Source of the DNA: Patescibacteria group bacterium
GTDB lineage: Bacteria; Patescibacteriota; Microgenomatia; UBA12405
Reading direction: 5' to 3'
Assembly (NCBI GenBank): GCA_013387215.1
Contig: WARW01000022.1
Coordinates: forward strand, 169,897-233,896
Length of the DNA: 64,000 nucleotides
Shown here: one piece after another, positions 1 through 64,000 of the stretch
How the letters are laid out: each line of letters opens with the position of its first letter
Position numbering within the stretch: the stretch's first letter is position 1
Made by a program: the position numbers and the translations under genes
Notes under the pieces: model-generated
The model's input: the letters and a program-made list of their open reading frames with translations, nothing else
What the model was told of the DNA's origin: nothing
Databases searched by the model: none

Positions 1-212
1 TTAACAATATTTTTCTCATAGACTTTCTTCTCCTATATATTTTAATAATTGTAAGAATCACAAGCAGATGGTTATGGTTGTTACTATAATTATTCAGCTT
101 ATAACTTTTACATTTGTAATTAATACATCAGAAAAATGAAGAGAAAATGAACAAAAGTAATATTTTTTACTTTTATTCCCTATTTACCAGTAAAAGAAAT
201 TTTAGAAATCAT

Positions 213-794
213 TTACCAACTTCCACTTGTGACAGTGTTTGATATAGTTTTCTTGAATTTTAGGCCGGTCGTTTGAGACAAACTTTTGTTGTATCCATTA
301 AAAACCAAATTAAAAAAACAAGTTTTGTTTTGCAGATTAGCATCGTTTTTGTTAAATTTTACAAATACAATCCAGTCAGATTGAGTGTTGGGGTTGAGTG
401 CCGGAGATTCGTGAGATAAATTTGTTAATTTGCCATGGAAACTTGATTGATCTTCATAATTTAATTCAATATCCAATGATTCACAAAAATCCCGATCCCC
501 GCCTGTTATTTCTGTTGTAATTTTATTGTATAAATTTGATTGGCCTTCATTCTTTAGGCGTACAGCATTTACCTGAAAACCACCAGGAATTATTCCTTTG
601 ATATCAAATAATTTATTTATTGGTGTGTTTGTGGCGGTGTCGATATCAGTAAAATCGAGTGTTGTGGCAGACATTTTATTGTCGGCGACAATTTTTTTAT
701 CAATAAAATCGGCATCGGTAACACCAGTTAAAATCAAGCCAAGGGAAAATAAAAGGAAAACTATTTTAGGAAAAATGCCAATAGACCTTCGCAT
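213..794 (-). CDS. TasA/camelysin-like secreted protein (SipW-cognate class signal peptide)
   Basis: N-terminal signal peptide followed by a DADFIDKK..ATTLDF motif resembling the A[YF]F[ST]D..TL.L motif of TasA/camelysin proteins; immediately downstream of the SipW-like peptidase gene. Confidence 0.5.
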   Translation of the reverse strand: MRRSIGIFPKIVFLLFSLGLILTGVTDADFIDKKIVADNKMSATTLDFTDIDTATNTPINKLFDIKGIIPGGFQVNAVRLKNEGQSNLYNKITTEITGGDRDFCESLDIELNYEDQSSFHGKLTNLSHESPALNPNTQSDWIVFVKFNKNDANLQNKTCFFNLVFNGYNKSLSQTTGLKFKKTISNTVTSGSW

Positions 795-797
795 AAA

Positions 798-1325
798 TTA
801 ATACGAAAATATTTCTGACAGATCTTTGAAGATCTTTTTGAATTCACCCAAAACAATGAGAAGGGCTGGAAAAAGAACTAAAACTACCAAACCTGGAAGT
901 GTTTTACTGAAAAATACTAATTTTCCAAGATATGGAATTTGATAATTTACTTTGCCGATGATATTCGAGGTGGAAATATAGGCATCATCAAGAACTTTGT
1001 TTGCATCACCTTTGGTATATATTTTTTGGATATTATTTTCAGTTTTGATATTTACAATACGATGAGTAACTTTCTGATTTTTAGAATTATTAAAAGTGAT
1101 GATGTCGCCTGCTTTATAATTTTTATCTGGTTTGATGACAATTAAATCACCTGTTTTGATGGTAGGCGACATGGAACCAGATTGAACCAAAAGGGTTTGA
1201 AAAGACCCTTTGATGTTAATTTTTGAAATTAACATTTCCCCGGCAACGACCAAAAGTATAAAAGTGATAATCCAGGTAAATAATGTCCAAAGATTAAAAC
1301 CCTGCTTCTTTTTATAATTTTTCAT
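798..1325 (-). CDS. sipW: Signal peptidase I, SipW/archaeal-eukaryotic type
   Basis: SGSMSPTIKTGDLIVI (catalytic Ser) and THRIV (His) motifs, KGDAN box, N- and C-terminal TM segments typical of SipW. Confidence 0.7.
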   Translation of the reverse strand: MKNYKKKQGFNLWTLFTWIITFILLVVAGEMLISKINIKGSFQTLLVQSGSMSPTIKTGDLIVIKPDKNYKAGDIITFNNSKNQKVTHRIVNIKTENNIQKIYTKGDANKVLDDAYISTSNIIGKVNYQIPYLGKLVFFSKTLPGLVVLVLFPALLIVLGEFKKIFKDLSEIFSY

Positions 1326-1328
1326 TGT

Positions 1329-1934
1329 TTATTTGATAATTTGTTTGAGACTGAAACTCATATCAAAATTTAGGCTATCGCTTTGAATTTCGTTGCCATA
1401 ATTGTTATCAGCAGTCCACTCCATTTCCAAATTAGCTTCTTGCCCAGGATTTAAAATGATCGGCGGATTAATTGAATCCCAAAGATTGTTAATTTTTGAT
1501 GCAGCTTCTTCTGTCATATATGATTCAACTTCTTTGATACCGTTAATATAAAAAGTTACTTTTATGTATTTACCTAATTCGCCTTCGTGAGGGCCTGGAT
1601 TACCACAAGTAGAATCAACCTCTTTTTCTGGTTCATTACAACCATTTTCATAATTTACAACATTATCTAGTGAGGCGGAAAATTGACCAGGCAAAGAACC
1701 GGTGTTTTTTACTTTCCAAACTTTTGAACCACTATTTATTCCAGAACCAATATCGGAAATTACAAACGGTTCAACACTAGAACCACTGGCACCTCCAACT
1801 TCAAGATTTAAAGTTCCAACCGCAAAAGTGTTGTTGGTACTAGTTTTTTTATCAGTAAAGTAGGCTTGGGTGACAAAGTATGAAAAAGATCCGATGACTC
1901 CGATAGTAACTAAACTGACTAATACTTTTTTCAT
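1329..1934 (-). CDS. TasA/camelysin-like secreted protein (SipW-cognate class signal peptide)
   Basis: Signal peptide then AYFTDKKTSTNNTFAVGTLNLEV, matching the AYFSD...GTL.L motif of the camelysin/TasA family; operon with the SipW-like peptidase. Confidence 0.55.
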   Translation of the reverse strand: MKKVLVSLVTIGVIGSFSYFVTQAYFTDKKTSTNNTFAVGTLNLEVGGASGSSVEPFVISDIGSGINSGSKVWKVKNTGSLPGQFSASLDNVVNYENGCNEPEKEVDSTCGNPGPHEGELGKYIKVTFYINGIKEVESYMTEEAASKINNLWDSINPPIILNPGQEANLEMEWTADNNYGNEIQSDSLNFDMSFSLKQIIK

Positions 1935-2068
1935 AAAATACTGATGAATTTATATTAATTTAGATTATGATTTATCCAATTTGCTGAGTTATTCTACTTT
2001 CGGATATACATAACAGATATACATTAAATACAAAAACAAAGGCTTAGTCAAGAAACAAATTATGAAGA

Positions 2069-2917
2069 TTAGTTAACTTTTGTTTTGAGAGATTTTATCT
2101 TAACAATAGCGAGTGGTGCCAATAAAAGTAGCGCACCAAAGCCAATAAAAAGGCCAGGAATTATATTTTTTTGTCCTTTTTCGGACGGTGATGGAGTTGG
2201 AGTTTTTGGGTCAGCATTGCTTAAAACTGGTGCAGATGTTGGCGGTATGGTTGGATTATCTGTTGGCAATGGTTCCATGACTGCAGTTGGTTCTGGAGAA
2301 GGTGTTGGGGTGGCAGTTGGTTTTTTTGTTGTAGTGGGTGTGAGTGTTAGGGTTGGAGTGGGAGTCGGGGTTGAGGTTGGGGCTGGAGTACTAGTAGGAG
2401 CGATACAACTATTATTGGCTGCATCTTTAGATGTGGGAGCTAAACACCAACTACCAGAAACTTTTGACCAACTATATTGAACTGAAGACGTATTTGGATA
2501 AGTATAACTATCCACCTCGTTTCCAGCATTATTCACTAATCTTACTTTATCCCCATTATTATTTAGATAATTGGCTGTTCCAAGATCAAATGATTTATAT
2601 GCTTTTGCCGGTATTACGAATGGTGATGGTATAGTTTTTGAAGTATCAGTGGAATCAAAAATTTTCCAACCAGTTAATTGAACTTCAAAATCGTTTGAAT
2701 TATAAAGTTCTACCCATTCATAGCCAGATGAAGGATTGGCTAAAAACTCACTCAAACTAATTCCCGTAATTGGTGTAGTTGTTAGTGTTGGAGTTGATGT
2801 GGAAGTTGGAATAGAGGTTGGTGTTGGGGTGGGTGTTAAAGTTACTGTCGCTGTTTGAGCCCAAACAGGTTTAGAGAAAGGCAGTAAAAATGTAAGCAAT
2901 AGTATAATAATTATCAC
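2069..2917 (-). CDS. Lamin-tail-domain (LTD) surface protein with Thr/Pro-rich linkers and C-terminal membrane anchor
   Basis: Signal peptide; TPTPTPT repeats; central EWVELYN...GWKIFD...NNGDKVRLVNNAGNEVDSYTY matches LTD fold signature; C-terminal hydrophobic segment plus basic tail. Confidence 0.6.
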   Translation of the reverse strand: MIIIILLLTFLLPFSKPVWAQTATVTLTPTPTPTSIPTSTSTPTLTTTPITGISLSEFLANPSSGYEWVELYNSNDFEVQLTGWKIFDSTDTSKTIPSPFVIPAKAYKSFDLGTANYLNNNGDKVRLVNNAGNEVDSYTYPNTSSVQYSWSKVSGSWCLAPTSKDAANNSCIAPTSTPAPTSTPTPTPTLTLTPTTTKKPTATPTPSPEPTAVMEPLPTDNPTIPPTSAPVLSNADPKTPTPSPSEKGQKNIIPGLFIGFGALLLLAPLAIVKIKSLKTKVN

Positions 2918-2933
2918 AAGTTTAGTTTAGCAA

Positions 2934-4418
2934 TTAACTGGTTAATTTAGAAATAGCGAGGTCTAGTTTATGGATAGTTTTTTCTTTACCAAGGGCTGGC
3001 AAACAATCGACAACTGGAGGTGTAAATTTAGACCCACAAATAGCAACTCGGAAAACCATAAAGTATTTTCCAACTTTATTTTCTTCATTCGACCAATTGT
3101 CTGATTTCAGCAATTCATCAATTTTTGCCTGAATATTGGAGGCTTTGAAATCGTCTATTTGCGACATTATGTCTTTGGTTTTTGAAATCATGTCGAGAAC
3201 CAAATCTTTTGACATTTCTTTGTCTTTGTACTCGAGAAGTAACGATTTATCGTAGTCCACATCTTCAAAAATAAATTTTGTTTGAGGTTGAAGATCTGAT
3301 AATTTAACAATTCTTTCTTTTAAAACCGGCAGTAAAATATTTATTTGCTCATCTGAAGCTTGAGGCAAAAACTTTTTAAACAAAACTTTTAATTCATCAT
3401 TGGATTTTTGACGGATATAATATCCGTTTAAATAGTCCAGTTTTTTACGATCAAATACTGGCGATTTTTTGTGGAGATGATCCAAACTAAAAGCTTGAAC
3501 AAATTCATCTAATGTAAAAAATTCACGATTGTCTCCCGGATTCCAACCTAAAAACATTAAAAAATTAAGCATGGCTTCTGGCAAATAACCTTCTTCTAGA
3601 AATGATCTGGCTGAAGTTGCGCCATGGCGTTTACTTAATTTTCCCTTACCGTCTGGATTTAATAATACCGTAAGATGGGCAATTTTAGGTGGTTCCCAGC
3701 CAAAATAGCGATAGAGTAAAAGATGTTTTGGAGTGGAAGTGAGCCATTCCTCACCTCGAAAGACATGAGATATTTCCATTAAATGATCGTCGACGACTGC
3801 AGCAAAATGATATGTAGGAATTCCATTTGATTTTATTAAAACCTGATCATCAATGTCATTAGTATTAAATTTTATTTTGCCGCGGATTACATCTTCGAAA
3901 ATAATAGTTTCATTTTTAGGAATGACCATACGGATGGTGTATGGTACTTTTGCATCAATATTTTTTTGAATTTCCTCGGGTGTTAAATGAAGACAATGTT
4001 GATCATAACGAGGAACTTGCTTGGCGGCTTTTTGAGTAGCACGAAGTTCATCAAGACGCTCTTGAGTACAAAAACAGCGATAAGCCAAACCTTTATCTAG
4101 TAATTCTTGAATATATTTTTGGTAAATTTCAAGACGTTGAGTCTGAATATATGGACCATAAGGCCCACCAATATCTGGACCTTCATCCCATTGCAGACCA
4201 TAGTCTTTTATAACTTGAAGGGTTCTTTCCATGGACCCAGGGACAAAACGTTTTTGATCAGTATCTTCGATTCTTATAATAAATTGGCCATTATTTTTTT
4301 TAGCGAGTGCATAATCATAAAGACAAGTTCTTAAGTGGCCAACATGATATTCCCCCGTTGGACTGGGAGCAATACGAGTTCTCACAATTTTGTTGTCAAT
4401 CATGGTTAATTTTATCAT
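2934..4418 (-). CDS. gltX: Glutamyl-tRNA synthetase
   Basis: HVGHLRT (HIGH motif) and KLSKR (KMSKS motif); class I catalytic core similarity. Confidence 0.9.
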   Translation of the reverse strand: MIKLTMIDNKIVRTRIAPSPTGEYHVGHLRTCLYDYALAKKNNGQFIIRIEDTDQKRFVPGSMERTLQVIKDYGLQWDEGPDIGGPYGPYIQTQRLEIYQKYIQELLDKGLAYRCFCTQERLDELRATQKAAKQVPRYDQHCLHLTPEEIQKNIDAKVPYTIRMVIPKNETIIFEDVIRGKIKFNTNDIDDQVLIKSNGIPTYHFAAVVDDHLMEISHVFRGEEWLTSTPKHLLLYRYFGWEPPKIAHLTVLLNPDGKGKLSKRHGATSARSFLEEGYLPEAMLNFLMFLGWNPGDNREFFTLDEFVQAFSLDHLHKKSPVFDRKKLDYLNGYYIRQKSNDELKVLFKKFLPQASDEQINILLPVLKERIVKLSDLQPQTKFIFEDVDYDKSLLLEYKDKEMSKDLVLDMISKTKDIMSQIDDFKASNIQAKIDELLKSDNWSNEENKVGKYFMVFRVAICGSKFTPPVVDCLPALGKEKTIHKLDLAISKLTS

Positions 4419-4486
4419 TGGTTTTAAAATTTGAGCCTGGAAAATTAATATGGAAATTGTTGCTTATTTTTATGTAAAATATTGTA

Positions 4487-5530
4487 ATGTCATCTTTGAC
4501 CCAAACTGCTTACATGAGCAGAAATTTAATTAAATACGGCGGAAGTGGACTCGTAATCTTTTTGATTATGTGGTCGATTATTACTGGAGCAGTCAAAGCA
4601 TACAACTTAGCCCATCCTAAATATATTCCACCAACAGTCAAATATGGAGTGATGCCTAAAATTGTATTTCCAGAAAAACAATTTAACAAGAAAAATTTTA
4701 CTTTTGAATTTCCGAACGATTCGGCACCAAAATTTAAAGATCAATCTAAGGTATTTATTATTTATCGCCCAAACAGCAGCTTTTTGGCGCTTGAGGACGA
4801 TACAAAAACTGCGTCTGATTTAGGTTTTAGTTCCAAACCAACTGAAGTAAAAGAAGGGGTATATGAATTTAAAAATGATAATTTAAATCGTACTTTGACG
4901 ATGAATGTGCTAGATGGCAGCTTTAAAATGGAATATCCATTTCAAAATGACCAAATGCTTTTGACTCCTGGAAATGTTCCAGCAAAAGAAGAAGCTATCG
5001 CAATTGCATCTGCATATTTAAAAACCGGAAATAAATATGCATCTGATATTGAACAAGGCACTCAAAAAGTAAGCTTTTGGAAAATTGAGTTTGATGGACT
5101 GAAAGCTGCTGATTCCCAATCGGATGCGAATGTAGCGAGAGTTGATTTTTATCGAAAAAATTTGGAAGATGATTTAAAAATATTATCTCCAGAGGTGAAT
5201 AAAGCATCAATTTCAGTTTTAGTTTCCGGTTCTACGGTTGATAATAAAAAAATAATTCAAGTGGATTACAAATATGCCAATATCGACAGAGAATCTTTTT
5301 CTACATATCCAATCAAAACATCAGAGGAAGCTATTGCAGAATTAAAAGCCGGTAATTATTGGCCAGCCATAGATGTGAATTCTAATAACGTAATAATCAG
5401 AAAAGTTTACTTGGCATATTTTGAACCGGTAACTTTGACCAATTACATGCAGCCAATTTATGTTTTCGAAGGTGATAATAATTTCGTGGCTTACGTCCCA
5501 GCAATCATAGATAAATACGTCCAAAAATAA
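4487..5530 (+). CDS. Hypothetical membrane-anchored protein
   Basis: Long ORF with a single N-terminal TM helix, divergent from gltX; no recognisable domain. Confidence 0.45.
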   Translation: MSSLTQTAYMSRNLIKYGGSGLVIFLIMWSIITGAVKAYNLAHPKYIPPTVKYGVMPKIVFPEKQFNKKNFTFEFPNDSAPKFKDQSKVFIIYRPNSSFLALEDDTKTASDLGFSSKPTEVKEGVYEFKNDNLNRTLTMNVLDGSFKMEYPFQNDQMLLTPGNVPAKEEAIAIASAYLKTGNKYASDIEQGTQKVSFWKIEFDGLKAADSQSDANVARVDFYRKNLEDDLKILSPEVNKASISVLVSGSTVDNKKIIQVDYKYANIDRESFSTYPIKTSEEAIAELKAGNYWPAIDVNSNNVIIRKVYLAYFEPVTLTNYMQPIYVFEGDNNFVAYVPAIIDKYVQK

Positions 5531-5544
5531 AAGGTTTAGTTAAG

Positions 5545-6465
5545 CTAATAATCACGCCAGGTGATATTTTGCTTTGCCCAATTTACTATCTCTTTTGTAT
5601 CCTGAAACCGATCATCGCTTTGAGCAACAACACTAATTAGTTTGTGCCCGTTTATATTGATTAAGCCAACAAAACAACCGCCTGCTTCTGGAGTCCAACC
5701 GGTTTTTAAACCTTCTATTTCCGGGATGACTCCCAACAGTTCATTGGTCGATTCAAGATTGTGTTGAATTTTATTATCAAGATCAGAAACTATGACTGAC
5801 TTATTTTTAACAATTTCAGTGATGGTGGGATTTTTTATGGCGATTCGAGAGAGTTGGGCCAGATCATATACTGTTGAATAATGATTTGGATCATGAAGAC
5901 CATCATAATTGGTGAAATGAGTGTCTTTGAGTCCATATTTTGACACCAAAAGATTCATTTGATCAACAAAACCGGTTATTCCACCTGGATAATGTTTAGC
6001 CAAATTATAGGCAGAATCATTGGCGGAATATACCAAAAGTGCAGTTACTAAAGATTTTACGGTCATTTTTTCGCCGGGCTGCAAATTCATGACTTGACCT
6101 TCAGTGAAAGCATCAGGAACCGTGATTACTTCATCCAGCGGATAAATATTAAGAGCAGTGATGGCAGTTGCCAGCTTAGTAGTTGAGGCTGGATAAATTT
6201 TATCGTGAGCTCTTTTAGAAACTAAAACAGTGTTTGTGGCACTGTCGATTAAAATATAACTACCAGCATTTGCCTGGGGAGGATTGGCAAGATGAATAAC
6301 CGGCACTTGCGGATGGTTAAATTGAGCCAGAGTGGTGTTTTGGGGAATGATTTTTACTTTTGGATAGATTGTCCACAAACCAGAAAACGGCAGCCAAAAT
6401 AAATTAAGAACTAATAATAAAAATATTATTATGAAACTAATTTTATTCGACTTTAGCAGATTCAT
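5545..6465 (-). CDS. dacA: D-alanyl-D-alanine carboxypeptidase (S11 family, PBP5-like)
   Basis: N-terminal TM; SxxK active-site motif ASTTK; overall PBP5/DacA-like architecture. Confidence 0.75.
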
Positions 6466-8221
6466 TTTTCTCCGGTTTTAACATCAAACCAACATCATCC
6501 AACTGTTTTTGACTGACTTCACTTGGAGCATTCATCATTAAATCTACCCCATTTGAATTGAGAGGGAAAGCATACACATCTCTAATGTTTGGTTCATCCA
6601 AAAGCATCATTAAAAATCGGTCGATTCCAATTGCCCAACCACCGTGTGGAGGTGCACCATAGTGGAAGGCATTGTACATGCCACCAAATTTTTTAATGAC
6701 TTCACTTCGTCCATAACCAATAACTTCAAAAGCTTTGACCAATGTTTCCGGCTCATGATTTCTGATGGAGCCAGAAGCGAGTTCAACTCCATTCATGGTT
6801 AAATCGTATTGATAGGATTCAATTTCCAAAGGATCTTGGGTTTTTAAAGCTTCCATTCCGCCTTTTGGCATTGAGAAAGGATTGTGGCCAAAATCGAGTT
6901 TGCCTTCATCATTGACTTCATAAAATGGAAAGCCAGTAATCCAAACAAGTGATAAAACATTTGGATTACGGAGATTTAACATATCGCCTAAGATAAGGCG
7001 TAAATGACCGAGTGATTTGTTAACAACGGATGGTTTGTCGGCAACTAATAAAAGTAAGTCGCCTGCTTTAGCATCAGTGGCTTTGATTAATTCTTTTTGA
7101 AGTTCTGGACTGAAGAAACGAGAAACTCCAATTTCTAAACCATTTTCAGTGACTTTAGTGTAGGCCAAACCTTTGGCGCCTTTTTCCTTAGCGATAGTTT
7201 CAAGTTTTTCAATTTGGCTTTTTGAATAATTGCCACAACCTGGAGCAACAATGGCTTTAATGTTTTCTGCATTATTAAAAACATTAAATTCACTTTTGCC
7301 TTTTAAGACATCAGTGACATTAATTAATTCAAGACCAAAACGAATGTCTGGTTTGTCGCTGCCAAATCTTTCCATGGCTTCTTTGTATGGCATACGTGGA
7401 AATGGAAATTGAGCAATTTTCTTTTGAGGCGCAGCAACTTCATAGGTTTCTTTGATTAATTTTTCGGCAGTGTCAAAAATTTTATCAATGGTGGGGAAAC
7501 TCATTTCAATGTCGATTTGATAGAAAACACCAGCATGTCTGTCGGCACGAGGATCTTCATCGCGAGCACATGGAGCGATCTGAAAATATTTATCGACTCC
7601 AGACACCATTAATAATTGTTTAAATTGTTGCGGTGCTTGAGGCAAAACGAAAAATTTACCTTTATGAATTCGGGATGGAATAATAAAATCTCTAGCACCT
7701 TCAGGAGAAGTGCTGGTCAAAAGTGGAGTCATAACTTCAGTAAAACCATTTTTTTCCATCCAGTTGCGAACAGCTAAAATGTAGGCGCTTTTCTTTTTCA
7801 TGATATTTACTAAACGTGGTCGGCGCAAATCAAGATAGCGATATTTTAATCGTAAAGATTCGTCGATTTCGGTGCCTTCAGTGTCAAGCGGAAATGGAAC
7901 AACTTCACTCTTATTTAAAACTTCCAATTTTTCGGCAATAACTTCAATAGTTCCAGTTTCCAAATTTGGATTGGAGGCTTTAGCGTCGCGCAAAACAACT
8001 TTACCTTCAACTTCAATCACCCATTCGGTTCCTAAACTAGAAGCGATTTTATGATTTTCTTGACTATCAGCAGCATTAACAACAACCTGAACAATTCCAC
8101 TCCAATCACGAAAATCAATAAAAATTAATTGACCATGATCACGAATATTACTGACCCAACCTTTTAATAAAACTTTTTCTCCAATATGCTGGAGAGCTTC
8201 TTTTGCTAATATTCTTTCCAT
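6443..8221 (-). CDS. aspS: Aspartyl-tRNA synthetase
   Basis: N-terminal OB anticodon-binding domain; class II motifs [12 protein letters not shown]...[13 protein letters not shown] and [14 protein letters not shown]. Confidence 0.92.
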
Positions 8222-8249
8222 GTTTTTTATTTTTTTTAATAACTAATTT

Positions 8250-8420
8250 TATACAAAAAAACCCGACGTGTGTCGGGATACGAAAAATAGCTTTCATTTT
8301 TCGTGCTCTGTTTCTAGTGTGACACACGTTGTAGTGTTTAACGGTTCTACTTCCGTAGGGTTCTAATAAGTGATTAACTTTTCTTCCCTCAGCTTCCCCG
8401 ATGTTTGTCGGGGTTAAACG
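8250..8420 (-). promoter_or_regulatory. Structured aspS 5' leader with candidate terminator/antiterminator switch
   Basis: Three hairpins on the minus strand; 9-nt segment 8321-8329 is the exact reverse complement of 8266-8274 (terminator 5' half plus loop), allowing a mutually exclusive antiterminator. Confidence 0.4.
8254..8277 (-). terminator. Intrinsic terminator hairpin (CCCGAC-ACAC-GUCGGG plus U8) about 30 nt upstream of the aspS start codon
   Basis: Perfect 6-bp GC-rich stem followed by 8 U on the minus strand. Confidence 0.7.
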
Positions 8421-8460
8421 CTTTTGTTTATAGTCTATTTTACTTCTAATTTAATGGATG

Positions 8461-10134
8461 TCAAATAAGAAATATTTCTTTGACCATAAGTTGGGGAAGA
8501 GTTGTGTTATTCCAAGTGTTAAGTTCGAGTCGGGCAATAATATCAACATGATCACCCACTTTTAATTGACCATCCATTGATCCTTTTTTGAAAGCAATCG
8601 CATCGGCACTAATGTTTTCTAATTTTTTTGTGTCTGGATCATCAAATTTTAATTTTAAGTGATCCCCTGTTGAACCAACTAATCTTTTCTGAGAAACAAC
8701 TAAATCTTTAAATAAAAACAATGGTTCTGAGTTATCGATTCCAAATGGTTCAAGTTTTTTTGTTATCTGGCAATTTTTGACAGTGACAGCTTCCAGTTTC
8801 ATTTCTGCATCAACAGTGACAGACGGTTTTAAATCCAAGCCAGCTAATTTTTTATTAACAATTTTAGTTAATTCTTTTTTTAATTTTTCAATTTTTTTAG
8901 TTTCAATACTAAAACCAGCGGCTCCAGCATGGCCACCAAGATCGATAAATAAATCTGATACCTCACGAAGACTTTCTATAATATTTAGTTCTTTTATTGA
9001 ACGGCAAGAACCTTTGGAAACTTCTTCACCAACACTTATGGCAATACAAGGCAAATAATTTTTTTCAGTTAACCGACCAGCGATCAGACCAATAATTCCG
9101 GGATTGAAGGAAGGATCGTAAACAAACAATAGTTTGTCTGGCGAATCAGTTGATGCATTTTTTCGAATATTTTCTTCGGCAAGATCGAGACTGTCTTGTT
9201 GAAGCACTTGACGGTCTTTGTTGAATGAATCTAAAACTTTGGCATATTTATCGGCATAAAGTGAATTTGAACTGCATAAGAGACGCAAAGCATCGGTAGG
9301 ATTAGAAAGCCGGCCAACAGCATTAATTCTGGGACCTAAAATATACCCTAAATCATAGGCAGAAATACTATCGGCCTTAACACCACTTACTTGAACTAAT
9401 TTTTTAATTCCAGGACTGGGATTAAGCCTTAATGACAATAAACCATGAACCACGATGCTGCGATTAATGCCATTTAAAGGCATACAATCTGCAACTGCAC
9501 CTAAAGCTGCCAAACCTAAGTCAGCATTGGGGTTGAATTGCGAGGCCAATAGCCAGGCAAGAGTACAGCCAGACACTTGGGTTGAATGGACAATTGCCAG
9601 AGCGTTTGGCAATTCAGAGGTGGGCAAATGGTGATCCGTAATAATAACTTCAGTGCCAGATTCAACGATTTTTTCAATTTCTTTATTGGCGACGATTCCA
9701 TTATCAACAGTAATCAGTAGAGAGAATTTTTTATCTTTTTCCTTTTCGAAGGCGAAAAATGATTTTGCTTTAATACCATAGCCATCGTGTTCACGGTCGG
9801 GAATGAATGGCAAAACTTTTAGACCAGCATAACGCAAAGATTGCCAAAGAACTGCGGTTGAAGTGATGCCATCAACGTCATAATCTCCATAAATCAGGAC
9901 ATTTTCTTCATTCTTAATCGCTTTTTTAATTCTATCAACAGCTTTATTGAGTTGTTTTTGGCTGACTTTATATTGTTTTGGGGTTAGAGTTCCTGGAAAA
10001 ACAGGTTTTAAAAAATCGCTAATCTGATCTTTTTGAATATTTCTATTTTTTAAAAGCAAATCCAAAAAATCCAACTCAGAAAAGTCTTTTTCAATTACAG
10101 TCTTTGACTTAATAATAATTTCAGGTTTATTCAT
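8461..10134 (-). CDS. recJ: Single-stranded-DNA-specific exonuclease RecJ
   Basis: DHH motifs IYGDYDVDGITS and ITDHH, DHHA1 domain GGHAGAAG, C-terminal OB domain. Confidence 0.85.
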   Translation of the reverse strand: MNKPEIIIKSKTVIEKDFSELDFLDLLLKNRNIQKDQISDFLKPVFPGTLTPKQYKVSQKQLNKAVDRIKKAIKNEENVLIYGDYDVDGITSTAVLWQSLRYAGLKVLPFIPDREHDGYGIKAKSFFAFEKEKDKKFSLLITVDNGIVANKEIEKIVESGTEVIITDHHLPTSELPNALAIVHSTQVSGCTLAWLLASQFNPNADLGLAALGAVADCMPLNGINRSIVVHGLLSLRLNPSPGIKKLVQVSGVKADSISAYDLGYILGPRINAVGRLSNPTDALRLLCSSNSLYADKYAKVLDSFNKDRQVLQQDSLDLAEENIRKNASTDSPDKLLFVYDPSFNPGIIGLIAGRLTEKNYLPCIAISVGEEVSKGSCRSIKELNIIESLREVSDLFIDLGGHAGAAGFSIETKKIEKLKKELTKIVNKKLAGLDLKPSVTVDAEMKLEAVTVKNCQITKKLEPFGIDNSEPLFLFKDLVVSQKRLVGSTGDHLKLKFDDPDTKKLENISADAIAFKKGSMDGQLKVGDHVDIIARLELNTWNNTTLPQLMVKEIFLI

Positions 10135-10357
10135 GACAATAGCTTTAATTTTACACTGTTTTTATTAAAGCTAGGCATATATAAAAATTATATAAAAAAA
10201 CTTGATTTTCAGGGAAAAAGTGATATTATAGGTTGCATTACGAGCGAAAGCTTGTAATAAATTATTATATCGGCTTTGCCGATACTGACGAGTTTAGGTT
10301 CAAATTAAGCTTTGAGCCAGAACAGAGCCAGTGGTACTTTAAAAATACGGATTACCC

Positions 10358-10411
10358 GAGAGCTTGGGCTCATTGTGGGCAGCGCGCTGCCTAGAATGAG
10401 CACAAGCGCTC
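10358..10411 (+). promoter_or_regulatory. Long imperfect hairpin leader (apical palindrome GGCAGCGCGCTGCC) at the predicted 5' end of the 10439 transcript
   Basis: About 17-bp stem GAGAGCTTGGGCTCATT/AATGAGCACAAGCGCTC directly downstream of TTTAAAAAT (-10-like), about 28 nt before the start codon; homologous element before the paralog at 11229. Confidence 0.4.
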
Positions 10412-10438
10412 AAAGTTATAAATTAGGAGGTAATAGGT

Positions 10439-10906
10439 ATGAAAAAATTATTTTCAAGATGGTTCTTGATCCTTATATTGGTGGCTATCTTGTCCGCTTT
10501 TGCTGTTTGCTACGGAGTATCCGCATCAAATGCAAAACATACAACAGACAAATTCACGGTAGAAAATATAAATGGTGAGGTCATCTTGTCTAATTTCGAC
10601 AAAGACATTGCCTCTTATGTTGGACACCAAAGCAGTTATACTGCTACCGGGACTCACGAGTCTACCAGTCTGACAATTAATGTTGGACCTGGCGAATACG
10701 GTATAGTTGGCGGATCAAAAGTATTTTATTTTGATGACTTCTACACTGTTGTCGGACCTGGAACTTATACGTTTCAAGTCACTGACGGCTTTGCAGAAGT
10801 TGTTAATAGTAAATACGCAGCCAAACAGTGGCAATACAGATTGTGGCAAACACAAAAAAATAAATGGTCACTGAAAGGAACCTACAATACACTTTTAAAG
10901 TGGTAA
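10439..10906 (+). CDS. Small secreted protein, paralog A (signal peptide; GPG.YT..TDGF..VV C-terminal block)
   Basis: RBS AGGAGG 8 nt upstream; signal peptide with AxA-like site; paralogous to 11229..11633. Confidence 0.6.
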   Translation: MKKLFSRWFLILILVAILSAFAVCYGVSASNAKHTTDKFTVENINGEVILSNFDKDIASYVGHQSSYTATGTHESTSLTINVGPGEYGIVGGSKVFYFDDFYTVVGPGTYTFQVTDGFAEVVNSKYAAKQWQYRLWQTQKNKWSLKGTYNTLLKW

Positions 10907-10972
10907 TCCGTAAGGGCAGAATTGTTAAATCTTAATAAACTTTATGTTTATTATTTTTTATACTTTTCTGTC

Positions 10973-11028
10973 CTTTGGTCTATTGGTAAACCAATACTGA
11001 TGAGTCCGTTTTGAGGACGAAACCGAAG
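10973..11028 (+). ncRNA. Hammerhead ribozyme, type III (copy 1)
   Basis: CUUUGG-U-C^ / stem I UAUUGG-UAAA-CCAAUA / CUGAUGA / stem II GUCC-GUUUUGA-GGAC / GAAA / CCGAAG; all 11 invariant core nucleotides present, cleavage site GUC at 10978-10980. Confidence 0.85.
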
Positions 11029-11143
11029 AGGTATAGTTTTTTGGGAAATTTGTGCTAAATTACATTAGTTGTAAACTAAAATGGTTATTAAAAATAGCTT
11101 TTAATAGTCATTAGCACTTTAAAAAAGGTTGAATTGTTGTGAA

Positions 11144-11201
11144 ATGAGCTTGAGCTTGTTGTGGACAGTATTTTTACTGTTTAGAATGAGCTCAAGCTCA
11201 A
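11144..11201 (+). promoter_or_regulatory. Long hairpin leader (apical palindrome ACAGTA-TTTT-TACTGT) at the 5' end of the 11229 transcript
   Basis: 13-bp perfect stem GAGCTTGAGCTT/AAGCTCAAGCTC just downstream of TTTAAAAAA; same architecture and basal-stem sequence as 10358-10411. Confidence 0.4.
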
Positions 11202-11228
11202 ATTCTAAGAAGAAAGAAGGTGAGTTAA

Positions 11229-11633
11229 ATGAAAGGAAGGCGTTTTTTGGCTGCATTTTTGACTGTTTTAATTGTTTTTGTTTGTGTTTCAATACCTGCG
11301 TTTGCACATACTTGCAAACATGTAGACGTGAATATTGACAATTACCAATCAAACGGAGTTTATCAATCAACAGGGGTGGGTGTGACAAAAACAATAACGT
11401 TCTACGTTTGCCCAAACCAAATTGGCGTGCTTGGAGCCAATAAATATGGCGGCTACACTGATGGAGTTTACAAAACTTTTGGACCTGGATGGTACACAGA
11501 GACACTGACAGATGGTTTTGTGAATGTTGTAGACAAATCCGATGCCTGGAAAGAATGGACATACAGACTTAAAATGGCACGGGACCATAAGTGGGCAGCT
11601 AATCATCTTTTCACCAATGCGTTACCTAAGTAG
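11229..11633 (+). CDS. Small secreted protein, paralog B
   Basis: RBS GAAGGTGAG; signal peptide ..SIPAFA; C-terminal block GPGWYTETLTDGFVNVVDKSDAWKEWTYRL aligns with paralog A. Confidence 0.6.
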   Translation: MKGRRFLAAFLTVLIVFVCVSIPAFAHTCKHVDVNIDNYQSNGVYQSTGVGVTKTITFYVCPNQIGVLGANKYGGYTDGVYKTFGPGWYTETLTDGFVNVVDKSDAWKEWTYRLKMARDHKWAANHLFTNALPK

Positions 11634-11698
11634 CAATTCAACCTATGGATAGGAAATTTTATTTATAAGCAATTGCTTATTTATATTATTTCTTATCC

Positions 11699-11753
11699 TT
11701 CGGTCTATTGGTAAACCAATACTGATGAGTCCGTTTTGAGGACGAAACCGAAG
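11699..11753 (+). ncRNA. Hammerhead ribozyme, type III (copy 2)
   Basis: Same core as copy 1 with stem III CUUCGG/CCGAAG; the G-C pair here is G.U in copy 1, a compensatory-type difference; cleavage after C11706. Confidence 0.85.
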
Positions 11754-11878
11754 TGTAAGAATTGTGTTTTTTGTGATGTATGTTATATAATTTAATTAGT
11801 TAGTAGTTGTCGCCAACAACTTTTAATGAGGTTTAAACCTTTTAATTTAGTTTAGGAAAAGGAGAAATTCTTGATACT

Positions 11879-12148
11879 ATGGCAAAAAAATTATTTGTAG
11901 GCAATCTCCCATTCGCAATGAATGATGATCAGCTAAGAGAAATCTTTGCCGCTTATGGCAATGTCGTCTCTGCAAATGTCGTTATCGACAGATATGCAAA
12001 TAGGAGTAAAGGATTCGGTTTCGTTGAATTCGAAAACGAAGAAGATGCTTCTAAAGCATTAGCTTCATTAAATGGAACTGAACAAATGGGCAGAAATATT
12101 GCTGTTAAAGAAGCTTTAGCAAAGCCCGAAAGACAAGATAATCAATAA
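11879..12148 (+). CDS. RRM-type RNA-binding protein
   Basis: RNP-2 LFVGNL and RNP-1 KGFGFVEF motifs; 89 aa single RRM. Confidence 0.8.
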   Translation: MAKKLFVGNLPFAMNDDQLREIFAAYGNVVSANVVIDRYANRSKGFGFVEFENEEDASKALASLNGTEQMGRNIAVKEALAKPERQDNQ

Positions 12149-12167
12149 ATTTTCGTGTCTTTTTACA

Positions 12168-12194
12168 CCCTCCGATACTTTCGGAGGGTTTTTG
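12168..12194 (+). terminator. Intrinsic terminator after RRM gene
   Basis: CCCTCCGA-TACT-TTCGGAGGG followed by TTTTT. Confidence 0.7.
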
Positions 12195-12216
12195 GTTTAA
12201 AATACACTATAAAGAT

Positions 12217-13554
12217 ATGATGAAATTAATCATTCCAGAAAAAATTAAGAAAATAATCGACGTGTTTCATAAAGCAAACGCTGAGATTTATGTTGTTGGC
12301 GGAGCTGTCCGAGATTTGATGCTGAACCGAGAAGTAAAAGATTGGGATTTTACAACCAATTTAACTCCAGAAGAAATGAAAAAATTATTTCCAAAAAATA
12401 GTTTTTGCAATAATATTTTTGGAACTTTTAGTATAGTTGATAAAAGTGGAGAAATTTTTGAAGTAACAACATTTAGAACTGAACAGGGATATTCTGATAA
12501 AAGGCACCCTGATGAAGTTAAATGGGGAAAAAGTTTGGAAGAAGATTTGCAAAGACGCGATTTTACAATCAACGCCATGGCTTTGGATGTACAAAACGAG
12601 GAAATAAAGATCATCGATTTGTATAACGGCCAAGAAGATTTAAATAATAAATTAATCCGAACTGTTGGTAATCCAGATGAAAGATTCAGCGAAGATGCTT
12701 TAAGAATGATGAGAGCAATTAGGATTGCTTCACAAATTGGATTTTTGATTGAAGAAAAAACTTTTGAATCAATTCAAAAAAATGCTGGCTTAATTAATCA
12801 AATTGCCAACGAAAGAATTAGGGATGAATTATTCAAAATTCTGATGTCTTCAGTCCCCTCTCAAGGAATAATTCTTTTAAAAAATTCAGGACTTTTGAAG
12901 GAAATAATGCCTGAGTTATTGGAAGGCTATGAAATGAAACAAAAAGGCCATCATATTGATGATGTCTGGACTCATAATTTGAAAGCACTTGATAATTGTT
13001 TAAGCAATAATCCAATTACACGATTAGCTTGTCTTTTGCATGATGTTGGCAAGCCATCAACGGCTGTTGGTGAAGGTGAAGCCCGAACATTCCACAACCA
13101 TGAAATTGTCGGATCAAGAATTGCTGTTCAAATCGGAAAAAGATTAAGGTTGTCTAATAAAGAACTTGATCAATTATTCAAACTGGTGAGATGGCATATG
13201 TTTACTACTGAGGAAACGCAGACTGATAAAGCAGTCAGAAGATTTATTAGAAACGTAACTCCTGAATATATTGATGAAATGATTATTTTAAGAAGAGCTG
13301 ACAGAATGGGCAGCGGTGCCAAAGAAACCAGCTGGAGATGGGAGCTTTTTAAAGAAAGAATTGTTGAAGTGCAAAAACAACCTTTTTCAATTAAGGATCT
13401 GAAAGTAAACGGAAAAGACGTAATGGAAATTTTAAAAATTGAACCGAGCCGAAAAGTGGGCGAAGTTTTGGAATCTATTTTTAAAGAGGTTGAAGAAAAA
13501 CCAGAATTAAATGAAAGAGAAATATTATTAAAAAAAATTGAGGAGTACAAATAA
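12217..13554 (+). CDS. cca: CCA-adding tRNA nucleotidyltransferase with HD domain
   Basis: GGAVRD polymerase-beta motif, DWDF, RRDFTINA; C-terminal HD motif HHIDDVWTH...LHDVGK. Confidence 0.85.
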   Translation: MMKLIIPEKIKKIIDVFHKANAEIYVVGGAVRDLMLNREVKDWDFTTNLTPEEMKKLFPKNSFCNNIFGTFSIVDKSGEIFEVTTFRTEQGYSDKRHPDEVKWGKSLEEDLQRRDFTINAMALDVQNEEIKIIDLYNGQEDLNNKLIRTVGNPDERFSEDALRMMRAIRIASQIGFLIEEKTFESIQKNAGLINQIANERIRDELFKILMSSVPSQGIILLKNSGLLKEIMPELLEGYEMKQKGHHIDDVWTHNLKALDNCLSNNPITRLACLLHDVGKPSTAVGEGEARTFHNHEIVGSRIAVQIGKRLRLSNKELDQLFKLVRWHMFTTEETQTDKAVRRFIRNVTPEYIDEMIILRRADRMGSGAKETSWRWELFKERIVEVQKQPFSIKDLKVNGKDVMEILKIEPSRKVGEVLESIFKEVEEKPELNEREILLKKIEEYK

Positions 13555-13556
13555 AA

Positions 13557-13718
13557 ATGGCAATTGAAAAAATCAGTCCAGTTTTTCCTATTTATCAGTC
13601 TCAAAACAGAAAGGAACCTCAAACTTCCGATCAGCAACCTAATAAAAAACAAAAAGAGAAAGGTGATTTTAAGGACGAAATAGAAAAGGCACTAAGTAAG
13701 TTTGATGTAAAAATCTAG
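13557..13718 (+). CDS. Possible small ORF (53 aa, Lys/Gln-rich)
   Basis: ATG 2 nt after cca stop, weak RBS; below ORF-track length cutoff. Confidence 0.2.
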   Translation: MAIEKISPVFPIYQSQNRKEPQTSDQQPNKKQKEKGDFKDEIEKALSKFDVKI

Positions 13719-13846
13719 TTGCTTGTAAACTATTTTTTTGGTATATTTCCGTAAAATCAATTATATTGCCAGCAATATATTTTTTGGTTCTTTAAAATCT
13801 AGAGAAAGGAGTTTTTATACAAATGAATTTCTGATTTGTATATAAA

Positions 13847-14473
13847 TTGAAAGGAGTCGGTGTTATGGGTAAGTTTTTTAGGCCAATCCAAGGAACTAGA
13901 GTGTACGACAGGAAGTATTTTGAGATTCTGATCGGATTGTTTACCGCGGTTTCACTGTTTATTTGTTTTGCAATGAGCCAATGGTTCAAAAATGATGACA
14001 AGACTGTATGTATTGCAGTTGCCGCAATTTATTTGATTTGCGGAGTTATGGTGTTTGCAAATGCTAAAAAAACTGAATATACGATTATTGGTATGGCATT
14101 AATAATTGCCAGTGCCGGACTTGTGATAAATGTGTTTATTAAGAAGCCGTTTGAGTTTATTGATAAAGCGATAGCTGCGATCGTTGTTTTTAGTGTTGTG
14201 AGCTATTTGTTAACATGCGTATTTAAAATAAAGATACTGTTTTATTGGATTATATATTCGTTATGTTGGGCAACAATTTTGGTTCTATGGTTTAATTTCG
14301 CATTGTATTGGATTCTGATTTTAGCAGTAATTTGTTTTGCGGATATTGTAATATGGTCAAGATCAAGCAAATCATATCCAATAATAAAAAACGTTTTAAA
14401 TAGCGGCCTCTCGTTGTTCACAGTTTCACTGATTGCGTATTTTATCCTCAATTTGGGACTCTCAATCCTCTAG
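13847..14473 (+). CDS. Hypothetical polytopic membrane protein
   Basis: RBS AAAGGAG; 6 predicted TM helices; no recognisable family. Confidence 0.5.
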   Translation: MKGVGVMGKFFRPIQGTRVYDRKYFEILIGLFTAVSLFICFAMSQWFKNDDKTVCIAVAAIYLICGVMVFANAKKTEYTIIGMALIIASAGLVINVFIKKPFEFIDKAIAAIVVFSVVSYLLTCVFKIKILFYWIIYSLCWATILVLWFNFALYWILILAVICFADIVIWSRSSKSYPIIKNVLNSGLSLFTVSLIAYFILNLGLSIL

Positions 14474-14487
14474 AATAATTTGTTTTT

Positions 14488-14541
14488 GACCCTTGAATTT
14501 ATAGCCAGTTTTTTGGTTATTTTTGACAAGGGTCTTTTTTT
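14488..14541 (+). terminator. Hairpin terminator (8-bp stem GACCCTTG/CAAGGGTC, large loop, T8)
   Basis: Follows the 13847 gene stop; lies between convergent genes. Confidence 0.5.
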
Positions 14542-15416
14542 TATTTCTTTTTAGGACGATTTTGAAGCTTTTTCCAAATCAATACCAAAGGAATAGCAAC
14601 ACCGGTTGAGGAATAAGTTCCGCAGGTATAACCGATCAATAAGGCCATAGCAAACCAGCGAGTGGTGTTACCACCAAGAATTACTAAGGCTAAAAGCATG
14701 ATAATAACAGTCATAGAAGTGTTTATGGTTCTATTTAAAACTTCGGTAACAGCTTGATTGGCCAGATCTACCCATTGGAATTTAAAGTTCTGACGTTTTA
14801 ATTCACGAATACGATCAAAAGTAATGACAGTATCGTGAACGGAAGCTGAGAGAGTGGTTAAAAGTGCGGTCACAAATAATGAGTCAAGTTCAGCTCCAAA
14901 AAAATGACCTAGAATTGAAAAGCTTCCAATTAATATGATCGCATCATGGAACATGGCTAGAACTGCTGAGGTGCCAAAGGTGAAATCGTGGAAACGAAGT
15001 CCAATAAAAACTAAAAGCGAAATAGCTGATAATATTACGGCAGCAATGGTTTTAGTTAACAATTCTTTTCCAAGACTTGGACCAAGAGTTTCGAATTTCA
15101 TTTCTTTTGCATCTTTATCCAAAGTTTTGAGTGACTGATCAAGTTTATTTTTTTGTTCTTGATTAATATTGGCAAACTTTAAAGAATATTGATTATTACC
15201 AAGCGGAGCAGTTGAAATAAGATCAATTTTATTTTCTTCAAATATTTTTTTGAATTGATCCTGATTTTTTACTCCTGGAGCATTAACCTGCCAAACAGTA
15301 CCGCCGGCAAAATCAATTGATGGTTTGAAACCCCAAAATACAATCGAGAAAATAGAAAAAAGAATTAAAGTAATAGAAATAAAATAAAACAATGGACGAA
15401 ATTTCATTATGTTCAT
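14541..15416 (-). CDS. secF: Protein translocase subunit SecF
   Basis: SecD/SecF family; FAGGTVWQV motif; 6 TM; adjacent to secD. Confidence 0.85.
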   Translation of the reverse strand: MNIMKFRPLFYFISITLILFSIFSIVFWGFKPSIDFAGGTVWQVNAPGVKNQDQFKKIFEENKIDLISTAPLGNNQYSLKFANINQEQKNKLDQSLKTLDKDAKEMKFETLGPSLGKELLTKTIAAVILSAISLLVFIGLRFHDFTFGTSAVLAMFHDAIILIGSFSILGHFFGAELDSLFVTALLTTLSASVHDTVITFDRIRELKRQNFKFQWVDLANQAVTEVLNRTINTSMTVIIMLLALVILGGNTTRWFAMALLIGYTCGTYSSTGVAIPLVLIWKKLQNRPKKK

Positions 15417-15418
15417 AG

Positions 15419-16816
15419 TTATGCCTTTTTTACATCAAAATTAATATCTTTATTTGTTTTTGCTAAAACGCGGAGCAAGTTTCTGGTGACAAAGACACCA
15501 GTGAAAATACCGAGAAGAATTCCGAGAACTAGAGTTATTGCAAATCCTCGAACCATACCAGAAGTGTTTAAAAACGACCAGTTAAATGGATTAAATAAAA
15601 TTAGACCAGTGATAATAGTACAGGCATTAGCATCTTTGATGGAACTCCAAGCGTGAGTGAAACCAAGCTCCATAGCGATATTCCAAGGTTTCCCTTTTCT
15701 TAATTCTTCCCGCATCCGTTCAAAAATTAAGATATTACTATCGACGGCCATACCGACTGATAAAATAAATCCTACGATACCTGGGAAAGTTAAAGTAACA
15801 GGAATTAAGCGATATAAACTTAAGGTAATTAAACCGTATATTAAAAGTCCGATGTCAGCAATTAAGCCTAATTTTCCGTAATTTCCAACCATAAAGAGTG
15901 AAATAAGAATTAGACCGACAACACCAGCGAAAATACCTTTATTAATTGAATCTTTTCCAAGAGTGGCGCCAATCTGAGTTTGTTGGATCAACTTAATTGG
16001 AAGCGGAAGAGCACCTGCATTTAATTGTGCCGATAAAGCTTTAGCAGTTTTAGCATCGAAACTTCCATTAATGACCGCACGGCCATCTGTGATAACCACA
16101 CCGACTGTTGGATAGGTAATTATTTGGTCATCCAAAAAAATACCGATTCTTTTGTTTAAGAAATCTTTTGTTGCTTTCTCGAATAATTTTGTACCTTTTT
16201 CATCAAATTCCAAGGCAACTTCCGGTTCACCATTATTAGGATTAATTTCAACTTGAGATTTGACTAAGTTCGAACCATTGATTCCCGTATCAAATGGAAA
16301 TGCTTCTTTAAAAGTTGCGGATGCAGTGGAACTGGTTACTTTTTGATCTTCACCACGAAAACTTAGCTGAGCGGTTTGACCCAGTAAAGAAATAGCATCG
16401 GAAACATTTTCTACGCCTGGCAATTCAACAATCATTCGGTTTTGTCCGCCTTGGTTTGAGAGTTGAATATTGGCTTCACTAACACCAAAAAGATTAACTC
16501 TTCTTTCGATGTTACCTTTCAAAGCATCCAAAGCTGAAGGAAGATCTTCTTTTTTAACTTTTGTCGTATCGATGTCATATGAAAGTTCAGCACCACCAGC
16601 CAAATCTAATCCGTACTTTAGATTCAAATCTTTCGTAATAGTGTTAGAACCAATTTTATAGTTGAACTGAGGACGATATAAAGTGTGTTCCCAATTTATT
16701 TTGCCGAAATGAATTTTAATTGGCAAAGTTGTTGGCATGTTTATAACTAAACAGACTAGAGTAATGCCCATGATAGTCCAAAAGATTTTCATGGTTCGGC
16801 TTTTGATTTGAGACAT
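15419..16816 (-). CDS. secD: Protein translocase subunit SecD
   Basis: LDLAGGAEL periplasmic domain, C-terminal RND-like 6 TM bundle. Confidence 0.85.
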   Translation of the reverse strand: MSQIKSRTMKIFWTIMGITLVCLVINMPTTLPIKIHFGKINWEHTLYRPQFNYKIGSNTITKDLNLKYGLDLAGGAELSYDIDTTKVKKEDLPSALDALKGNIERRVNLFGVSEANIQLSNQGGQNRMIVELPGVENVSDAISLLGQTAQLSFRGEDQKVTSSTASATFKEAFPFDTGINGSNLVKSQVEINPNNGEPEVALEFDEKGTKLFEKATKDFLNKRIGIFLDDQIITYPTVGVVITDGRAVINGSFDAKTAKALSAQLNAGALPLPIKLIQQTQIGATLGKDSINKGIFAGVVGLILISLFMVGNYGKLGLIADIGLLIYGLITLSLYRLIPVTLTFPGIVGFILSVGMAVDSNILIFERMREELRKGKPWNIAMELGFTHAWSSIKDANACTIITGLILFNPFNWSFLNTSGMVRGFAITLVLGILLGIFTGVFVTRNLLRVLAKTNKDINFDVKKA

Positions 16817-16820
16817 AATT

Positions 16821-17009
16821 TTATTTTTGACTAATTAAAGACAACTGGCGAGGGTGACCAGAAAATATATAAGTAACTGTTGCTTTCGTTTTATTTATTT
16901 TTAATTGAACCAAATCCCCTTCTTTAATATTAAAGTCTTTTATAGATTTTGAAGGTATTGTTAGGGCTAGGCTGTTTCCTGTTTTGATTACTTTTCTTGG
17001 AGCACTCAT
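16821..17009 (-). CDS. AbrB/MazE/SpoVT-family small DNA-binding protein
   Basis: VIKTGNSLALTIPSK...EGDLVQL swapped-hairpin motif. Confidence 0.5.
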   Translation of the reverse strand: MSAPRKVIKTGNSLALTIPSKSIKDFNIKEGDLVQLKINKTKATVTYIFSGHPRQLSLISQK

Positions 17010-17603
17010 TTATAGATTGGAAATATCTTCCGGATTACCAATTATAACAACTGGACTATTTAGAAAAAATTCAACGATAAATTGATCGCGTTTTTGTTTG
17101 CGTAACTGAAATTCATTTTTGTCCATAATCATGTAGTTGATTTCATGACCGCGAGTTTCTTCTTCTTGCTTAATATTATTTTCGATTTCTTTATAGGAAA
17201 CATCGCCAACAATTATCAAATCAATATCATCTTCAGTCTTTTTTTCGTTAGTTATAAATTTGTAGCTATAGATCAAAAGTTTAATTTGACCTAGACTTTC
17301 ATTTTTATTGTGCAATTTAAAACCTAATCCAGTTGACTTGTTAGCAATCGATACTAATTCAGGAAATAAACATGAACGTTTGTTTGCCCAATAATAAAGA
17401 CGATTGCCGCGCCACTCGGATTCGATAATGTCAGCTTTTTTAAGATTATCCAGCTCACGTCGGACTGAGTTAATTTCTTCGTCTAGTAATCTGACTAACT
17501 GACGAACATAATAAATTTCTTTTGGGAAATAAAAGAGAGTATTTATTAGCTTTAGTCTGGTTTGAGAGATAAAAAGATGTTTAAGACTGGACTGCACCTT
17601 CAT
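17010..17603 (-). CDS. Hypothetical protein with N-terminal winged-helix-like region
   Basis: Abuts the AbrB-like gene (1-nt gap); overlaps DUF3048 gene 3' end; no confident family. Confidence 0.35.
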   Translation of the reverse strand: MKVQSSLKHLFISQTRLKLINTLFYFPKEIYYVRQLVRLLDEEINSVRRELDNLKKADIIESEWRGNRLYYWANKRSCLFPELVSIANKSTGLGFKLHNKNESLGQIKLLIYSYKFITNEKKTEDDIDLIIVGDVSYKEIENNIKQEEETRGHEINYMIMDKNEFQLRKQKRDQFIVEFFLNSPVVIIGNPEDISNL

Positions 17604-18840
17604 AGCTTACTTTTGAACCTATAGGTATAATTTCAACCCAGATTTGTCCAGGTACAAAATTAATTTCTTTGCCAGCACTGTCTTTGTAGATAGTTCGAGA
17701 AAGACGATTTGCCTTAGACCAGGTAATTTCTGTTTTCTCTCCATTTTGGAAAAGAATTCCTGTACCAGTTCCAGTTACACCATAAAGATTGTGTAAATGT
17801 TCATCAACTGATCGAGTTTCTTTGGCATATTCAACAACAATATTTTTAGTGGTAATTTGGGCACCGGTATTGAAATCGATGTGTGGTTTGCCAGCGTTGG
17901 TTCGAGCATAAGTGTTGGTAGTTTTATCGTATTTCCAAGAAACTGAGTAATAGGTGTCACCCGGCCAAAAATCCATAGAGATAGTTGCGGCGGTTGTATT
18001 TGCACTGGCTTGATCAGCTTGCTTAAAGCTCCATGGCCGGAAGCTTTTATCCCAAGATGAGTTTGTTTTAGCAGTGACATTTGTTAAACCTCTTTGAGCA
18101 GCGACATTGTAAAGTTCATTTGTTGAACAATACATTGTGTGTTCTGTGGCTTTTTCAGTGCCAGTTCGATCTGGTTCACGTCGACAAGCTTTATAGCCTA
18201 AAGAAAATTGATTCATATCGCCCCAAGTGCCATCAGTATTCCAACCGTAAGAGGCAATTTGCTCTAGAGCTTGAGCTCTCTTATCGGTGGTACAAGGGCC
18301 AGTATAATGAGTTGAAGCATTTTCAGCACCACTACAATTAGCACCTCCAACGTGGTTATAGAGAGGATAATCGGCATATTCTGAGGCTAGATCAACATAA
18401 TAAGTTCTGGCAGATCGGACAGGACCAACATCATATTGATTTGGAGTTCCTTTAACGATATTACAATAAAAAACACCCATAAATCGGGTAATTCCACCTT
18501 CGGCAACTGCTTCGTAAACAACATCTGCACTTTGAAGACCTGATTGGGGACGAGAATCGCTGTGATTTTCGATCATAACAAGCAATGGACGTCTTTGAGA
18601 CCAAATATTTTTTTCTTCTTTAGTGAACATCTGACCATTCATTGGACACATTTCAGTTTTAGGGCCCGTAAAGTTAATGACACCAGGAGTAGTTTTAGTA
18701 GAAGCTGTAGTATTAGTTGTTTCTGAAGAAATTGATTTTGATTTCACTGGTAAAAATTTATCAAAGGCAAAATAAGAAACACCTGTTAATAATAAGAACA
18801 AGCCTAGATAGACAGGTATTTTAATTGTGTTGTTATTCAT
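17581..18840 (-). CDS. DUF3048 (YerB-like) secreted protein
   Basis: Signal/TM anchor; RPLLVMIENH...RPQSGL..ADVVYEAVAEGGITRFMGVF matches DUF3048 N-terminal signature. Confidence 0.7.
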   Translation of the reverse strand: MNNNTIKIPVYLGLFLLLTGVSYFAFDKFLPVKSKSISSETTNTTASTKTTPGVINFTGPKTEMCPMNGQMFTKEEKNIWSQRRPLLVMIENHSDSRPQSGLQSADVVYEAVAEGGITRFMGVFYCNIVKGTPNQYDVGPVRSARTYYVDLASEYADYPLYNHVGGANCSGAENASTHYTGPCTTDKRAQALEQIASYGWNTDGTWGDMNQFSLGYKACRREPDRTGTEKATEHTMYCSTNELYNVAAQRGLTNVTAKTNSSWDKSFRPWSFKQADQASANTTAATISMDFWPGDTYYSVSWKYDKTTNTYARTNAGKPHIDFNTGAQITTKNIVVEYAKETRSVDEHLHNLYGVTGTGTGILFQNGEKTEITWSKANRLSRTIYKDSAGKEINFVPGQIWVEIIPIGSKVSYEGAVQS

Positions 18841-18847
18841 TTAAATT

Positions 18848-19198
18848 TTAACTTTTAATAGTTTTTACTATAGCCAATTTTTCTTCCTTTGATAAGGTGA
18901 TGTTATCTCCTTCTCCGTTTTTTAGAGGTTTGGCATAGACGCGGGTAAAATCGCGACTATGTAATGAAGTAATGATAACACCAGAATTATTACTGTCCAA
19001 TATACAGAGAATAAAGCTCTGATCGCCCCCAACATCTTCAAATGGATTGAACCGTGTTACAGTTATGCGTAGATTGTTATCTTTTGTTGCTAAAGTTGCT
19101 GGTTTATTTTTATGACTATTTCTCTTATAAACTAAGTAGGTTAGATAGCTAAGCCAAATTAGATTACAAATTGTTAGCAAATATATTAAGTAAGACAT
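18848..19198 (-). CDS. Hypothetical membrane-anchored protein
   Basis: N-terminal TM, 116 aa. Confidence 0.4.
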   Translation of the reverse strand: MSYLIYLLTICNLIWLSYLTYLVYKRNSHKNKPATLATKDNNLRITVTRFNPFEDVGGDQSFILCILDSNNSGVIITSLHSRDFTRVYAKPLKNGEGDNITLSKEEKLAIVKTIKS

Positions 19199-19276
19199 TA
19201 CTTAATTATTGTAACAAACCAGCGTGCTATACTGGCCTTGTAAAATGAAAGAGATAAATTACATAAAAAAAGATTT

Positions 19277-19298
19277 ACTTAAAAGTATACTTTTAAGT
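19277..19298. promoter_or_regulatory. 22-bp perfect palindrome ACTTAAAAGTA|TACTTTTAAGT
   Basis: Candidate operator about 95 nt upstream of the small ORF at 19392. Confidence 0.3.
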
Positions 19299-19391
19299 AT
19301 GTTTTCTATTATAGTGATAGTTGCGGTATATTATTTTCAGACCAAATTTAACCATTAATTTTTATTAATTATTTAAGGGGGTGAATTTTTA

Positions 19392-19568
19392 ATGCCAACT
19401 ATTAAATTTTATTCAGTCAAATCAAGAAAGACTGTCGAAGTCGACGTCTCAAAAGTTAAAAAAGTAACTTTAAAGAACGGCCGACCAGCAGCAGAAACCA
19501 TCGATCCAGAAACAGGTACAAAAATGTTCAAAATCCTTTCTGCAGCTGACGCAGCTTTATTGAAATAA
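19392..19568 (+). CDS. Small basic protein (58 aa), unknown function
   Basis: Strong RBS AAGGGGGTGA 6 nt upstream; followed by strong terminator. Confidence 0.5.
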   Translation: MPTIKFYSVKSRKTVEVDVSKVKKVTLKNGRPAAETIDPETGTKMFKILSAADAALLK

Positions 19569-19588
19569 AAAATTTTGATAATAAAAAT

Positions 19589-19615
19589 ACACGGCCTTCG
19601 GGCCGTGTTTTTTTT
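19589..19615 (+). terminator. Intrinsic terminator ACACGGCC-TTCG-GGCCGTGT plus T7
   Basis: 8-bp GC-rich stem, UUCG tetraloop, U-tract. Confidence 0.8.
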
Positions 19616-19633
19616 GGTAAAATACACTATCCT

Positions 19634-19933
19634 AGAGAAGCTGAAGGGTTAACTCCGACGTAAAGCCGGAGAGGAAAGTCTGGACCACAAAAAGCAAGGA
19701 ACTTAAAAATATAGAGCAAGGCGTGAGCTTTGGGCAATGCTACAGAGACGAGTAGTCCCGCAAGGGATGAGATGAAACGAGCATCCTTCCTGTGGAAATC
19801 TCAAGTTGAGACGTTTGTATCTGGCTTCCCGAAGTAAATTCGGGATCAGGTTCGAAAGAATCTGATTTGAGAGTCTCAGGTGGAGAGAATAGATAGATGA
19901 CCCATAAACAGAATCCAGCTTAACAGTTTCTCT
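19634..19933 (+). ncRNA. rnpB: RNase P RNA (bacterial type A)
   Basis: P1 pairing AGAGAAGCUG/CAGUUUCUCU; P4 strands GAGGAAAGUCUGG and ACAGAAUCCAGCUUA match the universally conserved RNase P regions; TAAAAT -10 element 11 nt upstream. Confidence 0.8.
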
Positions 19934-19941
19934 GGGATATT

Positions 19942-20928
19942 TTATTTGATTGGCAGTTCTTTTTTAAAAAGAACTTTTATAATCACTTCAACGGTCATGT
20001 ATATCGGCACTGCTAAGATGGCACCAGGAACTCCTCCAAGTTTGGCACCAGTAAGTAATAACAAAATTGTTATTACTGGATTGATATCACAAGATTCTTT
20101 CATTACTTTGGGTGCAATAAAATTTCCTTCTAATTGTTGAATTAAAATACCAGCACCGAGAGTTAGTAAACCTATGGTTGGTGATACAGTAAAACCAATA
20201 ATTGATGAAAACACCACTGAAATTATAGAACCAATATTGGGTACTATTTCTAAAAGTCCTGTAATTATTGCTAAAGATACAGCATAGTTTAGTCCTAAAA
20301 TTAAATAAACAAAATAAGATAAAATACCCATAACAACCATTAATATTAATTCGGCATTGACCCAATTACCGAGTCTTATTTCAAGGTTATCAATTATTTT
20401 AGTTATAAGACCGCCGTTTTTTTCTCCAAAAAAGTCAATGCTATATTTGGCAAAATGTTTTCTTTCTAAGAGTAAATAAAATGTAATGATAAGAATAATT
20501 ATGGCTGAAAATAAATTTGAAACAAAAGATACTGCGATATTGGCTATTCCACCGGGAACAGGTTCAAGTATTTTGAGCTGAGAAGAAAAATCAGAGGCTT
20601 TTAGCCCGTAGATATTTATGTTTTTAACCAAATCGGGCAGAGTTTTTATTAAGCCGGTAGTTTGATCTACTAAAGGTGGAATTATGCCGGCAAAAGCAAA
20701 AAATAAGACGGATAAACCAAGCAGATAAATAATTAATATAGCCAAGGCCCTTGGTACTTTTAATTTTTGCAACCTATTTATAGTAGGATTTATGGCTTCC
20801 ATGAAAATAAAACAAACGAAAACCAAAATTATTATGCTTCGGATGTTCCACAATAAAGCCAAAGCAAGTAAAAACAAGACAGTAAAAACAATCGTTTTGG
20901 GCGATATTTCAATCCTTTTAGTTCTCAT
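19942..20928 (-). CDS. AI-2E family transporter (PerM/UPF0118)
   Basis: 8 TM architecture; conserved GGVPGAILAVP motif. Confidence 0.8.
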   Translation of the reverse strand: MRTKRIEISPKTIVFTVLFLLALALLWNIRSIIILVFVCFIFMEAINPTINRLQKLKVPRALAILIIYLLGLSVLFFAFAGIIPPLVDQTTGLIKTLPDLVKNINIYGLKASDFSSQLKILEPVPGGIANIAVSFVSNLFSAIIILIITFYLLLERKHFAKYSIDFFGEKNGGLITKIIDNLEIRLGNWVNAELILMVVMGILSYFVYLILGLNYAVSLAIITGLLEIVPNIGSIISVVFSSIIGFTVSPTIGLLTLGAGILIQQLEGNFIAPKVMKESCDINPVITILLLLTGAKLGGVPGAILAVPIYMTVEVIIKVLFKKELPIK

Positions 20929-20965
20929 GATTTATTTTATCATTACCGGCGTGTATTCCACGATC

Positions 20966-21952
20966 TTATTGAATTTTGAGATCTCTTCCGAAAACGATTT
21001 TTATAACTACTTCGATAGTCATATAGACCGGAACGGCTAAAATGGCACCAACTATTCCACCAAGCTGAGCACCTACAACCAAAAGTAAAATTGTGATTAC
21101 TGGACTAATATTGCAAGTCTCTTTCATAATCTTGGGAATAATAAAGTTATTTAAAATCAAGTGAAGTACAGTGCAGCAAGCAATAACTAAAAGTGCAGAG
21201 GTCGGCGAAATCGTGAGACCAATAATGGCGGCAAAGATAACTGCAATAATGGCTCCGATGTTTGGAACTATTTCCAATATTCCGGCAATTATGGCCAAAG
21301 ATACAGCATATTTTAGACCAAGAATTAAATATATTAGATATGAAATAATACCAACAGATATCATGAGAATTAATTGCGAATTAACCCAATTACCTAAGCG
21401 GGCTTCAAGACCATCAATAATTTTTGAAATTTTATTGCCAGCATTGTCTCCAAAATAATTAGTGGCGTATTTATGGAAATGTTTTCTTTCCAAGATTAAA
21501 TAAAAAGTTATCATCATGACGATGATGGTATAAAAGATATTAGAAACAATTGAAACTGCAATATTAGCAATATCCCCAGGAAGCGGTTCAAGTATTTTAA
21601 ATTGTGATGATAAATCAATGGCCGACTTTCCAAAGAAATTAGTGTTTTGGATAATATCGGGAAGGGTTTTAACAAGTCCTGTTGTTTGTTCTACTAAAAC
21701 TGGAACAATTCCGGCAAAAGCAAAAAATAAAATTGCCAGAATAACTAAATAAATTATTGAGACAGATAAGAGCCTTGGGATTTTAATTTTTTCAAGACTA
21801 GTAACAGTAGGATTTATGGCTTCCATTAAAACGAAACAAACAAAAATTAAGACGATTATTCCACGAATACTCCATAATAAAGCTAAGGCTAAAAGAAATA
21901 GAACGGTAAAAACAATAGTTTTGGGCGATATTTCAATCTTTCTGGTTCTCAT
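20966..21952 (-). CDS. AI-2E family transporter (tandem paralog)
   Basis: Roughly 60 percent identical to the 19942 gene; same length (328 aa). Confidence 0.8.
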   Translation of the reverse strand: MRTRKIEISPKTIVFTVLFLLALALLWSIRGIIVLIFVCFVLMEAINPTVTSLEKIKIPRLLSVSIIYLVILAILFFAFAGIVPVLVEQTTGLVKTLPDIIQNTNFFGKSAIDLSSQFKILEPLPGDIANIAVSIVSNIFYTIIVMMITFYLILERKHFHKYATNYFGDNAGNKISKIIDGLEARLGNWVNSQLILMISVGIISYLIYLILGLKYAVSLAIIAGILEIVPNIGAIIAVIFAAIIGLTISPTSALLVIACCTVLHLILNNFIIPKIMKETCNISPVITILLLVVGAQLGGIVGAILAVPVYMTIEVVIKIVFGRDLKIQ

Positions 21953-22881
21953 GGTTTATTGTACCATTCGCTTGCTGTTTCGAAGACATTTTGTTCCCAT
22001 AAGTTTTGAGTAATATCGAAGGAGTTGATGTTGGTCTTGTTTTTAAACCAGGTTTTTTGGCGACGGGCGTATGCATGTTCATCAAATTTCCATTGCTGAA
22101 TACAATCTTTGAGGGTCGCATCATAAGGTTCTTTTACGGATTTAACATTAAAGCTTTTTGCAAAATATTTTTTGAATTCTTTGTAGGCCAAAGTATTTAA
22201 TCCAATATCCGACCATGTGTATTTTTTTAATAATTTATTAATCTCTTCCAATAATCCTAACTTCAATCTAGACTCAACCCGCTTATCTATTTTTTGATAA
22301 AGATGATCATTGGGAGCAGTTAATGAAATATGAAGGTAATCAAATTTATTATTAGGAACTACAGATAATATTTTTTTTGGTGAAAGAGTAATTTCAATTT
22401 TTCTGATTAAGCGATGAGGATTGTGAACTTCAGAATTATTTAATTTTATATATTCAGATTTATTTAAAAATTTATATATTTTTTGTAAATTCGGAACAGA
22501 AAAATGTTTTAAAACAGTTCTTAAAATATGGTTTGGTTTGATTGAATATGTTTCACAATTGGAATTAATTATAGAATCTATATATAGGCCAGTACCGCCA
22601 ACTATTATAGGTAATTTACCTTTATTCTGAATTTCTTCGATTTTTTCTATAGCTAATTTTCGGTATTGAGCGACTGAAAAAGATTGGTCAGGATTAATTA
22701 GATCAATCAAATTAATATGGATATTTTTTGAATGATCTTTGCCAGTGCCAATATCCATTCCTTTATATATTTGACGCGAATCAGCAGAAATCAATTCACC
22801 ATTAAATTGTTTTGCCAATTTTATGGCTAAATCCGTTTTGCCAGTAGCTGTTGGCCCAGAAATGATCAAAACTTTATTCAT
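21949..22881 (-). CDS. miaA: tRNA dimethylallyltransferase
   Basis: P-loop GPTATGKT, SADSRQIYKGMDIGTGK. Confidence 0.85.
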   Translation of the reverse strand: MNKVLIISGPTATGKTDLAIKLAKQFNGELISADSRQIYKGMDIGTGKDHSKNIHINLIDLINPDQSFSVAQYRKLAIEKIEEIQNKGKLPIIVGGTGLYIDSIINSNCETYSIKPNHILRTVLKHFSVPNLQKIYKFLNKSEYIKLNNSEVHNPHRLIRKIEITLSPKKILSVVPNNKFDYLHISLTAPNDHLYQKIDKRVESRLKLGLLEEINKLLKKYTWSDIGLNTLAYKEFKKYFAKSFNVKSVKEPYDATLKDCIQQWKFDEHAYARRQKTWFKNKTNINSFDITQNLWEQNVFETASEWYNKP

Positions 22882-22922
22882 GGTGATATTTTACCCTATT
22901 TATTTGATACAATCGCAAGCAT

Positions 22923-23573
22923 ATGAACGGAAAAGAATGCGGTTTTTGTAAAAACTCGACAGGCAAGAACCCAACAAGAGTGACAATTGGCAAGCTTCGC
23001 TGTATGAATACGACCAACATGGAATCTGTAATAAAAGAATCAAGCATTAGTATTAGATTTGGAGATAAAAATAGAAATTACAAAAATATGATTTTAAAAA
23101 TTCCCCACTACTTTGAAGGCGAAGAAAAAGAATTTCCAGAAGCAATACCCGAAAATGTTTTAAAGAAATATAAAAAATTAAAAGAAAATGGGTTTCCGGT
23201 GGTGCCAACTTTTAGATATGATCCAGAGAATAAATATTTTTTAATGACTGATTTAACTGAAAATGGCAAAAATATTATTATTGATAAACATGAACCTTTA
23301 AAAAATACTAATATAAATATCGAGAATATCGACCAAATCAAAAAAGAAATACTCCAAACGGCAGAAAAAGCTTGGAATAACGAAATATTTTTAAGTTATG
23401 ATGCTTATGCGGTGGTAGTTAACAAAGAAACAAGAATTGGTAAACTCTATATTCTTGACATTGGACAAATGTCCTATGAAATAGACCATAGATATTGTTT
23501 AATTTACGACACTAAAGATGATGCTATAGATAAAGCTGAACTTTTTTTAAAACATTCCTTTTCTAAAGACTAA
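22923..23573 (+). CDS. Hypothetical protein
   Basis: ORF; true start possibly an internal Met; N-terminal CxxC; no confident family. Confidence 0.35.
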   Translation: MNGKECGFCKNSTGKNPTRVTIGKLRCMNTTNMESVIKESSISIRFGDKNRNYKNMILKIPHYFEGEEKEFPEAIPENVLKKYKKLKENGFPVVPTFRYDPENKYFLMTDLTENGKNIIIDKHEPLKNTNINIENIDQIKKEILQTAEKAWNNEIFLSYDAYAVVVNKETRIGKLYILDIGQMSYEIDHRYCLIYDTKDDAIDKAELFLKHSFSKD

Positions 23574-24658
23574 GCATTGATTCTGAACTCTACAACATCG
23601 TCTGGCTGCATGATATAGTCTCTGCCTTCGTGTCGAAGTCGGCCTGCTTCCTTGGCTCCTGTGAGCCCTTTAAATTGAACGAAGTCGTCATAGGAAACAA
23701 CTTCAGCCATGATAAATCCTTTTTCAAAATCGGTGTGGATTGCGGCTGCAGCTTTGGGAGCCGTGTCGCCTTTATAAATAGTCCAGGCACGAGCCTCTTT
23801 GACTCCTGCGGTGTAGTAGGATTGTAAGCCTAAAGTGTCGTAAGCCTTTTGAATGACGCGTTCTAGGCCTGATTTTTCCATTCCTAATTCTTTGAGATAA
23901 TCTGTTTTTTCTTCGGGAGATAGTTCAGATAAATCATATTCAATTTTGGCGCAAACAGGAATTACAGAATTATAATTTTCGATATTAATTTTCCAATTAT
24001 TAATATTTTTGTAGGTCCCCTCATCAACATTTGCAACTATAAAATATGGCTTGGCCGTCAATAAAAAGAATTCTTTAAGCAATTCTTTTTCTTCATCATT
24101 TAAAGGCATATTGATAGCTAAATGACCTTGATCGAATTCTGATTTTAGTTTTTGGGCAAGAATAAACTTTTTAGATTTGCTTTCTTTGGGGTTATTTTTA
24201 TTGGTACTAATATATTTTTCAACACTATCCAAATCTTTAATTATCAACTCAGCACAAATAACTTCAAAATCGCCCTGAGGATCAACTGAACCTTCTTTAA
24301 TAATATTGTCGTCGGTAAAAGATCTGACTACATGACAAATAGCATCACAATCACGAATGTTGGTTAAAAATTTATTACCTAAACCTTCACCCTGAGAAGC
24401 ACCTTTAACAAGCCCTGCAATATCAACAAATTCGACAATAGCAGGAACAACTTTATCGGTTTTAACAATTTCTGCCAATACTGGCAATTTGTCGTCTGGA
24501 ACTTCGACGACACCAACATTTGGATCGATGGTACAAAAAGGATAATTACTAGCATCCGCTACTTGCTTGCCAAGTAGAGCGTTGAAGAGAGTTGATTTGC
24601 CGACATTAGGAAGACCGACAATTCCAATACTTAATTTAGACATGAGGTATTTTATCAA
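23570..24658 (-). CDS. ychF: Ribosome-binding ATPase YchF
   Basis: G1 GLPNVGKST, Obg-like G domain, C-terminal TGS domain. Confidence 0.9.
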   Translation of the reverse strand: MIKYLMSKLSIGIVGLPNVGKSTLFNALLGKQVADASNYPFCTIDPNVGVVEVPDDKLPVLAEIVKTDKVVPAIVEFVDIAGLVKGASQGEGLGNKFLTNIRDCDAICHVVRSFTDDNIIKEGSVDPQGDFEVICAELIIKDLDSVEKYISTNKNNPKESKSKKFILAQKLKSEFDQGHLAINMPLNDEEKELLKEFFLLTAKPYFIVANVDEGTYKNINNWKINIENYNSVIPVCAKIEYDLSELSPEEKTDYLKELGMEKSGLERVIQKAYDTLGLQSYYTAGVKEARAWTIYKGDTAPKAAAAIHTDFEKGFIMAEVVSYDDFVQFKGLTGAKEAGRLRHEGRDYIMQPDDVVEFRINA

Positions 24659-24706
24659 TAATTATCTAGAATGTCGTCTAAATGAAGCTAAAATGTTTTA
24701 ATATAT

Positions 24707-25348
24707 TTAGATTTTTGATTTTGTCCGACGATTATACGCATGATGATATGGGAACTCTTCAGTGGTTAAATCTTCTGGAGAAAAAACTTTTTGTTTTAAT
24801 TTTAAAGTCCACTTGTATAGCGCATCCAATAGTTCTTTAATTTTTTCTTTAGTATGTTCGTCGGTTAAATTTTCATTTGAGTCTATTTTTTTTGAAATTT
24901 CCGGAACGATTACTTCTGGACGATTAAGCGGAAACATATTTAAGAAAATAAATATTTGTCTTAAATTAAGCTGAGCCCGAACGCCACCCATCATGCCGCT
25001 TGATGCAGACATAATGGCGGCCGGTTTTCCTTCCCAAGCGCTATCACCATATGGACGGGATGCCCAGTCGATAGCATTTTTTAAAACTCCTGGAATTGAA
25101 TAATTATATTCCGGAGTTGAAATTAAAATGGCATCGGCTGATTTTATTTGATTTTTAAAATCAACCACAACTTCCGGCGGATTATTTTCATAATCCTGAT
25201 TAAAAATGGGAATTTCTCCAAGTCTTCCAAAGACCATCACTTCCATATTTTCGGGACTTAATTTTTGGGCAGTATTTAGGACTAAAGTGTTATAAGAGTT
25301 TTTTCTTATGCTTCCAGAAATACCTAAAACAGTAATTATATTTTTCAT
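24707..25348 (-). CDS. NADPH-dependent FMN reductase family flavoprotein
   Basis: ITVLGISGSIRKNSYN flavodoxin-like N-terminus. Confidence 0.7.
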   Translation of the reverse strand: MKNIITVLGISGSIRKNSYNTLVLNTAQKLSPENMEVMVFGRLGEIPIFNQDYENNPPEVVVDFKNQIKSADAILISTPEYNYSIPGVLKNAIDWASRPYGDSAWEGKPAAIMSASSGMMGGVRAQLNLRQIFIFLNMFPLNRPEVIVPEISKKIDSNENLTDEHTKEKIKELLDALYKWTLKLKQKVFSPEDLTTEEFPYHHAYNRRTKSKI

Positions 25349-25785
25349 TATTTTTCTTGATTAACCCGTTTTCGGATACTAATTTTTTTAGGAGCTTGTT
25401 TTTCAATTTTAGGAAAAGTCATCTTTAAAACTCCATTATCAAATTCACAGATCGGTTCCTGATTAGACGCTGCGTTTTTAGGTAATCTAAAAGTGTAATT
25501 GTATGTTTGAAGCATGGAAGACATAAAATATTTTCGCTTATTTTTATCTTCCTCTTGAGTTTCATTGGACCCAGTGACTCTCACAACATTATCATCATCA
25601 ACTGTTATATCTATTTTATCCTCAGGAATACCAGGTAAAGCAGCTTCGGCTATTATTTCAGAATCCGTTTCATAAATATTCAAACCTTGTCCAACCAATC
25701 TTGATAAACCTGGAAAGGTAGGCATGTCTAATTCATCATCAAAAAACCTGTCAATATTCCAGGGATTCCATCTAATTATTGCCAT
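25348..25785 (-). CDS. Hsp20/alpha-crystallin small heat-shock protein
   Basis: Start moved to the internal ATG preceded by AAGGAGGTGA; alpha-crystallin domain; C-terminal I-x-I (KISIRKR). Confidence 0.8.
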   Translation of the reverse strand: MAIIRWNPWNIDRFFDDELDMPTFPGLSRLVGQGLNIYETDSEIIAEAALPGIPEDKIDITVDDDNVVRVTGSNETQEEDKNKRKYFMSSMLQTYNYTFRLPKNAASNQEPICEFDNGVLKMTFPKIEKQAPKKISIRKRVNQEK

Positions 25786-25901
25786 ATTAATCACCTCCTT
25801 TTCATTAATTAATATATAAAAGTTAATTAAGATTTTTTTAAAAAAAGAAAACGAGATCAGTAAGAAGCGGATAATCAATTAGTTTCTAGAATTATTACAA
25901 A

Positions 25902-26516
25902 ATGTACAAATATTTTGTGGTATTATTTCTGTTTGAAACTCGTAAAAATTTTGTAAGAATGATTAAAAACTGTTACCAATTGAAACGGTACAAGATAAGC
26001 ATTAAACAAAACAAAAAGTCTTCCCAAATTAAAATGGAAATGCCGTTGTGTTGCCTGAGCACGGAACATTTGCCATTTACCAAGACTATTTTGAATATTC
26101 TTTTGCCTCATATTTTCAGAGGCAAGTGTTTCAACGATGGTGAACTGCCATTTCGAATCGAAGTTGAAAATACAGAGACAGGCCATCTTTTTGAACATAT
26201 TCTTTTGGAATACCTTTGTGACTACAAAATTAAACTTGGTGCAAAAACAGTAACTTTTTGCGGCGAAACCCAATGGAATTGGAAAAAAGAAAAGCGGGGT
26301 ATTTTTAATATTACCGTCAACACTTGTGATGAGGACGTTGATATTTTTTACCCCGCTTTAGAAAAGTCGATCGAGCTTTTTGACTTTATTCTTGAAAATG
26401 GTCAGCGCAACTTTACTAATAATACTTTTAACAATTGGTATTATCTGCTGGCTGTTGATTTCTTAGCTGCACCTCGTCTTGATCTTTGTCCGCCTTTCTT
26501 TCCGATACGGCTGTAG
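25902..26516 (+). CDS. Hypothetical protein (boundaries uncertain)
   Basis: ORF only; 3' end overlaps the convergent KGG gene; start may be the internal Met (MEMPL). Confidence 0.3.
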   Translation: MYKYFVVLFLFETRKNFVRMIKNCYQLKRYKISIKQNKKSSQIKMEMPLCCLSTEHLPFTKTILNILLPHIFRGKCFNDGELPFRIEVENTETGHLFEHILLEYLCDYKIKLGAKTVTFCGETQWNWKKEKRGIFNITVNTCDEDVDIFYPALEKSIELFDFILENGQRNFTNNTFNNWYYLLAVDFLAAPRLDLCPPFFPIRL

Positions 26517-26614
26517 AAGTCAGAACCGTGGGATTTTTTTGTTGCTTCCCCACCCTTTCGTCCTGCTTCCTGAACAGTCATGGAACCTTTGCGGCGATTT
26601 GATGTGTTTGCCAT
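26441..26614 (-). CDS. KGG-repeat general stress protein (57 aa)
   Basis: Not in ORF track; RBS GGAGGAAAAG; MANTSNRRKGSMTVQEAGRKGGEATKKSHG...GKKGGQRS with repeated KGG motifs. Confidence 0.6.
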   Translation of the reverse strand: MANTSNRRKGSMTVQEAGRKGGEATKKSHGSDFYSRIGKKGGQRSRRGAAKKSTASR

Positions 26615-26726
26615 TTAACTTTTCCTCCATAAATATTTAACATTTAACATCGTTGTTAAATGGTATTCTATTGCGATTGTTTAAAATCCAAACGAAAATG
26701 AGGTAAGAGGAAAGTAAGAGTTTGCT

Positions 26727-27425
26727 TTATCCGTGAGGGTAGAGATTAATAGCTATATTTTTTACTTGAACAAGGGTTTCTTCTTCACCCGAACAAACAA
26801 CCGATGGCAAAGTTATTGGATGAATGTTTTTGGCCACAAAATCTTTTAAAAAATCAACACAAGTTTGATGTTCAATTGGCAAGCATCTGGATTGTAAATC
26901 TTCAACTGTATCGAAAGGAAAAATATCAACTCTATTTGTTTTTAAAACTTGACCTTCATCAAAATTTAAAGCAACCTTTTGGACAATAACATTAGTCCAA
27001 TAATCTCTTTTAGTTAAACGACGAAATAATAAAGTGGCAGCGTGCACCCGGCGACCATACATTCCTTTTCCCCCAAAGTCAGGTACAATCCCTGGGTGCT
27101 GATTAAATATGGAATTTTTATATTGATTAATTACAATTGGCGGAGTTAATGGCAACCAACCGTTTTGCGAGACAACTGTAACATTTCTTATTTTCAATTC
27201 GTTAATTAAAGTAGCGGCAAAATTTTCCTTGTCTTTTGGGTCTACAGTTATGACATCTTTTTGAGGAATACCAAGATCAAGTGCTTTTCTGATACCGCCT
27301 GCATCTGGATTGCTAGAAATTACACAGGCAATATCCAAATCAAGTTCTTTTGATTGGACTGATTTAATAATTTGCTGCATAGTAGAACCACCACCAGAAA
27401 TTAGAATTGCCAATCGCTCTTTCAT
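26727..27425 (-). CDS. purN: Phosphoribosylglycinamide formyltransferase
   Basis: ILISGGGS N-terminus, formyl transferase fold, conserved HPG/D region. Confidence 0.8.
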   Translation of the reverse strand: MKERLAILISGGGSTMQQIIKSVQSKELDLDIACVISSNPDAGGIRKALDLGIPQKDVITVDPKDKENFAATLINELKIRNVTVVSQNGWLPLTPPIVINQYKNSIFNQHPGIVPDFGGKGMYGRRVHAATLLFRRLTKRDYWTNVIVQKVALNFDEGQVLKTNRVDIFPFDTVEDLQSRCLPIEHQTCVDFLKDFVAKNIHPITLPSVVCSGEEETLVQVKNIAINLYPHG

Positions 27426-27494
27426 AAATGCAGTCTAGCATAACCAAAAAACTCCCCCAATATCTTGGAGGAGTTTGAAAAAGTAATTTAAAAA

Positions 27495-27767
27495 TTACTT
27501 GACCATTTTTTTGATTTTGGTACCTGGAATGTAGCGAGGCATTCTTCGAGCGATAATCTTTTTAGCTTCTTTGGAGCCAATAGCTTTAATGGTTTTAGCT
27601 TTGAACATTTTGGTTTTGAAAGTTCCAAAACCTGAAAGTTTAACAACTTCACCACTTGAAAGAGCTTTCATAATTTCATTTAAGAAAGTTTCGACAGCTT
27701 GTTTAGCAGCTTTTTTACTGAGCTTAGCTTTTTGAGATACAAGTTCGATGAGATCTTTTTTGGTCAT
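27495..27767 (-). CDS. hup: DNA-binding protein HU
   Basis: 90 aa; GFGTF arm motif; MTKKDLIELVS N-terminus. Confidence 0.85.
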   Translation of the reverse strand: MTKKDLIELVSQKAKLSKKAAKQAVETFLNEIMKALSSGEVVKLSGFGTFKTKMFKAKTIKAIGSKEAKKIIARRMPRYIPGTKIKKMVK

Positions 27768-27833
27768 TATTTTTTATTATTTAATTAGTAATTAAGATAA
27801 TTTTATCGGAATATCGGCAAAATGCAAGTGTTC

Positions 27834-29450
27834 TTAATCATTTTTTACCGCATTTTTGTTGATTTTACTACCGACAATGACACTGCTGGTGCGAACTTCG
27901 CGGATAACAGTGACTTTTATCTGACCTGCCCACTTAGCTTCTTCTTCCAAATGTTCGGCAATATTTTGACTTAATACTTCCGCTTCAGTATCAGAAACTA
28001 TTGATGGTTCAACAATAACAACAACTTCTCTTCCGGCTTGATAAGCAGCGACACTTAGTACACCTGGAAAGTTTTTAGCAACTTCTTCAATGTTCTTCAT
28101 TCGCTTCAAATATTCTTCATGAACTTCATATCTAGCACCAGGACGAGCTCCAGAAGCTGCGTCACCAATATAAACGATAATTGATTCAATAGAAGAGAAT
28201 TCTTTATCCTCATGGTGTTCAGAGACACAATTTATGACGGCTTCGGAAATCTTGAATTTTCGTAAAAGATCAACACCGAGATCGATGTGGGTTCCTTCCT
28301 GGTCGGTAACCACTTTTCCGATATCATGCAATAAAGCGCCTTGTCGGACAATGTTGACATCTGCTTTTAGCTCATATGCAATAGCGGTAGCAATTTTGGT
28401 TGCCTCAATGGTGTGTTTAGCAAGGTTTTGACCATAAGAATATCGGTATTTATATTTTCCAATTTCTTTCATCAAATCGATTGGAAGATTGAAAACGCCG
28501 ACTTCTTGGCAAATTCTTTTACCTTCATTAGTCAAGATTTTATCCATTTCAGTTTTAGTTTGAGCAACAAGCTGTTCAATTTTAAGAGGCTGAATTCGGC
28601 CATCTTTAATTAATTTTTCAAGAGAGATGCGGGCAATTTCACGACGAGTAGAATCGAAAGAAGAAATTCTGATGTCATTGGTTTCATCAAGTTCCAACTC
28701 TACACCAGTAGCTTTTTCAAAAGCTCGAATATTTCGTCCTTCACGACCAATAATCTTACCTTTAATCTTTTCGTCTGGCAAAGAAATTGTGGAGACAGTA
28801 TATTCAGCGACATAGTCAGTTACACCATGTCGAATACAATCAACAATTATTTCTTTGGCTAAATCGTCTTCTTTGCTTTTAATTTCTTCATTAGCTTCTT
28901 CGATCTTTTTAGCAATCCAACTGGTCATTTTCTTTTCAGTGCTACTGATGATTAATTTTTTTGCTTTTTCAACGTCGAGTCCAGAAATATTTTCTAGTTT
29001 TTCAAGTTGTTTTTTATAAAGATCATCAACACTAGCTAATTTAGTTCTGATTTCAGCAGCTTGGCTGTCAAGTGTTCTTTCTTTTTGGATCATGTAACGC
29101 TCTTTCTCATCAAGAGAAGCGAGTCGCTGGAAAATTTCGGCTTCTTTAGCTTTGGCTTCACTTTCAATCTTTTTAGCATTTTGCAAAGCAAGTTGAATGG
29201 AAGCTTCGACTTGAGCGGTATTAACAGCTGGAGCAACAGCAGTGACTACAGGAGCTGCAGGTTCTGAAGCTTGTGATTTTTTAGGCGCAAATACCACTCT
29301 ATTTTTATTGGTATCTTTGGAATCCTTTGCATCCTTACTGTCGACACTGACTTTTGTAATAACTGGGGTTTCGGTTTTTTTAGCTGTATTACCAGCAGTT
29401 TCAGGCACCGAAAATAAACCTTTAACCTTCGATAAAAAATAATCTAACAT
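27834..29450 (-). CDS. rny: Ribonuclease Y
   Basis: KH domain GREGRNIRAFEKATGV; HD domain LLHDIGK; coiled-coil N-terminus. Confidence 0.85.
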   Translation of the reverse strand: MLDYFLSKVKGLFSVPETAGNTAKKTETPVITKVSVDSKDAKDSKDTNKNRVVFAPKKSQASEPAAPVVTAVAPAVNTAQVEASIQLALQNAKKIESEAKAKEAEIFQRLASLDEKERYMIQKERTLDSQAAEIRTKLASVDDLYKKQLEKLENISGLDVEKAKKLIISSTEKKMTSWIAKKIEEANEEIKSKEDDLAKEIIVDCIRHGVTDYVAEYTVSTISLPDEKIKGKIIGREGRNIRAFEKATGVELELDETNDIRISSFDSTRREIARISLEKLIKDGRIQPLKIEQLVAQTKTEMDKILTNEGKRICQEVGVFNLPIDLMKEIGKYKYRYSYGQNLAKHTIEATKIATAIAYELKADVNIVRQGALLHDIGKVVTDQEGTHIDLGVDLLRKFKISEAVINCVSEHHEDKEFSSIESIIVYIGDAASGARPGARYEVHEEYLKRMKNIEEVAKNFPGVLSVAAYQAGREVVVIVEPSIVSDTEAEVLSQNIAEHLEEEAKWAGQIKVTVIREVRTSSVIVGSKINKNAVKND

Positions 29451-29604
29451 AATAACCTCCGTTACTTTTTACAACACGACACCCCCGAATTAGGATATAA
29501 GATTGGGCAAAATTAGAAAACCAAATAATCTAAATGACATGTAGGTGCGTAAATAAAAAGTTGTGTAATTAATAATTAAAATATAAAGTTGAGTTATAGG
29601 TATT

Positions 29605-30255
29605 TTACCTGGAATAAAGAAGCTCGTCAATTGCGGTTTTAATGTTAGATAGGGAAAATCCTTTTCTGTACAAAAAAGCCGTAATTTTGTTTTTATATTC
29701 AAAGTTAGCCAAATTCTTTGGGTCTGACACTTTTTTGGCAAGCAACTTTTTGATTTTGTCCAAATCTGATTCTTCGCCAAATAGACTGGGAGATAAAGAA
29801 TCAACATTTATCCCTTCCTGCTGCAACAAATAAATTATTTCCCGCTTGGATTTTTTATAGTGCTTTTTAATAAAATAAGCGATATATTCATTATCGTTTA
29901 ACAATCCTTGGGATTTTATTTTTTGAATGCAATTAAAGGAAATTTCTTTTAAATCTGCCGAATTTTCTGGATATTTATATTTAAAAATAACCCGTTTCAG
30001 ATAGCCGCTGATTTTTTGATGCAATACTTTTTCAGTCTTCGGAGAAAGGGCAATTTGTTTGAGGCCATATTCCCAGGCGAGGTAGGATAGTGAGGCAGTG
30101 ATAATCTTATTAAACTTGGCATCATCAATTGCTTCTCCCGTTATTAAGGATAATTTTACAATATCATCGATAAAAAACGGGAAAAACAAACCAGTTGAGA
30201 ATTTTAAATAAACCCGACTAGGAAAACGACTAGTTTTGATAGCGGCGAGAATCAT
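29605..30255 (-). CDS. recX: RecA regulator RecX
   Basis: Three-repeat helical RecX fold; immediately downstream of recA. Confidence 0.65.
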   Translation of the reverse strand: MILAAIKTSRFPSRVYLKFSTGLFFPFFIDDIVKLSLITGEAIDDAKFNKIITASLSYLAWEYGLKQIALSPKTEKVLHQKISGYLKRVIFKYKYPENSADLKEISFNCIQKIKSQGLLNDNEYIAYFIKKHYKKSKREIIYLLQQEGINVDSLSPSLFGEESDLDKIKKLLAKKVSDPKNLANFEYKNKITAFLYRKGFSLSNIKTAIDELLYSR

Positions 30256-30260
30256 AATTA

Positions 30261-31355
30261 TTATTCTTCATCACCAGCACCTATTTTTACAGATGCATTT
30301 TCTTTGTTATTTTTAGCTTTTTCCCAAACTTTGGCTTTTACTTCTTCGGCGATGTTTTGATTTTCTTTTAAGAATCTTTTAGCGCCTTCACGACCTTGAA
30401 TGTTTTGGTCATTAATTTTGAAGAAAGCTCCAGATTTAGTGATAATGCCGTATTGAACAGCTAAATCGACTAGACCGCCGTATACTGAGATGCCTTCGGT
30501 ATTCATAATATCGAATTCAGCTTCTTTGAATGGAGGAGCGATTTTATTTTTAATGATTCTGGCACGATGCTGAGAACCAATGGATTCGCCTGATGGAGTT
30601 TTAATGTTAGCAATTTTTCTCAAATCGATTCTGACTGAGGAATAGAATTTTAGAGCTAAACCACCAGGAGTAGTTTCAGGATTACCAAACATTACGCCTA
30701 TCTTTTGGCGAAGTTGATTGGTAAAGATGACTACTGTTTTAGATTTAGAAATAGCGCCAGTGAGTTTTCTTAAGGCTTGAGACATCAAGCGAGCTTGAAC
30801 ACCCATCATAGAATCGCCCATTTCGCCTTCAATTTCGGCCTTAGGAACTAATGCGGCAACCGAATCGACAACGACGACATCAACAGCATTGGAACGAACT
30901 AATGTTTCAACGATTTCCAAGGCTTGTTCACCATTGTCTGGCTGAGAAATTAATAAACTATCGAGATTGACGCCAACAGTAGCGGCTCTTTCAGGATCCA
31001 AAGCGTGTTCGACATCAATAAATGCGGCAGTGCCACCCATTTTTTGGGCTTCTGCAATTAAGTGTAAACAGACAGTGGTTTTTCCAGAAGCTTCTGGTCC
31101 GAATATTTCACTAATACGGCCGCGTGGCAGACCACCAACACCAAGGGCAATATCAAGAGGAATACAACCAGTAGGAATAACTTCGACTGACATATCGGCT
31201 CTTCGGTCACCCATTTTCATGATGGCACCATCGCCGTAGGCTTTAGTAATTTGTTCCATAGCAACTCGAACTGCTTCGAGCTTTTTATTTTGAATGTTGG
31301 AAGTGTTTGTAGTCTCAGACTTTATTTTTGTTTTTTTCATTTTATCTTTAATCAT
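30261..31355 (-). CDS. recA: Recombinase RecA
   Basis: Walker [11 protein letters not shown]1/L2 loops; full-length similarity. Confidence 0.95.
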
Positions 31356-31572
31356 TTTTTATTTAACAAATATAGTGATAACAAAATTTGATCGCTTAAG
31401 TCAATAAGTAAAACCGAAGAAAAACCGAAGTTGAATTAAGTATAACATGATGTAGCTTGCTTAATGTTAAAATTAAAACGAAAAATCATAAGTTAATTTA
31501 TGTTTAGAAACTAGCGAATTTGTCTAGTGATTATTGGAAATTTAGATATGATTGAGTAAAATAGGATACTCT

Positions 31573-31646
31573 CGGGAATTGGCGCAATTGGCTAGCGCGC
31601 ACGGATGGGGTCCGTGAGGCTGCAGGTTCGAATCCTGTATTCCCGA
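31573..31646 (+). tRNA. tRNA-Pro (anticodon GGG)
   Basis: Manual cloverleaf: acceptor CGGGAAT/ATTCCCG, D stem GCGC/GCGC, anticodon stem CACGG/CCGTG with loop AUGGGGU, T arm GCAGG-TTCGAAT-CCTGT; CCA not encoded. Confidence 0.85.
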
Positions 31647-31793
31647 CTCAGTTTTGTAAACAAAACTTCGTCGGATTTCAGATCGATTAAGAAATATCGA
31701 TCTTCAACCCTACTCGCTTGTATTTTATGGATTTCAACTGGACTATATATATAGTAGATTTGATGTTTTTTGCTATAATTCTTAAATAATTAA

Positions 31794-32363
31794 GTGATAT
31801 TTATGGCCAAAATACTTTCAGAAATACATCATATCGTGGTAAAGATAAACGCTTTTTTGAGAAAATTTGCCAAAACAATTTTCAGAATTTTTGAAGTCAG
31901 CATTATTATTAAAGGAATCGATGGTATTTTGGAAATAATCGGAAGCGGAATTCTTTTTTATGTAGCCAAACCAGAAAGAATGGACAGGATTGTTCTTTTA
32001 TTAACCGAACATGAATTGAGCCAAGATCCAGATGATACTTTTGCCAATCTTATTACCGGATTGGGCCAACACTTGTCAGTGGGCGGCGCTAGATTTGGAG
32101 CAATATATCTTCTGGCTCATGCATGTATAAAAATATTTATGGTGACAATGCTTTTAAGTAAAAAGATGTGGGCTTATCCGGTAGTGGCAGTGGCATTAGT
32201 AGGATTTGCGGGTTACCAGATTTATAGATTTACCCATACCCATTCAGCTCCTTTAATATTCTTTTCCTGTTTTGATATTTTTACGGCAATTTTGACGATT
32301 CTAGTTTACCGACAATTAAAGAAAGAAGAATTACACCGCGCCAAAGTTCTTGCTACTGCCTAA
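31794..32363 (+). CDS. Hypothetical membrane protein
   Basis: 4 predicted TM helices. Confidence 0.4.
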   Translation: MIFMAKILSEIHHIVVKINAFLRKFAKTIFRIFEVSIIIKGIDGILEIIGSGILFYVAKPERMDRIVLLLTEHELSQDPDDTFANLITGLGQHLSVGGARFGAIYLLAHACIKIFMVTMLLSKKMWAYPVVAVALVGFAGYQIYRFTHTHSAPLIFFSCFDIFTAILTILVYRQLKKEELHRAKVLATA

Positions 32364-32894
32364 TTTTTCCAGTTTTTGGACTAAATCTGAGTCGTTTTTC
32401 ATTTTTGTAATATCTATTTCCATCTTTTTAGAAATAATCATACCTTGGATTATTCTTCTGGCTTTTAAGGCTTGATCTTTTTTAAGATATTTTAAAGTAA
32501 TAGGTGTGGTTGGTGAAGAAGCTTCAACAATATTTAAAGTAGCAAAAAATGGAACAACTACAGCCGTTACTTCGGCAATATTTTCAATATCGATACTTCT
32601 GATCCGGTCACTCAGAAAAAACATTTTAGAAATTACGTGAATTTGACTATAGTCGATAACAAGAGTGGTTGGAAAAATATCCAAAGGGAAAATGGTAGTA
32701 GTCCTAAAAATAACATTATTAGACAAAGATAATAAATTATCTAATTTTTGCTGATTAATGTTGGTATCTTTTGTGGTTTCCTTTTTAGCTTCGTTCATTC
32801 CTTCGGAAACCGGATCATTATCGGGATTTGCATCAGCTTTCAAATTGGTGCGGGAAGAAATGTTTTTGCTGTTTTCTGTGTCGGGCATGTTCAT
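32331..32894 (-). CDS. Hypothetical protein
   Basis: ORF only. Confidence 0.35.
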   Translation of the reverse strand: MNMPDTENSKNISSRTNLKADANPDNDPVSEGMNEAKKETTKDTNINQQKLDNLLSLSNNVIFRTTTIFPLDIFPTTLVIDYSQIHVISKMFFLSDRIRSIDIENIAEVTAVVVPFFATLNIVEASSPTTPITLKYLKKDQALKARRIIQGMIISKKMEIDITKMKNDSDLVQKLEKLGSSKNFGAV

Positions 32895-33036
32895 AATAAT
32901 ATATTAATTTCAGAAGAGGAGCTTAATAAGAAAGTTAGAATGCAGTAAGCATAGTTCTTTCTAAACTATTACCCGTTTCTTATTCGGACAAGAGACTTGT
33001 TGCCTAGAATTTAATTATTAATATTTATGGAATAAA

Positions 33037-33603
33037 TTGAACAAATCCATAGCAGCAATATTGGCGGTAGTGATATTAATGTTGGCAGGCGGGGTGGTGG
33101 CGGTAATAAAAAGAAATTTAACTTTACCATCTACTACAAATATACCAACACCAGAATTAATAAGTCCGGTTCCATCGGGCACACCAACTCAAATACCAAC
33201 TACCAATATAGTGGACACGCTTAATGAGTTGGGAGCTTTTAGATATTCAGTGGCAGCAATTAAATTAAGTAATCTGAATTCAGCTTTAAGCGATGGCGGA
33301 AATTACACTATTTTTGCACCGACTGATGATGCTGTGGCCAAGCTTTTCAATAATCAACCAAGTTTACCAAGGACCACAGCCGAAATAAATAAAATTGTAG
33401 GTTATCATGTGGTTTCAGGGAAAACTACATCGACAGATTTATTAAAGTCGCCTATTTTAAAAACTTTAGAAGGCCAGAGTTTAACAATAAAAATCAGCAG
33501 CATGTCGGCAACAGTTAATAATGCCCAAATTATTGATGTTGATATTCCAGCAAGTAACGGGGTTATTCATGTTATTGATTCAGTTTTAATTCCACCAAAA
33601 TAA
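33037..33603 (+). CDS. Fasciclin (FAS1) domain protein, membrane-anchored
   Basis: N-terminal TM, Pro/Thr linker, FAS1 motifs TIFAPTDDAV...YHVV..K......TLEG....I......V........NGVIHVID.VLIP. Confidence 0.75.
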   Translation: MNKSIAAILAVVILMLAGGVVAVIKRNLTLPSTTNIPTPELISPVPSGTPTQIPTTNIVDTLNELGAFRYSVAAIKLSNLNSALSDGGNYTIFAPTDDAVAKLFNNQPSLPRTTAEINKIVGYHVVSGKTTSTDLLKSPILKTLEGQSLTIKISSMSATVNNAQIIDVDIPASNGVIHVIDSVLIPPK

Positions 33604-33605
33604 TT

Positions 33606-34169
33606 ATGAGACCAATAATAATTGCATTGCTGGCACTTTTAGGAGTGTTGTTAATTGTTTTTTTAATAGTTAGAGCTAGCGGACCAATCAGTTTGGTTAC
33701 TAGCCCAACTCCGACTCCTAGCCAAATGCCAACTCCGACTCCTACCATAACACCTTCATATGCAATGACGGCCACAGTTACAGTTTCACCAATTACACCG
33801 GCGCCAACCAGTACGACTGGCATAACAGATGCTTTAAGCCACAATAATTCCTTAGGACTTTTTACAAAAGCAATTAATGATACCGGTTTGAATGGAATAT
33901 TGAATTCCGGCGATCCATACACTGTTTTTGCATTGGATAACAATAATATGCAGAGCATATTAAATAGTGCGGGCAGCAATACCAATATTTTAAACGATAA
34001 ATTAAAAATGCAAATTGTTTATGGAATTTTAGATAGCAATCAAATTAAAAATAGAATGACTTCCTTAAGCGGTCAAGATATTAGTCTTGGAAATGCAAAT
34101 GTGGATGGAACAATTCCAGTTAATAATGGAATAATTTATATTGTCAGCTCACCTGTAACTCCTCAGTAA
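33606..34169 (+). CDS. Fasciclin (FAS1) domain protein (tandem paralog)
   Basis: TM, TPTPT linker, TVFALDNNNM...NGIIYIV FAS1 motifs. Confidence 0.7.
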   Translation: MRPIIIALLALLGVLLIVFLIVRASGPISLVTSPTPTPSQMPTPTPTITPSYAMTATVTVSPITPAPTSTTGITDALSHNNSLGLFTKAINDTGLNGILNSGDPYTVFALDNNNMQSILNSAGSNTNILNDKLKMQIVYGILDSNQIKNRMTSLSGQDISLGNANVDGTIPVNNGIIYIVSSPVTPQ

Positions 34170-34187
34170 AAATGGTATATTTTAAAT

Positions 34188-34583
34188 GTGAGACATGGAG
34201 TTTTGTGGATTTTTATACTAATAATTATTGTTATATCAATATTTATTTATCATGACTTGGTTTACACCTACAAAGTGCTGCCGGAAACTATTGTTTTACT
34301 GCCAGATAAACTGACTGATATTGAAATTGCCGAAAATTGCCAAAGCGATATGAATTCTATTAAAGCGTGTCCAAACGGAGATTATATTTTTGAAAAAACA
34401 GATACATTAAGAAATGTGTATAATCACGGCAAATTCTTAGTTTATACCGACAAACTAGAAAACAACGGCTTTGAAATTACGACAACCAGAACCAATTCGA
34501 TTTTGTTTTATCTTCGAGCAATAACAAAGACCAGTTCGGGATGTACTGCTGAAGAAGCAAAAAACGGCTGCGACCATATATAA
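34188..34583 (+). CDS. Hypothetical membrane-anchored protein
   Basis: N-terminal TM, Cys-containing ectodomain. Confidence 0.4.
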   Translation: MRHGVLWIFILIIIVISIFIYHDLVYTYKVLPETIVLLPDKLTDIEIAENCQSDMNSIKACPNGDYIFEKTDTLRNVYNHGKFLVYTDKLENNGFEITTTRTNSILFYLRAITKTSSGCTAEEAKNGCDHI

Positions 34584-34607
34584 ATTAGATCTGTCAAAAT
34601 ATTTAAA

Positions 34608-35141
34608 ATGAACAATATTGAAGTTGAAATCAGAAGTTTTATTAGCAAAGAAAAATATGAAGAATTAATAAAGTTTTTTGATAAAAACGCAGAAAAACTA
34701 AGCGATGATTATCAGGAAACCTATTATTTTGATACACCGCAAGATTTGAGAATTCAGAAAAATAAATATTTTTCCAAAGTCTGGCTTAAGAAAGGAAAAA
34801 TCCATGATGAATCGAGAGAAGAAATTGAAATTAAATCAAAAGTTGAAGATTTTGAAAACTTAGAAAAGCTGTTTTTAGCTTTGGATTATAAAGTGAAAAT
34901 CAAATGGTTCAGAAACCGAACGGAATATAGGTGGCAAGAAATGAATGTTTGCATTGATTATTCAAAAGGATATGGATATATTGTTGAACTGGAAAAAATG
35001 AGTTCCGAGAAGGAAAAAGAAAATAGTCTGGAGTATTTGAAGAATAAATTAAAAGAACTGGAGATTCCTTTGACTTCACGAGAAGAATTTGAAAGAAAGT
35101 TCAAAGATTACGAGGATAATTGGCAAACATTAACTCAATGA
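34608..35141 (+). CDS. CYTH-domain protein (class IV adenylyl cyclase/triphosphatase fold)
   Basis: N-terminal EVEIRSF (ExExK-like) motif and YYFDTP..DLRIQK. Confidence 0.55.
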   Translation: MNNIEVEIRSFISKEKYEELIKFFDKNAEKLSDDYQETYYFDTPQDLRIQKNKYFSKVWLKKGKIHDESREEIEIKSKVEDFENLEKLFLALDYKVKIKWFRNRTEYRWQEMNVCIDYSKGYGYIVELEKMSSEKEKENSLEYLKNKLKELEIPLTSREEFERKFKDYEDNWQTLTQ

Positions 35142-35219
35142 ATTCTTGTGTAATTCTTATAATTCTTTGAAAATTGGCTGAGATAATTGTAATGAAGAAT
35201 TACAAATTCTTTTAAGGAG

Positions 35220-35474
35220 GTGATTATCAAAATGAATCGAGTTAATTCATTAGATTACGTTGCTCTAGTTTTAATAATCATCGGAGCGTTAAATTGGGGT
35301 CTTGTCGGCTTGTTTGGTTTTAACCTTATCGATACAATATTTGGTGCTGGAAGCATTCTTGCTAGGATAATCTATATAATCGTAGGTTTGGCGGGCTTAT
35401 ACACCTTGTATTTGATATCTAAAATCAGTTCAAGTATTGAAGAAAGATCAGGCAGACCTCACACCAGTACGTAG
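35220..35474 (+). CDS. DUF378 small membrane protein
   Basis: RBS AAGGAGGTGA; two TM with ALNWGLVGLFGFNLI signature. Confidence 0.65.
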   Translation: MIIKMNRVNSLDYVALVLIIIGALNWGLVGLFGFNLIDTIFGAGSILARIIYIIVGLAGLYTLYLISKISSSIEERSGRPHTST

Positions 35475-35481
35475 ATAGAGG

Positions 35482-36039
35482 TTACGCTTCGGGGTTGGCG
35501 GCAATTTGAGAGAGTTTTTCTTTTTGCTCTTCTTTGTATACTCTCATTGAATCAACAATGATTTGGCGAGCTTCTTTGCGTCCAAGCCAGCCTTTGACTT
35601 CAACATTTTTTTCTTCAAGACGTTTATATTCGGTGAAAAAGTGAACCAGTTCTTTTAGTATATGAGGAGATACGTCTTTAAGACTTTTAATTTCGGCATA
35701 ATTTGGATTTTTTAAAGGCACGGCAAGAATTTTTTCATCATCACCATGTTCATCAGACATGATTAAAACACCAATCGGTCTGACTTCCATTAGACAGCCA
35801 GTGAATACGGGGGAATTAGTTATAACCATAATATCAAGATGATCCCCGTCTTTAGAGCGGGTTTCAGGAATAAAACCGTAATCAACTGGATAGAACATTG
35901 GAGAATGGAGCACGCGGTCGAGTTTGATGATATCAAGTTCCTCATCATACTCATATTTATTGGAAGTTTGTTTTGCAATTTCAATAATTGCATTAACTAC
36001 TTTTGGTGCCTCTTCGCCAGCTGTAATCAAAGGATTCAT
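35482..36039 (-). CDS. ppa: Inorganic pyrophosphatase (family I)
   Basis: Conserved EIPxxSNxKYE (here EIAKQTSNKYE) and DGDPLDIMVI-like motifs. Confidence 0.9.
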   Translation of the reverse strand: MNPLITAGEEAPKVVNAIIEIAKQTSNKYEYDEELDIIKLDRVLHSPMFYPVDYGFIPETRSKDGDHLDIMVITNSPVFTGCLMEVRPIGVLIMSDEHGDDEKILAVPLKNPNYAEIKSLKDVSPHILKELVHFFTEYKRLEEKNVEVKGWLGRKEARQIIVDSMRVYKEEQKEKLSQIAANPEA

Positions 36040-36212
36040 AGTGCCGGAATTATAACACTTATAATATGTAAGTCAAATTTTGAATACATATTATATGTGT
36101 ATATCATTTTTATTTTTTCCCATATTTAAGGAATTATATTAGTTTATTAACTAATTGTATCAAACAGTATCAAAAAGCGAGTATAATCGAAGTATCAATA
36201 TAAAATACCCAT

Positions 36213-36437
36213 ATGACAATCTACATTAAGGTTAAGCCTGGGGCCTCTAGAAACGAAATAATCAAAAAGGATGAAAACCATTGGGAAGTCTTTGTGACTG
36301 TAACTCCTCAAAAAGGAAAAGCCAATAAAGCTGTGATTGATATTCTAGCTAAAGAGTTAGGAGTGCCCAAGTCGAGAATCAGCATTAAACAGGGATTAAA
36401 AAGTAAACTTAAGGCGGTCGAGATTCTGAACTTTTAG
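36213..36437 (+). CDS. DUF167/YggU family protein
   Basis: IKVKPGASRNEI...GKANKAVI...LGV motif typical of UPF0235. Confidence 0.7.
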   Translation: MTIYIKVKPGASRNEIIKKDENHWEVFVTVTPQKGKANKAVIDILAKELGVPKSRISIKQGLKSKLKAVEILNF

Positions 36438-36454
36438 GTTATAATTATTAAATT

Positions 36455-37426
36455 ATGGCCATAAATATTACCCCAAATGAACTAATCCGCGATCGTCATT
36501 TTTTAGTTGTCAGCAAAGAGACCAAACAAACCAAATCAGGTGATGCTTATTACGTTTTAGAATTAAGCAATTCGTCAGGTAAGATTGAGGCTAAAATTTG
36601 GAACAATAATATTGCCCACTGCAATTTTGAAGTTGGCAAAATAATAGAATTAAACGGAAAGTCACAAGAATACAACGGTAAAGTCGGATTGATTATTGAT
36701 AGCTGCCAGGTGGTCGATAATGAAGAAACCGCCAATTATTCCCCCACTGTGCCAACTTTAGTATTTGACATTGAAACTGTAGGCAAGAAGTTTGAAGAAC
36801 TGGATGCTAAAGAACAGGATTATTTGCTCAATAATTTGCTTAAAAATGATGAAGATAAAGAAGAAGCCAAAAAGAAAACAGCTTTATTTTCGATTTTTGG
36901 TTTTGTCTGTGCTATTGGCTGCTACAATCCCGGAACAGACAGAGGTATTGTTTTATGTTTAACTCCTGGCGAATCTAGAGAGCTAGTTCCAGAAAGCGAG
37001 GCTTATTCTTATGAATGTTTTGCTGATGAAAAAAACCTTTTAAAAAGATTTTGGGAAATAACCGAAAAATACGAGAAATTTGTTACTTATAACGGCGATA
37101 ATTTTGATTTTCCATATTTAATAATCAGATCAGGAATAAATAGAGTTAAGGTGCCAATGGCAATTAAAAAATGGTCGGATGATGTTATTGATCTGCAAAA
37201 TAAAATAAGACAAGGAAGCGGTCAACACAGCGCTTTTAAACTGGAAATGCTATGCAAGGCTTTTGGGGTGGAAAATCCAAAAGAAGCTGGGGTGTCGGGA
37301 GGTGAAGTTACTTCCCTATTTGAAAAGAAAGAATATAATACGATAGCTGACTATGTTTCCCGTGACGCATTCTCGACCAGCAGATTATATTTGATCTGGA
37401 AAGAATATATGAGCGGAGAAAAGTAA
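36455..37426 (+). CDS. OB-fold plus RNase H-like (PolB-exonuclease-like) predicted 3'-5' exonuclease
   Basis: N-terminal OB-like domain; LVFDIETVG (Exo I) and FVTYNGDNFDFPYL (Exo II) motifs. Confidence 0.5.
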   Translation: MAINITPNELIRDRHFLVVSKETKQTKSGDAYYVLELSNSSGKIEAKIWNNNIAHCNFEVGKIIELNGKSQEYNGKVGLIIDSCQVVDNEETANYSPTVPTLVFDIETVGKKFEELDAKEQDYLLNNLLKNDEDKEEAKKKTALFSIFGFVCAIGCYNPGTDRGIVLCLTPGESRELVPESEAYSYECFADEKNLLKRFWEITEKYEKFVTYNGDNFDFPYLIIRSGINRVKVPMAIKKWSDDVIDLQNKIRQGSGQHSAFKLEMLCKAFGVENPKEAGVSGGEVTSLFEKKEYNTIADYVSRDAFSTSRLYLIWKEYMSGEK

Positions 37427-37608
37427 ACTTATTATTTTTTTAATTTTATGGATATAAATCAAGAATTCGAGCAAGAATTAGTTTTTCAGGTGGAACCTGA
37501 AAATAAAAAAAGTAATAAAGAGGTTAAGACTAAGAAAATAACTAAGATTGCGACTGAGAATTTAAAAAAATTGGTTTTAGACAGATTAAACGAACGAACC
37601 GGCGAGTG

Positions 37609-37839
37609 CTAATTTTCGACAATATTGTCTTTTTTTTCCGAGGGAGTTGAGGAATAAAAGTCTGTTTTAGTGCTGGGAGCATTAACTTGATCGACGCTTA
37701 ATTTGATGATGTCGATTAGGGCTTCATCAAACTCTTTTTCCGACCAGCCTTTTTCAAGCAAAAGCTTTTTTATGGACTCAACCTTGACTCCTTCTTCGAG
37801 CTGGGCTTGAATATATTCAATTAATTCTTGATTGGCCAT
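37609..37839 (-). CDS. Hypothetical small acidic protein
   Basis: ORF with ATG; 76 aa. Confidence 0.3.
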   Translation of the reverse strand: MANQELIEYIQAQLEEGVKVESIKKLLLEKGWSEKEFDEALIDIIKLSVDQVNAPSTKTDFYSSTPSEKKDNIVEN

Positions 37840-37880
37840 ACCATATTATAGCCTAAAAAGAATGTTTTGTGTATTATTTA

Positions 37881-38690
37881 TTACAATATAAAGAAAGTGA
37901 TGATTGCCAAAATAAGTGTATAGATCCCGAAATACCACAATTTTCGGCTGACTAGCAATTTTTTTAAGACAGTTAGGGCACCAAGACCCACAAAAAACGT
38001 AACGATAAAGGCAATAATGTAGTTTAGTTGAAATACATTAGCGCCTACTAAATCTTTAGCGTCAAACACTAATGCCCCAAAAGAAGCAGGGATTAAAAGA
38101 CAAAAAGAAAAATTAAATGCATCAACGGCAGACAGACCAACCAATAAGCCAGCAAAAATAGTTGAACCTGAACGGGATACACCGGGCAATATGGCTACAG
38201 ACTGGAATAATCCAACTATTAAGGCTCTTTTCCAATCCATCCTGATTTCCTTTTTATATAAATATTTTGTGGATAAAATAAAAGCTGAAGTAACCAAGAA
38301 GAAAAGCGGCAAGATATGGGTGTTGGTAAAAACAGCATCGATTTTATGACGGAATATAAGGGTAACCAAAACTGTGGGCAAGGTGGCGATAATAATATAT
38401 TTTAAATTTTTTATAAAATATGGAATTTGCTTTCGGAAAAAGAAAAAGACTGAAAAAAGAGTGGCAGTATTAAGAAAAATATCAAGTGTGATTGATGGCT
38501 GAAGACCTAATAAATGCTGAAAAATGTTCAAATGGCCTTTTGAAGAGATTGGTAAAAATTCAGCGATTCCCTGAACTATACTTAAAACGATTGCTTGAAA
38601 TAAATTCATGTATTGATTATACAAGCTATTTTGAATTATACCTACCAGTATCTTGAGGATCAAAAAGACCGTTTGAATCATAACTATCAC
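37881..38690 (-). CDS. uppP: Undecaprenyl-diphosphatase
   Basis: GIAEFLPISSKGHL and PGVSRSG motifs; 8 TM. Confidence 0.85.
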   Translation of the reverse strand: MIVMIQTVFLILKILVGIIQNSLYNQYMNLFQAIVLSIVQGIAEFLPISSKGHLNIFQHLLGLQPSITLDIFLNTATLFSVFFFFRKQIPYFIKNLKYIIIATLPTVLVTLIFRHKIDAVFTNTHILPLFFLVTSAFILSTKYLYKKEIRMDWKRALIVGLFQSVAILPGVSRSGSTIFAGLLVGLSAVDAFNFSFCLLIPASFGALVFDAKDLVGANVFQLNYIIAFIVTFFVGLGALTVLKKLLVSRKLWYFGIYTLILAIITFFIL

Positions 38691-39561
38691 GAGAGATCAT
38701 GGAATCACACGTTTCTTCAAGCGGACACAGATCGTGCCTTTCTTTGTTGCAGCATTTACTGCCAATATACCAAAGAGTTTCCGAAACTTCACGGGTTTGC
38801 CAATTGTTTTCCAAACACATTTCAGACAACAAAGGCAGTAAAGTTCTAACCGAAACGTGATGAGTCCCAGTTGGTTTGTCCAGTTCAATTCCTTTGGTTT
38901 GAATCATAATTCTTGAAACCTGAAAATCAACAGGTATGCCGTTGTTTTGGGTGTTTTTTAATTCGTAAAAACCATATTGATCCACCCACTGAACAAATAA
39001 ACGTGATAATTTGGGACCGTAACGCCGGAAATCAGGTTTTTTTGAAGTTTTTGCTCTTGGTTTTACAACCAATGATTCAATTATTTTAGTAGAATCATCA
39101 TTATTGGCTTTAAAAAAATTCTTCATGTCTCCCCCAAATTTATTTTGAAGAACCGAACAATTATGAACCCATTGAGAAAAAGTAGTTTTGTTGTATCCCC
39201 CGGGTCTGAAAAAATTTTTACATTCTTTTTCAACATCAATGCCATTTGAATCGGCATCGAGTACTTTTTCCGGCTGAAATATCCAGGCATATTTGTTTAA
39301 TAGTTCTGCTTCAGAAAACTTTTTAAAAAACAACTCTGTGTTTTCTGCATGAATTAAACTGGTAGTAAAGAAAAGGGCATTTAAGGCAAAATTATCATCA
39401 TTGGTATTTTGTCCGTAATCTTTTATGAGTTTTATAAATTCTTCTTCAGGGGCTTTAATTTCTTTTTCAAAAATACCATATCTGTTTTCTCTGGCGTTTA
39501 AAGAGATTTGAATAGTATTATAAATTCTCTCTTTGTTTACGTTAATTCCTTCAATTGACAT
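38626..39561 (-). CDS. Hypothetical protein with C-terminal Cys cluster
   Basis: 311 aa; CCNKERHDLCPLEETC near C-terminus; no confident family. Confidence 0.4.
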   Translation of the reverse strand: MSIEGINVNKERIYNTIQISLNARENRYGIFEKEIKAPEEEFIKLIKDYGQNTNDDNFALNALFFTTSLIHAENTELFFKKFSEAELLNKYAWIFQPEKVLDADSNGIDVEKECKNFFRPGGYNKTTFSQWVHNCSVLQNKFGGDMKNFFKANNDDSTKIIESLVVKPRAKTSKKPDFRRYGPKLSRLFVQWVDQYGFYELKNTQNNGIPVDFQVSRIMIQTKGIELDKPTGTHHVSVRTLLPLLSEMCLENNWQTREVSETLWYIGSKCCNKERHDLCPLEETCDSMISRDSYDSNGLFDPQDTGRYNSK

Positions 39562-39578
39562 GGGATTATAAGAATAAT

Positions 39579-40400
39579 TTAATAATTATCTTTTTCTAAG
39601 AGAAAATTAATGTGTGAAGCTACAATATTGTGTAAGACAGCGGCTTGTTCGGGAGTGTCCACGTTATGGCTATGATATTTGGGATCGTTTCTATTTTCTA
39701 AAGCATAAGTGGTCCGATCACCTTGAACACTGACAAAATTTAATATTCCCCTGTCATTAAAACCAAGATCTAGTAAATCTAAACCAAATCTACCGGCAAT
39801 ATTGTGAGCGTTATAGATAAATTTTTCCTGATAATAGGAATTAGTTACAGTATCCTGGCTTTCAAAATATTTTTTTGGTACTTTTAATCCGTCTGGTCCA
39901 AAACCACCTCCCATGCTTATTCTATTACCTCCGATATACGCATAGTCATTTTCATTCCAGATACTTTTTAGATACGAGGCACCTATTTCTTGAAAAATAA
40001 AAGCAGCATCAATAGTAGTTAAATTCTCTGCCTCATAGATGCCCTTTTCTTCAAAAGGAAAACTAGCTAAATGCAATTTTGAAATTGTATTTGTTTTGTT
40101 GTTTTTGATTTGAACTTCTTTGAGAACATTGTTTGGATCAAGTTTCAGGCTTTCCAATGAAAAATCCCAATCAGAACAAATTTTGGTGTAAAAATCTGTC
40201 ATTCTTTGAGGACTGATGGCTTTCAAATTATCGAGTTTTAATTCCCATTCTCTGGGTAAATTAAGACCGGTGATTTTAAAATCTTTTCCGGTACCATTGG
40301 CAACGATTTCCACTATTCTAAAATCACTTCCCCAAACATCTTCAGGATTTATTGGTATTTCCTGAGATATTCTGCGATCAAAGCCTGCTTCTTTATTCAT
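39579..40400 (-). CDS. Hypothetical protein
   Basis: 273 aa ORF, co-directional and 18 nt upstream of the 38626 gene; starts a transcription unit after the rpsI terminator. Confidence 0.4.
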   Translation of the reverse strand: MNKEAGFDRRISQEIPINPEDVWGSDFRIVEIVANGTGKDFKITGLNLPREWELKLDNLKAISPQRMTDFYTKICSDWDFSLESLKLDPNNVLKEVQIKNNKTNTISKLHLASFPFEEKGIYEAENLTTIDAAFIFQEIGASYLKSIWNENDYAYIGGNRISMGGGFGPDGLKVPKKYFESQDTVTNSYYQEKFIYNAHNIAGRFGLDLLDLGFNDRGILNFVSVQGDRTTYALENRNDPKYHSHNVDTPEQAAVLHNIVASHINFLLEKDNY

Positions 40401-40456
40401 GGTGAAGATTAACCTATTGTTAGAACAATCTCAACCGATTGGATTGCGTCGTATAA

Positions 40457-40485
40457 CCAAAAAGCCCCGCACGGATGCGGGGCTT
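40457..40485 (-). terminator. Intrinsic terminator ending the ribosomal operon (AAGCCCCGCA-UCCG-UGCGGGGCUU plus U-tract)
   Basis: 10-bp GC-rich stem plus UUUUUGG on the minus strand, 18 nt after the rpsI stop. Confidence 0.8.
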
Positions 40486-40502
40486 GTGAATACAAAAGTG
40501 TA

Positions 40503-40922
40503 TTAACGCTTTGGAGATTGCTTTTGGCGTCTAGCTTTACCGCCAGTACCAACCATTCTTCTTTCTCTAACGCGTGAATCAACAGTTAATAAACCAACTT
40601 CGTGTAAAGCAGGTTTGAAAACTTCATTGATGGCTTTGAGAGCGCGAGCTAATGCGAGCATTAAAGCTTCGACTTGACCTTGTTTGCCACCACCAGTAAC
40701 TTTAGCTTCAAAATGATATTTGCCTAAAGTTTGGGTAACTGCGAAAGGTTTATCGTAGTTAATTTTATCAGTAGCACCTGGGAAGTATTTATCGATAGCA
40801 ATTTTATTGACTAAAGTTTCACCTTTTCCAGAGAATAGCTTGACTGTAGCAACGGCAGATTTTCGTCGGCCGACTGCGTAAGTGTAAGTATTTTTAGTTG
40901 TTTTAGTTGTTTTTGCTGCCAT
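40503..40922 (-). CDS. rpsI: 30S ribosomal protein S9
   Basis: C-terminal GGKARRQKQSPKR. Confidence 0.9.
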   Translation of the reverse strand: MAAKTTKTTKNTYTYAVGRRKSAVATVKLFSGKGETLVNKIAIDKYFPGATDKINYDKPFAVTQTLGKYHFEAKVTGGGKQGQVEALMLALARALKAINEVFKPALHEVGLLTVDSRVRERRMVGTGGKARRQKQSPKR

Positions 40923-40927
40923 AGTCT

Positions 40928-41350
40928 TTATTTTGCTAATTTGTCAGCGTAAATGTGTTCAGCGCCAACAAAAACTTTTAATCGGGTCATTCTGACATCA
41001 CGGAGTTTATTTTTAGGAAGCATTCCTAAAACACCATGTTCAATAACTAAGCGTGGATCCTTTTTAAGTAATTCAGCTAAAGTTAATTCTTTTAAATGAC
41101 CAGCCCATGGAGTGTGATGGTAATAAACTTTTTGTTTGGTTTTATTACCAGTAGCAACGATTTCAGAGGCATTTATGGCAACAACATAGTCACCATCATC
41201 ACGATGATAAGAAAATGTTGGTTTATCTTTACCCATCAATAGTTTAGCTATTTCGGTACATGCACGACCAATTGATTTACCTTTAAGATCGATTAAGACC
41301 CAATTTCTTTCAACTGCGGCACCTTTTAATACGGTAGTTTTTGCGTTCAT
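40928..41350 (-). CDS. rplM: 50S ribosomal protein L13
   Basis: N-terminal WVLIDLKGKSIGR; L13 family. Confidence 0.9.
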   Translation of the reverse strand: MNAKTTVLKGAAVERNWVLIDLKGKSIGRACTEIAKLLMGKDKPTFSYHRDDGDYVVAINASEIVATGNKTKQKVYYHHTPWAGHLKELTLAELLKKDPRLVIEHGVLGMLPKNKLRDVRMTRLKVFVGAEHIYADKLAK

Positions 41351-41832
41351 TATTTTGTCTCCTTTACAGCTTTAACTTTCTTGACGGTTTTAACTGCTTT
41401 TTTAGCGACAGTTTTCTTTGCTTTAGGTTCAACTTTTTCAACTGCAACTTCTTCTTTTTTAACAGAGAATTTGACTGGTTTAACAAAGCTTAACTTAACA
41501 ACTAAAGCATTATCACCATAGCGATATTTAATTTTAGTTACTTTAGTAAAGTTTGATTTTTGATCACCAAAAGTAGATTTGAATGTAGTGACAACATTAT
41601 TGACCCAAGTTTGATCTTGGAGATGTCTAAACATTTCGCGTCGAGCTGTTAATTCTGGCTTACTGACGATGGTTGAAGCTAATCTTTCCACTAATGGAAT
41701 GACTGCTTTTGCCTTTGCATCGGTAGTTTCGATTGAACCATGAGTGAACATGGATCGAGTCAAAGAACGGAACAAAGCTTGTCGTTCGTTGTGGTTTCTA
41801 CCTAATTTTTTTCCAAAAATACGATGTTTCAT
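41350..41832 (-). CDS. rplQ: 50S ribosomal protein L17 (with Lys/Ala-rich C-terminal extension)
   Basis: MKHRIFGKKLGRNHNERQALFRSL. Confidence 0.9.
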   Translation of the reverse strand: MKHRIFGKKLGRNHNERQALFRSLTRSMFTHGSIETTDAKAKAVIPLVERLASTIVSKPELTARREMFRHLQDQTWVNNVVTTFKSTFGDQKSNFTKVTKIKYRYGDNALVVKLSFVKPVKFSVKKEEVAVEKVEPKAKKTVAKKAVKTVKKVKAVKETK

Positions 41833-41835
41833 AAT

Positions 41836-42753
41836 TTATTTCCAGGTAAAACCCCGTTCCTTTAACCAAGAGTCAATGATTTTTAATGATTTTTCACCAA
41901 CGTTTTTTGCTTTGCTAACATCGAGTCGGCCAGCTTTTAATAAAGCTTCAATGGTTGGATAACCAGCTTTTTTAAGAGCGTTAGTGACGCGAAGTGGTAA
42001 TTCAATTTCTTCTACAGAAATGTCAGAACCAGAATTTGATGGAGTTGAAGAAATAGTGATGACTTCATCTTCAAATTCTTTTGGATCAGCAATTTGGCTG
42101 TAAGAATTGATTAAATCGTTAGCAGCTAACTTAAGAGCATATAATGGATCAACTGAACCATCAGTCCAGATTTCCATGGTTAATTTGTCGTAGTTAGATT
42201 TTTTACCTAAACGAGTAGGTTCAACAGCGTAGTTAGTTTTGATAACTGGAGTGAAAGCGGCATCAAGGATGATTTCGCCAACAACATCAGTTTTTTGTTC
42301 TTTTGCTAAAGTGTATCCAACTCCTCTTTCAACGGTAAGATCCATTTTAAGAGTAGACTTGCTGTCTGCTAAAGTAGCAATGACTTGATCTGGGTTGGTA
42401 ACTTTACAAAGATCATTGTCGGTAATATCACCAGCGGTGACAACACCTGGACCTTTCTTTTCGAGGTGAAGCGTAATAGGTTCATCTTTGCTGTAGGCAA
42501 ATTTGATTTTTTTAAGATTCAAAGAAACTTCAACTAAATCTTCTTTAACACCTGGAAGAGTTGTAAAAAGATGGTTTGCACCATCGATTTTGATGCGAGT
42601 AATAGCAGCACCAGGAATAGTAATGAGAAGAACTCGTCGTAAACTATTTCCTAAGGTGTGGCCTAAACCGCCAAAAAGAGGACTAAGTTCGAACTTACCG
42701 TAGTTTTCGGAAGTCTTGACTGCTTTGATATTGAATTTGCTTGTATCAATCAT
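41836..42753 (-). CDS. rpoA: DNA-directed RNA polymerase subunit alpha
   Basis: NTD GHTLGNSLRRVLL; C-terminal domain; position between rpsD and rplQ. Confidence 0.9.
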   Translation of the reverse strand: MIDTSKFNIKAVKTSENYGKFELSPLFGGLGHTLGNSLRRVLLITIPGAAITRIKIDGANHLFTTLPGVKEDLVEVSLNLKKIKFAYSKDEPITLHLEKKGPGVVTAGDITDNDLCKVTNPDQVIATLADSKSTLKMDLTVERGVGYTLAKEQKTDVVGEIILDAAFTPVIKTNYAVEPTRLGKKSNYDKLTMEIWTDGSVDPLYALKLAANDLINSYSQIADPKEFEDEVITISSTPSNSGSDISVEEIELPLRVTNALKKAGYPTIEALLKAGRLDVSKAKNVGEKSLKIIDSWLKERGFTWK

Positions 42754-42770
42754 ATGGTCTCCTTTAATTT

Positions 42771-43403
42771 TTATCTAGAATAATATTCAACAATTAAATT
42801 CACATCGATACCATTGGTTAATTCTTCACAAAGAGGCAAAGAAGTAACTTTGGCAGAGTGATCTTTTTTAATTACATCCAACCAACTTGGAGCTTTGAAG
42901 TCTGCATCTTTAATTGGCAAAATGTCTTGAAATTTTTCAATGATCTTTGGAGATAAAGCGATGGTATCACCGACTTTAAGTTCAGAAGATGCAATGTTTA
43001 ATGTTTTTCCGTTAACTAATACATGTCCATGACTAATTAATTGTTTTGCACTACTTCGAGAAAGAGAAAGACCAGATTTGTATATAGCATTATCAAGTCT
43101 TCTTTCCAATAAAACCATTAAGTTGTCACCAACAAGACCTTTAAGTCTTTTAGCTTTATCAAAATAGTTTCTGAATTGGGTTTCTTGAATTCCGTAAATT
43201 CTTTTAGCTTTTTGCTTAGCTCTGAGCTGAATACCGTAATCGGTAGGCTTGGAATTGGTTTTAACACCGTGCATACCAGGAGCAACTGCACCTTTCTTTT
43301 CTAAAGGACATTTAGCTGATAAACAACGATCACCTTTAAGGTAAAGTTTTGTGCCTTCTCTTCGACAGAGTCTGCATTTTGCGTCTAATGTAATTCTGGA
43401 CAT
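42771..43403 (-). CDS. rpsD: 30S ribosomal protein S4
   Basis: Cys4 N-terminus CRLCRREG...C; S4 domain. Confidence 0.9.
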   Translation of the reverse strand: MSRITLDAKCRLCRREGTKLYLKGDRCLSAKCPLEKKGAVAPGMHGVKTNSKPTDYGIQLRAKQKAKRIYGIQETQFRNYFDKAKRLKGLVGDNLMVLLERRLDNAIYKSGLSLSRSSAKQLISHGHVLVNGKTLNIASSELKVGDTIALSPKIIEKFQDILPIKDADFKAPSWLDVIKKDHSAKVTSLPLCEELTNGIDVNLIVEYYSR

Positions 43404-43434
43404 AAATTAGTTTAAAAAGTTATTAAAGGATAAA

Positions 43435-43854
43435 TTAAACACGGCGTTGTTTTGGAGGTCGTGGACCATTGTGTGGAATGGGAGTGACATCAGAGATCAT
43501 ATCGATATCGAAATCTCTCTTGGTCCGGAGGTAACGCAAAGCTGCATCACGACCAGCACCAGGACCTTTCAAATAAACTGCTAATTTTTTAACACCGTAT
43601 TTTTTAGCTTCTTCAAGGGTTTTTTCAATTGCAGTAGTAGCGGCAAATGGAGTTGATTTTCTTGCACCCTTAAATCCACAATGACCTGCACTTGACCAAG
43701 CCAAGCTTCGACCTTTAGTGTCGGTTACTGTAACAATAGTGTTATTAAAAGAAGATTGAATATATAATCTGCCTTCAGCAACGTTTTTGTAGGTTTTTTT
43801 CTTAGCTACAGTTTTGTTAGCGGTAGTAGTTGATGTAGTAGTTTTTTCTGCCAT
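43435..43854 (-). CDS. rpsK: 30S ribosomal protein S11
   Basis: S11 family; C-terminal PHNGPRPPKQRRV. Confidence 0.9.
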   Translation of the reverse strand: MAEKTTTSTTTANKTVAKKKTYKNVAEGRLYIQSSFNNTIVTVTDTKGRSLAWSSAGHCGFKGARKSTPFAATTAIEKTLEEAKKYGVKKLAVYLKGPGAGRDAALRYLRTKRDFDIDMISDVTPIPHNGPRPPKQRRV

Positions 43855-43868
43855 ATTATTTTAAATGT

Positions 43869-44288
43869 TTATTTTGAAGAACCGCCAGATGCAGCTTTTT
43901 GTTGAGCTTCGATTTTTGCCCAAGCTTCCTTGGTTAACGAACCGACTGTCTTCTTCTTACCTTTTCGGGTACGAGAGTTGGTTTTAGTGCGTTGACCATG
44001 AACTGGTAAACTAACGATATGACGAATTCCTCGGTATGTTCGGATAGCTTTTAACCGATCAATGTTTTCACGAATTTCTTTTTTAAGATCACCTTCGATT
44101 TTAAAAGTTTCGAGGGCTTTCATTAAGTTGGCAACATCATCACGAGTAAGATCTTTGATACGAGTATCTAAATTTATACCGGCTGCTTTAGCCAAAGTTT
44201 TAACATTAGTTTTTCCGATACCAAAAAAACGAGTTAAGCCGATTTGGGCTCTTTCGTTATCTGGAATTTCAACACCGACAATTCTCAT
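43869..44288 (-). CDS. rpsM: 30S ribosomal protein S13
   Basis: Start trimmed to ATG (MRIVGVEIP); the ORF-track start is an upstream TTG that overlaps rpmJ. Confidence 0.85.
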   Translation of the reverse strand: MRIVGVEIPDNERAQIGLTRFFGIGKTNVKTLAKAAGINLDTRIKDLTRDDVANLMKALETFKIEGDLKKEIRENIDRLKAIRTYRGIRHIVSLPVHGQRTKTNSRTRKGKKKTVGSLTKEAWAKIEAQQKAASGGSSK

Positions 44289-44296
44289 ATTAATAG

Positions 44297-44410
44297 TTAA
44301 CCCTGTTTCTGGGTATGCTTTTTTGTAGAACAAATAATACGTCGTGCTCCTCTTCGGATCACAATTTTACAATTTTTACAGCGACGTTTGATACTAGATT
44401 TGACTTTCAT
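44297..44410 (-). CDS. rpmJ: 50S ribosomal protein L36 (zinc form)
   Basis: Not in ORF track; MKVKSSIKRRCKNCKIVIRRGARRIICSTKKHTQKQG with C-x2-C-x12-C-x4-H. Confidence 0.85.
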   Translation of the reverse strand: MKVKSSIKRRCKNCKIVIRRGARRIICSTKKHTQKQG

Positions 44411-44466
44411 AGGAACTTGGATATTGTAACCTAAAAAGATCACAATATCAAAGACTAAATTTAAAT

Positions 44467-44673
44467 TTATATGCGATAGACGATCCGGCCCTTTTCACCT
44501 TCTGGACTTAAGACCATTGAAACAAAATCACCAGCCATAACCCGGATATGGTTCATTCTGAGTTTTCCGGCTAAATGAGCAATGATTTCGTTACCGTTTT
44601 CGAGTTTAACGCGAAATAGTGCATTAGGCAATACCTCTGTTACTTGTCCTTTGACTGTTGGTTCTTTTGGCAT
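44467..44673 (-). CDS. infA: Translation initiation factor IF-1
   Basis: 68 aa S1-like OB; [14 protein letters not shown]. Confidence 0.9.
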
Positions 44674-44679
44674 AATTGG

Positions 44680-45264
44680 TTATTTACTAATTTTATCAAT
44701 AATTTGGCAAATGTCACCAATAATAGGCTCAACAGGACGATTACCATCCACCTTGATTAATCTTTCGGATCGAGAAAAATAATCTAAGATTGGATTAATG
44801 GTATCGTCATATGATTTTTGACGTTGAGCAATAGCTTCAGGAGTGTTATCGGTACGAGCGGCATCTTGGAATGTTTGGCCAAGTCTTTGCCGACGAGCCA
44901 TGATTTCCTCAAAGGTGACATCTAAAAATATTAAGGCAGACATAGGTTTGTTGTTTGATTTCAAATAGGCTTCGATTTCTTCACCTTGAATTAACATTCG
45001 AGGGAATCCATCGACAATGAAGTTTTCATTGTTAACTTTTTGAAGATTATCCTTAAGAATGGCGATAACGAGATCATCTGGAGCCCAGATGCCTTGATCG
45101 ACATAAGATTGAGCTTTGAGGCCAAGTTCTGATTTGGCAGCCATTTCATCTCTTAATAATTGACCCATGGAAAAATGTTTTAAGTTGTATTTTTCAGCAA
45201 TAAGCTTGGCTTGAGTGCTTTTGCCGCAACCTGATGGACCGATGATGAATAAGTTTAATGACAT
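44680..45264 (-). CDS. adk: Adenylate kinase (short LID form)
   Basis: P-loop GPSGCGKST. Confidence 0.9.
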   Translation of the reverse strand: MSLNLFIIGPSGCGKSTQAKLIAEKYNLKHFSMGQLLRDEMAAKSELGLKAQSYVDQGIWAPDDLVIAILKDNLQKVNNENFIVDGFPRMLIQGEEIEAYLKSNNKPMSALIFLDVTFEEIMARRQRLGQTFQDAARTDNTPEAIAQRQKSYDDTINPILDYFSRSERLIKVDGNRPVEPIIGDICQIIDKISK

Positions 45265-45279
45265 TTTATTTTTTGGTAA

Positions 45280-46560
45280 TTAATAAGAAATTTTTTCGTA
45301 ATTATACATTTGGACTACATTCTCAAGCCGACGAGTCAATTCAATGACCACTGAGACAACGATAAGAACACTGGTACCACCAATAGTTAAAGTGGTAATT
45401 CCGGTAATTTTTTGGACCACTGATGGAGCCACAGCAATAAAACCTAGGAAGACAGCTCCAATTATAATGACACGATTAATTAAAAATTGAAGTCTTTTTT
45501 CTGTAGCAATACCAGGTCTGATGCCAGGCATAAATCCACCGGATTTTCTTAATTCATCGGCAATATCTTTGGGTTTGAAAATAACTGAGGTGTAGAAAAA
45601 GGTAAAGCCAATAACTAAAAAGAAGTAGAAAACCATGTAGACATATGAGCCAGTTTTAAAGAAATCAGCCAAAGCTAGGGCAAAACTAGAAATTAAATGA
45701 TTGGGAACTTTCCCGAGGAACTGTCCAATAAGAGATGGTGCAGTGGCTAAGGATACGGCAAAGATAATAGGCATGACTCCGGCAGTATTTACTTTAATAG
45801 GCAAATAAGTGACTTGAGCCCGTTTAGCATAGTGAATAGGAATTCTTAAAACTGCTTCCTCAACCATAACGATACCAATAACCAAAGCGACGGCTAAAAG
45901 TGCAAAAATAAGCATATTTAAGCCAGTCTGAGGGTTATTGAAATCAGAAATACTGAGGGTCTTGAGGAAACCAGTTGGAAGTCTTGAGACGATACCGGCA
46001 AAGATCAACATAGAAATTCCATTGCCAACACCAAAAGTATTGATGAGTTCACCAAGGAAAATCATGATCATGGTGCCAGCAACCATACTGACAATCATGG
46101 CTACTATAGTAATAGGAGTAAAGGTGGTGATGATATTTTGAGATTTCAAAATAGCAAACATACCCAAAGCATTGACGATAGCAAACGGAATTGTGGCAAT
46201 ACGGGTGTACTGATTAATTTTAGCCCGGCCATATTCCCCTTCTTTTTGGAGTTCTTCAATTTGAGGGAAAACAAGACCGAGAAGCTGCATCATAACCGAA
46301 GCATTGATATAGGGATTTAAACCTAGAGCAGCAATCGAGAAATTAGCAAGAGTACCACCGGAAAAAATGTCCAATAATGATAAAAGTTGATTTTGTGAAA
46401 AAAATCTTTGGAGAAGAGCTAAATTGACACCTGGAACTGGAACGTGAGCTATAAATCTAAAGAGGATTAAAATCCCCAAAGTGATTAGTAATTTTTTCCT
46501 AAATATTGGAGTTTTTATTCCTTCAATATAAAGAGACAGGGCCTTAGTTAGCTGGTTCAT
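45280..46560 (-). CDS. secY: Preprotein translocase SecY
   Basis: 10 TM; position between rplO and adk. Confidence 0.9.
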
Positions 46561-47009
46561 TATTCTATATTACCACCCAATGCGATTATTTTTTTACTTG
46601 CACTTTCAGATACTAAAATTCCCTTAATAGTAAGTTTTTTTGTTAGCTTACCATCAGCAAGAATTTTAATTCTGCCATTAAGATCTTTTATAGATAATTT
46701 AGCTTTTTTAGTTAAAGTGTTTAAATCGACAGTTTCGCCAGCTTTAAACCATTTTTCGAGTTGACCAAGATTTACAGAAGCGAATTCGCATCTTTTATTG
46801 GTTCGATTTTTACCTCTCATAAAAGGAAGTCTTTTGATCCAGGATTTCTTGATTTTTGTTCCGTCAAAAGTTAATTTGGTTTTACCTCTGACTTTGTCAC
46901 CTTTAGCACCACGGCCAGTTGTGTGACCACCATTACCAGAACCGATTCCTCGGCCGACTCTTCTTTTTTGTTTAGTAGTAGTTTTTTCTAATTGATGTAG
47001 GATTTCCAT
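46560..47009 (-). CDS. rplO: 50S ribosomal protein L15
   Basis: Gly/Arg-rich N-terminus [19 protein letters not shown]. Confidence 0.9.
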
Positions 47010-47010
47010 A

Positions 47011-47490
47011 TTATTTCTTCAACATTGAAAGAGCTTTAAGTGTAGCCCAGACGTTTATTGATTTATTCTTAGAACCAATAATTTTTGATACGACATCTTT
47101 GATACCTGCTAATTCAACAACAGATCGGACAGGACCGCCGGCAATGAGACCGCTTCCCTGTTTACCTGGACGAATTAAAACGATAGCACCTTTAAATTTA
47201 AGTTGGAGTGAACCAGGAATAGTGCCATTAATAATTGGAACATTAATCATGGATTTTTGTGCTTTTTTGATACCTTTTTGGATAGCTTCAGCAACACTTT
47301 TTGCTTTACCAAGACCGACACCGACTCGAGATTTCTTGTCTCCAGAGACAACTAATGCAGTAAAGTGGATTTGGTTTCCACCTTTAGTTTTTTTAGATAC
47401 TCTTTTGATTTGAACTACTTTATCAGAAAATTCACTGACTGGTTTTTCTGGTCTTTCGAATCTTTTATTTTGTTGATTATTTGGTGCCAT
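47011..47490 (-). CDS. rpsE: 30S ribosomal protein S5
   Basis: S5 dsRBD and C-terminal domains; abuts rplO with a 1-nt gap (no L30 gene). Confidence 0.9.
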   Translation of the reverse strand: MAPNNQQNKRFERPEKPVSEFSDKVVQIKRVSKKTKGGNQIHFTALVVSGDKKSRVGVGLGKAKSVAEAIQKGIKKAQKSMINVPIINGTIPGSLQLKFKGAIVLIRPGKQGSGLIAGGPVRSVVELAGIKDVVSKIIGSKNKSINVWATLKALSMLKK

Positions 47491-47493
47491 ATT

Positions 47494-47838
47494 TTAAAAA
47501 TTTAAACCTTTAGATCGAGCACCTTCAGCAAGGGCCTTAACTCGACCATGATAGCGGTAAGCGCCACGGTCAAATCTAATATTTTTAATTTTCTTTTCTT
47601 GAGCTAAGCTAGCGATAGCTTCACCAACAGCGAAGGCTTTTTCAACTTTGGTACCTTTTAATTTTTCAACGCTTTTTGTGGAGGCTGAAACTAAAGTTCG
47701 GCCGTGTTTATCGTCGACTATTTGGGCCCAAATATGTTGGTTGCTTCGGAAAACAGAAAGACGAGGAATACCCAAATTAAGGGCTAATTTGCCTCTGACT
47801 CTTTTTGCTCTTCTAAGTTTTGCGTTATGTGTAATCAT
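47494..47838 (-). CDS. rplR: 50S ribosomal protein L18
   Basis: L18/L5e family. Confidence 0.9.
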   Translation of the reverse strand: MITHNAKLRRAKRVRGKLALNLGIPRLSVFRSNQHIWAQIVDDKHGRTLVSASTKSVEKLKGTKVEKAFAVGEAIASLAQEKKIKNIRFDRGAYRYHGRVKALAEGARSKGLNF

Positions 47839-47846
47839 GGTTTTAA

Positions 47847-48386
47847 TTAGGCTTTAGCTTTTTTACCAGCCTTAAGTTTTATAAATTCGTCAATATATCG
47901 AATACCTTTACCCTTGTAAGGTTCAGGTGGTTTGACTTTGCGAATATTACTAGCTACTTGGCCAACCATAGTTCGGTCAGCACCAGAAACAGTAATTTTT
48001 GTATCGTCTGCAACTTGGAATTGTACTCCAGTTGGAGCAACAATATCAACTGGGTGAATAAATCCGACATTTAATCTGATTTTATTACCATTGAGTTGAA
48101 CTTTATAACCAGTTCCTCGGACTTCCAATTCTTTTTTCCAATTGGTTTGAACACCAAGGATCATATTATTAATATGAGCACGAGTTGTGCCATGGTTAGC
48201 TCGGGTTTTTTTGTCTTCGCCAAGGCGAGTAACAACAACTTGACCATCGATTATTTCAACTTTAATTCGAGGGGCAACAATTAAGTCGATATTACCTTTT
48301 GGACCAGTAACATTAACTTTGTTGTCATTGATAGTGACAGTGACTCCGGCAGGGATAGTGATTGGTTGTTTACCTATTCTGGACAT
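47847..48386 (-). CDS. rplF: 50S ribosomal protein L6
   Basis: MSRIGKQPITIPAGV. Confidence 0.9.
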   Translation of the reverse strand: MSRIGKQPITIPAGVTVTINDNKVNVTGPKGNIDLIVAPRIKVEIIDGQVVVTRLGEDKKTRANHGTTRAHINNMILGVQTNWKKELEVRGTGYKVQLNGNKIRLNVGFIHPVDIVAPTGVQFQVADDTKITVSGADRTMVGQVASNIRKVKPPEPYKGKGIRYIDEFIKLKAGKKAKA

Positions 48387-48391
48387 AGTCG

Positions 48392-48781
48392 TTAATAAAT
48401 TTCTGCGATAACTTCTCCGCCTAAACCTTTGGTTTTAGCCTCTTTTTGAGACATAACACCACTGGAGGTGGAGATAATAATTAATGATTTAGGAGTTTTG
48501 CCCCAAGGTAAGGAAGAAGATTTTTCATAAAGTCTTCGGCCAGGCTTGGAGAAAAGTTGGACATCAGAAACTTTTGGCTCACTATTTTCGTAAGCGAGTT
48601 TAAGAGTCATAACTTTTTTGACATCACCTTCAATAGAAAAATCAGTAATGAAGCTGTATCTTTTCAATAATTCAGCCATGCTGACAGTGAAGTTGGAAAC
48701 AGGAGCATCAATGGTTTTTCTACCTGCTCGGTAGCCATTTTTAATTCTAATTAAGAAATCAGTTGAGATTGATTGCATCAT
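48392..48781 (-). CDS. rpsH: 30S ribosomal protein S8
   Basis: S8 family. Confidence 0.9.
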   Translation of the reverse strand: MMQSISTDFLIRIKNGYRAGRKTIDAPVSNFTVSMAELLKRYSFITDFSIEGDVKKVMTLKLAYENSEPKVSDVQLFSKPGRRLYEKSSSLPWGKTPKSLIIISTSSGVMSQKEAKTKGLGGEVIAEIY

Positions 48782-48793
48782 ATATTTTTAAAT

Positions 48794-48979
48794 TTACCAG
48801 CTGGCTTTTCTTACACCAGGAAGCATCCCTTGATGTGCCAATTTGCGGAAGCAAAGACGGCAAACGCCAAATAAACGAATAAATCCACGAGGACGACCAC
48901 AGATATGACAACGATTATGATGTCGTACGCTAAATTTTAGTTTTTTATCTTCTCTGACAATTTTTGCTGTAGTAGCCAT
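48794..48979 (-). CDS. rpsN: 30S ribosomal protein S14 type Z (zinc)
   Basis: 61 aa, CHICGR...CRLCFR. Confidence 0.9.
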
Positions 48980-48981
48980 AG

Positions 48982-49530
48982 TTAGTTATTTTCCTTTTTT
49001 TCAAATGGAAGACCTAGGGTCGATAGTAACATTTTTGAATCTTCTTTTGAAGAGGCAGTTATACCTAATGTTACCTGAATAGATCTAATATGATTTATTT
49101 TATCAAGATTGATCTCTGGGAAATAGGTTTGATCTTTAATAGTAAAGTTATAATTACCTTCAGAATCAAAAGCATTTAATGGAAGACCTTTAAAGTCACG
49201 CAAACGAGGTAAAACTATATTGAATAGCTTTTCAACGAAATCGTACATTCTGGCACCTCTTAAAGTAACTTTAAGAGCTAATGGATCACCTTGTCTGACT
49301 TTGAATGAAGAAACTGCTTTTTTAGCGCGGCAAAGTTTTGGTTTTTGACCGGTAATAGCAACGATTTCATTGGTAGCAGCTGCGAGTGATTCTTGACTTT
49401 CACGAGCATCGTTAACGCGGTAATTGATAACCACTTTATCAAGGCGTGGCAAAGAGAAAACGTTTCTTTTGGAACCGAGTTCTTTGGTCAAGGTTTCTTT
49501 AACAGTGGTATTAATAATATTTTTTAACAT
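48982..49530 (-). CDS. rplE: 50S ribosomal protein L5
   Basis: L5 family. Confidence 0.9.
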
Positions 49531-49532
49531 AA

Positions 49533-49859
49533 TTATTTTTTAATCGTGGTGTTTGGAATGAGAGCTTCGCATTTTTTGCAAAATCTGTATTTTTCACCGG
49601 ATTTATCAATTTTATAACCAACACGAGTTGCTTTTTTACATTCTGGGCAAATTAAGGCAACTTTTGAAACTAAAAGGGCTCTTTCTTTTTCAATAATACC
49701 GCCTTTTTGACCTTGAGATGGCTTAACGTGTTTTTTAAAGATATTTAAATCTTTGACAACGATTTTACCTTTTTTTGGCATAGTCATTAAGACTTCACCA
49801 TCACGGTTTTTATCTTTGCCGATAAGTACTTTAACTTTATCACCTTTAAGTATTTTCAT
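49533..49859 (-). CDS. rplX: 50S ribosomal protein L24 with Cys4 C-terminal zinc-ribbon-like tail
   Basis: KOW N-terminus; C-terminal CPECKK...CKKCE. Confidence 0.85.
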   Translation of the reverse strand: MKILKGDKVKVLIGKDKNRDGEVLMTMPKKGKIVVKDLNIFKKHVKPSQGQKGGIIEKERALLVSKVALICPECKKATRVGYKIDKSGEKYRFCKKCEALIPNTTIKK

Positions 49860-49860
49860 A

Positions 49861-50232
49861 TTAGTACACCTCTTGAGCCATGGAGGCTATTTTATTAAAT
49901 CCTAAATCTTTAATTTCACGAGCAATTGGCCCGAAGATACGAGTACCTCGTGGGTTATTTTGAGAATCAATTATAACACCTGCATTATCGCTAAAACGAA
50001 TGTATGATCCATCAGCTCGGCCAAATTCTTTTCTGGTTCGAACAATAACCATTTTAACTTTTTCTTTTTTCTTAACTAAACCGTTTGGAATAGCATCTTT
50101 AACAACAGCAAGAACGATATCACCAATTGATCCTTTCTTGTGGAAATGACCTCGGTAGACATGGACAACTTGGACGAGTTTAGCGCCGCAATTGTCTGCT
50201 GGTTTCATTATAGTTCTTAATTGGACTGACAT
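49861..50232 (-). CDS. rplN: 50S ribosomal protein L14
   Basis: L14 family. Confidence 0.9.
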   Translation of the reverse strand: MSVQLRTIMKPADNCGAKLVQVVHVYRGHFHKKGSIGDIVLAVVKDAIPNGLVKKKEKVKMVIVRTRKEFGRADGSYIRFSDNAGVIIDSQNNPRGTRIFGPIAREIKDLGFNKIASMAQEVY

Positions 50233-50234
50233 AA

Positions 50235-50492
50235 TTAGGCTTTTTTAATGATTTCTAAAGTAGTAAATCTTTTAAGTTTACTGAGCGGACGAGTCTCGAG
50301 AACCTTAACTCTATCACCGACTTTAGCTGAAAGATTGTTTTCAGCATAAATCTTTTTGTGTTTACTGACGATTTTTTTATAAATCGGATGTCTGCTGGTG
50401 TATTCAAGAGATACAGCAATTGTGTTGGCCATTTTATCAGAGACAATAGTGCCTTCAAATGTTTTTCCAGTTTTATTAATTTTGTTTGTCAT
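50235..50492 (-). CDS. rpsQ: 30S ribosomal protein S17
   Basis: GTIVSDKMANTIAVSLE. Confidence 0.9.
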   Translation of the reverse strand: MTNKINKTGKTFEGTIVSDKMANTIAVSLEYTSRHPIYKKIVSKHKKIYAENNLSAKVGDRVKVLETRPLSKLKRFTTLEIIKKA

Positions 50493-50694
50493 GTTCTTTT
50501 TCAGTTAAAAGAGTAGAGATATATGCTATCTCATATTTAATTTTTTCAAAGACTGAGGTGTCTTTTTGGGTTCCACTTGCTAATTTAGCTTTAGTTTCAA
50601 CCAGTTTATTTCGAAGATCAGATAAGTTTTTAGTCAATTCTTCACTGCTCTTTTGTCTGTAGGAAATTTTATCAGTTTTTTTCATAAAGTCCAC
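50476..50694 (-). CDS. rpmC: 50S ribosomal protein L29
   Basis: 72 aa helical; position between rplP and rpsQ. Confidence 0.85.
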   Translation of the reverse strand: MDFMKKTDKISYRQKSSEELTKNLSDLRNKLVETKAKLASGTQKDTSVFEKIKYEIAYISTLLTEKEHDKQN

Positions 50695-50696
50695 CC

Positions 50697-51101
50697 TTAT
50701 TTTCTATTAACTATTTTGGTAACTAATGGTAATTTAGCAGCAGCTAGTTTCAAGGCGACTTTAGCGTCTGCTTCGCTAACACCAGAAACTTCGAACATAA
50801 TTCGACCTGGTTTTATAACGGAAACATAACCTTTGACGTCACCTTTTCCGGCACCTAATGGAGCACCTGAACCTTTTTCAGTGACAGGTTTATCTGGGAA
50901 AATACGGACCCACATACGACCGTTTCTTTTGGTAGCATGAGCAATAGCGCGTCTTGCAGCTTCGATTTGATTAGCTGTGACCCAGCCACATTCGAGAGAC
51001 TTGAGACCGAAATCTCCAAAGGCAACTAAATTACCTTTTGAGTTTCCTCGCATTTTTCCTCTAAATTGTTTTCTATATTTGGTTCTACTTGGTTGCAACA
51101 T
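50697..51101 (-). CDS. rplP: 50S ribosomal protein L16
   Basis: MLQPSRTKYRKQFRGKM. Confidence 0.9.
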   Translation of the reverse strand: MLQPSRTKYRKQFRGKMRGNSKGNLVAFGDFGLKSLECGWVTANQIEAARRAIAHATKRNGRMWVRIFPDKPVTEKGSGAPLGAGKGDVKGYVSVIKPGRIMFEVSGVSEADAKVALKLAAAKLPLVTKIVNRK

Positions 51102-51107
51102 AATGGT

Positions 51108-51749
51108 TTAGCCTAAACACAAATAAACTTTTACGCCAATATAACCTGATCGGGTTAATGATGGACATTCGTGATAATCAATGATTGATCGGATAGTACT
51201 TAATGGTACTTTACCTTCTGAGAATTTTTCTCGGCGTCCGATTTCGGATCCGTTGATTCTTCCAGAAAGAATAATCTTAATACCTTTGGCACCAGCTGAA
51301 ATGGATTTTTCCATTGCAGATAATACGACTCGGCGGTAAGGCATTCTTTTGGTAAGTTGATATGCTACTTTTTCAGCAATTAATTTAGCTGAAAGATCGG
51401 CATGTTTGAATTCTTCGACTTGGATTTCGATGCTTTGTTTGCCAGGGACTTTAGCGATAAGTTTTTGAATATCTTTTTTCAAGACTTCCAATTCTTTACC
51501 ACCGCGACCGATGACTAAGCCAGGTCGAGAAACGACGATAATTAATTTAATTTTTTTAACAGATCTTTCGATTTTTAATGAAACAACACCAGCAGAATAG
51601 AGTTTCTTTTGAAGATAATCTCTAATTTTTTTATCTTCGAGAAGATAAATTCCGTACTGTTTGGTATTGGCATACCAGGATGATTGCCATTCTGGACTGT
51701 TTTTGACAGTTTCTAATCTAAAACCAATTGGATTTACTTTTTGACCCAT
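51108..51749 (-). CDS. rpsC: 30S ribosomal protein S3
   Basis: Start trimmed to MGQKVNPIGFRL (ATG with GGAG RBS); KH plus S3-C domains. Confidence 0.9.
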   Translation of the reverse strand: MGQKVNPIGFRLETVKNSPEWQSSWYANTKQYGIYLLEDKKIRDYLQKKLYSAGVVSLKIERSVKKIKLIIVVSRPGLVIGRGGKELEVLKKDIQKLIAKVPGKQSIEIQVEEFKHADLSAKLIAEKVAYQLTKRMPYRRVVLSAMEKSISAGAKGIKIILSGRINGSEIGRREKFSEGKVPLSTIRSIIDYHECPSLTRSGYIGVKVYLCLG

Positions 51750-51753
51750 AGTT

Positions 51754-52203
51754 TTACTTTTGAACTCCCTTAACATTTATTAGTAGACGACTGTGTCTCT
51801 TCATCATAAGACCTCGAGCAAATCGAGAACCGTGGGATTTATCCATTCTTTTGATTTTAAGACCTTCGTTAACTTGGATGGTGTCGAATTTTAAGGTTTC
51901 AATGTCCATGCCAAAATTGTTTTTTGCATCAGCAATAACATTTTGGATAGCACGAACTAAAATTCGAGCAGATTTAGTATTGGTAAATTTAAGTCTCAAT
52001 AAAGCTTCGGTTGGAGCTAATTTCTTGATATCGTTTGCAAGTAATCTGAGCTTACGAGGCGAAATCATGACATTCTTATTGATATATTTTGCCACTTTAA
52101 AAACTGGTTCGGATTTTACTTCAGCAGTCTTTTTGGTTTTTGCGACTACTGGTTTTTTATCGACCACAGTTTTTGTAGTTTTTTTATTAATAGTTTTTGC
52201 CAT
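51754..52203 (-). CDS. rplV: 50S ribosomal protein L22 (Lys-rich N-terminal extension)
   Basis: ISPRKLRLLANDIK core. Confidence 0.85.
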   Translation of the reverse strand: MAKTINKKTTKTVVDKKPVVAKTKKTAEVKSEPVFKVAKYINKNVMISPRKLRLLANDIKKLAPTEALLRLKFTNTKSARILVRAIQNVIADAKNNFGMDIETLKFDTIQVNEGLKIKRMDKSHGSRFARGLMMKRHSRLLINVKGVQK

Positions 52204-52206
52204 AGT

Positions 52207-52482
52207 TTATGTCTTTTCAATAACTCTTTTAACGACACGTCCATGACCTTTGAAGGTTCTTGTTGGAGCGAATTCTCCAAAACGATGTCCTACCATTTCT
52301 TCAGTAACATAGACATTTATAAATTTTTTGCCATTGTAGACTTCGAAATTTGTGCCGATGAAATCTGGAGCGATTTGGCTCGATCTGGCATAAGTTTTAA
52401 CTGGGGTTGAACCCTGTTTGTTAGCAACTTTTTTTAGAATGTTTTGATCGATGTATGGACCTTTCTTTGAACTTCTAGACAT
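52207..52482 (-). CDS. rpsS: 30S ribosomal protein S19
   Basis: [12 protein letters not shown]. Confidence 0.9.
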
Positions 52483-52484
52483 GT

Positions 52485-53225
52485 TTATTTGCTTTTGCGC
52501 TTAACAATTAATTTATTAGATGCATTTTTTCGCTTTCTAGTTTTTCGGAAAGCAGATTTACCCCATGGTGTTTTTGGATTCATACCAATAGAGCTTCGAC
52601 CTTCACCACCTCCATGTGGATGGGAGTGAGGATTCTGAGCAACACCTCGGACAGATGGTCTGATACCTCGATGTCGGGAATCACCGGCTTTAACTAATTT
52701 TTGATTGCTGTGATCAGAATTTCCAACTTGGCCAATAGTAGCTTGAGCGTCAGCATGGAAAATTCTAATTTCGCCTGATGGTAATTTAATAGTAGCTTTA
52801 TCACCGTCTATGCTTTGAACATAGGCTGCAGAACCTGCACTTTTTACTAATTGAGCTGGTCTGCCTTTGTGGAAAGCTAAAGCATGAATAGGAACACCAA
52901 CTGGGATGTTTCTTAATGGTAAACAGTTTCCATCTTTAATTGGAGCATTTTGAGAAGCAACAACAACATCGCCGACTTTTAAATTGGTTGAAGCTAAAAT
53001 ATAAGTTTTAGCACCATTTTCATAAGATAAAACGGCAATATCAGCAGTTCGGTTTGGATCGTATTCGATTGCAGTAACTTTTGCCTTAATATCGGTTTTA
53101 TTTCGATTCCATTCGATTTCTCTTAAATAGCGCTTGTGTTCTCCGCCGCGATGTCTAACTGAAACATGACCTTGAGAGTCACGTCCGCTTTGTTTCTTTT
53201 TAATGGTTAATAATGCACCTATCAT
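52485..53225 (-). CDS. rplB: 50S ribosomal protein L2 (short N-terminus)
   Basis: [18 protein letters not shown] motifs. Confidence 0.9.
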
Positions 53226-53227
53226 AA

Positions 53228-53530
53228 TTATTTGTTTAGAGTTAATAATTCGATTTTTTGATCTTTTCCAACAGTGATCAAAGCTTTTTTCTGATCAGGT
53301 TTTTGAATTGGTTTTCTTTTTTTCCAATCAGTTTTAAGTTTTCCTTTAAGAGTGGTTGTGTTGACAGATAAAGGTTTAACACCAAATACTTCTTGAAAGG
53401 CAGCACCAATTTGGTTTTTGTTAGCTGAAACGCTAACCCAAAAAGAGTATTTACCTTTAGACTGCTCTATAAGAGCTTTCTCAGTAATAATTGGTTTTAA
53501 AATAATGTGTTGTGAACTTATGAGGGTCAT
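53228..53530 (-). CDS. rplW: 50S ribosomal protein L23
   Basis: L23 family. Confidence 0.9.
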   Translation of the reverse strand: MTLISSQHIILKPIITEKALIEQSKGKYSFWVSVSANKNQIGAAFQEVFGVKPLSVNTTTLKGKLKTDWKKRKPIQKPDQKKALITVGKDQKIELLTLNK

Positions 53531-53532
53531 GT

Positions 53533-54168
53533 TTATCTAGAAAAATGTTTTAAGGCCTTTTTGCTGACAATCAAAAATTGTTGATTGGCAAGGTCATAAG
53601 TATTTAATGATTTAAGGGACAAAAGATTTACTTTTTCCAAATTTCCAAAAGCTCTTTTAACATTAGTCAATGTTTTAGTGGTAATTATACCAACTTTTGA
53701 ACTTTTAGATAATACTTCATTCTTGGCTTTAAGTCCAGTAATAAGTTTTAACGCTTCTTTGGTTTTTGGAGTTAAAGTGTTGATTTGTTCAACTATAAGA
53801 ATTCTCTTTTCTTTAGCAAATTTAGATAAAAGTGAATTTACAGCCACTTTTTTCATTTTCTTGTTAAGGCTAAGAAGGTAGTTTTGATCACCTTTTGGAC
53901 CGAGAGCAATGCCTCCACCGACAAAGATTGGAGCAGTTCTGTTACCGTGACGAGCACGACCAGTACCTTTTTGAGCCCAAACTTTTTGTCTGGTTCCAGC
54001 AACTTGAGATCTGGTTTTGGTTTTAGCAAAAGAAGATCTTTGGTTGGAAAGATAGACTCGGATAGCTTGAGAAATTAATTTTTCGGAAATTTCGTTTTCA
54101 AAAACTGCCTTTGGTAAGGTGATTTCTCCAACGTTTTCTGCTTTGATATTATATACTTGGGCTTTCAT
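53533..54168 (-). CDS. rplD: 50S ribosomal protein L4
   Basis: Start trimmed to MKAQVYNIK (ATG, RBS AAAGAGAG); GTGRARHG motif. Confidence 0.9.
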   Translation of the reverse strand: MKAQVYNIKAENVGEITLPKAVFENEISEKLISQAIRVYLSNQRSSFAKTKTRSQVAGTRQKVWAQKGTGRARHGNRTAPIFVGGGIALGPKGDQNYLLSLNKKMKKVAVNSLLSKFAKEKRILIVEQINTLTPKTKEALKLITGLKAKNEVLSKSSKVGIITTKTLTNVKRAFGNLEKVNLLSLKSLNTYDLANQQFLIVSKKALKHFSR

Positions 54169-54169
54169 G

Positions 54170-54790
54170 TTAGGCTCTCTTTGAAATGGTGACCCAGGAA
54201 TTAAACGAACCAGGGACAGAACCACTAATTAATATTTCGTTAGTATCTTTGTTGACAGCTACTACTTTTAAGTTAGTAATTGTTTTAGTGACAACACCCA
54301 TGTGTCCTGGCATTTTTTTACCACGAACAACTTTTCCTGGGGTTTGTGCTCCAATAGAACCTGGTGCTCTGATACGATCAGAAGCATTTTTGATAGGTTG
54401 CTTTTTGAAGTTGTGTCTTTTGATAACACCAGCAAAACCACGACCCTTAGTTATGCCGGTAGCATCAACGGTATCGCCGACTGCAAAAACAGAATCAATA
54501 GCAATATCGTTACCTACTTCAATTGTTTGATCTGCGGCTGCAGTGAATTCTTTAAAATGTTGAGGTTTTAAATCAACGTTAATTTTTGTAAGTTTGGCAG
54601 AGGTTGCTTTGTCCAATTTTTTCTTGGAACCATAAGCGACTTGAACAGCTTGGTAGCCATCTTTCTCGGTATTTTTGACTTGAGTTACTTTGAGAGGTAA
54701 AGCTACACATTTGGTTACAGCTATTCTTTTGCCGTCTTCAGTGAATACGCTGGTCATGAGACCTTTTTTTACAATAAATCCTGTGATCAT
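54170..54790 (-). CDS. rplC: 50S ribosomal protein L3
   Basis: L3 family. Confidence 0.9.
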   Translation of the reverse strand: MITGFIVKKGLMTSVFTEDGKRIAVTKCVALPLKVTQVKNTEKDGYQAVQVAYGSKKKLDKATSAKLTKINVDLKPQHFKEFTAAADQTIEVGNDIAIDSVFAVGDTVDATGITKGRGFAGVIKRHNFKKQPIKNASDRIRAPGSIGAQTPGKVVRGKKMPGHMGVVTKTITNLKVVAVNKDTNEILISGSVPGSFNSWVTISKRA

Positions 54791-54794
54791 AATT

Positions 54795-55106
54795 TTACAT
54801 CTTAACTTCTACTTCCACGCCTGAAGGCAAATCTAAATGCTGAAGACTATCAACAGTACGAAGACTGGTATTTGATATGTCGATTAGACGCTTGTGAGTA
54901 AGTATTTCGAAATGCTCACGAGCATTTTTGTCTGTATGAGGGCTGGTTAAAACAGTAATTGTTTTTCTCTCAGTTGGTAAAGGAATTGGTCCTTCCACTT
55001 GAGCACCTGCGGTAACCGCAGCCTCAACGATTTTGACTGCAGCTTCATCGATAATACGATGATCAAACGATTTTAATCTGATTCGGATACGGTTACCTTT
55101 GGTCAT
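54795..55106 (-). CDS. rpsJ: 30S ribosomal protein S10
   Basis: [15 protein letters not shown]. Confidence 0.9.
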
Positions 55107-55110
55107 AGTT

Positions 55111-56283
55111 TTACTTGATAATTTCTGTTATAGCACCTGCACCAACAGTCAAACCACCTTCACGAATAGCGAAGCGTTGACCAGGTTGCATAGCAACAGG
55201 TTTAATTAATTTAACTGTCACAGCGGCATTATCGCCTGGCATGACCATTTCCATACCTTCTGGTAAGGCAATGTCACCGGTTACATCAGTAGTTCTGATG
55301 AAGACTTGAGGTCTGTAACCAGAGAAGATTGGGGTGTGACGACCACCTTCTTCTTTCTTTAATAAAATAACTTCAGCTTTGAATTCAGTGTGAGGAGTGA
55401 TTGAACCTGGTTTAGATAAAACTTGTCCTCGTTCAATATCGTCTTTTTCAACTCCGCGGAGTAATAAACCGACGTTGTCTCCTGCTTGACCTTGATCGAG
55501 CATTTTGTGGAACATTTCAACACCAGTAACGATAGCTTTTCGAGTATCTCTTAAACCGACGATTTCAATTTCATCGTTGACTTTAACGACACCTTTTTCG
55601 ATTCTACCAGTAGCGACAGTACCTCTACCTTTAATAGAGAAAACGTCTTCAACAGGCATTAAGAAAGGTTTATCGAGTTCACGAACAGGTTCAGGAATGT
55701 AAGTGTCAAGAGCTTCCATTAATTTCTTAATAGATTCAACACCATCAGCTTCACCGTTGAGAGCTTTTAAAGCAGAACCACGAATAATTGGAGTTTCATC
55801 ACCTGGGAAGCCGTATTTAGTTAATAAATCACGGATTTCCATTTCGACGAGATCTAAGAATTCTGGATCTTCAACTAAGTCGACTTTGTTTAAGAAGACT
55901 ACGAGAGATGGAACGTTAACCTGTTTAGCCAAAAGAACGTGTTCTCTGGTTTGAGGCATTGGACCATCTGGTGCAGAAACGACGAGAATAGCACCATCCA
56001 TTTGAGCAGCACCGGTGATCATGTTTTTGACGTAATCAGCGTGTCCTGGACAATCGATGTGAGCATAGTGTCTTTTTTCTGTTTCGTATTCAATGTGAGA
56101 AATGGCAATAGTGACGATTTTAGAAGAATCACGGACAGTACCACCCTTAGCGATATCTGCATATGATTTTGCACTTCCTTGTACTTTAGAAATTGCTGCT
56201 GTTAAAGTTGTTTTACCATGATCGACGTGACCAATGGTACCGACGTTGACGTGTGGCTTAGTTCTTTGATAAGTATCTGCCAT
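55111..56283 (-). CDS. tuf: Elongation factor Tu
   Basis: [22 protein letters not shown] motifs. Confidence 0.95.
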
Positions 56284-56610
56284 TTTTTGTCTCCTTTTTT
56301 TTGATTTATTGTCTTTGGTAAGACGAAAGTTTCTAATTAATAATATTTAGAATAAAACGCTTTTAGATTGTATCAACTAAATAAAGCCATTGCAACATAC
56401 AAAATATATCAAAATGACTATATGTTAGTAGATATTTTGTCTTAATTCGTTTCTGAAATTATAACCCGTGCTACTTTAAATAAATAGGGATGACTTTGAA
56501 AAAATAATACAGAGTCGATGTGTATATATTTTTTATAAAAAAAATACCCGGCAGTAAAACAAGTTTGAAGCACAAAGGTGCAACAAACGGTTTTAGAACC
56601 GGGTTGACGG

Positions 56611-57018
56611 TTAAATACTCCAAAGGAGTCCTCGAGGTAATCTTTCAACTGATTCTGTTTGAAATAGTGCCCACTGCCCGATTTCATCTTTTTTATAGAT
56701 GTCTACATGATAATTACTATAACTGTCTAAATCAGCAGATGCACCACTGTGTCCACCCCATGCGTGATAACTTTTTTCAGAAATATAGACATTTATGCTG
56801 TCTCCACTTTCCGATTTAGAAAGACCAATAATTCTGTAGGATGTAACATGACGGCTGTCGTCTAGATAACATCCTTTAAGGTTATTAGCGATGGAAATGT
56901 TTAAAAACAAAAACATGGCATTTTGTTGACTACCTGTTGCGGCGACCAAGGCAGCAATAAGGCTACGTGCCTCTTTTTTGATTTTTCCAAACAATTCAGT
57001 TTTTCGTTTTTCGTCCAC
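56611..57018 (-). CDS. Hypothetical small protein (cassette gene 3 in the fusA-tuf insert)
   Basis: GTG start with GGGGAAAG RBS; 135 aa; U-rich terminator-like region downstream. Confidence 0.4.
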   Translation of the reverse strand: MDEKRKTELFGKIKKEARSLIAALVAATGSQQNAMFLFLNISIANNLKGCYLDDSRHVTSYRIIGLSKSESGDSINVYISEKSYHAWGGHSGASADLDSYSNYHVDIYKKDEIGQWALFQTESVERLPRGLLWSI

Positions 57019-57195
57019 TGATACTACCTACTTTCCCCTGTTTTTTTATTAATGACAGGAACCTGTTTTGGAACTTAAAACAAATTCCTACCATTAATAT
57101 ATTATTTAAAAGAGCTAGTAATAACTATTTTGTTATAGAAAATAAAACTGCAGGCATTATAAGATAGAAGGAACGTTAAGGCAATATTTTATTGC

Positions 57196-57244
57196 AAAAA
57201 AAAATACCCCAAACGTTTTTGTCAGCAAGCTGACCGTTTGAGGT
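57196..57244 (-). terminator. Complex intrinsic terminator (CCCCAAACG...CGUUUGGGG enclosing GUCAGC/GCUGAC, then U-tract); repeat copy 1
   Basis: Nested hairpin plus U7 on the minus strand directly after the 57266 gene stop; near-identical copy at 57822-57868. Confidence 0.7.
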
Positions 57245-57265
57245 ATAAGATGAAATTAGGAAATA

Positions 57266-57700
57266 TTAATAAGAAAGAATAAAGAAGTCGTAGAGCGGAG
57301 ACAAAATGTCTGAGTAGTGTCGTTTAAGAATTAGCTTGATTTTGTTTGACCAACAGATGGATCCAATGGTTATAAGATCAAGTTTGTGCTTATCAATTAT
57401 TTTAGTTTCCATTAAACCCGTAAATTTACCATTTTCAATATGAGTATCTGGATCATCTACTTCAAGATAAAGTCGATAAAAAAGATTTTGTATGCCAGCA
57501 CTATAGATTGAAAAATAATATTTACCGTCGACAAATTTTGCCTTGGTTCTAATAAAATAACTATTTTCATGTAAGTATGAAGTAGGAAGAGGTTGGTTTA
57601 AACCTTTAGCTGCACTTTTCTCAATTTCCGGAGGTATAAAGCCATTTATCAGCTCATACCAAATGTAAATGTCTTTTGTGTTTTTTTCCAATAAAATCAC
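57266..57700 (-). CDS. Hypothetical small protein, paralog 2 (IW.E...IDKHK family)
   Basis: GTG start; 144 aa; shares the IWYE and IDKHK blocks with the 57884 gene. Confidence 0.45.
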   Translation of the reverse strand: MILLEKNTKDIYIWYELINGFIPPEIEKSAAKGLNQPLPTSYLHENSYFIRTKAKFVDGKYYFSIYSAGIQNLFYRLYLEVDDPDTHIENGKFTGLMETKIIDKHKLDLITIGSICWSNKIKLILKRHYSDILSPLYDFFILSY

Positions 57701-57821
57701 TCTCTTTCTTTTAATTATCCTGATTTTAAAATGTGCTATTCAAAAAGAATGCGTGAGCTTGGCTCAATTCTTTCGAATGGGTTCGATTGTATCACAAGGT
57801 CTTTGATTTCCAAAATTTTGA

Positions 57822-57868
57822 CAAAAAATACCCCAAACGTTTTTGTCAGCAAGCTGACCGTTTGGGGT
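57822..57868 (-). terminator. Complex intrinsic terminator, repeat copy 2
   Basis: Identical to copy 1 except 2 substitutions. Confidence 0.7.
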
Positions 57869-57883
57869 GTAAGGACTAAATAA

Positions 57884-58300
57884 TTAAGATTGCAGATGAT
57901 ATGGCTTCAAATAATAGACATTTGTGTAGGGATAAAATCCTATTGGAGCATATTCATCATCTAAACTATAGACAGTACCATTCAGTTTAAATATGTCTTT
58001 TTTATAGAGCGGCTCTGCACAGATTTTGTGTTTATCAATTTCAAAGCGTTTGTTTGGCTGGTCGATTTCATACAATTCTTTAAAAAAACGAAATTGGATA
58101 TTATTGTAACCTTCTGTGTGAACTGTAATCTCAAGATTTTTTGACTCTTGTTTTGAAACTAGTTGTCTGACGAAGATACTGTGATCTTTTTCAAAAACCT
58201 GGTATACAGCAGTACATTGTCTCAATTCAAGTAAACTCTTTTTTAAATCTTCTGGTAAAGAGTTTTTGGGATATTCAACCCAAATATAAGTGGGATCCAT
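57884..58300 (-). CDS. Hypothetical small protein, paralog 1 (IW.E...IDKHK family)
   Basis: RBS AAGAGGAG plus ATG; 138 aa. Confidence 0.5.
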   Translation of the reverse strand: MDPTYIWVEYPKNSLPEDLKKSLLELRQCTAVYQVFEKDHSIFVRQLVSKQESKNLEITVHTEGYNNIQFRFFKELYEIDQPNKRFEIDKHKICAEPLYKKDIFKLNGTVYSLDDEYAPIGFYPYTNVYYLKPYHLQS

Positions 58301-58410
58301 TAAACCATCTCCTCTTTTATTATTTTTCCTAATTTTAAAATGAGCTATTCAAGAAAAATGCCGCATTCTTCCGAATTGGGCTGATTGTATCATAAGATCT
58401 GAAATTTTGG

Positions 58411-58441
58411 CAAAAAAAATACCCCCGAAGGATCGGGGGTA
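58411..58441 (-). terminator. Intrinsic terminator after fusA (ACCCCCGA-UCCU-UCGGGGGU plus U8)
   Basis: 8-bp GC-rich stem, U-tract on the minus strand, 20 nt after the fusA stop. Confidence 0.8.
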
Positions 58442-58462
58442 TAAAAAATTCAAAATTAATTT

Positions 58463-60574
58463 TTATTTTGCAGCGACACCAGTCTTGATGGTCAAAGCTT
58501 CTTGAACATCTCTTGGAACCGGATCATAGTGTGATGGTTCCATGTAGAATGAACCTCGACCTTGAGTCAAAGATCGGATAACTGTGGCGTAACCACGGAT
58601 AGCTTCCAAAGGAATGAAGGCGTTAATGGTGGTAAAGTTGCCTGATTCAGTTGTACCGTTGATTTGGCCACGGCGAGATGAAAGATCTCCGATAACAGTA
58701 CCCAAGAATTCAGATGGGGTGCTAACTTCGAACTTCATAATAGGTTCAAGTATTTGAGGTTTAGCTTTAGTAAATGCATCTTTAATTGCATATGCACCAG
58801 CTAGTTTGAATGCCATTTCAGAAGAATCGACTTCGTGGTAGGTACCGTCGTAAACAGTAACTTTAATATCGGTAGCTGGATAGCCAGCAATAATACCTTT
58901 AAGCAATGTTTCTCGGACACCTTTTTCAATAGCAGGAATGAAGTTGGCAGGAATTGCACCACCTTTAACAGCGTTGACAAATTCAACACCTTCTCCCCTA
59001 TTTTTAGGTTCGATTTTAATTTTACAATGACCGTATTGACCGTGACCGCCAGATTGATGAATATATTTACCTTCACCGTCTGCAGGAGCAGAAATAGCTT
59101 CTCGATAAGCAACTTGAGGAGCACCGGTTTTGACGCCAACTCCGAATTCTCTTTTTAAACGATCAACGATAATTTCCAAATAAAGTTCACCCATACCGGC
59201 GATAATGGTTTGGCCAGTTTCGTGATTGTAGGAAACTCTAAAGGTAGGATCTTCAATTGAAAGTCTGTTTAAAGCAGCACCCATTTTTTCTTGATCGTCA
59301 GAAGTGGCTGGTTCGATTGAAAGGGAAATAACTGGTTCAGAGAATTGAATTGGAGATAATGAAATTGGGTTGTTTGCATCGCAAAGAGTGTCACCAGTAG
59401 TAGATTCTTTTAAACCAATACAGGCAACGATTTCTCCAGCGAAACCTTCTTCAATACCTTCTCTTTTATCAGCATGCATCAATAGCAAACGTCCGATTCT
59501 TTCGCTCTTTTTCTTGGTGGTGTTGTAGACTTCAGTACCTGCTTTTAAGGTGCCTGAGTAAACACGAACATAAGAAAGAGTACCAACGTGGGCATCTGAT
59601 TGAACTTTAAAAAGAAGAGCAGAAAGAGGTTCAGTCTTTTCTGGTTTTCTGGTTAAAATGTCATTAGTTTCAGGATCATAACCTTCGACTGGAGGTAAAT
59701 CCAAAGGAGAAGGTAAATAATCAACGATACCATCGAGAATTGGATGGATACCTTTGTTTCTCCAAGCAGCACCGCAGTAAACTGGGAATAATTTTCGAGC
59801 AATAGTAGCTTTTCTTAAAGCTGCTTTTAATTCTGGAACAGAAATTTCTTCATCATTTAAGAATTTTTCCATTAAAACTTCGTCTTCACCAGCGATTTTT
59901 TCAATCATTTCTGCACGAGCTTTGAGAGCGGCATCTTTATATTCATCAGTGACATCTTTAGTGGTAAATTCCATACCTTCAACGTCCTTATCGTAGACAA
60001 TCATTTTGAGAGTCATAAGATCGACGACACCAACGTGGTCGTGTTCTTCACCAACAGGAATAACGACTGGAACTATTGGAGCTCGTAATTTTTCATTAAT
60101 ACTTTGAAGAGTACCTTTGAAAGAAGCACCAATTTTATCCATTTTATTGACGAAAGCAATTCGAGGAACACCATATTTGTCGGCTTGTCTCCAAACAGTT
60201 TCAGATTGAGCTTGAACACCAGCGTTTCCGTCGAAAATCATGATAGCACCGTCTAATACACGCAAAGATCGTTCTACTTCAGCAGTAAAATCGACGTGTC
60301 CTGGAGTATCGATAATATTTAAACGGTAATCTTTCCAATAAGTAGTAATACAGGCAGATTGAATAGTAATACCTCTTTCTTTTTCCTGAACCATGGAATC
60401 GGTAGTAGTTGAACCTTCGTCAACTGAACCAATTTTGTGAATCTTTCCAGTATAGAAGAGAATTCTTTCAGTAGTAGTAGTTTTTCCACCGTCAATGTGG
60501 GCAATAATACCGATGTTTCGGACCTTTTCCATAGGTACTTCTCGGTTTTTAGTAAGTTTGATTTGTTCGGCCAT
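58463..60574 (-). CDS. fusA: Elongation factor G
   Basis: Start trimmed to MAEQIKL (ATG); AHIDGGKTT, DTPGHVDF, NKMD motifs. Confidence 0.95.
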   Translation of the reverse strand: MAEQIKLTKNREVPMEKVRNIGIIAHIDGGKTTTTERILFYTGKIHKIGSVDEGSTTTDSMVQEKERGITIQSACITTYWKDYRLNIIDTPGHVDFTAEVERSLRVLDGAIMIFDGNAGVQAQSETVWRQADKYGVPRIAFVNKMDKIGASFKGTLQSINEKLRAPIVPVVIPVGEEHDHVGVVDLMTLKMIVYDKDVEGMEFTTKDVTDEYKDAALKARAEMIEKIAGEDEVLMEKFLNDEEISVPELKAALRKATIARKLFPVYCGAAWRNKGIHPILDGIVDYLPSPLDLPPVEGYDPETNDILTRKPEKTEPLSALLFKVQSDAHVGTLSYVRVYSGTLKAGTEVYNTTKKKSERIGRLLLMHADKREGIEEGFAGEIVACIGLKESTTGDTLCDANNPISLSPIQFSEPVISLSIEPATSDDQEKMGAALNRLSIEDPTFRVSYNHETGQTIIAGMGELYLEIIVDRLKREFGVGVKTGAPQVAYREAISAPADGEGKYIHQSGGHGQYGHCKIKIEPKNRGEGVEFVNAVKGGAIPANFIPAIEKGVRETLLKGIIAGYPATDIKVTVYDGTYHEVDSSEMAFKLAGAYAIKDAFTKAKPQILEPIMKFEVSTPSEFLGTVIGDLSSRRGQINGTTESGNFTTINAFIPLEAIRGYATVIRSLTQGRGSFYMEPSHYDPVPRDVQEALTIKTGVAAK

Positions 60575-60673
60575 AAAATTAATTTGTAAGTAAAAAATAA
60601 CTGTTACCTGTAAAGTCGGCAACAGTGAACGGTTTTATGATACCATGAGGCTTAGTTATAATAAAGAACTATA

Positions 60674-61993
60674 ATGAATAGTATGCAGAATACAGAAATT
60701 GCAATTATTGGCGGAGGTTTAACAGGTTTGACGGCTGCATACCGATTGTCAAAAACAGGTGCTAAAGTTACTGTTTTTGAGAAAAGCAGTAATTTGGGAG
60801 GACTGGCTGGCGGTTTTCAAATCAATGGAACCAGTCTTGAAAAAGCTTATCATCACATTTTTAGAACTGATAAAGAAATTATAAACTTAACAAAAGAGCT
60901 AAAAATCGATAAAAAATTGAAATGGCACGAAAGCTCGATTGGTCTTTATTACAATAAAAAATTATATCCATTTGTTACGCCAGTTGAACTTTTGAAATTT
61001 GATCAATTGGGTCTGGTTGATAAATTCAGATTAGGCTTGGTGGCAGTTTATTTGCAAAAGTCTAAAAATTATAAAGATTTGATAAATATTCCAGCTGCTG
61101 ATTGGATGGAAAAATGGTGCGGGAAAAGAGCTTATAAGGTTATTTGGGAACCACTATTGAAAGGCAAATTTCATAATTATTATAAAAAAGTTTCCATGGC
61201 CTGGCTTTGGGCAAGAATTAATACCCGGGGAAATTCAAAAGAAAAAGGCGAACAAACCGAAAAACTAGGATATTTTGATGGCGGGTTTGAAATAATTTCT
61301 AAAGCGTTGGAAAAAGAAATCAAAAAACATGGCGGCAAAATTATTTTAAATAGCAATATTGAAAAAATTAAGGAAGATCGGAATGGAAAAGTGAAAATTA
61401 AAATTGAGGGAAAAGAAATGAGTTTTGACAAGGTTATAGCTTCTATACCAAGCCATGTTTTAGGAAAATTAATTGATGCAAAAAAATATAAAAAATATAT
61501 CGAAAAATTAAACAGTATAAATTATTTAGGAGCAATCACGGTGGTGTTTTCGTCTTTCCAAAGCCTGAGCAAATATTACTGGCATAATATAAATGATATA
61601 AAATCCCCTTTCCTGGCATTTTTGCAGCACACAAATTTGGTGGATAAATCCAATTATAAAAATGAAGAAGTATATTATTTGGGAACTTACCTTCCACATG
61701 AACACAAATATTTTAAAGCCAGTGAAGAAGAAATTTATAAAGATTTTTTTGATTATCTTAAAAATATATTCCCTGATTTTGATAGAAATAAAATTACTTC
61801 AAAGTATGTTTTCAAGCTGGCTAATGCTCAACACGTGGTGGACACAAAATATGTGAATAAAATTCCTGATTATGAAACGCCAATAAAAAATTTATATTTG
61901 GCCAATTTTTCCCAAATATTTCCAGAAGACCGCGGCACGAATTTTGCAGTGAGAGAGGGAAACAAAATATCAAAAATAATACAAAATCCATAA
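60674..61993 (+). CDS. FAD-dependent oxidoreductase (amine oxidase/phytoene desaturase-like)
   Basis: N-terminal Rossmann IAIIGGGLTGLTAAYRL...VFEKSSNLGG. Confidence 0.7.
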   Translation: MNSMQNTEIAIIGGGLTGLTAAYRLSKTGAKVTVFEKSSNLGGLAGGFQINGTSLEKAYHHIFRTDKEIINLTKELKIDKKLKWHESSIGLYYNKKLYPFVTPVELLKFDQLGLVDKFRLGLVAVYLQKSKNYKDLINIPAADWMEKWCGKRAYKVIWEPLLKGKFHNYYKKVSMAWLWARINTRGNSKEKGEQTEKLGYFDGGFEIISKALEKEIKKHGGKIILNSNIEKIKEDRNGKVKIKIEGKEMSFDKVIASIPSHVLGKLIDAKKYKKYIEKLNSINYLGAITVVFSSFQSLSKYYWHNINDIKSPFLAFLQHTNLVDKSNYKNEEVYYLGTYLPHEHKYFKASEEEIYKDFFDYLKNIFPDFDRNKITSKYVFKLANAQHVVDTKYVNKIPDYETPIKNLYLANFSQIFPEDRGTNFAVREGNKISKIIQNP

Positions 61994-61996
61994 AAC

Positions 61997-62025
61997 AGAA
62001 AAAAGAGGAGAAAGAAACTCCTCTT
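61997..62025 (-). terminator. Terminator hairpin AGAGGAG-AAAGAAA-CTCCTCT with U-tract on the minus strand
   Basis: Follows the 62024 gene stop; overlaps the end of the convergent oxidoreductase gene. Confidence 0.6.
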
Positions 62026-62422
62026 ATCTAAGATAAAGTCGTGAAGTGCAAAGATAAAGAGAAAAGTTTCTGACATTGTGACCTAGATTAAAGAAGGCAT
62101 CACGGACTTCATAGCTAAAAAAATTCCAATCGGTTTGATCGAGCTTCTCAAAAATAGAAGAAAAGTAGGCCATTTCGTTGAAACTGTATCTTTTCCCTTT
62201 GTCAGATAGATAATTGTCATAAATAATTTGAAAAGCTTTATCATCTGAAGTCTTTTTAAGTTGGTATTTAGATATTGGGGTTATTTTTAGTACTTTTGCT
62301 TTTAATGATCGGTCGTTTTTTATGTCAACTTTGAGTCCTACCAGTTTGGCGAGTTTTTTTAAACAAGATTCTGTTCGCCAAGTAATTATTTTAGCTTGGA
62401 TGTTTTGAAAGAAAATAAACAC
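62024..62422 (-). CDS. Hypothetical small protein, family WR.ES..L.KLAK..GL (paralog A)
   Basis: Probable GTG start 8 nt after AGAGAGG; homologous to the 63254 and 62632 genes. Confidence 0.45.
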   Translation of the reverse strand: MFIFFQNIQAKIITWRTESCLKKLAKLVGLKVDIKNDRSLKAKVLKITPISKYQLKKTSDDKAFQIIYDNYLSDKGKRYSFNEMAYFSSIFEKLDQTDWNFFSYEVRDAFFNLGHNVRNFSLYLCTSRLYLR

Positions 62423-62631
62423 AATAAACACCTCTCTTTCTGTTTTATGGATTTTTAAAGTCCAAAGATAAAAATCTAAAGCAAAATTAGATTTATCTGA
62501 ATACGGGAAAATTATACACCTTAAACTTAAGCAAGGTTTTATTTGAAAAATGTAAATCCATAAAATATAAAAAGATGTTAAAGAGGAGAAAAAATTCCCC
62601 TCTTAAAAAGTATTATTGTTTTTTAGCTGTC

Positions 62632-63060
62632 TTATTCGTTTTTTGATGAAGATAATTTGATTTTGGCTGCATGTGCTTCGAACTGAGAAAGATCATCTTC
62701 TAATGATTTAGCCTTCCAATAGTCCTGTCTGTCGATAAAAAACCGATTAAGGTTATGGAAAAACAACATTTCTTCATAATAAGTCAAACCTTTATCTGCC
62801 CCGATTGTAAAAAGATTCACGCCATCTTCTTTGACAATAGGAACGTGGAATAAATTTCCTGCCTCAAAAAAATCAAAAATTTCTTGTCTAACTGTCTGTT
62901 CTTTGGGGGAACAATTACATTTGTCCATTTCAAGACCATTAACAATAATTCTTGTTAAACCACGCGATCTTTTAACAGATACTTTTACACCGACATCTCC
63001 CATTACAAATTGCAAGCAGCCTTCCATGCAAAACCGTAGCCACCATTTTTTTAGAGTCAT
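62632..63060 (-). CDS. Hypothetical small protein, same family (paralog B)
   Basis: RBS AAAGGGG plus ATG; 142 aa. Confidence 0.5.
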   Translation of the reverse strand: MTLKKWWLRFCMEGCLQFVMGDVGVKVSVKRSRGLTRIIVNGLEMDKCNCSPKEQTVRQEIFDFFEAGNLFHVPIVKEDGVNLFTIGADKGLTYYEEMLFFHNLNRFFIDRQDYWKAKSLEDDLSQFEAHAAKIKLSSSKNE

Positions 63061-63253
63061 ACGAACACCCCTTTCTATATTTTATGGATTTCAAGGTACT
63101 TCAGTATTCAGAAGGAAAAGCTAAGCTATATAGAATAACCAGAATACTGGCCGATTATAACATACGCAAGCTAATAAACTGCTTAGGATTGTTGGAAAAA
63201 AAAATGAAAATCCATAAAACTCAAAAGAACCAAGAGGAGACTTAAGCCCCCTC

Positions 63254-63652
63254 TTATTTAAAAAACAGTTTTGTAGAGCAACCAACATCTTCAAGATAAT
63301 CGATCCATTTTTTTAACTTTTCAAAATGCTTTTTGCGTTTATGAGAAAAGTTCATGTGATCAATATAATCTTCAAGAATCTTATATACTTCTTCAAAATA
63401 TTTCAGTTCGTTTTGCGATAAACCACAAGATAATTGGTTTTCGTATTCATTATAGAGTTCTTTACCCTTAGCAACAAAGTTTTTAGGCAATAAGTCGTTT
63501 GTATATGGAACTATGGTGATGGTTCTATTCCCAGGGATATACCTAGAACTAAAATTAATTTCTAAACCTAGAGTTTTAGCCAAATTAATAAAATTTGATT
63601 CGGCGCGCCATAAATAAAAATCTCTCTTCATTTGTAAAACATAATCAATCAT
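63254..63652 (-). CDS. Hypothetical small protein, same family (paralog C)
   Basis: RBS GAAGGAG plus ATG; WRAESNFINLAKTLGLEI aligns with paralog A WRTESCLKKLAKLVGLKV. Confidence 0.5.
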   Translation of the reverse strand: MIDYVLQMKRDFYLWRAESNFINLAKTLGLEINFSSRYIPGNRTITIVPYTNDLLPKNFVAKGKELYNEYENQLSCGLSQNELKYFEEVYKILEDYIDHMNFSHKRKKHFEKLKKWIDYLEDVGCSTKLFFK

Positions 63653-63938
63653 TTATTTTCTCCTTCTTTCCGTTTGGATAAATATCAAAGCAAAGGCTGA
63701 TTGGGCACGCTTCTATGTTGCAACGTGAAGTCCATTTTTGGAAACAATCAAATAAAGGTCTTATCCGATGTGTTTCGGAAAAAAGATGCATATGTTGGCA
63801 AATTATATGGTAGATGTCTATAAAATAGATTACCTCGTTGAAGTTAGAGTTTTCTTGATATTGTCTATTTATATAGTCCAACCAAATCTCTGAGTGAATT
63901 TTTTTGATTTTATCAGGAAGTATAAATTTGTTTTTCAA
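63645..63938 (-). CDS. Hypothetical His/Cys-rich small protein
   Basis: 97 aa; HIICQHMH...H...C...C..EAC cluster; 8-nt overlap with the downstream paralog C gene. Confidence 0.35.
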   Translation of the reverse strand: MKNKFILPDKIKKIHSEIWLDYINRQYQENSNFNEVIYFIDIYHIICQHMHLFSETHRIRPLFDCFQKWTSRCNIEACPISLCFDIYPNGKKEKIND

Positions 63939-64000
63939 AGAAATAATTCTTATTTCTCTTAAATGTAAATCTGTTCCAGGTATAATCTCAACGTCCAGCT

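Follow-up and report, generated by a model that had tools for sequence, protein, structure and literature searches.

Attachment to other cells is the presumed lifestyle of CPR bacteria, yet to our knowledge almost all that is known of their surface appendages concerns type IV pili. The 64-kb stretch of DNA analysed here (the window) raises the question of whether such a bacterium may also build a fibre of the TasA type: the ORF listing gives four minus-strand genes at positions 213-2917, encoding a membrane protein with a lamin-tail domain (LTD), a TasA-family protein (A), a SipW-type signal peptidase and a second secreted protein (B) (Table 1). We consider it likely that the locus, from a Microgenomates-like CPR bacterium, encodes an extracellular fibre system of the TasA type, in which A and B would be processed by SipW and joined by donor-strand assembly, with a putative function as a fibre or in attachment. 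TasA homologues in Patescibacteria are already known, both from published work and from the names that NCBI gives them, and the cluster is real but mostly ordinary; the B family and its fusions to LTD have had no annotation so far.

Table 1 Features of the TasA-like cluster and its borders, in window positions.
Feature	Position	Strand	Remarks
gltX			ends 16 nt before the LTD gene start
Surface-anchored LTD protein	2917..2069	(-)	282 aa; GTG start
AT-rich intergenic region	1935..2068	(-)	134 nt; upstream of A, downstream of the LTD gene; read from sequence
Protein A, TasA-family (PF12389) secreted protein	1934..1329	(-)	201 aa
SipW-type (ER/archaeal-type) signal peptidase I	1325..798	(-)	175 aa; TM segments at N- and C-terminus
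Protein B, divergent TasA-like paralogue of A	794..213	(-)	193 aa; profile homology to A
Further gene, first codons (MRKILL...)	1..17	(-)	start at position 17, running off the window; from sequence

Layout and conservation of the cluster

The four ORFs stand where the preliminary description put them, but the cluster is incomplete, continuing past the window start. In the syntenic relative L001, the sequence that aligns with window positions 1-212 comprises the intergenic region and the beginning of a third TasA-like gene, the product of which contains AVFTAQVKNTSNTFATGNASL and matches PF12389 weakly. By synteny with L001, the gene truncated at the window edge is a putative third TasA-like subunit gene. 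The peptidase gene does lie between two motif-bearing genes, as had been described, with the order A-peptidase-B and with the quoted strings found in A and B. Among the ORFs of the 64-kb window, the cleavage/strand motif is limited to these two proteins, and no further S26 peptidase was seen in the window besides the SipW-type gene. The spacing of 3 nt at each junction between A, the peptidase gene and B points to a tight operon, and the AT-rich region upstream of A is presumed to be the promoter region of this A-SipW-B operon. A consensus promoter scan stayed at chance level (18 sites found versus 18.9 expected), and the same scan gave no terminator-like sites at the minus-strand gene ends.

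The arrangement was compared across 84 related loci, which by their labels come mostly from Microgenomates-group CPR MAGs. The labels 'uncultured Gammaproteobacteria' and 'Limisphaerales' carried by some of them are unreliable, the loci concerned being syntenic with Shapirobacteria loci. The order A-SipW-B is kept in 78 of the 84 loci with differing flanks, and A and B are likewise present one-to-one in 78/84. A second SipW-like copy, located directly behind B or behind a further A, is found in 55 loci (38 ASBS, 13 ASBAS, 4 others). The relatives are labelled Shapiro-, Woese-, Levy-, Roizmanbacteria and other Patescibacteria, which fits the earlier guess of a reduced genome.

Protein A and the SipW-type peptidase

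Protein A matches PF12389 over nearly its entire length (27.9 bits, cutoff 22.5; residues 4-198 of 201, model positions 6-191 of 196), and most of its homologues carry a precomputed PF12389 annotation. The SipW-cognate signal model TIGR04088 scores 20.0 bits at residues 22-42, a marginal match against its cutoff of 19. SipW-type cleavage is predicted at TQA/YF; the sequence QA/YFTDKKTSTNNTFAVGTLNL is present, in which YFTDKKTSTNNTFAVGTLNL forms a donor-strand-like N-terminus, and the motif T-x-A/[YLF]-F is kept across 102 A-family members. The protein further contains a Cys99-Cys110 loop, and the closest GTDB representative shares 56% identity with it.

The AF2 model of A has a pLDDT of 76.8, with low confidence for residues 26-37 of the mature N-terminus, as expected for a strand that becomes ordered only within the polymer. 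A TasA-like fold is the top structural match of the model in Foldseek, at modest TM-scores (0.43/0.38) and a sequence identity of 16-18%, and the matches also include the CfaB and CS17 pilins and the PapG pilin domain. A direct sequence search of A against PDB chains gave nothing meaningful; using the A-family profile, the motifs N-x-F-x-x-G-T-L-D-L and K-N-t-G-s-L align weakly (E 0.4-0.5) with TasA in 5OF1 and 8AUR. For A, the family, the signal (marginally) and the TasA-like fold, which the preliminary description had named as checks, were thus all recovered. Together, sequence and model suggest that A, the presumed major fibre subunit, may polymerise by N-terminal donor-strand exchange.

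The Pfam family name, 'Camelysin metallo-endopeptidase', could also be taken literally, making A and B metalloproteases of the camelysin type (Peptidase_M73) or else soluble matrix or antimicrobial proteins. We regard this as highly improbable: no HExxH or other zincin motif occurs in the A and B sequences, the top structural matches are to subunits that build filaments by donating strands, and in the A and B families alike no part is more conserved than the strand motif at the mature N-terminus. Owing to the missing HExxH motif, the protease reading proper is rejected.

The enzyme encoded between A and B matches TIGR02228 at 107.9 bits (cutoff 51.85; residues 18-164, model positions 8-157 of 158), bearing out its earlier assignment to the SipW type. 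Its catalytic residues are Ser51 (SGSMSP), His88 (THR) and Asp107/Asp113 (GDAN...D), i.e., a catalytic Ser, His and Asp box as opposed to the Ser-Lys dyad of the LepB type. The top PDB sequence matches are SEC11C and SEC11A, in which SGSMEP, VHR and KGDNN align with SGSMSP, THR and KGDAN of the peptidase, and among the relatives 85/85 S1 copies and about 53/54 S2 copies keep the Ser, His and Asp unchanged. The Bacillus SipW equivalog model NF046067 gives 106.2 bits, below its cutoff of 190, indicating an enzyme of the same type that is not a B. subtilis SipW orthologue by the NCBI criterion.

Gene order and conserved motifs suggest that A and B are cleaved by this neighbouring peptidase. It could instead be the general signal peptidase of the cell, its place in the cluster then reflecting only a common origin with a secretion gene of the archaeal type; a search of the window, which covers 64 kb of the genome, revealed no LepB-type gene, and the ordinary A-x-A-like signal peptide of the LTD protein needs some peptidase. 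Nevertheless, the fact that 78 of 84 loci encode the enzyme between A and B, the second SipW-like copy in 55 and the SipW domains even fused to B-LTD proteins argue for dedication to A and B, and we judge the general role improbable.

Protein B and the lamin-tail domains

Protein B matched no model in Pfam or NCBIfam at E up to 1, TIGR04088 and the TapA models included. The preliminary description had assigned both flanking proteins to the same family; for B this failed in the direct PF12389 comparison, and remote homology to A emerged instead by profile (hhalign 96-97%). Comparison of a deep B alignment (79 sequences) with the deep A alignment (102) gave 96.1% in local and 97.4% in global mode, with E 3.7e-11 over 163 columns. 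Significance was reached only with the 79-sequence alignment, which was built from the fetched related loci, a shallow alignment of 11 sequences giving 13.6%. Sub-threshold PF12389 matches occur in 5 of 60 short B-family members, and longer members pass the model (P0261 with 28.6 bits; best E 2.6e-10 in A4). By profile comparison, B is a full-length, highly diverged homologue of A, and a TasA-like fold of B is suggested by this profile homology alone; AF2 from the 11-sequence alignment gave a pLDDT of 41.4, too low for the model to be used, and neither direct nor profile searches of B against the PDB found anything meaningful.

The SipW-cognate signal earlier read in B has no TIGR04088 match, and what stands is a conserved variant of the motif. 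Cleavage would occur at TDA/DF, the sequence TDA/DFIDKKIVADNKMSATTLDF being present with DFIDKKIVADNKMSATTLDF as donor-strand-like N-terminus, and T-D-A/D-[LIF] is nearly invariant in the 79 B-family sequences. The donor-strand motifs are conserved in the 102 A and 79 B sequences. B lacks the conserved Cys loop of A and has its own conserved Cys104 and Cys159, together with a C-terminal extension ending in SGSW. In NCBI and JGI, members of the B family are named 'hypothetical protein'; the JGI name 'ribosomally synthesised peptide' given to some homologues is rejected, these being 200-aa folded domains.

The Thr/Pro-rich LTD protein with a hydrophobic C-terminal anchor noted earlier upstream of A is confirmed. 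PF00932 matches residues 49-140 with 58.2 bits (cutoff 34.3; model positions 4-107 of 109). The signal peptide is of the ordinary A-x-A-like kind and is read as MIIIILLLTFLLPFSKPVWA/Q, a Thr/Pro-rich linker precedes the domain and a long Thr/Pro-rich stalk follows it, and the C-terminus carries the TM anchor IIPGLFIGFGALLLLAPLAIV and then a basic tail. The anchor type is kept in relatives of the subclade. Adjacency of an LTD gene, counted with a domain-only HMM and checked with Pfam, is limited to about 10 of the 84 loci, all of them in the single gltX-syntenic subclade to which the window belongs; the neighbours in L001 and L009 are non-LTD.

The gene might accordingly be a syntenic neighbour only, passed down together with gltX within one subclade and functionally unlinked to the TasA-like operon. 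Besides the narrow distribution, its own borders speak for this reading, with a 134-nt gap before A and a start 16 nt past gltX, with which it may be co-transcribed, as does L001, the closest relative, in which the protein encoded at this place retains a signal peptide and an anchor but has a non-LTD ectodomain. Weighing against it, 32 of the 44 long representatives of the B family have an LTD fused C-terminally to the B domain, some also bearing a SipW domain in front, and L001, L011 and L082 have expanded clusters that contain extra LTD proteins; L001 in addition has a 776-aa SipW-LTD fusion inside its cluster. We therefore find a mere bystander somewhat doubtful, and because of the B-LTD fusions a functional link of the LTD neighbour to the TasA-like cluster is probable on sequence grounds.

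Proposed assembly and comparison with known systems

In the mechanism that we propose, A and B would be exported by Sec, and the membrane-embedded ER/archaeal-type peptidase would remove their unusual signal peptides at TQA/YF and TDA/DF, thereby freeing N-terminal beta-strands with the motifs N-x-F-x-x-G-T-L-D-L (A) and N-x-F-x-A-T-T-L-D-F (B). A would polymerise by donor-strand exchange as in Bacillus TasA, each subunit placing its freed strand in the jelly-roll of the one that follows. In B. subtilis, TasA fibres assemble by donor-strand exchange (PMC9674648; PDB 8AUR/5OF1), and the N-terminus of TapA resembles a donor strand (PMC9674648). B, presumed to be a minor or adaptor subunit, could act as an initiator or adaptor donating or accepting the first strand, or alternatively as a co-polymerising partner, as with TasA/CalY in B. 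cereus. In many relatives, the B-type domain is the module that carries LTD adhesin-like domains; in the present genome, the LTD is part of a separate protein with a Thr/Pro-rich membrane-anchored stalk, which is probably a surface partner of the fibre, either as anchor or as adhesin.

Equal partnership of A and B is a competing view of the subunit composition. B is homologous to A over its full length and has a donor-strand-like N-terminus of its own, the two are strictly one-to-one in 78 of 84 loci, and B. cereus TasA and CalY co-assemble into heterofilaments (PMC13082335), all of which would suit a second structural subunit in stoichiometric heterofilaments with A in place of a substoichiometric initiator or adaptor. 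However, it is B-type and not A-type domains that are fused to LTD and other Ig-like modules in large proteins, as is typical of tip or adaptor subunits, and B differs from A in its missing Cys loop and its distinct C-terminal extension. On balance we consider stoichiometric heterofilaments unlikely, and retain B as a presumed minor or adaptor subunit. A more far-reaching proposal, in which the B family forms a distinct adaptor/tip class coupling LTD (and fn3 or Ig-like) heads to TasA-type fibres, is speculative, and we give it little weight. If true, a fibre with an A shaft, a B adaptor and an LTD head would attach Microgenomates-group CPR cells to hosts or surfaces; the heads would sometimes be coupled within one polypeptide with its own SipW peptidase, and in this genome the head would have become a protein of its own, the LTD protein with its stalk and membrane anchor, and would dock to the fibre or anchor it.

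The likeness to the Bacillus tapA-sipW-tasA operon, proposed at the outset, stands for the architecture: the locus shares with the B. subtilis operon an ER/archaeal-type peptidase gene between two secreted proteins that have a TasA-like signal/donor-strand motif in common, and A shares with TasA the PF12389 family, the best structural match (the TasA fibre subunit) and the mature N-terminal motif F-x-x-G-T-L-D-L. It does not extend to orthology, as B is not TapA and the peptidase falls below the SipW equivalog cutoff (106 versus 190 bits). The order here is major subunit, peptidase, partner; the partner is a TasA paralogue of presumed TasA-like fold, the TapA model match being absent; A has a Cys-Cys loop and falls short of the length of TasA by about 60 residues; most relatives of the locus have a second SipW; and the host is a CPR bacterium.

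For the pair of A and B, the best analogue is sipW-tasA-calY of B. cereus (PMC4292775, PMC13082335), likewise with two TasA-family paralogues and one SipW. There, the two paralogues, CalY and TasA, are closely related and each matches PF12389 above its cutoff, whereas B is detected by no library HMM; a CapP-like chaperone is not seen at the present locus, and LTD proteins are no part of the B. cereus system. Among archaeal TasA homologues, the operon of the AbpA bundling pili (Pyrobaculum, PDB 7UEG) is without a dedicated signal peptidase, and a large AbpB partner accompanies AbpA (PMC9245690), whereas SipW, often in two copies, is integral to the present locus and its relatives. The pilin-like B-type domain carrying a C-terminal Ig-like LTD in the relatives resembles chaperone-usher tip adhesins (FimH, CfaE) by analogy only: the folds are alike only at the level of the beta-sandwich, with no claim of homology, and the present system has no chaperone or usher and belongs to a host with a monoderm-type envelope.

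The picture of how TasA systems work is left unchanged; a known system now reaches a new lineage, with an architecture that is also new. Microgenomates-group lineages share a conserved fibre module of the TasA type, presumably processed by SipW (A-SipW-B, in many cases plus a second SipW). The obligatory partner gene of the module encodes a divergent TasA paralogue that has had no annotation, and the domain of this paralogue is repeatedly fused to lamin-tail domains. Taken together, these findings point to a concrete candidate, open to testing, for a fibre used in attachment or as matrix by CPR bacteria. About 320 clusters of 'hypothetical proteins' are thereby assigned to the TasA superfamily.

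Gene order, signal peptidase and the fold of protein A

The four ORFs of the cluster lie head to tail on the minus strand, with spacers of 3 nt on either side of the peptidase gene and an AT-rich gap of 134 nt upstream of the gene for protein A. The preliminary description placed a SipW-type signal peptidase gene between two proteins with SipW-cognate motifs (A and B), next to a surface protein with a lamin tail domain (LTD), and the peptide strings that it cited match the sequence exactly.

Features of the cluster and of the remaining window (window coordinates)
Feature	Position	Strand	Remark
Further gene (MRKILL...)	start at 17	-	runs off the window
Protein B	794..213	-	ORF, 193 aa
Signal peptidase	1325..798	-	ORF, 175 aa
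Protein A	1934..1329	-	ORF, 201 aa
LTD protein	2917..2069	-	ORF, 282 aa
C-terminal anchor of LTD protein	2069-2170		
gltX, bacterial-type	2934-4418		stop 16 nt before start of LTD gene
RNase P RNA	19633-19934	+	302 nt
tRNA-Pro (GGG)	31573-31647	+	the one tRNA gene found in 64 kb

The 175-aa ORF encodes an ER/archaeal-type signal peptidase I, in keeping with its earlier description as SipW-type: it scores 107.9 bits with TIGR02228 (cutoff 51.85) and stays below the cutoff of the LepB-type bacterial model TIGR02227. With the Bacillus SipW equivalog NF046067 it reaches 106 bits (cutoff 190), and is therefore the same type of enzyme and, by that criterion, not an orthologue. Of the solved structures, it matches human SEC11C and SEC11A best, whose SGSMEP, VHR and KGDNN boxes align with its SGSMSP, THR and KGDAN; the catalytic arrangement is Ser-His(-Asp), not Ser-Lys.

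HMM searches and the modelled fold both assign A to the TasA family, bearing out the SipW-cognate signal, camelysin-family membership and TasA-like fold expected of it. PF12389 matches nearly its full length (27.9 bits, cutoff 22.5), and the SipW-cognate signal peptide model TIGR04088 is passed marginally (20.0 bits, cutoff 19). The AlphaFold2 model, built with 48 homologues, has a mean pLDDT of 76.8 and a pTM of 0.67, with low confidence at residues 26-37, directly past the predicted cleavage site. Foldseek against the PDB ranks the cryo-EM TasA fibre subunit 8aur_A first (E 2.5e-6), followed by the CfaB and CS17 pilins, the Sulfolobus 0406 thread and AbpA. The Pfam label 'camelysin metalloprotease' was given no weight, since the sequences of A and B both lack the HExxH motif.

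Protein B and conservation of the module

On its own, B has no matches in Pfam or NCBIfam. BLASTP aligns only its N-terminal part with A (28% identity, E 0.001), a word-indexed search returned just 11 close relatives, and the AlphaFold2 model made from these, with a pLDDT of 41, was too poor to use. A scan with the A profile over one genome per GTDB species returned 80 loci, and a B homologue turned up in nearly all of them when their ORFs were searched locally by HMM. Using hhalign on 79 sequences of the B family and 102 of the A family, we obtained a local alignment of B 7-104 on A 3-99 (96.1% probability, E 3e-9) and a global one over 163 columns (97.4%, E 3.7e-11), the latter taking in the last strand (x-F-N-x-x-F in B, x-F-D-x-x-F in A). 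The conserved Cys99-Cys110 loop of A is missing from B, which has a C-terminal extension of ~20 residues terminating in a conserved SSGxW. Searched exhaustively by profile, the B family amounts to 322 representative clusters (E up to 1e-3), and its longer members pass PF12389 unaided (e.g., 28.6 bits; best E 2.6e-10). This homology to A, together with the PF12389 matches of the longer members, argues that B is a member of a divergent branch of the TasA superfamily.

The sequences around the predicted cleavage site are conserved in both families (arrow, junction). The A family (n=102) reads T(92/102)-x-A(94)↓[YLF]-F(99)-[TS]-[DA] and, past the junction, N-x-F(95)-x-[VA]-G(101)-T(95)-L(95)-D-[LM], a segment that the A profile places, weakly (E about 0.4), on TasA 5OF1 and 8AUR. 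The B family (n=79) reads T(78/79)-D-A(79)↓D(78)-[LIF], followed by N(75)-x-[FL]-x-A-T-T-L(73)-D-F. Thus, judged by sequence, B retains a strand-like mature N-terminus in a distinct, nearly invariant cleavage context.

Reading the gene strings around A in 84 loci, we found A-SipW-B in 78 (with S the peptidase: A-S-B-S, 38; A-S-B, 21; A-S-B-A-S, 13; other variants containing A-S-B, 6); the remaining 6 are truncated contigs. Flanking genes are unrelated between lineages. By record title the loci are from Shapiro-, Woese-, Levy-, Roizman-, Pace- and Moranbacteria and 'Microgenomates'; some titles, 'Gammaproteobacteria' for one, plainly cannot be trusted. In 55 loci, B or another A is followed by a second SipW-like copy, and about 53 of 54 such copies have kept the catalytic Ser, His and Asp. 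Its presence in most loci and the distinct contexts of A and B hint that two peptidases may be paired with two cleavage-site classes (T-x-A↓YF and T-D-A↓D-L).

The closest long relative of the window, locus L001 (A 74-75% identical), shares with it the synteny of aspS, a PBP5-type carboxypeptidase gene and gltX. Past B, L001 carries two more TasA-like genes (182 and 190 aa, with AVFTAQVKNTSNTFATGNASL and AAYFSGNAVLGDNTFKTGTVKF), a 776-aa protein (9077-11407 in L001) and an fn3 protein. Window positions 1-212 align to L001 over the intergenic region, the ribosome-binding site and the beginning of the first TasA-like gene past B; the cluster extends off the window. The 776-aa protein, for which the corresponding region falls outside the window, past position 1, joins a SipW-type domain at its N-terminus to a TM segment, a TasA-like 'NSYFSNTYTFGGNTFSTGYW' motif, a large ectodomain and an LTD match that is sub-threshold in Pfam (20.4 bits, cutoff 34.3). 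It holds enzyme and putative substrate in a single chain; the B-family representative P0233 is similar in architecture, and P0272 probably so.

LTD proteins beside A and fused to B

The 282-aa neighbour passes PF00932 (58.2 bits, cutoff 34.3) and has a signal peptide, Thr/Pro-rich linkers flanking the LTD, a C-terminal TM segment and a basic tail, much as the preliminary description had it. Checked by domain-only HMM and Pfam, an LTD protein lies directly upstream of A in about 9 loci (L005-L008, L010-L012, L015 and the window), all within the gltX-syntenic subclade. The L001 protein at this position also has the signal peptide and a C-terminal anchor that is nearly identical (NIIPGLFIGLGSLLLLAPLAIVKIQSLKTK), with an ectodomain that lacks the LTD. 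Given this restriction and the L001 ectodomain, the adjacency alone could be inherited synteny. Against such a reading, LTDs are recurrently fused to the B domain: 44 of the best 150 of the 322 B-family representatives are at least 280 aa long, and in 32 of these 44 (10/10 plus 22/34) the B domain is followed, towards the C-terminus, by an LTD that Pfam recognises. The long proteins also carry fn3, Big_13 and CBM96 domains, at least P0233 has a SipW domain in front of the B domain, and LTD proteins occur within the expanded clusters of L011 and L082. The recurrent fusion is independent evidence, at the sequence level, that LTD modules would work with B-type subunits.

In most subclade relatives (L005-L012, L015) the LTD gene and A are separated by a conserved ORF of about 120-127 aa, which neither the window nor L001 has. 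The anchor, N-[YI]-[LI]-P-[LG]-[IL]-F-I..GG.LLL.PL.I.KIK after a Thr/Pro-rich stalk, is conserved in the homologues from L001, L005-L012, L014 and L015; it is loosely reminiscent of PGF-CTERM/exosortase-type sorting signals, and NCBIfam sorting-signal models do not match it.

Putative assembly and relation to known systems

PF12389 homologues are readily identifiable in Patescibacteria, as already reported (PMC9245690), and NCBI names the A family 'TasA family protein' or 'SipW-dependent-type signal peptide-containing protein'; the core of the locus is therefore of a known kind. B-family proteins are named 'hypothetical protein' by NCBI and JGI, with no precomputed Pfam domain. Neither annotation nor the searchable literature mentions that the A-SipW-B(-SipW) architecture is conserved in Microgenomates-group CPR, that B is a divergent paralogue of TasA, or that B-LTD and SipW-B-LTD fusions are frequent.

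Bacillus TasA assembles by donor-strand exchange, and the TapA N-terminus mimics the donor strand (PMC9674648); TasA/CalY form heterofilaments (PMC13082335). From family membership and this Bacillus precedent, A and B would be exported by Sec and cleaved by the SipW-type peptidase, and A would polymerise by donor strand. Paralogy, strict co-occurrence and domain fusions suggest that B may act as initiator, adaptor or co-subunit, and the LTD as a displayed or anchoring module. Fibre formation by A and B is putative.

Elsewhere, the window is bacterial apart from its RNase P RNA, for which the best member of the Rfam clan is the archaeal RF00373 (101.7 bits, gathering score 84), not bacterial type A/B.

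Follow-up and report, generated by a model that had tools for sequence, protein, structure and literature searches.

A putative T-box-derived, tRNA-directed attenuator upstream of aspS in an uncultivated Patescibacterium

The recJ-aspS spacer in the genome of an uncultivated member of the Patescibacteria (Shapirobacteria) carries on its minus strand a sigma-70-like promoter, a structured leader of ~170–205 nt, an intrinsic terminator and an antiterminator strand. This leader is probably a T-box-derived transcription attenuator directed by a tRNA, namely tRNA-Asn. It is regarded as a derivative of a T-box and not as an unrelated attenuator because its 5′ half is a T-box decoding module. That aspS is preceded by an attenuator other than a canonical T-box had been postulated in the initial annotation, and this is supported by a recurring alternative pairing and by competing folds in 17/17 leaders. 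All coordinates refer to the window, which is the whole 64-kb stretch of DNA that was analyzed, and all features described lie on its minus strand.

Promoter, downstream gene and homologous leaders

The whole element extends from a TTGACA-16-TAAAAT promoter (8464–8437) to the aspS start at 8221 and exceeds the span first noted (8250–8420). The promoter, P1 (8437–8464), consists of the −35 box TTGACA (8464–8459), a 16-nt spacer and the −10 box TAAAAT (8442–8437). It matches the consensus at 11/12 positions, obtained the top score of a 7-kb promoter scan and overlaps the recJ stop codon, with a predicted transcript start at ~8430. In all homologous leaders the −10 box is present at an equal distance upstream of the sequence AAAGCG. 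The gene proposed to be regulated is aspS (6443–8221, ATG at 8221), which encodes a bacterial-type aspartyl-tRNA synthetase (AspRS) of 592 aa containing the Pfam domains PF01336, PF02938 and PF00152; P0001 is 100% identical to it. The gene order recJ-aspS-peptidase S11-(347 aa)-gltX is maintained in relatives.

Single parts of such an element are not rare, since ~5 lone terminator-like sites are expected per 7 kb and ~0.15 lone 9-nt inverted repeats are estimated per 280 nt. The window leader folds better than 200/200 dinucleotide shuffles (z = −3.95), and it is decisively more than a chance arrangement because 18 further homologous leaders are conserved with compensatory changes. These 19 leaders in total are all located upstream of aspS in Shapirobacteria-like contigs. 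A comparison of related aspS upstream regions had been proposed together with the initial annotation and speaks in its favor: besides the compensatory changes, the alternative pairing recurs with 7–8 bp in the closest relatives.

A covariance model built from three non-canonical leaders, termed R1, is matched over its full length by the window at 8321–8425 (126.9 bits). The same model also retrieves canonical T-box cousins from metagenomes (E ~1e-7). Within the 64-kb window, the search for a second copy of the leader gave just a weak R1 match at 15761–15856 (E = 0.19) located within an ORF. Scans of viral contigs with two patterns yielded chance matches alone (phage lysozyme genes and similar; at least 120 random loci).

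The decoding module and its specifier

Judged by sequence and covariation, the 5′ half of the leader (8425–8321, its 5′ 105 nt including the invariant block C) qualifies as a genuine T-box decoding module with an ultrashort Stem I. Across 17 leaders, 90.5% of the cells are paired; the value for shuffles is 73%, and slid controls do not exceed 44%. Both sides change in 17/26 pairs.

The module is closed by a base stem (8391–8422) in which AGC (8422–8420) pairs with GCU (8393–8391), flanking a K-turn-like internal loop GUUUAA/AA and enclosing Stem I. Here, an A-U pair is replaced by G-C in leader L242, and the Rfam alignment of the cousin L109 sets the equivalent GCGAUGAA...UGAGC on the T-box K-turn. 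Beside Stem I, most members display a tandem GA/GA motif, in place of which AA/AA is found in the window and its nearest relatives. Stem I itself (8396–8413) is ultrashort, with the arms CCCCGA/UCGGGG and the apical loop CAAACA. Changes on both sides are seen in 6/6 of its pairs, the variants being CCCCG/CGGGG, CUCCG/CGGAG, UUCCG/CGGAA, GGUG/CACC, GGCG/CGCC and GUCCG/CGGAC.

The initial annotation had listed a further GC hairpin at 8399–8416. This hairpin is real and lies at 8413–8396; its role as Stem I with a specifier codon had been missed, and with it the whole 5′ half as a T-box decoding module. In the window, the Stem I hairpin is also an 88% copy of the terminator hairpin.

Downstream follows Stem II (8357–8389), composed of a lower stem AGGG/CCCU, a purine-rich S-turn-like loop AAGAA/UUAGAA and a variable upper stem-loop. 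In the lower stem A-U changes to G-C or U-A, and the upper stem occurs as AAGU/ACUU, GGG/CCU or UCCU/AGGA, with a long insertion in L238. Stem IIA and the pseudoknot IIB (8331–8356) are formed by the hairpin ACGG-AAGUAGAA-CCGU (8356–8341), an F-box-like CCGUUA (8344–8339), and the pairing of GUAG (8350–8347) with CUAC (8334–8331). The pseudoknot lies outside the model, yet 4/5 of its pairs change on both sides (e.g., AU:7, UA:6, CG:4). In L109, these sequences are assigned to Stem II and IIA/B by the Rfam T-box alignment.

Two other folds of this region were discarded. For a tRNA-like cloverleaf with a four-way junction (8422–8333), the stem 8422–8413/8342–8333 is not conserved and the hairpins are the T-box Stems I, II and IIA. 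An ACAC/GUGU hairpin competing with the pseudoknot is present in the window and is not conserved.

The link to known T-boxes is provided by the cousins. Searched against the Rfam T-box family RF00230 (gathering score 93), L109 is found with E = 8.8e-9 (49.7 bits) and L112 with E = 3.7e-5 (35.6 bits). In these alignments the shared elements map to Stem I, which has a 74-nt deletion, and to Stem II, the F-box of IIA/B, Stem III and the T-box. Cousins with this module of Stem I, Stem II and IIA/B run on into canonical T-box sequences (GGUGGCACC, AAGGUGGUACCACGG), and an AspRS-type gene is located downstream wherever the next ORF falls inside the fetched locus. The window leader (191-nt search) as well as L097, L096 and L116 gave no match to RF00230 at E ≤ 10. 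An Rfam scan had been suggested with the initial annotation; no T-box or other family was matched by the window leader in scans of 901 nt, 191 nt, the whole window and 20 related loci.

This missing Rfam match, together with the missing T-box sequence, would also fit a generic terminator/antiterminator attenuator unrelated to T-boxes, relying for example on a leader peptide or on NTP sensing, and a short ORF (MKAIFRIPTHVGFFCIKL...) indeed begins at 8296 in the window. However, this AUG, the sole one in the 3′ domain of the window leader, is not conserved and is missing in L019, L008 and others. A leader-peptide attenuator of the trp or pheST type was rejected, as no ORF is conserved across the leaders. 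Furthermore, the 5′ half is homologous to Stem I, Stem II and IIA/B of T-boxes, and due to the chain of homology from the window via R1 and L109 to RF00230, a generic attenuator is largely refuted and appears extremely improbable.

Within the T-box-derived element, the identity of the tRNA is suggested by the apical loop of Stem I. This loop presents AAC (8405–8403), an Asn codon, followed by the purine A (8402), so that the motif covers 8402–8405. AACA is invariant in 19/19 apical loops; the stems and the remaining loop bases vary. T-boxes containing Stem II as a rule have a C as the third specifier base (PMC7583486). The cousins upstream of aspS carry GACA at the position of AACA, and in L105 this GACA is accompanied by UGGC in the T-box and by a tRNA-Asp with G73 on the same contig. 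Because L105 pairs GAC-A with UGGC and a G73 tRNA-Asp, the reading frame of the specifier is validated. The tRNA-Asp that had initially been named as the effector to test is replaced here, as the AAC specifier points to tRNA-Asn as the likely effector. Binding of AAC to the GUU anticodon of tRNA-Asn would imply that this AspRS is non-discriminating and also charges tRNA-Asn. The relevance of tRNA-Asn to this AspRS would follow from the known non-discriminating AspRS pathway. No tRNA-Asn gene was found in the 64-kb window or in 42 related loci.

The terminator/antiterminator switch

The intrinsic terminator (8255–8277) consists of the stem-loop CCCGAC ACAC GUCGGG (8277–8262) and a U7 tract (8261–8255) and ends 33 nt ahead of the aspS ATG. 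It was recovered by a consensus scan and corresponds to the terminator of the initial annotation, except that the tract had been counted as U8. A GC-rich hairpin followed by a U tract is found at the terminator position in every homologous leader with differing stem sequences; an identical terminator sequence is present in L249, L250, L095 and L099.

Two nucleotides after the pseudoknot lies block C, A-CGUGUGUC (8321–8329), the predicted 5′ strand of the antiterminator. Its exact 9-nt complementarity to 8266–8274, which had been reported before, holds. This predicted 3′ strand of the antiterminator, GACACACGU (8266–8274), spans the 5′ strand and the loop of the terminator and reaches 2 nt into its 3′ strand. 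In folding, block C pairs with 8274–8266 once the 3′ strand of the terminator is withheld. The antiterminator encloses hairpin H (8280–8304; ACGAAAAAU / AUUUUUCGU, loop GAAAGCU), which occupies the position of helix A2 and is likewise real, with arms at 8280–8288 and 8296–8304 (previously given as 8281–8303). Hairpin H exists in all leaders with variable loops and shows compensatory changes such as CGAU/AUCG in L095 and CCGAAA/UUUUGG in L097. The helices of terminator and antiterminator are mutually exclusive, as in T-boxes. All folded leaders (17/17) contain a terminator hairpin with a U tract and a rival fold that uses the terminator 5′ strand within 1–10 kcal/mol, and in 4/17 the antiterminator fold is the minimum-energy structure.

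The pairing of block C with the terminator comprises exactly 9 bp in the window and 7–8 bp in its clade (L238 8 bp; L241, L095, L099, L249 and L250 7 bp each), in L008 and in L248. It is at chance level in L242, L245, L096, L246, L019 and L239. Where this pairing is weak, other helices beside GAGCA compete with the terminator. Since the GUGUGUC of block C is invariant in 19/19 leaders, even without terminator pairing, its conservation must have a further cause.

One candidate for such a cause is an autoregulation by AspRS. Here, the synthetase would bind an anticodon-arm mimic formed by block C and the next bases (U-GUC-AC), which would keep block C from joining the antiterminator. Such a mechanism would resemble the E. 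coli thrS operator in spirit, but would act on termination. In line with this, GUGUGUCAC of the window and its clade contains UGUCAC, which equals positions 33–38 of the L105 tRNA-Asp (CUGUCAC), and block C stays invariant even where it is unpaired with the terminator. On the contrary, no conserved anticodon-stem-like helix is seen around block C, with at most two flanking pairs in the window, and 10/19 leaders display UGUCG (UGUCGU, UGUCGG, UGUCGC) and L106 displays UGUCAG, by which the equivalents of A37-C38 are lost. The mimic was rejected as it is not conserved in most leaders beyond the clade of the window, and an autoregulation by AspRS, which also fails to account for the conserved T-box decoding module and for the AAC loop, is considered very unlikely.

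A second invariant block, GAGCACGA (8301–8308), opens hairpin H with its ACG and reads GAGCC in L097 and L248. Its GCACG can pair with CGUGU of block C to form helix X, which is the predicted minimum-energy fold in L019, L100, L106 and L008 and whose apical extension, as read from the sequences, covaries in the non-window group. In the canonical cousins L112, L109 and L113, the place of helix X after the pseudoknot is likewise taken by a hairpin. A further reading is a composite sensor, in which the decoding module would be combined with another ligand domain in the 3′ half and the UGU/GAG core of helix X would bind a small molecule, an ion or another RNA in place of the discriminator. Between the invariant blocks a helix can form whose conserved core consists of U.G / G.A / U.G, a conservation beyond what Watson-Crick pairing needs, and block C remains invariant in L242 and L245, where it has no partner in the terminator. 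However, the 3′ domain is of small size and lies in a context that varies strongly between groups, the core shows no covariation because it never varies, GAGCC in L097 and L248 disrupts the X pairing without compensation, and no Rfam family is matched. A composite sensor is considered highly improbable.

The T-box-derived leader lacks the defining bulge of T-boxes. In canonical T-boxes, a 7-nt bulge with the sequence UGGN pairs with the NCCA end of the uncharged tRNA. As the initial annotation had stated, the T-box consensus is absent from the window leader, where the count of the trinucleotide UGG is zero. Within the 3′ domain, UGG is missing in 13/19 leaders. UGGA is found in L238, L099 and L249, where it falls on a site prone to indels that is not the same among near-identical relatives. 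The position homologous to the bulge is occupied by a segment of 2–5 nt at GAGCA, partly paired in the antiterminator fold. Several hidden bulges were considered and rejected: UGGAGCC in L097 and L248 is explained by terminator pairing (GUGGAG/CUCCAC) and by pairing with UACCA, CGGAGCA and CAGAGCA cannot pair with NCCA, and UGGAAAC, seen in L238, L099 and L249, gives way to UAGA, UUGA or UUUGA in relatives that are otherwise nearly identical. A pairing of GAGCA with the GCU between Stems I and II was dismissed as well, since the base stem, and not GAGCA, carries the change that compensates for U-to-C in L242. On the basis of its sequence, the 3′ half is not a T-box discriminator.

The loss of the discriminator might also mean that the tRNA response is gone. 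The leader would then be a decaying T-box relic, which works solely as a constitutive terminator or insulator following recJ, or else attenuates weakly and to a fixed extent, with aspS being transcribed from a proximal −10-like box. Such a box, TGTATAAAAT (8246–8255), can be read from the sequence between the terminator and aspS and may represent a second promoter, P2. Similar boxes are located 6–7 nt before the ATG in L095, L096, L097 and L100 as well as in relatives without a leader. A −10-like box downstream of the terminator means that aspS may not depend on read-through. Furthermore, the leader is missing from most close relatives (19/21 species representatives with upstream sequence), and these leaderless species representatives (19/21) carry a GTAAAAT box 6–7 nt before the aspS ATG. 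The missing UGGN bulge and the heterogeneous antiterminator pairing among members would also be in line with decay. In contrast, the decoding module is under purifying selection, with compensatory changes in every helix and the pseudoknot and with an invariant AACA, although the specifier and the pseudoknot would be expected to go first. GUGUGUC and GAGCACGA are invariant in 19 loci despite wholly replaced Stem I sequences, and a promoter is retained ahead of every leader. A decaying relic is an unlikely alternative to a functional attenuator.

Proposed mechanism, known systems and implications

For a functional, tRNA-Asn-directed attenuator the following mechanism is proposed. Transcription would start at P1, and the decoding module would present AAC-A in the apical loop of Stem I, where AAC would bind the GUU anticodon of tRNA-Asn. 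A tRNA seated on the decoding module, whose end is 2 nt away from block C, would favor the antiterminator: block C would pair with 8274–8266, enclose hairpin H and abolish the terminator, leading to read-through into aspS. Without the tRNA, block C would be held in a local pairing or in the X pairing with GAGCACG, so that the terminator would form and transcription would stop at ~8255. It is possible, although only tentatively proposed, that a bulge-less lineage of T-boxes in Patescibacteria regulates via the anticodon-reading module alone. It would sense tRNA-Asn with a free anticodon, i.e., outside AspRS or the transamidosome, and binding would free GUGUGUC for the antiterminator.

Among the closest known systems are the class II T-boxes with an ultrashort Stem I, as reviewed in PMC7583486 for actinobacterial ileS of Mycobacterium and Nocardia (Sherwood 2015; Battaglia 2019; Suddala and Zhang 2019). 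[quoted passage not shown] Known class II members act on translation by sequestration of the Shine-Dalgarno sequence and keep a full discriminator (Stem III, A1, UGGN bulge, A2). In contrast, the element described here ends in an intrinsic terminator, lacks the UGGN bulge and is hosted by Patescibacteria, where Shine-Dalgarno sequences are rare.

With the leaders of RF00230, the element shares the location ahead of a synthetase gene, the K-turn-like base, the specifier, Stem II, IIA/B and the F-box, and also the mutually exclusive terminator and antiterminator, the 3′ strand of the latter being part of the former. It differs from them by the absence of a long Stem I (the equivalent of 74 nt is missing), of the 14-nt T-box sequence and of the pairing with the tRNA NCCA end, and by a score under any reportable Rfam threshold. 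Moreover, its antiterminator 5′ strand is GUGUGUC, located 12–25 nt upstream of the A2-like hairpin.

A tRNA-Asn-reading T-box has been described in Clostridium acetobutylicum, where an Asn/Glu "two-codon" T-box controls the transamidation operon (Saad 2013, cited in PMC4052509). There too, a tRNA-Asn specifier is placed over the machinery for indirect Asn-tRNA-Asn formation including a non-discriminating AspRS; that element has a canonical long Stem I and a normal T-box bulge and belongs to the Firmicutes. Here, a single AAC is present in the apical loop and the discriminator is missing.

The closest systems also include the metagenomic cousins L094, L103, L105, L108, L110, L114, L104, L109, L112 and L113, which have the same decoding module and an intrinsic terminator. 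Unlike the window leader, they retain UGGC or UGGU T-box bulges. Their specifiers are mostly GAC (Asp), with AAC in L104 and GUC in L112.

T-boxes are defined, found and mechanistically understood via the 14-nt T-box sequence, which pairs with the uncharged NCCA end. The leaders described here would represent a conserved family in which the decoding half is under selection and the charge-sensing half has been swapped for another conserved switch. This suggests that the domains of a T-box are evolutionarily separable. T-box-type regulation would thereby extend to the Patescibacteria, where current models have left it undetected, and the intrinsic terminator would go against the generalization that an ultrashort Stem I stands for translational control. 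The Asn specifier on aspS further predicts that Asn-tRNA is made through a non-discriminating AspRS in these organisms. The family offers a natural system to ask if anticodon binding by itself can drive a genetic decision. Anticodon-only reading, if true, would amount to a novel way of tRNA-dependent riboregulation, in which half a T-box provides a direct feedback loop between a synthetase and its own gene.

The recJ-aspS leader and its distribution

In the window, recJ (10134-8461) and aspS (8221-6443), both on the minus strand, are separated by a 239-nt spacer, and the top-scoring sigma-70-like promoter of the 7-kb neighbourhood, TTGACA-16-TAAAAT, is located at 8464-8437 (minus). The 214-nt leader RNA adopts a fold more stable than 200 of 200 dinucleotide shuffles (z = -3.95). 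Here, the initial annotation had described four elements, and all are present on the minus strand at the positions it gave: an intrinsic-terminator-like hairpin CCCGAC-ACAC-GUCGGG (8277-8262) followed by U7 (8261-8255), a 9-nt segment (8329-8321) exactly complementary to the terminator 5' strand and loop (8274-8266), a hairpin between these two (8304-8280) and a GC hairpin close to the leader 5' end (8413-8396). Its statement that a T-box consensus is absent was borne out as well: Rfam places no family at the leader, T-box included, even at E<=10 (191-nt query).

A -10-like box (TGTATAAAAT, 8255-8246, minus) lies 3' of the terminator and may, by its sequence, be a second, unregulated aspS promoter. 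Such a box between terminator and ATG is also present in the leader loci L095, L096, L097 and L100, and in several relatives it lies 6-7 nt from the ATG, as it does at loci that lack the leader.

The window AspRS shows 70-87% identity to proteins from MAGs of Candidatus Shapirobacteria and related Patescibacteria. The leader is absent from 19 of the 21 species representatives with upstream sequence; there, aspS follows recJ after 20-40 nt and a GTAAAAT box lies 6-7 nt ahead of the aspS ATG, which implies a leaderless aspS mRNA. A homologous leader is present in the loci L008 and L019. Furthermore, a Stem II pattern scan yielded eight metagenome contigs with the leader (L095 and L117 share one leader sequence), and close AspRS proteins led, without any RNA pattern, to ten more (L238, L239/L240, L241, L242, L245, L246, L248, L249, L250), which carry nine distinct leaders, L239 and L240 being alike in this element. 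These nine together with L008 and L019 are the eleven leaders retrieved by AspRS proteins. With the window included, 19 distinct leaders are known, all located immediately 5' of aspS, mostly in the synteny recJ-aspS-peptidase S11.

Some loci display extra features. L238, whose AspRS is 87% identical, is the nearest relative of the window. There, an insertion of about 570 nt (1727-2290) containing small ORFs separates recJ from the leader, and Stem II of the leader carries a 30-nt extension. Between terminator and aspS start, L019 (2907-3000), L008 (2855-2990), L241 (about 2400-2500) and L249 and L250 (about 1100-1200) contain an insertion of about 100 nt, a conserved module with two hairpins (CUUUAGG...CCUAAAGACACNAUCC-hairpin-GGAU). 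This insertion might carry a promoter or represent a small mobile element. In some relatives, a YbaK-type aminoacyl-tRNA editing domain (PF04073) is fused to AspRS or encoded directly after it (proteins P0099 and P0103, 741 and 740 aa; L242 3261-3740).

Decoding module and specifier

Judged from its sequence, the 5' half of the leader is a T-box decoding module. The pattern scan also gave leaders, called cousins here, which are alike in the 5' part and contain a canonical T-box sequence in the 3' part: UUCGGUGGCACC (L105 family), AAGGGUGGCACCG (L104) or AAGGUGGUAUCGCGG (L109, L113). Their downstream ORF is an AspRS-type gene wherever it was contained in the fetched locus. The Rfam T-box model aligns L109 (E = 8.8e-9) and L112 (E = 3.7e-5), both under the gathering score of 93 bits. 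In this alignment, the shared first hairpin maps to Stem I with a 74-nt deletion, GAGGGAAGAA...GUAGAACCCU to Stem II and ACGG...CCGUUA to Stem IIA/B and the F-box, followed by Stem III and the T-box. R1, a covariance model based on three non-canonical leaders, retrieves every non-canonical member (E 1e-12 to 1e-26) as well as the canonical cousins (E ~1e-7).

In a 17-sequence alignment, 90.5% of the cells are paired under the proposed structure, versus 73% in shuffles and at most 44% in slid controls, and 17 of 26 pairs show two-sided changes. Stem I is wholly replaced across lineages (CCCCGA/UCGGGG, GGUG/CACC, GGCG/CGCC, GUCCG/CGGAC). The pseudoknot, with two-sided changes in four of five pairs, is not part of the model, and its covariation is therefore no alignment artefact. 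Since the eight pattern-scan loci were retrieved by means of the two Stem II blocks, these blocks are invariant there by construction; natural, compensated variation (UAGGG, UUGGG, UGGGG...ACUCCA) is seen in the eleven protein-retrieved leaders.

The Stem I apical loop reads N-N-AAC-A-(N) throughout, with the asparagine codon AAC in all 19 bulge-less leaders. This is the layout of ultrashort Stem I T-boxes, whose short Stem I displays the specifier in its apical loop, with a purine directly after it. In these, tRNA binding is taken over by Stem II and the pseudoknot, and an S-turn forces a C in the third specifier position (PMC7583486). The cousins validate this reading frame: the L105 family combines GAC-A in the loop, UGGC in the T-box and aspS downstream, and its contig also encodes a tRNA-Asp(GUC) whose discriminator base is G73. 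Since an AAC specifier stands before aspS, the simplest reading of these sequences would be that this AspRS is non-discriminating and charges tRNA-Asn too. The non-discriminating AspRS pathway is well established (PMC2330236, PMC3367201), and a T-box reading tRNA-Asn on a transamidation operon serves as precedent (Saad 2013, as cited in PMC4052509).

The 3' half and the terminator switch

The 3' half is not a T-box discriminator. Downstream of the pseudoknot follow the invariant block C (GUGUGUC), a variable linker of 7-23 nt, an invariant GAGC(A/C)CGA, an A/U-rich hairpin H, a short spacer and the terminator. A 7-nt UGGN bulge is present in none of the 3' halves; UGG is absent from the whole window leader and from the 3' domain of 13 of 19 leaders. 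As T-box remnants, several motifs were rejected: UGGA in L238, L099 and L249 lies at an indel-prone site (UAGA, UUGA or UUUGA in near-identical relatives), UGGAG in L097 and L248 pairs with CUCCA/G of the terminator, and CGGA and CAGA are unable to pair with NCCA.

When the terminator 3' strand is withheld, 17 of 17 folded leaders take a fold that uses up the terminator 5' strand. Its outer helix is mostly block C with GACAC..., its inner part is a (G)GA-UC(C) helix beside a 2-nt GC bulge, and hairpin H is the third part. This alternative lies 1-10 kcal/mol above the terminator fold and is the minimum-energy structure in L238, L242, L096 and L246. The 9-bp pairing of the window is retained at 7-8 bp in its own clade, L008 and L248, exceeding composition-preserving shuffles (P 0.005-0.06). 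In L242, L245, L096, L246, L019 and L239, pairing of block C with the terminator is at chance level, and other helices directly 5' of GAGCA rival the terminator: AUUUGCGG with CCGCAAAU in L242, and the mutually compensatory variants UUACG/CGUAA, UAACG/CGUUA and UGGUG/UACCA in the others. Neither GUGUGUC nor GAGCACGA varies, not even where the predicted partner does.

Block C is also predicted to pair with GAGCACG (C-G, G-C, U-A, G-C, U.G, G.A, U.G), forming helix X, which is the predicted ground state in L019, L100, L106 and L008. Outside the clade of the window, the sequences add a covarying hairpin cap with GCAA, AGUA or UCUU loops, and the canonical cousins have a hairpin at this position. 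Since ACG is common to helix X and hairpin H, a multi-segment switch would result, with X and terminator opposed to H and antiterminator.

In the window, the Stem I hairpin (8397-8412) and the terminator hairpin (8262-8277) are direct repeats of 88% identity (CCCGACAAACAUCGGG and CCCGACACACGUCGGG), so that the 5' strand and loop of Stem I are likewise a 6/7 complement of block C. Neither L238 nor the leaders with a GGUG-type Stem I show this likeness of the two hairpins.

Proposed regulation and relation to known T-boxes

Mechanistically, binding of tRNA-Asn to the decoding module would tip the balance toward the antiterminator, and aspS would be induced when tRNA-Asn is available and unengaged. 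For a bulge-less leader, anticodon-only sensing, a new kind of acceptor-end contact or a partial loss of function are possible. At 12217-13554 (plus), 4 kb from the leader, lies a gene for a CCA-adding enzyme with PolyA_pol head, HD and tRNA_NucTran2_2 domains, and its presence makes tRNA 3' ends of an unusual kind unlikely.

Shine-Dalgarno motifs are rare in the window (about 8 of 54 ORFs), hence read-through aspS transcripts could be translated like other internal genes. TAAAAT or TATAAT boxes stand 5-8 nt ahead of the ATG in many window genes (e.g., 4470-4486, 21953-21970, 20929-20945), and this sequence pattern suggests that leaderless mRNAs are widespread. For the RNase P RNA of the window (19633-19934, plus), the best-scoring model is that of the archaeal type, RF00373 (101.7 bits, E = 2.8e-27), rather than a bacterial one.

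Our literature searches found no report of T-boxes in Patescibacteria or the candidate phyla radiation. By function and ancestry the leader is a T-box relative, and it has neither the T-box bulge nor a match to the Rfam model, two of the features that define membership. In the described pattern, an ultrashort Stem I goes along with translational control in Actinobacteria, and transcriptional T-boxes need a long Stem I (PMC7583486), whereas in bulge-less leaders and canonical cousins alike an ultrashort Stem I occurs together with an intrinsic terminator. All ten cousins (L094, L103, L105, L108, L110, L114, L104, L109, L112, L113), leaders of AspRS-type genes with ultrashort Stem I, intrinsic terminator and canonical T-box, score under the Rfam T-box gathering score. 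Transcriptional T-boxes with a 'translational-type' decoding module thus exist and are missed by current models.

Follow-up and report, generated by a model that had tools for sequence, protein, structure and literature searches.

Hammerhead ribozymes (HHRs) that flank small ORFs of uncharacterized function have been described in bacteria and phages since 2011 (PMC3088659, PMC6155905), so that the arrangement analyzed here, HHRs beside small ORFs, is not novel as such. Cleavage by tandem HHRs has been seen both in vitro and in vivo (PMC3088659, PMC6765202), and for clustered bacterial HHRs it was proposed that they convert a polycistronic RNA into transcripts of differing stability (PMC3088659, PMC6765202). 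The role of genomic hammerheads in bacteria is a standing question (PMC6155905, PMC6765202).

The window that we analyzed, 64,000 nucleotides from the chromosome of an uncultured Candidatus Shapirobacteria (CPR) bacterium, contains at 10330-11760 two paralogous cassettes, in each of which a ACTTTAAAA motif is followed by a leader hairpin of 22-25 bp, an RBS, an ORF with a signal peptide, a long AU-rich 3' hairpin and a complete type III HHR. The first-pass annotation had recognized this two-module architecture, and every element that it described was found again at its place or close by. Coordinates are those of the window and all features given with them are on the + strand.

The cassettes are insertions between housekeeping genes

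The cassettes lie in a neighborhood of the housekeeping genes aspS, recJ, RRM, cca and secDF. There are no integrase or phage genes among the neighbors, and the cassette ORFs have no PHROG matches. In about 21 related species the synteny recJ(-)|RRM|cca is found without a cassette and without an HHR. This synteny is the ancestral one, and the cassettes are lineage-specific insertions in the conserved intergenic gap between recJ and RRM.

The gene of the RRM RNA-binding protein (11879..12148; PF00076, E 1.5e-25), which begins 125 nt past HHR2 and has an intrinsic terminator at 12167-12189 (terminator scan), had been regarded as a member of the module. However, the gene has its own promoter (TTGTGT-18-TATAAT, 11762..11791), which is conserved, as is the RRM 5' UTR, whether or not a species has cassettes. 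Since gene order and promoter are both kept in the cassette-free species, the RRM gene is outside the module, and a functional tie of the cassettes to it is ruled out by synteny.

In the divergent region between recJ and the cassettes a consensus scan revealed a sigma-70-like promoter candidate (TTGATT-16-TATTAT with TG, 10202..10229). Cassette 2 may have a promoter of its own, for which the block TTGTGC-16-TAAACT (11050..11077) between HHR1 and cassette 2 is the candidate; the block is kept in the relative L001, which is without cassette 1 and HHR1.

The coding parts of the two cassettes are about 55% identical, as are the units outside the HHR, and between them the HHRs are identical in 56/56 nt. 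Gene conversion instead of selection is a possible cause of this identity.

A family of small secreted proteins

ORF1 (10439..10906), preceded by the RBS AGGAGG at 10425-10430, encodes a protein of 155 aa and ORF2 (11229..11633) its paralog of 134 aa (36% identity over 88 aa, E 2e-16). Both have an N-terminal segment that, judged by eye, is signal-peptide-like, and both have the same C-terminal domain of about 90 aa. Orthologs of ORF1 are P0134 in the relative L055 and P0005 in L004; the ortholog of ORF2 is P0004 in L001, which is 64% identical.

Relatives were found by exhaustive profile search and in Logan contigs, and the family of the ~90-aa domain comprises 130 representative clusters; a word-index protein search matched the window's own genes only, and a protein-pattern scan of metagenomes revealed no relatives. 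The AF2 model of ORF2 has a pLDDT of 88, and in a fold search no structural relative of the domain was detectable. The suggestion that the mature proteins are bacteriocin-like or adhesin-like found no support.

In 6 of 11 family genes an HHR is located about 50-95 nt from the stop codon, usually 0-3 nt past a long hairpin. The kinship of the 240-aa ORF upstream of the HHR in L057 to the family is doubtful (hhalign probability 51%). It had been set beforehand that homologs never accompanied by ribozyme or leader would speak against a meaningful arrangement. In the relatives, homologs with an HHR were found in L001, L055, L133 and L138 and the leader hairpin was found again in L055 and L057, which places the arrangement beyond chance.

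Two type III hammerhead ribozymes

HHR1 (10973..11028) and HHR2 (11698..11753) match RF00008 with 30.3 bits (E 6.4e-4) and 44.7 bits (E 5.4e-8), respectively, where the E-values refer to the 2.1-kb region searched. Both scores are below the gathering score of 48.5 bits, which is a curation cut-off and not a structural feature; a default Rfam scan therefore missed both HHRs, and the E-value mode was needed. A U.G pair and a gap of the alignment in stem III reduce the 30.3-bit score.

The core CTGANGAG..CGAAAC is present at only 2 sites in the 64 kb (0.02 expected), which are the two HHRs. Both contain CUGAUGA and GAA (C3-U4-G5-A6-N7-G8-A9 and G12-A13-A14), a C17 (H17, not G) at 10980 and 11705, respectively, and stems of 7, 6 and 4 bp, of which helices I and II end in loops while helix III is open. 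Cleavage is predicted 3' of C10980 and 3' of C11705; the first of these sites agrees with the first-pass annotation, in which the second had been placed at C11706. Between loop 1 (UAAA) and loop 2 (GUUUUGA), A-U contacts appear possible by inspection; tertiary contacts of these two loops are what a type III hammerhead requires to cleave fast at cellular Mg2+.

Six other CPR contigs contain six more HHRs in which the core is kept. In the small set of 8 aligned HHRs from 7 contigs of related CPR lineages, 96% of the cells are paired, and compensatory changes support 12 of 17 stem pairs, the alignment having been fitted to the model, which favors the covariation result. The pairing and covariation values were reached by no shuffle and by no slid control (26-53% paired). 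The core is invariant in 8/8 sequences, with N7 being U or C, and so are the pairs U16.1-A15.1, G10.1-C11.1 and U1.1-A2.1. By sequence and conservation both HHRs of the window are genuine canonical type III hammerheads, as the first-pass annotation had maintained.

Some related sequences deviate: stem III of the L001 HHR is weak (3 bp, two U.U mismatches, 2 bp), and L136 and L137 have a U15.1-A16.1 variant that is doubtful. A 27-mer from the HHR core had no exact match in GTDB genomes, and the lineage-specific HHR pattern was not found in JGI metagenomes or IMG/VR.

Upstream of cassette 1, at 10267..10291, a sequence can be read that is probably left over from the 5' half of a hammerhead (stem I hairpin TATCGGCTTTGCCGATA plus CTGACGAG); it is without stem II, GAAA and stem III. 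The region 10258-10309 had been a candidate for a third hammerhead; with 6.8 bits in the R1 model, filters off, it is a half-relic at best.

The 5' leader

The ACTTTAAAA motif is found before leader 1 (10336..10344) and, as a repeat shared with cassette 1, before leader 2 (11116..11124). The 9-mer of cassette 1 recurs at the matching relative position in cassette 2, L001, L055 and L057; within the window it is not enriched. The motifs had been interpreted as -10-like boxes from which transcription starts inside the following hairpin. The boxes are indeed present, the sequence of the second being corrected to TTTAAAAAA. Against a function of TTTAAAAAT as sigma-70 -10 box speaks that neither a -35 nor a TG is present at proper spacing and that the canonical promoters of the relatives are located 30-130 nt upstream of the ACTTTAAAA/TTTAAAAAT motif. 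Furthermore, both hairpins begin 12-19 nt past the box, so that a transcript would start ahead of the hairpin rather than inside it.

Leader hairpin 1 (10358..10411; dG -36.3, z -5.4) has about 22 bp interrupted by three 1x1 mismatches, and leader hairpin 2 (11145..11200; dG -38.2, z -8.8) has 16 bp, a G.G and 9 bp. In the consensus fold of the leader 6 pairs are compensatory and one G.U is invariant, the leader CM scores the + strand 25-45 bits higher than the - strand, and the hairpin is present in L055 and L057 too, with covariation. Most likely the 5' hairpin acts as a 5' stabilizer or as a processing site.

The 3' hairpins, followed by ribozyme or terminator

The 3' arm of AU-rich hairpin 1 (10912..10975; dG -22.6, z -7.6) abuts stem III of HHR1 with a 3-nt overlap, and AU-rich hairpin 2 (11647..11697; z -8.2) ends 0 nt before stem III of HHR2. 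Of the AU-rich palindrome with U-run that had been described for each module, the palindrome is present in both and a clean U-run in module 1 only. That the HHRs are placed precisely in 3' UTRs, those of paralogous genes for secreted proteins, was borne out: they are directly at the 3' hairpins after the stop codons. HHRs 0-3 nt past a hairpin of 20-30 bp (z -4 to -8) are found, besides the two of the window, in L001, L055, L133, L135 and L138. In L057 the HHR does not abut but follows 30 nt past a terminator-like hairpin and is thus an addition to the terminator, not its replacement.

The terminator scan of the + strand revealed sites at 10237-10258 and 12167-12189 only, and none after ORF1 or ORF2. 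Where an intrinsic terminator has a G+C-rich stem and an immediate U-tract, the 3' hairpins of the cassettes are AU-rich and followed by the HHR. That the two may replace each other is suggested by L055 and L004, which have orthologous ORFs (66% identity) and homologous 3' hairpins: past ...CCCAC(A/C)CCT there is a T8 in L004 and GGTC plus the HHR in L055. A hairpin with a U-run is also present in the second L055 cassette and in the inserts of L008 and L011.

The genes downstream of the HHRs vary (paralog, RRM, unrelated ORF, GT2) and those upstream are always secreted-protein ORFs; HHR2 precedes the conserved promoter of the RRM gene. The 45 related cca loci, about 450 kb in all, yielded no HHR, versus 8 in the few loci with members of the family. 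A similar layout is found in phages, where the hairpin ends at most 6 nt upstream in 57% of 47 distinct type III HHRs from IMG/VR, as compared to 20% of control positions (p 5e-7).

An integron attC-like nature of the 3' hairpins, judged by eye, was also considered and dropped because there is no integrase nearby and the sequence of the hairpins is unconserved.

Proposed function

The presence of either a terminator or an HHR at the 3' hairpin of orthologs, the recurrence of the HHR behind one protein family and the enrichment of the layout in phages together point to the formation of hairpin-capped 3' ends and to the insulation of cistrons. We consider it on balance probable, if by no means certain, that self-cleavage of the HHRs provides the mRNAs with hairpin-capped 3' ends and insulates the neighboring genes. 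In this mechanism the polymerase would pass the 3' hairpin, upon which the hammerhead would fold and cleave itself after C10980 in cassette 1 and after C11705 in cassette 2. The upstream mRNA would then end with the stable hairpin and a tail of 8 nt that bears a 2',3'-cyclic phosphate, and would be expected to resist 3' exonucleases, and the read-through RNA, bearing a 5'-OH, would be cut off. The next transcription unit, which is cassette 2 and then the housekeeping RRM-cca genes, would thereby be insulated from the inserted gene. Since the cleaved end would be capped by a hairpin and the read-through severed, the unit of hairpin and ribozyme would do the job of terminator hairpin and U-tract. 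"Termination" would be functional only and not physical, because the polymerase runs on past the cleavage.

More tentatively, we propose as a possibility, which we rate below even, that in Shapirobacteria-like CPR the long hairpin plus type III hammerhead is, in evolution, an interchangeable alternative to the intrinsic terminator, which travels with the secreted-protein family and its dedicated 5' leader (ACUUUAAAA plus conserved hairpin) and serves newly inserted genes as a 3'-end-forming, insulating device. If true, such an interchangeable element would mean that the genomic hammerheads of bacteria have a definite and testable role beyond phages. Behind one and the same protein family the ribozyme is found in several CPR genomes, with differing neighborhoods, and the locus draws attention to a domain family and to a conserved 5' leader RNA in a radiation of bacteria that is little understood.

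Alternative explanations

The ribozyme could instead serve the downstream gene by trimming read-through RNA, which would leave this gene with a defined 5'-OH leader or a freed RBS and would make its translation and stability independent of the upstream RNA (natural "RiboJ"-like insulation). Such a function is suggested by L138, where the 3' strand of stem III, AGGAG, is the Shine-Dalgarno sequence of the next gene, 5 nt before the ATG, by L133, where the ATG is 8 nt past the HHR, and by most phage examples, in which an RBS and an ATG are found within the next 10-25 nt. In the window, however, it is 200 and 125 nt to the next start codons, conserved promoter-like blocks lie between HHR and downstream ORFs, and it is the upstream gene type and the hairpin that are constant whereas the downstream genes are mixed, all of which makes this explanation unlikely.

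A regulated switch, in which stem III has to compete with the base of the hairpin or with an ACC upstream, and temperature, a protein (such as an RNA-binding protein) or the transcription speed decides on cleavage and thus tunes the expression of the secreted protein, appears improbable to us. The 3' arm of the hairpin does overlap stem III by 3 nt in module 1, the MFE fold of HHR1 plus flanks differs from the active fold, and pairing with the GGU of stem III is possible for an ACC or GCC on the 5' side of the hairpin (module 2 of the window, L001, L055). But the competing pairings have just 3 bp, the identical ACC is present in L004, which is without an HHR, and neither a conserved ligand-binding-like element nor an Rfam match was seen.

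It is very improbable that the tandem HHRs excise the 725-nt RNA 10981-11705 for circularization by a ligase such as RtcB, yielding a retrozyme-, viroid- or Obelisk-like RNA that encodes ORF2, or that the cassettes are what is left of such a mobile element. The pair of HHRs on the same strand, 725 nt apart and with fitting end chemistry predicted, and the nature of the cassettes as lineage-specific insertions would agree with it, and circles were deemed possible for bacterial HHR clusters, yet Perreault et al. detected none (PMC3088659). The relatives L001 and L055 have one HHR per locus, the units are diverged paralogs and not repeats of one replicon, further copies are absent from the window, and the 725-nt RNA is branched (14 hairpins) and, being 67% paired versus 63% in shuffles, not rod-like.

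A reading of the hammerhead-like sequences as inactive relics or as chance matches without present function, which the RF00008 scores under the gathering threshold, the decayed half-HHR at 10267-10291 and the doubtful variant in L136 and L137 might suggest, can hardly be reconciled with perfect cores, 12/17 compensatory pairs over 8 sequences, 56/56 identical copies amid diverged flanks and a recurrent placement in seven contigs.

Comparison with known systems

As in the clustered HHRs of bacteria and prophages (PMC3088659), the hammerheads of the window are canonical, on the coding strand and intergenic, with several per ~1 kb that flank small ORFs. Unlike those of prophages, they are located on a housekeeping CPR chromosome without integrase, phage genes and PHROG matches, they are tied to one secreted-protein family, and they are joined directly to a long 3' hairpin behind genes that have a conserved 5' leader hairpin.

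With intrinsic terminators the unit shares its place between stop codon and next promoter as well as the stable hairpin. It differs in that no U-tract directly follows the stem and in that the 3' end is predicted to be formed by self-cleavage of the RNA, with a 2',3'-cyclic phosphate, while the polymerase continues.

Like 3'-UTR ribozymes, including the hammerhead of mammalian Clec2, the self-cleaving ribozyme is found between stop codon and transcript end, where it could set the fate of the mRNA. In bacterial 3'-UTR ribozymes (Felletti, Bieber and Hartig in 2017) and in the Clec2 3'-UTR hammerhead, cleavage reportedly removes a stabilizing 3' element and lowers expression. In the cassettes, by contrast, the protective hairpin would stay on the coding fragment, and stabilization would therefore be expected.

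Retrozymes, viroid-like RNAs and Obelisk RNAs also have tandem type III HHRs 600-1000 nt apart. In the window, however, the inter-ribozyme RNA is neither rod-like nor specially compact, and the units are protein-coding, diverged paralogs whose tandem order is unconserved in relatives. The locus is a known kind of arrangement of bacteria and phages, here recurrently tied to one uncharacterized protein family.

Organization of the locus

The ORF list and a reading of 10100-12700 place recJ at 8461-10134 on the minus strand, followed by a divergent promoter-like site (10202-10229), a structured stretch (10230-10335, z −4.6) and two cassettes with the same order of parts: the 9-mer ACTTTAAAA (10336-10344 and 11116-11124), a leader hairpin (10358-10411, dG −36.3, z −5.4; 11145-11200, dG −38.2, z −8.8), a ribosome-binding site (RBS) with an ORF encoding a protein with a signal-peptide-like N-terminus (ORF1, 155 aa, 10439-10906; ORF2, 134 aa, 11229-11633), a long AU-rich 3′ hairpin (10912-10975, z −7.6; 11647-11697, z −8.2) and a type III hammerhead ribozyme (HHR1, 10973-11028; HHR2, 11698-11753). 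ORF1 and ORF2 encode paralogues (36% identity over 88 aa, E = 2e-16). Then come the plus-strand RRM gene (11879-12148; PF00076, E = 1.5e-25), an intrinsic terminator (12167-12189) and the plus-strand gene cca for the CCA-adding enzyme (12217-13554). Further along, the RNase P RNA of this CPR bacterium (19633-19934, plus strand) has its best match in RF00373, the archaeal model (101.7 bits, E = 2.8e-27), and not in a bacterial RNase P model.

Identity of the hammerheads

Hammerheads were absent from the default Rfam scan output; in E-value mode RF00008 matched the two copies with 44.7 bits (E = 5.4e-8) and 30.3 bits (E = 6.4e-4), the gathering score being 48.5. Both have the type III topology with three helices and every core nucleotide (CUGAUGA, GAA, A15.1-U16.1, G10.1-C11.1 and C17); no further match to the core pattern was found across the 64 kb (0.02 expected). 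A covariance model built from the two copies (R1) retrieved six additional hammerheads in other contigs (L001, L055, L057, L133, L135 and L138), that of L057 also being matched by RF00008 (39.7 bits). In the alignment of all eight, which was fitted to the model and is biased in favour of pairing, 96% of the cells are paired, compensatory changes are seen at 12 of the 17 pairs and the three junction pairs are invariant. Shuffled and slid controls were far below these values, and the result is clear because the slid controls were only 26-53% paired. The hammerheads recognized in the first-pass annotation are thus genuine, as judged from RF00008 scores, complete cores, copies in other contigs and compensatory pairs; its predicted cleavage site C10980 stands, and the second shifts by one nucleotide, from C11706 to C11705.

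HHR1 and HHR2 are identical (56/56 nt), the remaining module sequence being only about 55% identical. In L055 and L001 the orthologous hammerheads have changes in all three stems, both relative to this pair and between themselves, which suggests gene conversion inside the window genome.

The hairpin TATCGGCTTTGCCGATA at 10267-10291 (plus strand) and the CTGACGAG immediately after it resemble stem I and the 5′ core found in the cassettes, except that a compensatory C-G replaces U-A. Stem II, GAAA and stem III are missing there and R1 gives 6.8 bits; this is probably the remnant of a third hammerhead that has decayed, at the array's upstream edge.

The protein family and its association with the ribozyme

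Searched exhaustively as a profile, the uncharacterised C-terminal ~90 residues of the ORF1 and ORF2 proteins yielded 130 representative clusters at E < 1e-3, in most of which a membrane anchor or signal peptide at the N-terminus is joined to the C-terminal domain by a low-complexity linker. Eleven family genes have readable downstream DNA. In six a hammerhead lies about 50-95 nt past the stop codon (the two window genes and those of L001, L055, L133 and L138), so that the pairing proposed in the first-pass annotation does recur with homologues. In L135 and L057 the hammerhead is behind another secreted-protein ORF of the same locus, and none is downstream of the family genes of L004, L132 and L140. 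No hammerhead was found in some 450 kb from related CPR loci. On contigs from outside the Shapirobacteria the family is located in NTP-transferase...GT2 loci, which argues that the association persists across differing neighbourhoods.

The conserved loci of L057, L133, L135 and L138 run from an NTP-transferase through small secreted proteins and a GT2 glycosyltransferase to a protein of ~830-960 aa; this setting hints at a cell-envelope role of the family.

The recJ-RRM gap

Relatives of the CCA-adding enzyme place the source in Candidatus Shapirobacteria (CPR/Patescibacteria). About 21 related species keep the order recJ(−)|RRM(+)|cca(+) with a short recJ-RRM gap, and both the small-protein family and the hammerhead are absent from their loci. 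The RRM promoter TGTTATATAAT and a structured 5′ UTR are conserved whether or not a species has cassettes, and HHR2 lies upstream of this promoter. The synteny and the separate promoter mark the RRM gene as an ancestral neighbour and not, as originally annotated, a member of the module. In its 5′ UTR (window 11792-11878; also in L001, L004, L007 and L055) a hairpin whose loop is GCCAAC is conserved, as is a GGTTTAAACC palindrome; this could be a leader of the autoregulatory or cold-shock type.

The gap itself is a hot spot at which small genes are inserted. In L008 (1994-2365) and L011 (4070-4453) it holds an unrelated small cytoplasmic ORF, and in L055 (5695-6087) a second, unrelated cassette with such an ORF; each ends in a normal hairpin plus U-run terminator, and none of the three ORFs has a Pfam match.

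L001-L003 carry a single cassette with an ORF2 orthologue (P0004, 64% identity), ACTTTAAAA, the 3′ hairpin and a hammerhead with covarying stems; the long leader hairpin is missing. L055/L056, syntenic with the window (aspS-recJ...RRM-cca-secDF), have an ORF1 orthologue with ACTTTAAAA, a homologous leader hairpin, the 3′ hairpin and the hammerhead, after which follow a different long leader hairpin, the unrelated 130-aa ORF and an intrinsic terminator. L004 contains an orthologue of the L055 gene (66% identity) with the same 3′ hairpin, continued by a plain T8 terminator and the RRM promoter, whereas in L055 GGTC and the hammerhead follow. This exchange indicates that the hairpin is retained while U-tract and ribozyme substitute for each other.

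The 5′ leader and ACTTTAAAA

Both window cassettes, L055 and L057 share the leader hairpin's apical 16 bp; the consensus has six compensatory pairs, one invariant G.U and a conserved internal mismatch. The leader model scores the plus strand 25-45 bits higher than the minus strand and found no additional copies across the DNA compared; the leader is thus an RNA element. The 20-28 nt between hairpin end and RBS leave the latter unoccluded.

In four genomes, secreted-protein cassettes have ACTTTAAAA 8-30 nt before their structured 5′ leaders (besides the window, L001 401-409; L055 4884-4892; L057 1203-1211 and 2448-2456). The 9-mer is not enriched in the window as a whole (8 matches versus 4.95 expected). 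The initial assignment as a −10 box is disfavoured, since neither a −35 nor a TG accompanies it and canonical promoters are found 30-130 nt upstream of it in L055 and L057. It may be a promoter element or may act as a signal for RNA processing; the second reading fits no worse than a −10 box.

Secreted-protein genes of L057 also carry, in their 5′ UTRs, three copies of a strongly structured element of ~60 nt (2459-2520, 3643-3699 and 3739-3797; z −4.9 to −6.3), which has no Rfam match at E < 0.01.

Proposed function

In seven of the eight hammerheads the 5′ strand of stem III comes 0-3 nt after a hairpin of 20-30 bp; in L057, the exception, a terminator-like hairpin is 30 nt upstream. A scan of IMG/VR with the pattern GGTCTA...TACTGAYGAG...CGAAACC gave 73 type III hammerheads (L059-L131), 47 of them distinct, the form GGUC|UA...UACUGAYGAG...CGAAACC being common in phage. 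A hairpin (dG ≤ −10) ending ≤6 nt upstream was present in 57% of these 47, which are mutually non-independent, versus 20% of control positions (Mann-Whitney p = 5e-7). The layout of hairpin, then hammerhead, is thus general.

The best-supported reading, for which we infer the cleavage, stability and start-site steps, is co-transcriptional self-cleavage immediately downstream of a protective hairpin. This would give the coding mRNA a hairpin-capped 3′ end with a 2′,3′-cyclic phosphate and release the read-through RNA with a 5′-OH. Cleavage would stand in for, or add to, an intrinsic terminator and insulate the following unit, and with it the housekeeping RRM-cca genes, from the inserted cassette. 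This agrees with the role suggested for clustered bacterial hammerheads, namely processing of long transcripts into mRNAs differing in stability; for tandem hammerheads cleavage was demonstrated in vitro and in vivo (PMC3088659, PMC6765202).

Alternatively, the ribozyme may serve the downstream gene, for which speak the phage layout, with RBS and ATG after most hammerheads, and L138. There the hammerhead behind family member P0012 (2472-2529; also L139 1916-1973) has in the 3′ strand of stem III the AGGAG that is the Shine-Dalgarno sequence of the next gene (GT2), with ATG 5 nt on; cleavage and product release could unmask this site. Hairpin and stem III might also form a switch, or the hammerheads might be inactive relics. 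A 725-nt circular RNA excised by the tandem ribozymes is disfavoured by a tandem arrangement that is not conserved and by a branched, not rod-like, RNA.

Comparison with known hammerheads

Canonical hammerheads in bacterial intergenic regions, often several close together, have already been described; they flank small non-conserved ORFs of unknown function, usually with a phage connection, and their function was termed an open question (PMC3088659, PMC6155905, PMC6765202). The present locus supplies natural contrasts by which this function becomes testable. It belongs to the described pattern and as a kind is unsurprising, but the setting is non-phage, chromosomal and housekeeping, in a CPR bacterium. 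Particular to it are the recurrent tie to one uncharacterised secreted-protein family, the fusion of the hammerhead to a long 3′ hairpin that elsewhere bears a U-tract, and the conserved 5′ leader RNA.
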